A stretch of 64,000 nucleotides of DNA, taken from Kiritimatiellia bacterium (lineage in GTDB: Bacteria; Verrucomicrobiota; Kiritimatiellia; RFP12; UBA3636). Shown here one piece after another: positions 1 to 64,000 of the stretch. The notes below the pieces were generated by a model that worked only from the letters and a program-made list of their open reading frames with translations, had not been told where the DNA came from and did not search any database. Position numbers and translations under genes: made by a program. The stretch is taken from the NCBI GenBank assembly GCA_045589455.1, contig JAZNPC010000060.1:1506-65505 (forward strand). The letters run 5' to 3'. How positions within the stretch are numbered: position 1 is the first letter of the stretch; each line of letters opens with the position of its first letter.

Positions 1-59187: not shown

Positions 59188-59256
59188 CGTATTCTCTTTG
59201 TTATGTTTGTTTCAGGGTCTCCTAGGGCCTCATCATAGACATAGAAAGAGAATACG
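59188..59256. promoter_or_regulatory. Inverted repeat upstream of the 59295 gene: perfect 12-bp arms separated by 45 nt
   Basis: cgtattctcttt (59188-59199) / aaagagaatacg (59245-59256), followed by TTTTT, 38 nt before the ATG. Confidence 0.45.
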
Positions 59257-59294
59257 TTTTTATTGTAAATTAACAAAACCAAAGGAATGGAAAT

Positions 59295-59975
59295 ATGAAG
59301 AAAATATCAATATTGTTTGCCGTAGCAATCGCTATGATAAGCACAGCTTCATTTGCAAAAACAAATCCACATAAAGGTGAAGCCATTTATGTTGAAGAGA
59401 TTATAGAAACCATGGTTCAAATTCCTGGTAAAGATTATCTTATGGGCAAATATGAGGTAACTCAAGCCCAATGGCAATCAATAATGGGTAACAATCCTTC
59501 ATATTTTACAGGCGATTCATCTCGTCCAGTAGAGTGTGTTTCATGGTATGATTGTCAAGAGTTTATTGAGAAGCTTAACGCTCGAGCAGAAGTAAAGCAA
59601 GCAGGCTTAACCTTCTTCCTACCAACAGAGGAGCAATGGGAGTATGCTTGCCGTGCAGGAGGCACAGGTAAGTATGGCTTACTTGCAGATGGGCGAGATG
59701 GCTCCCTTGATGAGATGGGGTGGTATAAATATAATTCAGGAGACGAAACGCATCCAGTAGGACAGAAGAAACCCAATGTATGGGGGTTATACGATATGCA
59801 TGGTAATGTGTGGGAGTGGACAGCGTCGGCAAATGGTTTTTTCCGTTTTAACCGTGGTGGTAGCTACTATCATGATGCGTCTGTCTGCGAGTCGGATTTC
59901 AGGAACTGGTTCAGTCCCGATTACAGGTGCAGCTACCTCGGCTTTCGCCTCGTCGCCTCTAGGACAGGTTATTAA
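59295..59975 (+). CDS. Secreted FGE-sulfatase (SUMF1 / C-type-lectin-fold) domain protein; candidate DGR variable protein
   Basis: Signal peptide, then YEVTQAQWQ, VSWYDCQEF, LPTEEQWEYACRAG, GLYDMHGNVWEWT and a C-terminal RGGSYYHDASVCESDFRNWFSPDYRCSYLGFRLV. Confidence 0.85.
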   Translation: MKKISILFAVAIAMISTASFAKTNPHKGEAIYVEEIIETMVQIPGKDYLMGKYEVTQAQWQSIMGNNPSYFTGDSSRPVECVSWYDCQEFIEKLNARAEVKQAGLTFFLPTEEQWEYACRAGGTGKYGLLADGRDGSLDEMGWYKYNSGDETHPVGQKKPNVWGLYDMHGNVWEWTASANGFFRFNRGGSYYHDASVCESDFRNWFSPDYRCSYLGFRLVASRTGY

Positions 59976-60078
59976 CTGTGCTAAAAGAAAAGAGGAGGCG
60001 AAGCAAGCGGTGCAAATAAAAAGCACCGCAAGCAAGCCTCCGATAAATGTTTTTCAACCCGTCAAAAAGGTTGAAAAA
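59974..60078 (+). repeat. Copy B of the double-hairpin 3' module
   Basis: It starts inside the stop codon. The ggaggcgaagcaagcggtgc-aaataaaaa-gcaccgcaagcaagcctcc core is identical to copies A and C. The second hairpin ttttcaacc/ggttgaaaa lacks a T-run. Confidence 0.8.
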
Positions 60079-60336
60079 TAAGGTAATTAAACAAAGAAGC
60101 GTGAGATTACATCTATCCGTAGAAAGCTTGTTCAGCAGGCAGAGCAAGTGAAAATGAATGCAGAGCTAGCTTAAATAACAGAACTAAAGGATGTACTAGG
60201 AATAATTCAAGACCTTATGCTATAAATTGATGAGGATCCAGAAAAGCTAAACCTTGATGATTTAACATCCGAAGACCCTAACGCTAAACGCAATAAAGCT
60301 GTGTCATATTTTTTAAGTAAGTAATAAGGAGTAATA

Positions 60337-62724
60337 ATGAGAACAAATAAAAAAATACTATTGACAATATTGTCTGGATTTATATGCTTTGGACAAGTAT
60401 TTGGGCAAACAGATGAGCAAAAAGCAGCTGCGGAACGCCAAGCATTCTTCGATGAATATTGGAATGAATTAGCATCTAGAATAAACGAGCGTATAACATA
60501 TAAGGACAGAGAAGAATATTTACAGGCTGTAAAATCGCAACTATTGCATGACAATAATGATGGAACGGTTTTATTAGATGAATTTGCATCTGAATATTTG
60601 CCTAATACTTTTGCTAAATATGAAAAGGCACGTGAAAAGTCATTAGAGATTGGACAAAATCTTAAATCAGTCTTTACAAAACCATTAGATGATAATTCAC
60701 CAGAATGGCCTAGCTATATAAAGGCGACAGAAAAGTATTGTCAAATCCTTTGTGATGAAAAACGAATCCAGAATGGAATTTCATATATTTATTTATTCCA
60801 TAAGGTTGGAGCAATGAGTGATGATATGCTCGCTGAGCTTGATAAATCAGAAAAAATGAATTTTTGGTTTGAGATTGATTTTAAGCATGATTTAAATCAA
60901 TACCAAATAAAGAAAGTGGAAGGAGTTATGGAATTTGCGCAAAAGAATATGCCAGAAACCTTTGCTCTATTAGAAGCTTTTGAAAAAGAAATAAATGAAA
61001 CAAAAGTGCAGTTTGATGGAATATATGCAGAGGCAGAGAAGCAAAATTATTTCCTAGGAAATACAACACACCCAGTCTTTGTCGCATTTGAGTTTAAATA
61101 TAGAAAAACAATAGAAAAATATAATACCATAATGCAGCAAGTAAAGAATCTTCAGGTTGAGCATTTGCTTTTAGAAGTAACAGGAGATGATTTGGCTTCA
61201 CAAGATATCAAAATCGCTAAAGAGTATAAAGCCTTTAAAGATTCCTTACCAGAATTTGTAAAAACTAATGCACATAAGGGTGTAGCCTTATATGTTGAAG
61301 AGATTATAGAAACCATGGTTAAAATACCAGGAAAAGATTATCTTATGGGTAAATATGAGGTAACTCAAGCTCAGTGGCAATTAATTATGGGTGAAAATCC
61401 ATCGTATTTCAAAGGCGATTTATCTCGTCCTGTAGAGCAAGTTTCATGGAATGACTGTCAGAAGTTTATTGAGAAGCTAAATTCTTATTCCAATGAAGCT
61501 GGGTTAACCTTCTTCCTGCCAACCAAAGAGCAATGGGAGTATGCTTGCCGAGCAGGAAGCACAGGCGATTGGGGATTACTTGCTGATGGCTCAATGGGTA
61601 CACTTGATGCTATGGGCTGGTACGAAAATAATTCAGGACGCAAGACGCATCCAGTGGGGCAAAAGAAGCCAAATGCTTGGGGCTTATACGATATGCACGG
61701 CAATGTGGGGGAGTGGACTGCCTGGGAGTACCGCGACTATAACCCCATCTACTGTGGCGGTGGCTGGGATGATAGCGCTTGGTTTTGCAATACTGGCAGC
61801 GGGAGCTACAGCAACCGTGACCGCAAGTTAGACGGGGACGACGATCTCGGCTTCCGCCTCGCTGCTCGGCGTATAGTTGAATTAGTTATAAAAGCCAAGT
61901 GTGATGGAAAGTTTATTTCTGGTGAGGATTTAGTCCAATTAGGTGGCAAGCAATATGACATAGGAGAAGCTTTTGAAGTAATTGATGGAACTAACTATGG
62001 TGATGCAGAAATTAGATGCAACATAGGAGGAAAGAATTATTCAGGGCAAGTATCTATAGGCAAAGTTACGTGGAAAGGCACAAAGGAATTTGTCGTTGAC
62101 TTAAAAGAAATAAAAGAGCAACCAAGGATAACGGTAGCGGGCATAGAAATGGTACGCATACCAGATAATGCTACCCATAAAGACTTGTACTTTGGTAAAT
62201 ATGAGGTTACTCAGGCTCAATGGCAAGCAATAATGAGTAATAATCCTTCATGTCATGAAGGCGATTCATCTCGCCCAGTGGAGTTTGTTTCATGGTATGG
62301 TTGCCAAGAGTTTATTAAGGAGCTAAATGCTCGTGCGGATGTAAAGCAAGCAGGGATCACATTTAGATTGCCAACAGAGGAAGAGTGGGAGTATGCTTGC
62401 CGAGCAGGAAGCAAAGGCAAGTATGGCTTTCTTGCAGAAGGGCGAGAAGGTTCTCTATACGAGATGGGTTGGTATTGTGATAATTCAGGAGACGAAACGC
62501 ATCCAGTAGGACAGAAGAAGCCAAATGCATGGGGGTTATACGATATGCATGGCAATGTGTGGGAGTGGACTGCCTCAGCTTATGGTTCTGGCCGTTTTAA
62601 CAAAGGTGGTAGCTACTTTAATTTTGCGTCTTACTGCGAGTCGGATGAAAGGGGCTGGGACGATCCCGATGACGGGTACTACAACCTCGGCTTCCGCCTC
62701 GCTGCCTCTAGGACAGGAAAATAA
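60337..62724 (+). CDS. 795-aa secreted protein: unique alpha-helical N-terminal region, FGE domain A (aa ~318-512), a linker domain, and FGE domain B (aa ~598-795); candidate DGR variable protein
   Basis: Signal peptide. There are two complete FGE-sulfatase domains, each with ..YEVTQAQWQ.., ..EWEYACRAG.., ..GLYDMHGNV.EWT.. and ..LGFRLAA.. Domain A resembles the 59295 gene and domain B resembles the 30313 gene. Confidence 0.85.
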   Translation: MRTNKKILLTILSGFICFGQVFGQTDEQKAAAERQAFFDEYWNELASRINERITYKDREEYLQAVKSQLLHDNNDGTVLLDEFASEYLPNTFAKYEKAREKSLEIGQNLKSVFTKPLDDNSPEWPSYIKATEKYCQILCDEKRIQNGISYIYLFHKVGAMSDDMLAELDKSEKMNFWFEIDFKHDLNQYQIKKVEGVMEFAQKNMPETFALLEAFEKEINETKVQFDGIYAEAEKQNYFLGNTTHPVFVAFEFKYRKTIEKYNTIMQQVKNLQVEHLLLEVTGDDLASQDIKIAKEYKAFKDSLPEFVKTNAHKGVALYVEEIIETMVKIPGKDYLMGKYEVTQAQWQLIMGENPSYFKGDLSRPVEQVSWNDCQKFIEKLNSYSNEAGLTFFLPTKEQWEYACRAGSTGDWGLLADGSMGTLDAMGWYENNSGRKTHPVGQKKPNAWGLYDMHGNVGEWTAWEYRDYNPIYCGGGWDDSAWFCNTGSGSYSNRDRKLDGDDDLGFRLAARRIVELVIKAKCDGKFISGEDLVQLGGKQYDIGEAFEVIDGTNYGDAEIRCNIGGKNYSGQVSIGKVTWKGTKEFVVDLKEIKEQPRITVAGIEMVRIPDNATHKDLYFGKYEVTQAQWQAIMSNNPSCHEGDSSRPVEFVSWYGCQEFIKELNARADVKQAGITFRLPTEEEWEYACRAGSKGKYGFLAEGREGSLYEMGWYCDNSGDETHPVGQKKPNAWGLYDMHGNVWEWTASAYGSGRFNKGGSYFNFASYCESDERGWDDPDDGYYNLGFRLAASRTGK

Positions 62725-62838
62725 CTGTGCTAAAAGAAAAAAGGAGGCGTAGCAAGCGGTGCAAATAAAAAGCACCGCAAGCAAGCCTCCGAAAAATGTT
62801 TTTCAACCCGTTTTAAGGGTTGAAAAACCAAATTTTTT
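62723..62838 (+). repeat. Copy C of the double-hairpin 3' module (second hairpin is the terminator at 62799-62838)
   Basis: Same core as copies A and B. tttttcaaccc (62799-62809) / gggttgaaaaa (62817-62827) plus T6. Confidence 0.85.
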
Positions 62839-62983
62839 GATGACAATATGAGCCAATTTAAAATTTTCTTTGTCCCACATATAACCTGTTTCTAATCTAA
62901 TATTAGAACAAAAATCTGTTAACACATTGAGTTAGTATTCTTAGGAAGAAAACCCAATGTGTTTTTTTGTCGCTGACGCTCTG

Positions 62984-63530
62984 GCCTTCGGCGAAACGCG
63001 GAGAAAAAAGAGGCTCGGAGACACGGAGGTATTCTGGGGTAATTGTAGTGATTGCTTGCACAATTCTCCACGTCTCCGCGTCTCCGTGTTAAGCGTAAGC
63101 AATAAGTGCAACGATTAGCATAGTCCTCCTTTTCCTCCGTGAGAATCACACTTCGTGTGTCCGTGTTAGGCGAAAGCAATGAACGAAAGTGATTTAAACG
63201 CTCTTGCTCAAGCCTTCGGCGAAACACGGAGAATAAAGAGAACGGAGACACGGAGGGGTTTGGGGGTAATTGTAATGGTTGTTAGTATAGTTCTCCCTTG
63301 TCCTCCGTTCTCCGTGTTAGGCGTAAGCAATAAGTGTAACGATTTAAACGCTAACGCTTGAGCCTTCGGCGAAACACGGAGCACACGTAGTGTGGTTTTC
63401 AAGAGAACGGAGACACGGAGGGGTGCTTGGGATTGTTAGAATAATTGCTTGCACAATTCTCCTTTGTCCACCGTAAAAATCACACTATGTGTGTCCGTGT
63501 TGAGCGAAAGCAACGAGTGCGAAAAAGGGA
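62984..63530. repeat. Array of three 150-230-nt structured palindromic units (gccttcggcgaaacRcggag ... aacggagacacggagg ... cctccgtKctccgtgttaRgcg)
   Basis: Unit starts at 62984, 63212 and 63362. Each carries long-range complementary arms, e.g. 63374-63395 (aacacggagcacacgtagtgtg) vs 63481-63501 (cacactatgtgtgtccgtgtt). A fourth, truncated copy is at 1-60. Confidence 0.75.
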
Positions 63531-63829
63531 TGCTGCGACGCGGAGGACGCAGCGGACGAGATTAGACGCGAGACAACCGATAGACAATTAGACGATAGAC
63601 GTTGAACGGACAATAAGACGATTAGACGCGAGAATGGAGAAAAAACCATTCAACCCTACCTAAATTCTTCATTCTTCATTTTTCATTCTTCATTTATTAT
63701 AATGCATCGCCTCCGCGTCCCTTCTTCGCACTTTTAGCCCCCACGTGCATCACATAGCCCCACGTGCATCACATAGCCCCACATTAAAGCAAAAAATCCC
63801 GTGGGTTAATCTTGCGGGATTTTTTTTTC
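63517..63829. repeat. Right arm of the long inverted repeat (partner of 58565-58930)
   Basis: Reverse complement of the left arm, with an extra ~58-nt cgtcta-word insertion (63560-63625) and a duplicated 19-nt unit ccacgtgcatcacatagcc. Confidence 0.8.
63791..63828 (-). terminator. Terminator hairpin of the convergent downstream gene
   Basis: A6-tcccg-tgggttaatcttg-cggga-T9. Same stem as the pckG terminator. Confidence 0.7.
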
Positions 63830-63862
63830 TTTTATAAGCTTCAATTTATATTTTAAAAATAA

Positions 63863-64000
63863 CTATTTCTTATAGCGCCAATGCTTCTCTAATCCATATG
63901 GAAAATCATGTGGAATAACATTTTGGAGTTCTGCTTTTAACAAAATATTATCTCGTCCATAATGTATGAAAATCCAAGGAGCATCTTCACGAACAATGCG
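63863..64000 (-). CDS. 3' end (45 codons) of a gene continuing beyond the window; weak resemblance to C-termini of family-5 ABC substrate-binding proteins
   Basis: The reverse strand reads ..RIVREDAPWIFIHYGRDNILLKAELQNVIPHDFPYGLEKHWRYKK-stop, an open frame to the window edge. The functional guess is weak. Confidence 0.4.
   Translation of the reverse strand, partial: RIVREDAPWIFIHYGRDNILLKAELQNVIPHDFPYGLEKHWRYKK

Follow-up and report, generated by a model that had tools for sequence, protein, structure and literature searches.

What wrote the block of 35 codons (105 nt; 59832-59936; NGFFRFNRGGSYYHDASVCESDFRNWFSPDYRCSY) that lies in frame within the ORF 59295-59975 of the window (the whole 64-kb stretch of DNA analysed here), and from what source was it written? 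We answer with high confidence that it is the hypervariable core of a variable region (VR) that a diversity-generating retroelement (DGR) wrote from a shared template; this confidence covers the identification of the block as a DGR VR, and not present-day activity. The argument starts from three target genes in the window:

59295..59975, + strand: 226-aa target gene (ORF; Pfam PF03781, E=1.6e-31; top solved structure TvpA, 2Y3C, E=1.2e-28)
60337..62724, + strand: 795-aa target gene (ORF; PF03781 matched in two stretches)
30313..31050, + strand: 245-aa target gene (ORF; PF03781, E=1.9e-33)

The 226-aa protein begins with an N-terminal signal peptide (recognized by eye), followed by a single FGE-sulfatase / C-type-lectin-fold domain (PF03781 match at residues 45-220 of 226), and its alignment to TvpA, a Treponema denticola variable protein, runs through the VR, which is located at the C-terminal end of the C-type-lectin/FGE fold. 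True FGEs match this protein weakly (E 1e-5 to 1e-3) compared with TvpA, and by analogy with TvpA a binding role appears more likely than FGE catalysis, with the VR (59823-59967) probably forming the ligand-facing C-terminal end of a secreted FGE-fold protein. The 795-aa gene is composed of an N-terminal 300 aa of no assigned family (this part had no match in NCBIfam), a middle FGE domain, a linker, and a C-terminal FGE domain, and the 245-aa gene, located 29 kb upstream, encodes a lipoprotein-type signal (also by eye) and then an FGE domain, so that the window holds four FGE domains in total. Synteny links the window to a Kiritimatiellae MAG, in which pckG and the genes around it keep the same order, at nucleotide identities of 96.6% for pckG and 84% for pgm, and the two organisms are therefore related, yet different species. 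An Rfam scan of the window gave no matches.

The variable blocks of these genes, given here with reference to a template repeat (TR) found in contigs of relatives (L017 and L020, described below), are as follows:

59823..59967, + strand: VR of the 226-aa gene, full span homologous to the relatives' TR (homology to the L017/L020 TR from GCGTCGGC to CTCTAG(G/C)ACAG)
59832..59936, + strand: hypervariable core of this VR (17/37 TR-adenine sites vs 3/93 non-A sites changed; pN/pS 6-11.5 vs 0.2 in scaffold)
62572..62716 (core 62581-62685), + strand: second VR, same template family, at the C-terminal end of the 795-aa gene (17/37 A vs 6/93 non-A changed relative to TR)
30898..31042 (core 30907-31011), + strand: third VR, same template family, in the 245-aa gene (21/37 A vs 3/93 non-A changed)
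61723..61865, + strand: VR-like block in the 795-aa gene, middle FGE domain (third-position A=1, C=22 of 41 codons, 61723-61845)

The blocks 59832-59936, 62581-62685, and 30907-31011 align gap-free, with invariant and variable columns in common, and are set in scaffolds of a very different history. Differences at codon positions 1/2/3 number 14/12/2, 10/13/1, and 14/12/3 in the block for the three pairwise comparisons, versus 14/9/39, 15/13/54, and 17/12/45 in the scaffold (Fisher p = 5e-7, 3e-8, and 2e-6), and across the same comparisons pS is 0.02-0.06 in the block and 0.42-0.62 in the scaffold, with pN/pS of 6.0-11.5 and 0.17-0.24, respectively. Replacement sites in the block are thus scrambled while its silent sites are reset, a contrast far beyond chance, and the 226-, 795-, and 245-aa copies are old paralogues in which silent sites were reset from a common source inside the block only. 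An earlier note on this DNA had described the same invariant and variable columns at 59832-59936 and 62581-62685, with which the gap-free alignment agrees, and a near-identical upstream scaffold, which is seen as about 100 nt 5' of the block (catccagtagg...tgggagtggac) that are near-identical across copies. Its view that the difference is sharply confined to the block also stands, with a sharp switch at the block boundary in sliding windows of 20 codons, where a lack of discontinuity was the outcome it had named as refuting. Two genes do share one set of diversified positions, as it proposed, but its count was incomplete, since the third same-template copy at 30907-31011 was unlisted. Further, it had proposed a comparison of three domains, in which the C-terminal pair carries the same block, but in the 795-aa gene the template family of the middle domain is another one, or has decayed: versus the other three blocks, the block 61723-61845 has a pS of 0.70-0.77 and a pN of 0.48-0.53, and the full block (61723-61865) has only the CTCGGCTTCCGCCTCGCTGC tail (also given as CTCGGCTTCCGCCTCG) in common with them. 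Third-position A is depleted in this middle-domain block too (1/41 codons vs 46/156 in its scaffold, where C=22 of 156).

If a common source reset these blocks, where is it? In the window, blastn (word size 7) returned only the four FGE domains and no TR besides the VRs themselves, a motif scan gave no YxDD-containing open frame of RT type, and the RT and HRDC of relatives had no tblastn match. Among species-representative genomes, the VR pattern with N at all A or variable positions retrieved two VRs in related MAGs (L001 and L002) and no TR; neither JGI metagenomes nor IMG/VR had a match to a slightly shorter pattern, and IMG/VR had none to the conserved VR 3' flank either. Because both IMG/VR searches were empty, nothing points to a phage origin. 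No RT was present in the neighbourhoods of the homologues P0016, P0012, P0019, and P0026, in which the targets are scattered among housekeeping genes. A 6-kb gene-free stretch in L010 was considered as a DGR cassette and rejected, as its ORF pattern looks like an rRNA operon.

The TR was predicted from five distinct VRs (three in the window, that of L001/L002, and that of L007) by taking the consensus base at constant columns and A at all variable ones. Protein searches with the prediction translated in the VR frame led to TR-encoded mini-ORFs of other FGE-type DGR families and not of this one, and one of these, P0122 (L015/L016), is a different cassette. The other two open frames of the predicted TR led to P0201, a spurious 96-aa antisense ORF, and the ENA contig encoding it (L017, 504 bp) contains the predicted TR verbatim (130 nt; GCGTCGGCTAATGGTTCTAACCGTATTAACCGTGGTGGTAGCTACTATAATAATGCGTCTAACTGCGAGTCGGATAACAGGAACTGGAACAATCCCGATAACAGGAACAACAACCTCGGCTTCCGCCTCG). 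VR homology in L017 begins exactly at GCGTCGGC and stops at CTCTAGCACAG, and the sequences flanking the VR 59823-59967 on both sides are unrelated to the L017/L020 TR flanks. The same TR is present in L020-L024, and the L019 allele carries two substitutions (CAT and CGG at two codons); the TR is hence identical in 6/7 contigs, which come from different samples, and it represents the single TR family with this scaffold that turned up in the searches. No contig with both the TR and a full VR was obtained (the P0203 contig extends downstream of the TR), and the TR and RT are known from other assemblies, not from the window nor demonstrably from its genome.

With this TR in hand, the differences between template and VRs are concentrated at TR adenines. 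Over the 130 nt compared, the A versus non-A contrast (counts listed above) has a Fisher p of 1e-8 for the 226-aa VR (59823-59952; 37 A and 93 non-A sites), 6e-7 for the 795-aa C-terminal VR, and 2e-11 for the 245-aa VR, and the VRs of L001, L007, and L018 are changed at 15-18/37 A and 0/93 non-A sites. In 20 metagenomic homologues, 281/460 residues are changed at A-containing codons, of which 9 are beyond the reach of A-only substitutions, versus 10/400 at codons without A; the homologues were chosen by a match at ≥18/20 fixed codons, which makes the 10/400 partly circular but does not affect the reachability figure. An invariant TR (6/7 contigs) is thus set against distinct VRs (20 homologues), and the invariant TR, the variable VRs, and the A-restricted differences together are the DGR signature. 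Two codons of the 795-aa VR depart from it (CGT to AAA and AAC to GAA), as A-mutagenesis of the canonical TR can give neither; TR alleles vary at the former codon (CAT in L019), and AAA is in no TR seen.

These results also bear on the template that the earlier note had imagined. It had asked for a test of whether every variable column is compatible with A in one template, and a TR with A at each exists verbatim; the different, non-A-biased donor that it named as refuting did not appear, and a single A-rich donor explains all three copies. Its suggestion of multi-target retrohoming from a single TR keeps the one template, but the window has three targets and not two. One template wrote at least three VRs in the window (59823-59967, 62572-62716, and 30898-31042), which makes the system a trans-acting DGR with several targets, of the TvpA type known from Treponema denticola.

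The machinery expected of such a system adjoins the TR in relatives. In longer contigs, the gene 5' of the TR is not an FGE scaffold but a 332-aa reverse transcriptase (RT), with its stop codon 1 nt ahead of the TR start. This RT matches Pfam RVT_1 (E=1e-17), has the motifs PIGNLSSQ and YMDD, and by tblastn matches phage RTs, the records including Bordetella, Vibrio, and Faecalibacterium phages. In PDB its top match is a protein of 328 aa entitled 'Reverse transcriptase' (E=1.4e-36; 8UB7 and related entries), which we take to be the Bordetella bRT. Immediately upstream and overlapping the RT is an HRDC-domain gene (PF00570, E=6.4e-15; relatives only), and 5' of HRDC are the last codons of a target gene and then a two-hairpin module, giving a cassette order of target(VR), hairpins, HRDC, RT, and TR. 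HRDC, the 332-aa RT, and the TR occur in that order in both L019 and L020. A DGR-type RT adjoining its cognate TR is thus found in relatives and not within the 64-kb window, and the HRDC accessory gene that characterizes Treponema-type DGRs is likewise found in relatives only.

On the target side, the window has a conserved VR end and hairpins downstream of it:

59937..59967, + strand: GC-rich 3' end of the VR (IMH-like), CTCGGCTTTCGCCTCGTCGCCTCTAGGACAG, kept after every VR in the window and relatives
59994..60041, + strand: hairpin 1 (6-bp and 7-bp stems, internal loop, 9-nt loop; predicted DNA fold)
60050..60078, + strand: hairpin 2, TTTTCAACC...GGTTGAAAA (fold, alignment)
62743..62838 (62743-62790 and 62791-62838), + strand: two-hairpin module 3' of the 795-aa gene (-30.9 kcal/mol, z = -7.3)
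29179..29299, + strand: orphan two-hairpin module with no target gene in front (repeat family D6, alignment, fold)

The VR end has the consensus CTCGGCTTYCGCCTCG(YN)GCCTCTAGGACAG, and its 16-nt 3' flank CTCGGCTTYCGCCTCG has 4 occurrences in the window vs 0.01 expected. In this family the conserved GC-rich VR end runs CTCGGCTTYCGCCTCG..CTCTAGGACAG, and the terminal difference is fixed, with CTCTAGCACAG in 7/7 TR contigs vs CTCTAGGACAG in VRs (window, L001/L002, L007, and L018), which seems to be of the kind giving directionality (IMH vs IMH*). The two-hairpin stretch 59976-60085 has a predicted DNA fold of -24.6 kcal/mol (z = -7.6), in which hairpin 1 is a candidate target-recognition hairpin/cruciform; copies of hairpin 2 at 29253-29297 and 62791-62838 are followed by a T-run and look like terminators, whereas the copy at 60050-60078 is without one. 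The module is present after >10 targets in relatives and absent after the TR, such that a predicted hairpin follows the VR and none follows the TR; the VR of the 245-aa gene has a different downstream hairpin. In Bordetella phage BPP-1, the IMH together with a downstream hairpin/cruciform defines the target (PMC3240598), a rule that the predicted two-hairpin module appears to fit, though its shape differs. Separately, hairpin 1 occurs in two forms, and in L007 and L018 the middle of its 5' arm is the reverse complement, which yields a perfect 19-20-bp stem.

Taken as a DGR, the locus would be diversified by retrohoming along the following route. As inferred from the family, the invariant TR would be transcribed, and the DGR RT would copy it, misincorporating opposite adenines only; the HRDC-domain accessory protein may work with the RT here, the cDNA would replace the VR, and the GC-rich VR 3' end and the hairpin just downstream might guide targeting.

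Present-day use of this route would depend on the core, for which two features following the 795-aa gene are informative:

62838..62873, + strand: empty core site, which retains TATGAGCCAA (HRDC ORF start in relatives), then the post-TR segment (L019 and L017 junction alignments)
62874..62967, + strand: post-TR-like segment, 91.6% identical to L019 1828-1922 (cassette orientation), with a match to L017 too

The stretch 62687-62837 is 92.8% identical over 153 nt to that 5' of HRDC in L019, and directly after the hairpins of the 795-aa gene, at 62838-62873, approximately 1.67 kb with HRDC, RT, and TR is missing. What is left of the HRDC ORF there is its first 9-10 nt, and an identical empty junction is present in L001, L002, and L003. 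Since the junction retains the HRDC ORF start and the post-TR segment, it argues that the adjacent core was deleted in these lineages, and a core that was never inserted there would be less likely.

Deletion at this site raises the possibility that the VRs are relics, i.e., that the core after the 795-aa gene was deleted, none is present elsewhere, and the VRs are frozen and have undergone ordinary mutation since. This reading concerns present-day activity only and agrees on the identity of the block, and we consider it a serious contender whose chances are somewhat below even. It draws on the HRDC ORF start and post-TR segment kept at 62838-62873, on the 3, 6, and 3 non-A changes of the window VRs vs 0 in the relatives' VRs, on VR stasis in relatives having the same empty site, and on the precedent of T. 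denticola isolates that retain targets without RT or TR (PMC4891356). Regarding stasis, L001 and L002 have no difference in the hypervariable block and differ at 16/606 positions in their scaffolds, and one homologue is identical across 27 contigs. However, lineages with the empty junction are 83-84% identical in pgm, yet their VRs are 94-100% TR-identical at non-A positions and block pS is 0.02-0.06; loss of the sole core before the lineages split seems hard to reconcile with such TR-like VRs, because their silent positions should have drifted much further, and the genome is visible here over 64 kb of a 70-kb contig. On balance, we lean slightly toward a core elsewhere in the genome rather than frozen relic VRs; there may be a second core, the locus may have moved horizontally, or the core may have been gained and lost more than once. 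A bolder reading, which we offer as speculative and rather unlikely, is that the DGR core (HRDC, RT, and TR) is a module either present or absent at a single fixed position of the chromosome within a gut Kiritimatiellae genus, given that several species have the identical empty junction, multiple targets, and VRs near-perfectly TR-like at non-A positions. If true, the diversifier or whole target loci would have been gained and lost repeatedly, or re-seeded horizontally, across species, with the mutator in some cells or strains only and the targets in all, and orphan hairpin modules would mark former or potential target sites.

Other readings dispute the shared template itself. The three blocks might have been written by different TRs or DGRs with a common scaffold, for which the AAA and GAA codons of the 795-aa VR (unfit for the canonical TR), the existence of TR alleles (CAT and CGG in L019), and the middle 795-aa domain, clearly of another family, can be cited; we judge this improbable, as over the 130 nt each of the three VRs agrees with a single TR at 87-90 of 93 non-A positions and has G at the 3' marker where the TR has C, and one TR family alone with this scaffold was found. 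Alternatively, no retroelement would be involved, and the copies would be paralogues under strong diversifying selection at ligand-contact residues, the remainder being homogenized by gene conversion. Diversifying selection alone also yields a high pN/pS, and RT and TR are absent from the window, but selection leaves unexplained a near-zero pS confined to the block, the limitation of changes to the A positions of an independently found non-coding sequence adjoining an RT, and the near-absence of residues unreachable by A-only changes. We therefore regard the account without a retroelement as effectively refuted, its remaining probability being negligible, and retain the reading of a VR written by a DGR from a shared template.

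This finding leaves the understanding of how DGRs work unchanged, and multi-target or remote-target DGRs and FGE-sulfatase targets are already well documented (PMC5758913). What it contributes is a clear case, in a Kiritimatiellae lineage of the animal gut, of an HRDC-type DGR with several FGE-fold targets (our literature search found no paper connecting DGRs with Kiritimatiellae), and it indicates that in these bacteria one template serves to diversify several lectin-like binders that are secreted or lipoproteins. Methodologically, VRs alone sufficed to predict a TR, which could then be recovered from protein databases via spurious ORFs in other frames. Finally, the empty core site together with freshly templated-looking VRs offers a case for studying DGR core loss, trans retention, and re-acquisition.

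Among known systems, the BPP-1 DGR (Mtd / TR / Avd / bRT, with target recognition by IMH and hairpin/cruciform; Guo et al. 2011, PMC3240598) resembles ours in its adenine-specific TR-to-VR differences, in a GC-rich VR 3' end unlike the 3' end of the TR, in a hairpin just past the TR/VR homology that is missing after the TR, and in the homology of the relatives' RT to the 328-aa RT in PDB (E=1.4e-36). It differs in that BPP-1 diversifies a single phage tail-fibre gene, whereas the system here is chromosomal, multi-target, and trans-acting, with HRDC in place of Avd and, in relatives of the window, with the TR downstream of the RT; the BPP-1 hairpin has an 8-bp stem and a GRNA tetraloop (PMC3240598), while the one here has a 9-nt loop and an internal loop, and some relatives form a perfect stem of 19-20 bp. 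FGE-sulfatase C-terminal VRs form the largest DGR target category (category 'b'; Wu et al. 2018, PMC5758913), and targets that are non-adjacent or have tandem domains, three FGE domains in the case of one gene, have been described (PMC5758913); compared with these DGRs with remote or multiple FGE-sulfatase targets, the core is absent here from its usual site in the window.

The closest known system is the TvpA DGR of T. denticola, which diversifies TvpA together with six other FGE-type targets, has HRDC as its accessory gene, and belongs to 'Architecture C' (PMC5758913; PMC4891356), a likeness drawn from the targets, the HRDC gene, and the use of one TR for several targets. Both systems have small secreted or lipoprotein FGE-sulfatase / C-type-lectin targets with a C-terminal VR, an accessory gene that is HRDC and not Avd (here in relatives), and one TR serving several non-adjacent targets (up to seven remote ones in T. 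denticola), and some T. denticola genomes, like the window, have targets without the core. They differ in phylum (synteny places the window with a Kiritimatiellae MAG), in the two-hairpin module found here, and in one target here that has two FGE domains, of which the C-terminal alone fits the TR. The cassette order also departs from that of T. denticola, where the accessory gene lies between TR and RT (PMC4891356), as the relatives have target, hairpins, HRDC, RT, and TR, with the TR after the RT stop; however, Wu et al. (2018, PMC5758913) count 11 architectural variants in 14 HRDC DGRs, so this order is not strictly defining, and the T. denticola TvpA DGR is the nearest counterpart of the system that wrote the block at 59832-59936.

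At 62838-62967 the window holds an empty junction where relatives (contigs L019 and L020) carry the core, namely the HRDC gene, the RT gene and the template repeat (TR); what remains of the HRDC ORF there is its initial 9-10 nt, followed by the conserved post-TR segment. The same junction is found in three other contigs, L001, L002 and L003. Between L001 (3292-4050) and L002 (633-1391), both species-representative MAGs, the hypervariable block shows no difference, against 16 differences over 606 positions in the scaffolds; the 250-aa homologue P0016 (L003-L006) has one and the same sequence in 27 contigs, which come from many samples. These two identities point to stasis of the variable regions (VRs) in core-less relatives. 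The number of targets at the pckG locus varies: in the relative L004, pckG is followed by FGE-type genes of 250, 461 and 237 aa (10001-14949), at a site that holds a single one in other strains of its species, and each of the three has a separate VR family, with the GC-rich tail common to all.

Besides the empty core site, the following features of the window are considered here:

29179-29299: orphan two-hairpin module, after the 455-aa ORF at 27721-29088 and with no target gene in front
30313-31050: third target gene, 245 aa, with a lipoprotein-like signal, VR at 30898-31042
58565-58924 and 63522-63826: long inverted repeats flanking the 5.3-kb island with the 226-aa and 795-aa genes
61723-61865: VR-like block in the middle FGE domain of the 795-aa gene
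1-52, 29400-30160, 58560-59100 and 62950-63720: short intergenic repeat families, also present in L001, L002, L017, L019 and L020

In the C-terminal VR of the 795-aa gene, codons 62599-62601 (CGT to AAA) and 62647-62649 (AAC to GAA) carry changes at non-A positions of the canonical TR, and the TR allele of L019 has CAT at the former codon. The block in the middle FGE domain is rich in NNC/NNT codons, with A at 1 of 41 third positions, and also possesses the GC-rich tail of the VRs. Its sequence does not agree with the TR that was identified, and its position is internal to the protein, with no hairpin following; either decay of a former VR or targeting by another template may account for it. 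The VR of the 245-aa gene belongs to the template family of the 226-aa and 795-aa genes, 29 kb away from both, and the hairpin downstream of this gene is unlike the shared two-hairpin module.

The sequence downstream at the orphan module has a homologous counterpart in L007 and L018, where it is preceded by a target gene, P0012. Hairpin 1 occurs in two forms: in the window (59994-60041 and 62743-62790) its 5' arm is GGAGGCG.AGCAAGCGGTGC, which leaves an internal loop, whereas in L007 (7475-7520) and L018 (238-283) it is GGAGGCTTGCTTGCGGTGC and pairs into a perfect stem of 19-20 bp. The central 8 nt of one form are the reverse complement of the other's. By eye, the 455-aa ORF is UDP-glucose dehydrogenase-like, and a 753-aa ORF (25372-27633) resembles MurC (UDP-N-acetylmuramate-alanine ligase) fused to MurB.

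The arms of the long inverted repeats consist of sub-blocks of 46-83 nt that are 77-98% complementary, with a terminator-like hairpin in each arm. The short intergenic repeats, e.g., GCCTTCGGCGAAAC(A/G)CGGAG...CGGAGACACGGAGG, had no Rfam match and are located around target genes and, in relatives, around the DGR core.

A different FGE-type DGR family was found in two metagenome contigs, L015 (138-1308) and L016 (2-1503). RT is absent from the visible part of these contigs, in which the target VR is followed by an HRDC gene, a 175-aa unknown gene and a TR-encoded ORF (P0122), and then by a ParE/Phd pair and SecA.

Follow-up and report, generated by a model that had tools for sequence, protein, structure and literature searches.

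Closest described systems

The closest precedent for the genes described here is the diversity-generating retroelement (DGR) of Treponema denticola with its TvpA-type targets. In that organism one template repeat (TR) and one reverse transcriptase (RT) serve up to seven remote FGE-sulfatase targets (PMC4891356; PMC5758913), and intact targets are accompanied there by orphan and 'excessively mutated' ones (PMC4891356). The cassette is of the HRDC type ('architecture C' of Wu et al. 2018). For the DGR of Bordetella phage BPP-1 (Mtd, TR, Avd, bRT), in vitro work with bRT-Avd found about 48% of template adenines left unchanged, the others giving T (22%), G (18%) and C (12%) (PMC7826257; conversion to the coding strand made here). 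A literature search returned no report that pairs Kiritimatiellae with a DGR.

The window, by which we mean the whole 64,000-nucleotide stretch of Kiritimatiellia bacterium DNA that was analysed, carries three genes (c1, c2 and c3) whose last 35 or so variable codons are, with a probability that we put at about 0.85, the variable regions (VRs) of DGR target proteins. These VRs are a new instance of an already known DGR/FGE-target type. As in T. denticola, the targets are small lipoprotein or secreted FGE-sulfatase/CLec proteins in which the VR takes up the final ~45 residues and terminates in LGFRLA, and several paralogous targets are dispersed on the chromosome, far from any RT. The differences lie in the host (Spirochaetes there, Kiritimatiellae of the PVC group here), in the scaffold (GGSW... 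in TvpA, GGSYY..AS.CESD.R.W..PD.R in c1–c3) and in the presence here of a 795-aa target with two FGE domains (c3). With BPP-1 the genes would share adenine mutagenesis of AAY codons and a CLec-fold binding surface, as well as a GC-rich IMH at the VR's 3′ end with an inverted repeat downstream (PMC5758913), and the bases of the spectrum rank in the same order (PMC7826257). BPP-1, however, is phage-borne with a single adjacent target that lacks the FGE subdomain, whereas the targets here are chromosomal and multiple. The Lentisphaeria/Victivallales HRDC-RT-TR DGRs (L012; L013–L016), which served as controls, belong to the same PVC superphylum and have the same FGE-type VR layout, a 3′ boundary (CTCGGCTTCCGCCTCGCT) identical to that of c1–c3, TR Asn codons at the positions of the c1–c3 variable codons and the same bias from A to T and from A to G. 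They differ in that the target adjoins HRDC-RT-TR, with nothing comparable within 10 kb of the related targets here, and their TRs (GGSWNNNARNCRSANRNNNSPDNRNNN) cannot have written the c1–c3 VRs because the non-A positions differ.

Three FGE-fold proteins in the window

The genes (from the ORF listing and Pfam) and their VR cores (each of codons −48 to −14) are:

c1, 30313–31050, + strand: 245-aa FGE-fold protein with a lipoprotein-type signal (LGCGK)
c2, 59295–59975, + strand: 226-aa single-domain FGE-fold protein with a signal peptide
c3, 60337–62724, + strand: 795-aa predicted secreted protein with a signal peptide
c1 VR core, 30907–31011, + strand: codons −48 to −14, from the column comparison
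c2 VR core, 59832–59936, + strand: codons −48 to −14, from the column comparison
c3 VR core, 62581–62685, + strand: codons −48 to −14, 105 nt

All three proteins match FGE-sulfatase (PF03781) in Pfam (E = 1e-31 to 1e-53), and the matches extend to the C-terminus that carries the VR. The c3 protein consists of an N-terminal region of ~330 aa and two FGE domains, one internal and one C-terminal, the latter with the variable region (two Pfam FGE-sulfatase stretches, the best being 611–789); its N-terminus is predicted to be signal-like, and each of the three proteins is predicted to be secreted or lipid-anchored. Among solved structures it is TvpA, a DGR variable protein of Treponema, and not a catalytic FGE that comes closest, both by sequence and by fold. 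In a sequence search of the PDB the best solved relative of c2 is TvpA 2Y3C (E = 1.2e-28), whereas true FGE enzymes score just ~1e-5, and 2Y3C is also the top fold match (E = 2e-10, TMq 0.51) of the AlphaFold model of c1, a model of moderate quality with low confidence in the VR segment. By analogy with TvpA, the C-terminal FGE-sulfatase/C-type-lectin-fold domain would present the variable residues on a surface that binds ligands. Proteins of the c1–c3 type are labelled formylglycine-generating enzyme by NCBI; this label is probably misleading, and the proteins resemble variable binding proteins. Next to c1–c3 the ORF listings of the window show no sulfatase gene, no exact database matches to the window's own proteins are on record, and Rfam and tRNA scans of the whole window found nothing.

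Codon and base pattern of the variable region

The initial annotation had singled out a C-terminal block of 35 codons, and a recount over codons −48 to −14 agrees with it in each particular: 14 codons are nucleotide-identical in c1, c2 and c3, the remaining 21 all differ non-synonymously between the copies, and 18 of these vary at positions 1 and 2 only. The four codons directly upstream of the block show synonymous differences only, and the block is indeed more GC-rich (48–54%) than the genes (40–44%) and the window (41%). The comparison was extended to eight VRs with an intact scaffold (c1–c3 together with L001, L003b, L010, L019 and L021, the five additional copies coming from at least three other Kiritimatiellae genomes). 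Across these eight copies 30 of the 105 core columns are hypervariable, each with A in at least one copy, and they are distributed 15/15/0 over codon positions 1, 2 and 3. The commonest base at the hypervariable columns is A (42%), followed by T (30%), G (23%) and C (4%), while only three of the 61 invariant core columns hold A and the third position is invariant in all eight copies at 30 of the 35 codons. In the 300 nt upstream, 16 of the differences between c2 and c3 fall at positions 1 and 2 and 32 at position 3; the codon-position split of the VR columns differs from that of this upstream region with Fisher p = 3e-10, so that chance is a very poor account of the VR column pattern. In ranking A > T > G > C the columns agree with bRT-Avd in vitro and with the control DGR L012, where all 13 TR/VR mismatches lie at TR adenines (seven to T, six to G, none to C). 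The variation thus has the layout of an AAY design, with changes at stop-avoiding codon positions and frozen synonymous sites between them.

The scaffold between the variable columns has diverged far less than its surroundings. Over the 300 nt upstream the paralogs differ by 15–17%, with ~30% of third positions changed, and housekeeping DNA of the window is 85% identical to that of L002/L003. At the non-adenine scaffold sites there are ~10 substitutions, among them CGT to AAA in c3 at 62602–62604; this amounts to ~1–3 per VR, or roughly 1.7% per site, against 15% species divergence. The synonymous sites of the scaffold are homogenised across paralogs and species. As a side observation, the active-site residues of FGE would fall inside the hypervariable block of c1–c3.

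Inferred template and proposed mechanism

When adenines are restored at the hypervariable columns, a TR is inferred that translates to NGSNRINRGGSYYNNASNCESDNRNWNNPDNRNNN; its core would read AATGGTTCTAACCGTATTAACCGTGGTGGTAGCTACTATAATAATGCGTCTAACTGCGAGTCGGATAACAGGAACTGGAACAATCCCGATAACAGGAACAACAAC, followed by CTCGGCTTCCGCCTCG... The A-restored template proposed earlier holds apart from four codons, which should be GCG and not ACG, GAG and not GAA, AAC and not AAA, and AAC and not TAC. After this correction the exact core would be AATGGTTCTAACCGTATTAACCGTGGTGGTAGCTACTATAATAATGCGTCTAACTGCGAGTCGGATAACAGGAACTGGAACAATCCCGATAACAGGAACAACAACCTCGGCTT and the tolerant pattern, with N replacing every A, NNTGGTTCTNNCCGTNTTNNCCGTGGTGGTNGCTNCTNTNNTNNTGCGTCTNNCTGCGNGTCGGNTNNCNGGNNCTGGNNCNNTCCCGNTNNCNGGNNCNNCNNCCTCGGCTT. 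The first base of codon −16 is hypervariable (AAC in L003b, AGC in L010) and in the TR is most likely A. Genuine TR ORFs and RT–TR fusion ORFs read ...SNRVNRGGSWNNNARNCRSANRNNNSPDNRNNNLGFRLA, and in an alignment that includes the L012 TR their Asn positions match the hypervariable codons of c1–c3 almost one to one, the two exceptions being the fixed W of the c1–c3 scaffold and one extra variable site. The column pattern, the base spectrum, this match of Asn codons, the TvpA fold and the homogenised scaffold support what the initial annotation had proposed, a DGR-type variable region on an FGE/CLec-fold protein.

On this reading an invariant TR would be transcribed and a DGR reverse transcriptase would copy the TR RNA faithfully except opposite adenines. 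With the conserved GC-rich 3′ boundary as anchor, the cDNA would take the place of the VR, and one TR could serve many dispersed paralogs in trans. Changes would be confined to codon positions 1 and 2, and no stop codon would be possible, because the adenines sit in AAY codons.

3′ boundary and downstream hairpins

The following elements lie at or beyond the VRs' 3′ ends, together with one copy of the downstream module elsewhere in the window:

c1 IMH-like 3′ boundary, 31012–31042, + strand: from conservation
c2 IMH-like 3′ boundary, 59937–59967, + strand: from conservation
c3 IMH-like GC-rich 3′ boundary, 62686–62716, + strand: CTCGGCTTCCGCCTCGCTGCCTCTAGGACAG, nearly invariant in nine copies
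c1 own downstream hairpin, 31078–31118, + strand: z = −4.5, sequence unlike that of c2/c3, same position
c2 post-stop hairpin module, 59976–60078, + strand: 93% identical to 62725–62827
c3 hairpin 1, 62743–62790, + strand: downstream of the stop, imperfect stem of ~20 pairs with a 9-nt loop
c3 hairpin 2, 62791–62838, + strand: terminator-like (62798–62828), then a T run
orphan module, 29169–29299, + strand: 'stop codon + CTGTGCTAAA + double hairpin', 92% identical to 62709–62838

VR variation ends at CTCGGCTTCCGCCTCG..., a stretch conserved in the nine copies and common to the control DGR L012. The 31-nt tail that follows the block is conserved in c1–c3 as had been noted (CTCGGCTTYCGCCTCGYYGCCTCTAGGACAG) and persists even where a paralog's scaffold has decayed; over its first 18 nt it matches the 3′ end of the L012 TR/VR exactly. 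Conservation and position both agree with the IMH label that the tail had been given, and on the ground of conservation it is plausible that the c1–c3 boundary would serve as an IMH.

A stable hairpin lies downstream of every VR. Folding of 62686–62850 gives z = −6.5, and hairpin 1 is kept in eight of nine copies, c1 having a different hairpin at the same place; the c1 type also follows the target in L020. Hairpin 1 may be a DGR target cruciform or part of a terminator. Its candidacy as a DGR-specific cruciform was downgraded, the module being present also at 29169–29299 with neither an FGE ORF in front of it nor a VR. The hairpin of c2 and c3 is also longer than that of BPP-1, and its equivalence to the BPP-1 cruciform is doubtful because the module occurs this once without a VR.

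Variable regions in relatives

Across the c1–c3 family variability is confined to the C-terminus: among 38 homologs the domain core is 83–95% identical and the VR 28–58%. Homolog pairs with 94–97% core identity have VRs that are merely 21–64% identical, and some VRs are mosaic, one half being shared by a pair and the other not (P0013/P0552/P0009). Clusters at 90% identity usually show no VR difference (0 of 40 columns), as against 13–25 differences elsewhere in the protein, and among pairs whose core identity is 97% or higher none has a differing VR, a comparison that is biased by its restriction to 90% clusters and the best 120 matches. Exactly identical proteins recur, P0007 in 27 assemblies and P0023 in 32. 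Because VRs are identical among near-identical strains, DGR activity on them would seem to be low, episodic or past. Paralogs with a decayed scaffold also occur (P0007/L002, L003c, P0023/L006, P0016/L017 and L020).

Search for the reverse transcriptase and template

A six-frame motif scan of the 64-kb window found no DGR-clade RT ([ILV]GxxxSQ, YxDD), and blastn at word size 7 found no TR-like copy in it, the matches being confined to the three VRs and the internal FGE domain. No RT was found within 10 kb of ~12 related target loci, nor a TR within that distance of any related target reached, and the neighbourhood gene listings of related targets contained no avd or HRDC gene. With a guessed N-rich TR peptide as query, dozens of genuine TR ORFs of other lineages were retrieved, which shows that the TR-peptide search method works; no TR ORF or RT–TR fusion with the c1–c3 scaffold was present among 120 TR-like peptides and 120 RTs. 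The latter, found with a PVC-group control RT and many of them fused to a TR, had no c1–c3 scaffold in either open frame. A profile search with the VR over 1.84 billion representatives gave no RT–TR fusions and was dominated by multi-repeat FGE proteins. The inferred TR had no blastn match in phage and plasmid collections, and the corrected TR patterns found nothing in IMG/VR. Pattern scans of genomes and metagenomes (long N-pattern, exact guessed TR, short N-pattern) yielded one extra VR, L001; these patterns fixed T at the first base of codon −16 and were blind to the TR, and hence are no evidence of absence. One candidate cognate, the 'Verrucomicrobia' RT P0318, was rejected, its TR being high-GC and unrelated. 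At L017 there is a 6-kb gene-free gap of high GC, with neither long ORFs nor a VR-like match, which looks like an rRNA operon.

Origin of the variable regions

No cognate cassette is present in the 64-kb window, and on balance we favour the view that one is still in the Kiritimatiellia genome or on a mobile element carried by that genome. It is possible, although we consider it the weaker case, that the VRs are orphans, written by a DGR in the recent past whose RT/TR core has since been lost, and that, frozen at present, they will be eroded by ordinary mutation. The lack of an RT or TR in the window and of an RT near any related target reached, the identical VRs of near-identical strains and the decayed-scaffold paralogs are what this would predict, and eight of 17 T. 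denticola isolates have target genes without RT or TR (PMC4891356). Against it, the examined sequence is 64 kb of a genome, and the c1–c3 scaffold is nearly perfect (~1.7% per site, as above, beside a species divergence of 15%); at least four genomes have this perfect scaffold, and therefore rewriting would have outlasted the split of the lineages and the loss would have to be recent and repeated. Counting against DGR writing itself are the lack of an RT or TR in the window, near the related targets and in the phage, plasmid and IMG/VR collections, the identical VRs of near-identical strains, the proteins that recur unchanged in many assemblies, the ~10 non-adenine scaffold substitutions and the hairpin module that lacks a VR. 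Readings that do without a DGR fare much worse. Ordinary diversifying selection on a binding surface, combined with gene conversion among paralogs, is very improbable even though the signal peptides and probable ligand binding make positive selection plausible and half-shared mosaic VRs could stem from recombination of paralogs, since selection neither freezes interspersed synonymous sites nor restricts change to positions 1 and 2 (15/15/0) and does not explain A as the commonest base at every variable column or the T > G >> C spectrum. Gene conversion would also homogenise the variable columns, and it would remain unexplained why the variable positions coincide with Asn codons in real TRs. 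That collapsed or chimeric paralogs in a metagenome contig merely mimic a variable block is hardly credible: the window does seem to come from a 70-kb metagenome-type contig, and paralogous repeats break assemblies (many relatives are on contigs of 1–3 kb), but the c1–c3 ORFs are intact, in frame and aligned without gaps, and independent assemblies from several studies, as well as NCBI MAGs, show the same architecture and scaffold.

Within the preferred reading, that of DGR-written VRs, an unlikely but specific variant is that one horizontally mobile cassette, perhaps borne by a phage or ICE, acts in trans on many dispersed FGE-lectin genes in several Kiritimatiellae species. Recognition of the targets would depend on a portable 'landing pad', made up of the IMH-like tail and the hairpin module, that moves or stays behind, as at 29169–29299, and such a cassette might be missing from chromosomal contigs because of its phage or ICE location. 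Bearing on this variant, the species share ~85% nucleotide identity, yet their VR scaffold is nucleotide-identical. Should a cognate cassette be found, the system would be a multi-target DGR in Kiritimatiellae, a little-studied group, in which a whole family of predicted secreted lectin-fold proteins is diversified, with at least three of them in 64 kb. The scaffold that is nucleotide-identical across species gives a starting point for asking how genomes keep a TR or share it, and the intact and decayed targets together form a natural series for the gain and orphaning of DGR targets.

Further target architectures

Further architectures in the family are a two-domain form and fusions to a zinc ribbon or to a kinase. 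A Kiritimatiellae MAG (L019) has a Pkinase-FGE target with the c1–c3 scaffold, similar to the core target, also Pkinase-FGE, of the control DGR L012.

Variable blocks at the ends of three FGE genes

Three genes in the window end in an FGE-sulfatase domain with a variable tip (signal peptides were read from the sequence):

30313-31050, + strand: c1, 245 aa, lipoprotein-type signal, FGE-sulfatase domain at the end
59295-59975, + strand: c2, 226 aa, signal peptide, FGE-sulfatase domain at the end
60337-62724, + strand: c3, 795 aa, signal peptide, N-terminal region, two FGE domains

On alignment the terminal ~360 nt of these genes are 81-83% identical, c2 and c3 aligning without gaps. The initial annotation had described a hypervariable block here, and this was confirmed by codon-by-codon comparison of codons -48 to -14 from the gene end, the core of the variable region (VR; c1 30907-31011, c2 59832-59936, c3 62581-62685): 14 codons are identical at the nucleotide level in all three copies, the remaining 21 differ non-synonymously (18 of the 21 at positions 1 and 2 only) and the four codons directly upstream of the block show synonymous differences only. 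The GC content of the block (48-54%) lies above that of the genes (40-44%) and the 31-nt tail 3' of it is conserved. Variation ends at this GC-rich tail, the first 18 nt of which are those of the 3' end of template repeat (TR) and VR in L012, a diversity-generating retroelement (DGR) from Lentisphaeria used as control.

Protein searches placed the three genes in a large family. Its close homologs carry a Kiritimatiellae label wherever a name was given, and they match the window copies at 83-95% identity in the FGE core and at 28-58% in the ~40 residues that precede LGFRLA. Thirteen further VRs were sampled as DNA, of which five (L001, L003b, L010, L019 and L021, from at least three other genomes) keep the scaffold of c1-c3; housekeeping genes of one scaffold-sharing genome show 85% nucleotide identity to the window.

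Signature of the 105-nt core in eight copies (c1-c3 and the five scaffold-sharing VRs)
Hypervariable columns: 30
Hypervariable columns at codon positions 1/2/3: 15 / 15 / 0
Hypervariable columns carrying A in at least one copy: 30/30
Base use at hypervariable columns: A 42%, T 30%, G 23%, C 4%
Invariant columns: 61, with A at 3 of them
Third positions invariant in all eight copies: 30/35

Over the 300 nt upstream of the core ~30% of third positions differ between paralogs, and codon-position use separates the VR core from this upstream stretch (Fisher p = 3e-10). Synonymous sites that stay frozen in between saturated change at positions 1 and 2 are explained by no process other than one in which a shared template is copied and only its adenines are miscopied. 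At 62602-62604 c3 reads AAA (Lys); in the seven other VRs and in about 35 homologs this codon is CGT (Arg) or one step removed from it. These three neighbouring changes at non-adenine scaffold sites are not explained by adenine mutagenesis.

Base spectrum and inferred template

At the hypervariable columns the bases rank A > T > G > C, an order with two independent parallels. With Bordetella bRT-Avd in vitro ~48% of template adenines are unchanged and the incorrect bases entering the cDNA are A (22%), C (18%) and G (12%), which on our conversion become T, G and C on the coding strand (PMC7826257). In L012 all 13 TR/VR mismatches (13/13) lie at TR adenines, seven changing to T, six to G and none to C. 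With A put back at each hypervariable column, the inferred template reads NGSNRINRGGSYYNNASNCESDNRNWNNPDNRNNN and continues with LGFRLA; the one proposed in the initial annotation holds apart from four codons (ACG, GAA, AAA and TAC, corrected to GCG, GAG, AAC and AAC). Genuine TR ORFs and fusions of reverse transcriptase (RT) and TR found in the protein searches read SNRVNRGGSWNNNARNCRSANRNNNSPDNRNNNLGFRLA, and their Asn positions match the variable codons of c1-c3 almost one to one.

Fold and likely role

Among solved structures c2 has its best match in TvpA, the DGR variable protein of Treponema denticola (2Y3C, E = 1.2e-28), whereas catalytic FGEs reach only ~1e-5. 2Y3C is also the top fold match of the c1 AlphaFold model, in which confidence is good for the core and low for the VR segment, as a hypervariable alignment would lead one to expect. 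By analogy with TvpA, and given the signal peptides, c1-c3 are most likely variable ligand-binding proteins that are exported. The internal FGE domain of c3 (61348-61865) has a divergent C-terminal stretch yet retains an LGFRLAA / tail-like piece (61831-61865, 89% identical to 62671-62705), and could represent an old variable region inside the protein.

Status as a DGR

Signature, fold and comparison with real TRs together support the c1-c3 blocks as DGR variable regions. Neither a TR-like copy nor an RT motif was found within the 64-kb window, no RT lies within 10 kb of any related target locus fetched, and searches with a guessed TR peptide, the control RT and a VR profile found no cognate RT/TR protein among the matches listed. 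Because RT and TR were not found, membership of c1-c3 in a complete DGR is unproven. T. denticola provides a precedent for both outcomes: up to seven remote FGE targets can depend on a single TR/RT there, and some isolates have retained the targets and lost RT and TR (PMC4891356; PMC5758913). We class c1-c3 with the TvpA-like multi-target DGR targets, a known kind, here in Kiritimatiellae.

Turnover of the variable regions

In a sample biased by clustering at 90% identity, VR turnover is visible at ~94-97% core identity, some pairs having one VR half in common and the other different, and in pairs whose cores are at least 97% identical the VRs never differ. Members of a 90%-identity cluster usually share one VR and differ elsewhere in the protein. 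The same proteins come back unchanged in 27-32 assemblies, the scaffold has decayed in several paralogs, c1-c3 carry only ~1-3 non-adenine changes each and their scaffold persists across species 15% apart. We read this as VR rewriting that went on, slowly or in episodes, long after the scaffold-sharing lineages had separated.

Hairpins and flanking repeats

The c3 stop codon is followed by CTGTGCTAAA and two stable hairpins (folding z = -6.5), a module shared with c2; in c1 a different hairpin takes this place. A fourth copy of stop codon, CTGTGCTAAA and double hairpin (29169-29299, 92-95% identical) has no FGE ORF in front of it and lies 80 nt 3' of a UDP-glucose dehydrogenase gene, ~1 kb upstream of c1. 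A deleted target could have left it behind, or it could be a portable element that resembles a terminator. Given this copy and the terminator-like character of hairpin 2, we do not claim hairpin 1 as a DGR cruciform.

Every FGE gene is flanked by long repeat-rich non-coding stretches (29300-30312, 58540-59294 and 62840-63850), in which Rfam and tRNA scans gave no match. They include a direct repeat near c1 (29420-29530 and 30039-30158, 90%), tandem units 3' of c3 (62978-63116, 63206-63344 and 63311-63474) and a segment (58565-58931) with inverted copies at 63516-63827. Similar repeat-rich tails trail the targets in L001 and L010.

Related architectures

In the DGRs from Lentisphaeria and relatives that served as controls (L012 4563-6177; L013-L016) the order is target - HRDC - RT - TR. 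The RT ORF often continues through the TR, which then extends the C-terminus of the RT and has a spurious FGE-sulfatase Pfam match, a handy marker for DGRs in protein databases. The FGE family also includes N-terminal zinc-ribbon and Pkinase-zinc-ribbon-FGE fusions (L006 10001-10867, L019 1-1646, proteins P0020/P0022/P0026) and a second scaffold type, GGSW..AE.CEAD.R..., for which a different TR would be needed. Upstream of a c1-type target, L017 2400-8000 is a 6-kb gene-free stretch of higher GC (the relative has ~38%) with no VR-like match, probably an rRNA operon. The zinc-ribbon target is accompanied by Fic, GmrSD and PLD genes in a defence-like island. Elsewhere in the window, 25372-27633 is one 753-aa ORF whose translation, by eye, looks like a MurC-MurB fusion.

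Follow-up and report, generated by a model that had tools for sequence, protein, structure and literature searches.

A G+C-rich block inside a two-headed FGE-domain protein of a Kiritimatiellia bacterium is probably a stranded variable region of DGR type

Among the systems closest to the locus described here is that of Treponema denticola, in which TvpA (2Y3C) has an FGE-type C-type-lectin fold and the target genes are several and dispersed. According to Nimkulrat et al. (2016, PMC4891356), T. denticola strains without reverse transcriptase (RT) and template repeat (TR) still carry 'leftover' target genes, whose C-terminal variable regions (VRs) could be assigned to TRs of sister strains, the differences being adenine-specific, and in strain SP32 one VR fits a TR type other than the resident one. 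Wu et al. (2018, NAR, PMC5758913) report a CLec1 gene in which two of the three VRs are internal; the internal VRs have a matching TR, appear mutagenised and have an IMH that overlaps coding sequence. For the Mtd VR of Bordetella phage BPP-1, both sources describe an IMH and a downstream hairpin (PMC5758913, PMC4891356). The protein studied here also resembles the multi-domain FGE-sulfatase (PF03781) proteins of Kiritimatiellae and Verrucomicrobia, which likewise have tandem FGE domains ending in GGxW..C..GFRLA.

The window is the whole stretch of DNA that was analysed, 64,000 nt in length. Its forward strand carries a chimeric ORF of 795 aa (60337..62724), which starts with an N-terminal domain (60337..61266) that has a signal peptide-like beginning and about 300 aa without Pfam match. 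This is followed by the scaffold of an FGE/CLec domain, domain A (61273..61713), and by a VR-like block of a second, GGxW type (61714..61872), whose translation is exactly the 53 residues quoted in the first-pass annotation, WTAWEYRDYNPIYCGGGWDDSAWFCNTGSGSYSNRDRKLDGDDDLGFRLAARR. After a fusion junction (61866..61881) there is a beta-rich pre-domain that acts as linker (61882..62130), the scaffold of FGE domain B (62131..62563) and a type-1 VR-like block, VR3 (62564..62712), at the true C-terminus of the protein. The Pfam analysis revealed two stretches of PF03781 (FGE-sulfatase, E 6.7e-53), and the domain A match ends upstream of the block, at profile position 197/255. The block is therefore internal, with a linker of 86 aa (61873-62130) and a second FGE domain behind it, in agreement with the linker of about 85 aa and the further FGE domain that had been proposed before. 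Two paralogs on the same strand carry type-1 blocks, VR1 in a gene of 245 aa (30313..31050) and VR2 in a gene of 226 aa (59295..59975). An AF2 model (pLDDT 86.9; 74-92 across the block) had as its best PDB match the non-enzymatic TvpA, 2Y3C (E 4e-17, TMq 0.73), which by sequence, too, ranked first among solved structures (E 2.6e-22), and a TvpA-like FGE-type C-type-lectin fold is predicted, with the variable part at the C-terminal end of the domain.

The domain A block is probably a stranded, by now inactive, DGR-type VR of the second type, and most likely it is the leftover of a known process, with no new mechanism involved. In the ancestral state it would have been the C-terminal VR of a TvpA-like surface protein of FGE/C-type-lectin fold. 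An AAY-rich template repeat would have been reverse-transcribed with A-to-N errors and the copy would have replaced the last ~140 nt of the gene, leaving A-poor, NNC/NNT-rich DNA within an AT-rich gene. A later rearrangement fused the gene, just past ...LGFRLAA, with the linker and FGE domain of a second gene's tail, which in a relative is part of a Ser/Thr kinase. The fusion would have cost the block its stop codon together with the conserved 3' module and hairpin found at all other such blocks, leaving it stranded in a two-headed protein, where its rewriting has probably ended.

The block has a G+C content of 0.604 (60% in round figures, against 35-43% in its flanks), an A content of 0.18, 43 NNY codons out of 53 (81%) and 28 NNC codons out of 53 (0.53), and the richness in NNC/NNT codons and in G+C that was described from the sequence at first reading is thus confirmed. 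The composition changes sharply at both edges of the block, as the NNC fraction is 0.14 in the domain A scaffold (G+C 0.43), 0.13 in the linker (G+C 0.35) and 0.08 in the N-terminal part (G+C 0.32). When 943 windows of 53 codons from long ORFs of the 64-kb window were taken as background, none reached an NNY fraction of 0.81 (maximum 0.79) and only one reached the G+C content of the block. Two groups can be told apart among the 13 FGE-domain end blocks of the genome. Nine of these, the domain A block included, look 'written' (G+C 0.52-0.61, NNC 0.40-0.58, third-position A 0-0.07), and four are ordinary (G+C 0.33-0.38, NNC 0.02-0.12, third-position A 0.33-0.42). Composition alone separates both groups within one genome; it is a simple way to spot former DGR targets in genomes without RT and TR, which are common among metagenome-derived drafts. 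At 0.53-0.57, the NNC fraction of the domain A block is at least as high as in the type-1 blocks (0.40-0.42). No decay towards the 39.6% G+C of the genome is thus visible, and consequently either the stranding was recent or the block is still under renewal.

Alternatively, the block might not derive from a retroelement at all and might be the ligand-binding loop region of an FGE-type lectin domain, which evolves fast by nature under selection and through the exchange of cassettes among paralogs and relatives (gene conversion or transfer), with a GC-rich donor as the source of the G+C-rich, C-ending codons. This explanation is considered rather unlikely. The blocks of GC-rich relatives of the family have similarly C-rich third positions (C 0.60-0.73), and such a donor may have supplied the patch. 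However, third-position T is 0.04-0.18 in the blocks of these relatives and 0.24-0.44 in the 'written' blocks, and the combination of almost no third-position A with high NNT and NNC is the one that AAY codons predict. The abrupt change at the block edges also argues against it, as does the fact that other blocks of the same genome (C85int, C85a and C57) keep the composition of the genome; the internal blocks of the other multi-domain proteins (C85int, C57_2) are ordinary in composition, unlike the domain A block. Besides the A-poor, NNC/NNT-rich codons that the domain A block has in common with DGR VRs, a bias in codon position was found in the type-1 set, where 402 of 494 pairwise block differences fall on codon positions 1-2, versus 357 of 675 in the scaffold, which speaks against a loop that evolved without a retroelement. 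The bias was also seen by eye between C85b and its G002 ortholog.

Three of the nine 'written' blocks (domain A, C88 and C85b) make up the second type, with NNC fractions of 0.57-0.58 in all three and a fixed TGG at GGxW. The C88 and C85b blocks are located at C-terminal ends of genes and are the best genome matches of the domain A block (71% over 176 nt and 68%, respectively), whose similarity to other blocks stops after ...CTCGGCTTCCGCCTCGCTGC (61865). This second type is recorded here in a genus in which five of five genomes gave no DGR core. Identity of the domain A block with type-1 blocks is 52-57% at the nucleotide level with 24 gap columns, and its length, from the T after GNVxEW to GFRLA, is 49 aa versus 45 aa, as anticipated by the earlier description of a longer block with variable positions unrelated to type 1. 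It differs from the C88 and C85b blocks by indels (+9 and +3 nt) and also at sites that a shared TR would hold fixed (TGG>GGG, CCT>CGT and third-position T/C), so the C88/C85b template, as it stands, was not its source. The 9-nt insertion (61822..61830, coding for R K L) is evident against C88, C85b and the frame of real FGE-type TRs, and only one of its three codons is NNY. Up to the block, the C88 gene agrees with the 226-aa gene at 347 of 360 nt (96% scaffold identity), and there the match collapses; these near-identical scaffolds bear different block types, which indicates that blocks are swapped as units and favours cassette exchange without a retroelement.

The GGxW..C..LGFRLA frame was found in 301 blocks of 116 related proteins, 208 of them internal, and since it is generic to FGE domains it is by itself no evidence for a VR, a result that also suits a lectin loop of non-retroelement origin. 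Against such an origin, the frame and length of the 'written' blocks are those of real TRs. In an order-level relative, an RT ORF has at its end a TR, ..RGGSWNNNARNCRSANRNNNWPDNRNNNIGFR.., equal in length to C85b, and in the TR/VR pair of the metagenome locus L078, 32 mismatches fall on adenines of the TR.

The ortholog set (P0020 and P0121-P0126; n=7) was defined by the N-terminal domain. Five of the seven orthologs (P0121, P0122, P0123, P0125 and P0126; 512-532 aa) end 5 residues past the block (...LGFRLAASRTEK, then the stop), and the domain A block occupies the site of their hypervariable C-terminus. The four closest orthologs are 83-85% identical in the N-terminal domain and 79-84% in the scaffold, versus 23-39% in the block, with indels; a hypervariable block on a conserved scaffold, as in DGR VRs, is thus seen between close relatives at the protein level. 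DGR A-to-N mutagenesis makes no indels, and those of the orthologs speak for the non-retroelement explanation. In ortholog P0122 the block is similarly lengthened (..SRDDSLGRGDDNLGF vs ..NRDRKLDGDDDLGF). Among 31 genomes of the family, the N-terminal domain was found at >28% identity only in this genome (G000), with other matches at 24-28%.

Beyond the block, the 795-aa protein shares 87% identity over residues 516-741 with residues 688-913 of P0087, a protein with the layout kinase-TM-coiled coil-linker-FGE. The homology begins at LVIKAK (61882), and the linker has 91% identity with P0087 residues 688-778, while the junction, which contains the codons for part of ARRIVE, matches neither P0087 nor the 3' module of the other blocks. 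The block owes its internal position solely to a gene fusion, which the first reading had not recognised. P0020 and G001:C24 are separate read-through fusions. The case shows a route by which a retroelement-written binding tip may enter a longer protein, by fusion with a neighbouring or foreign lectin module, the presumed homing signal being lost on the way; for DGR biology it is one more example of a principle already known.

Downstream of eight of the nine 'written' blocks there is a shared GCCTCTAGGACAG..TAA.CTGTGCTAAA with hairpins (z values from -5.7 to -9.1). After VR3 this 3' module (62713..62842; ..ACAG..TAA.CTGTGCTAAA) contains two strong hairpins (z -9.1). The eight blocks resemble the BPP-1 Mtd VR in their G+C-rich conserved 3' end and strong hairpin, and by analogy with BPP-1 and T. 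denticola (PMC5758913, PMC4891356) the module is a putative homing signal. The domain A block is the only 'written' block without it. In contrast to the BPP-1 VR, it retains the G+C-rich part alone (..CTCGGCTTCCGCCTCGCTGC) and lacks a hairpin; past GCTGC it departs from the other blocks, and the DNA behind it is unstructured (z +0.9 at 61866-61995), so the conserved IMH-like 3' end and the downstream hairpin of DGR VRs are lacking. A second copy of its own 3' end was not found in the genome by BLAST, and the 18 sites of the 3' motif in five genomes of the genus were all inside FGE ORFs (0/18 outside).

A genome search for a second TR with A-for-N differences, which had been suggested as a check on the first-pass annotation, yielded none: the A-for-N scan recovered the block itself (159/159) and 121/159 as the next best match. 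BLAST of the block against the genome gave only other FGE gene ends (68-71%), and no pair of blocks had a one-sided A bias (domain A versus C88, 49 mismatches with 11 and 10 at A), so that a TR differing almost only at its adenines, the defining mark of a DGR VR, was not detected in this genome. An RT was likewise not found in the assembly: RVT_1 had 0 matches in G000 (94% complete) and was present in 0/5 genomes of the genus, and our own RT profile, run on 9767 ORFs, reached E 3.2 at best. The negative searches for TR and RT in this genome, and for RT in the five genomes of the genus, are also compatible with a non-retroelement origin. The assembly is a draft of 96 contigs, the shortest of them 1706 nt long. 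Two of its contigs (C54 and C68) are broken within FGE genes, and a short contig with RT and TR may be missing from it. Avd-like genes (PF05635) on C73 and C35 were discarded as a DGR trace, having neither RT nor TR adjoining. Two block anchors joined by a gap gave 0 matches in the genome contig collection (own genome left out), the viral contig collection gave 0 matches to a 30-mer and 2 to a 19-mer, both by chance, and a protein search for short fragments with block or linker gave 53 candidates, 0 of them significant. Because a TR was found nowhere, it is from the signature and analogy alone that we infer that a DGR wrote the domain A block.

In two cases an orthologous block is frozen between species. 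The C88 blocks of G000 and G001 have 2 differing positions, and one type-1 block is 100% identical in G001 and G002, within 1367 nt at 97.3% identity. An active internal VR would need an RT and a second TR that ends in an IMH-like element of its own, located on a mobile element or on a short contig missing from the assembly or the bin, so that one protein would have two heads diversified from two templates with rewriting within the ORF. This is very improbable, because the undecayed composition, the hypervariability of the orthologs at the block site, the longer block of P0122 (a hint of continued diversification on a longer template), the precedent of internal VRs in the CLec1 gene of Wu et al. 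(PMC5758913) and a draft broken at FGE repeats are opposed by the A-for-N scan without TR, the absence of RT by two methods, the 3' motif confined to FGE ORFs, the missing 3' module, hairpin and second copy of the 3' end, the two frozen blocks and the insertion with mostly non-NNY codons.

From the two options left side by side by the first reading, a fossil VR from a different TR fits the composition, the second block type, the site of the orthologs' hypervariable C-terminus and the loss of 3' module and hairpin, whereas the active internal option is not sustained, with no TR by three methods and no RT in the assembly or the genus. A stranded VR resembles the leftover targets of T. denticola, in that VR-type blocks persist in a genome without RT and TR, and the SP32 VR is the same case of a fossil from a different TR. 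The leftover VRs of T. denticola, however, matched sister-strain TRs, while here a TR is not known from any genome of the genus; they are also C-terminal, and the domain A block is internal, through fusion, with its 3' end lost. With the internal VRs of Wu et al. (PMC5758913) it shares a VR-type block within an ORF and more coding sequence after it, but it has neither a TR nor the 3' element of the other blocks.

Templates were also sought in relatives and metagenomes. The 12 RT loci of relatives had no BLAST similarity to the blocks, and an FGE-type TR was present in one of them (L011). As template of the G000 blocks this TR was rejected, since the six 'written' blocks set against it depart from it at 31-39 of 88 non-A positions, and the two ordinary blocks at 56-58. 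A metagenome scan with a 19-mer of the block's 3' end gave at least 120 stretches, and DNA was obtained from 80 loci, with 81 matches; a close relative of this genome was not among the matches listed. A regular expression marked 8 of the 81 as FGE-like, 4 of which were chance by eye (L049, L068, L081 and L113), and two TR-like matches lay outside these 8 (L078, minus strand, and L084).

On a broader scale, many-headed FGE-repeat surface proteins of gut Kiritimatiellae might be serially fused DGR target cassettes whose internal blocks are fossil VRs, a generalization that is doubtful at present. If so, each fossil block may freeze one past binding specificity and slowly take on the composition of the genome, and C85int and C57 may be old fossils, with the domain A block as the youngest. 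In a bolder form of this speculation, a second unassembled template may still rewrite the block, and the two heads may be diversified independently.

The window was also compared with sequencing data. The 24 sequencing runs listed each contain at most 0.30 of the words of the window. Assembled contigs of 4 runs come from relatives that are about 85-95% alike and are fragmented in the FGE region, and within-sample variants are not visible in contigs. A 437-nt contig (X7) fits 61882-62166 only; its remaining 152 nt do not fit and, under the usual strand convention, would be on the side of the block, which would match a P0087-type junction, a weak hint.

The 795-aa ORF (window 60337..62724) contains two FGE-sulfatase stretches according to Pfam. 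The match of the first one, domain A, ends at position 197 of the 255 positions of the profile, before the block located at window 61714-61872; position 253-254 is reached by 10 of the other 13 FGE matches of this genome (G000). The 53 residues quoted for the block in the first-pass annotation are the exact translation of these nucleotides, and its unusual richness in G+C and NNC/NNT codons was borne out by comparison with the flanks. The block showed a G+C content of 0.604 (A, 0.18), with 43 NNY and 28 NNC codons out of 53, whereas G+C and NNC fractions were 0.43 and 0.14 in the scaffold at its 5' side and 0.35 and 0.13 in the linker at its 3' side. Since no 53-codon window among 943 taken as background was as rich in NNY as the block (0.81), the compositional break is considered real and not due to chance.

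The G000 assembly (96 contigs, 2.64 Mb, 94% complete, G+C 39.6%) includes 14 FGE matches with 13 recognisable end blocks, which were split by composition into nine with DGR-type composition, termed written (G+C 0.52-0.61, NNY 0.78-0.84, NNC 0.40-0.58, third-position A 0-0.07), and four ordinary blocks (C57_2, C57_3, C85int and C85a; G+C 0.33-0.38, NNC 0.02-0.12, third-position A 0.33-0.42). The ungapped type 1 (GGSY) accounts for six of the written blocks, three of them inside the window, with pairwise identities of 74-84% and pairwise differences that fall on codon positions 1-2 in 402 of 494 cases, vs 357 of 675 in the scaffold. The rest are C88, C85b and domain A's block, in which the TGG of GGxW is fixed and the NNC fraction is 0.57-0.58. 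They are mutual best matches (domain A vs C88, 71% over 176 nt; vs C85b, 68%), so the second block type proposed earlier is a genuine three-member class, distinct from type 1. Domain A's block is the outlier of this class, with a 9-nt insertion (R K L) in which two of the three codons are not NNY, a 3-nt length difference from its partners, and changes at positions where a shared template would stay fixed. Two of the ordinary, AT-rich blocks, C85int (G000:C85:8143-10383) and C57_2 (in a 1650-aa ORF of contig C57), are also internal in multi-FGE proteins and could be old stranded blocks or may never have been DGR targets.

The AF2 model (pLDDT 86.9 overall, 74-92 across domain A's block) had the Treponema denticola protein TvpA (2Y3C) as its top structural match (E 4e-17, TMq 0.73), which also ranked best by sequence among solved structures, and the predicted fold is that of TvpA. 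Templates of the same frame were found elsewhere. At locus L011 (1177-2574; G035, same order but other family), a DGR-type RT ORF ends in a TR (..RVKRGGSWNNNARNCRSANRNNNWPDNRNNNIGFR..) equal in length to C85b, the open frame of the RT continuing into this asparagine-rich FGE-type TR (..RGGSWNNNARNCRSANRNNNWPDNRNNNIGFR..). This was the only FGE-type TR among 12 RT loci, which came from a search of 41 genomes, G000 plus 40 relatives. At locus L078 (4870-5520), a metagenome contig of an unrelated organism with GC-rich DNA, a 1482-aa ORF terminates in a VR, an inverted TR follows some 480 nt farther downstream, and the two differ at 32 TR adenines; this is a textbook DGR pair, and it has the 19-mer TCGGCTTCCGCCTCGCTGC in common with the window. 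In G000, the C88 gene (G000:C88:33239-34009) and the 226-aa gene (window 59295-59975) have scaffolds that are 96% identical (347/360 nt), a match that collapses exactly at the block start. As the block that follows is of type 2 in C88 and of type 1 in the 226-aa gene, replacement takes place by whole blocks.

The TvpA fold, the existence of real templates of the same frame and this unit-wise replacement are the reasons why the G000 blocks are read as DGR-written, and an origin of domain A's block other than from a retroelement is regarded as rather unlikely. On the other side, differences from a TR restricted to adenines, the defining mark of a VR, could be established for none of the G000 blocks because no template was found, and a one-sided A bias was absent in all block pairs compared. 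The block may also be a patch from a GC-rich donor of the family, as the blocks of GC-rich family members are rich in C at third positions, but the NNT fraction is higher in the written blocks (0.24-0.44) than in these relatives (0.04-0.18), and AAY templates fit better.

Seven orthologs were found with the N-terminal 310 residues as query, this domain being present at more than 28% identity in none of 30 other family genomes searched. Orthologs with a block identical to that of domain A, named in the first-pass annotation among the evidence that would speak against a VR, were not observed: across the four closest orthologs, identity to the 795-aa protein is 83-85% in the N-terminal domain and 79-84% in the scaffold, and 23-39% in the block, where 3-11 columns are gapped. 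At the protein level the site is hypervariable. The indels are unlike A-to-N mutagenesis and suggest more than one template, exchange of cassettes or subsequent mutation; the lengthened tail of the ortholog P0122 resembles that of domain A's block, a likeness that is suggestive only. Two orthologous blocks are frozen between species of the genus: the C88 block differs at 2 positions between G000 and G001, and the type-1 blocks at L171 (G001:C35) and L167 (G002:C104) are 100% identical, within 97.3% identity over 1367 nt. The latter locus has undergone no rewriting since the lineages split or since a gene exchange. Rewriting did occur in the history of the genus, since the block of C85b is very different in its G002 ortholog.

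The position of the block in the middle of the ORF, followed by another FGE domain, was confirmed and has been traced to a gene fusion. Five of the seven orthologs (P0121, P0122, P0123, P0125 and P0126; 512-532 aa) stop five residues past the block, their last residues being ..LGFRLAASRTEK or closely similar; in P0124 the block is absent from the alignment, and P0020 (715 aa) reads through ASRTG into the next FGE cassette. Read-through of this kind is also seen in G001:C24 and P0026. The junction of the 795-aa protein is a different one: its residues 516 (LVIKAK, window 61882) to 741 match the last 226 residues of P0087 at 87% identity. P0087 (913 aa, partial) combines a Ser/Thr kinase domain with a membrane segment, an extended coiled stretch, the same linker and an FGE domain; six residues (ARRIVE) separate LGFRLA from this homology. 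The syntenic locus of G002 has a single FGE gene 3' of pckG, homologous only to the second FGE domain (domain B). Ortholog ends, P0087 homology and the G002 locus together indicate that the 795-aa gene is a chimera and the block the former C-terminus of its 5' parent. Fusion of this parent to a linker-FGE tail would remove the 3' module and strand the block inside the ORF. As P0087 shares the linker and FGE module, this lectin head is also used as the outer portion of what is a putative sensor kinase.

The shared 3' module is missing from domain A's block alone among the nine written blocks. The DNA 3' of other written blocks forms strong hairpins (z -9.1, -7.2 and -5.7; 0/200 shuffles as good), and that of domain A's block does not (z +0.9; 161/200). 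No RVT_1 match was found in G000 or in any of the five genomes of the genus, compared with 13 of the 41 genomes searched overall (G000 counted), and with an RT profile built from ORFs of 12 relatives the lowest E obtained for 9767 ORFs was 3.2, so no RT was detected. The second TR with A-for-N differences that the first-pass annotation proposed to look for was not found in G000, where a scan for 159-nt stretches with the same base or A returned the block itself (159) and a next best of 121. The 18 sites of the conserved 3' motif in the five genus genomes all lie inside FGE ORFs, so these assemblies contain no free-standing TR. G000 also has three genes for Avd-like four-helix proteins (PF05635, E 4e-26 to 2e-12; G000:C73:17034-17964 and C35:13667-14089), which, without adjoining RT or TR, are probably unrelated to any DGR.

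Domain A's block is thus best regarded, with reasonable though limited confidence, as a stranded and probably inactive DGR-type VR of the second type, internal through gene fusion. Between the fossil VR from a different TR and the active internal VR previously suggested, the former is favoured by the second block type, the lost 3' module and the lack of RT and TR, and nothing was found that could write the block. The undecayed NNC share indicates that the stranding was recent or that the block is still renewed, and, the G000 draft having contigs that break in FGE genes and none shorter than 1706 nt, a small contig with RT and TR may be absent from each of the five draft assemblies of the genus. 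With neither RT nor TR found, and no 3' module or hairpin at the block, an active VR is nevertheless very improbable.

The closest precedent for the stranded block is that of T. denticola, strains of which, lacking RT and TR, still keep 'target genes' with VRs, and in whose strain SP32 a remote VR fits a TR type other than the resident one (Nimkulrat et al., PMC4891356). Wu et al. (PMC5758913) describe VRs as mostly C-terminal and list a CLec2 target whose VR is internal and a CLec1 gene in which two of three VRs are; an internal IMH, they point out, necessarily overlaps coding sequence. Internal and leftover VRs are therefore both already known from these sources, and what is added here is the route, a fusion removing the 3' module, and a second block type in a genus without a known DGR core.

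Other repeats were observed in the window. GC-rich dispersed intergenic repeats (..GCCTTCGGCGAAACRCGGAG.., CGGAGACACGGAGG..) are located at 4-52 and at 62955-63520, filling the space 3' of the 795-aa gene. An orphan 3' hairpin/terminator module (29179-29299), 93% identical to 62718-62838, lies 3' of a UDP-glucose dehydrogenase gene and is not preceded by an FGE gene. A 507-aa ORF (38208..39731) carries internal direct repeats at 39037-39661, some of them about 165-207 nt long with 61-73% similarity and others 45 nt long.
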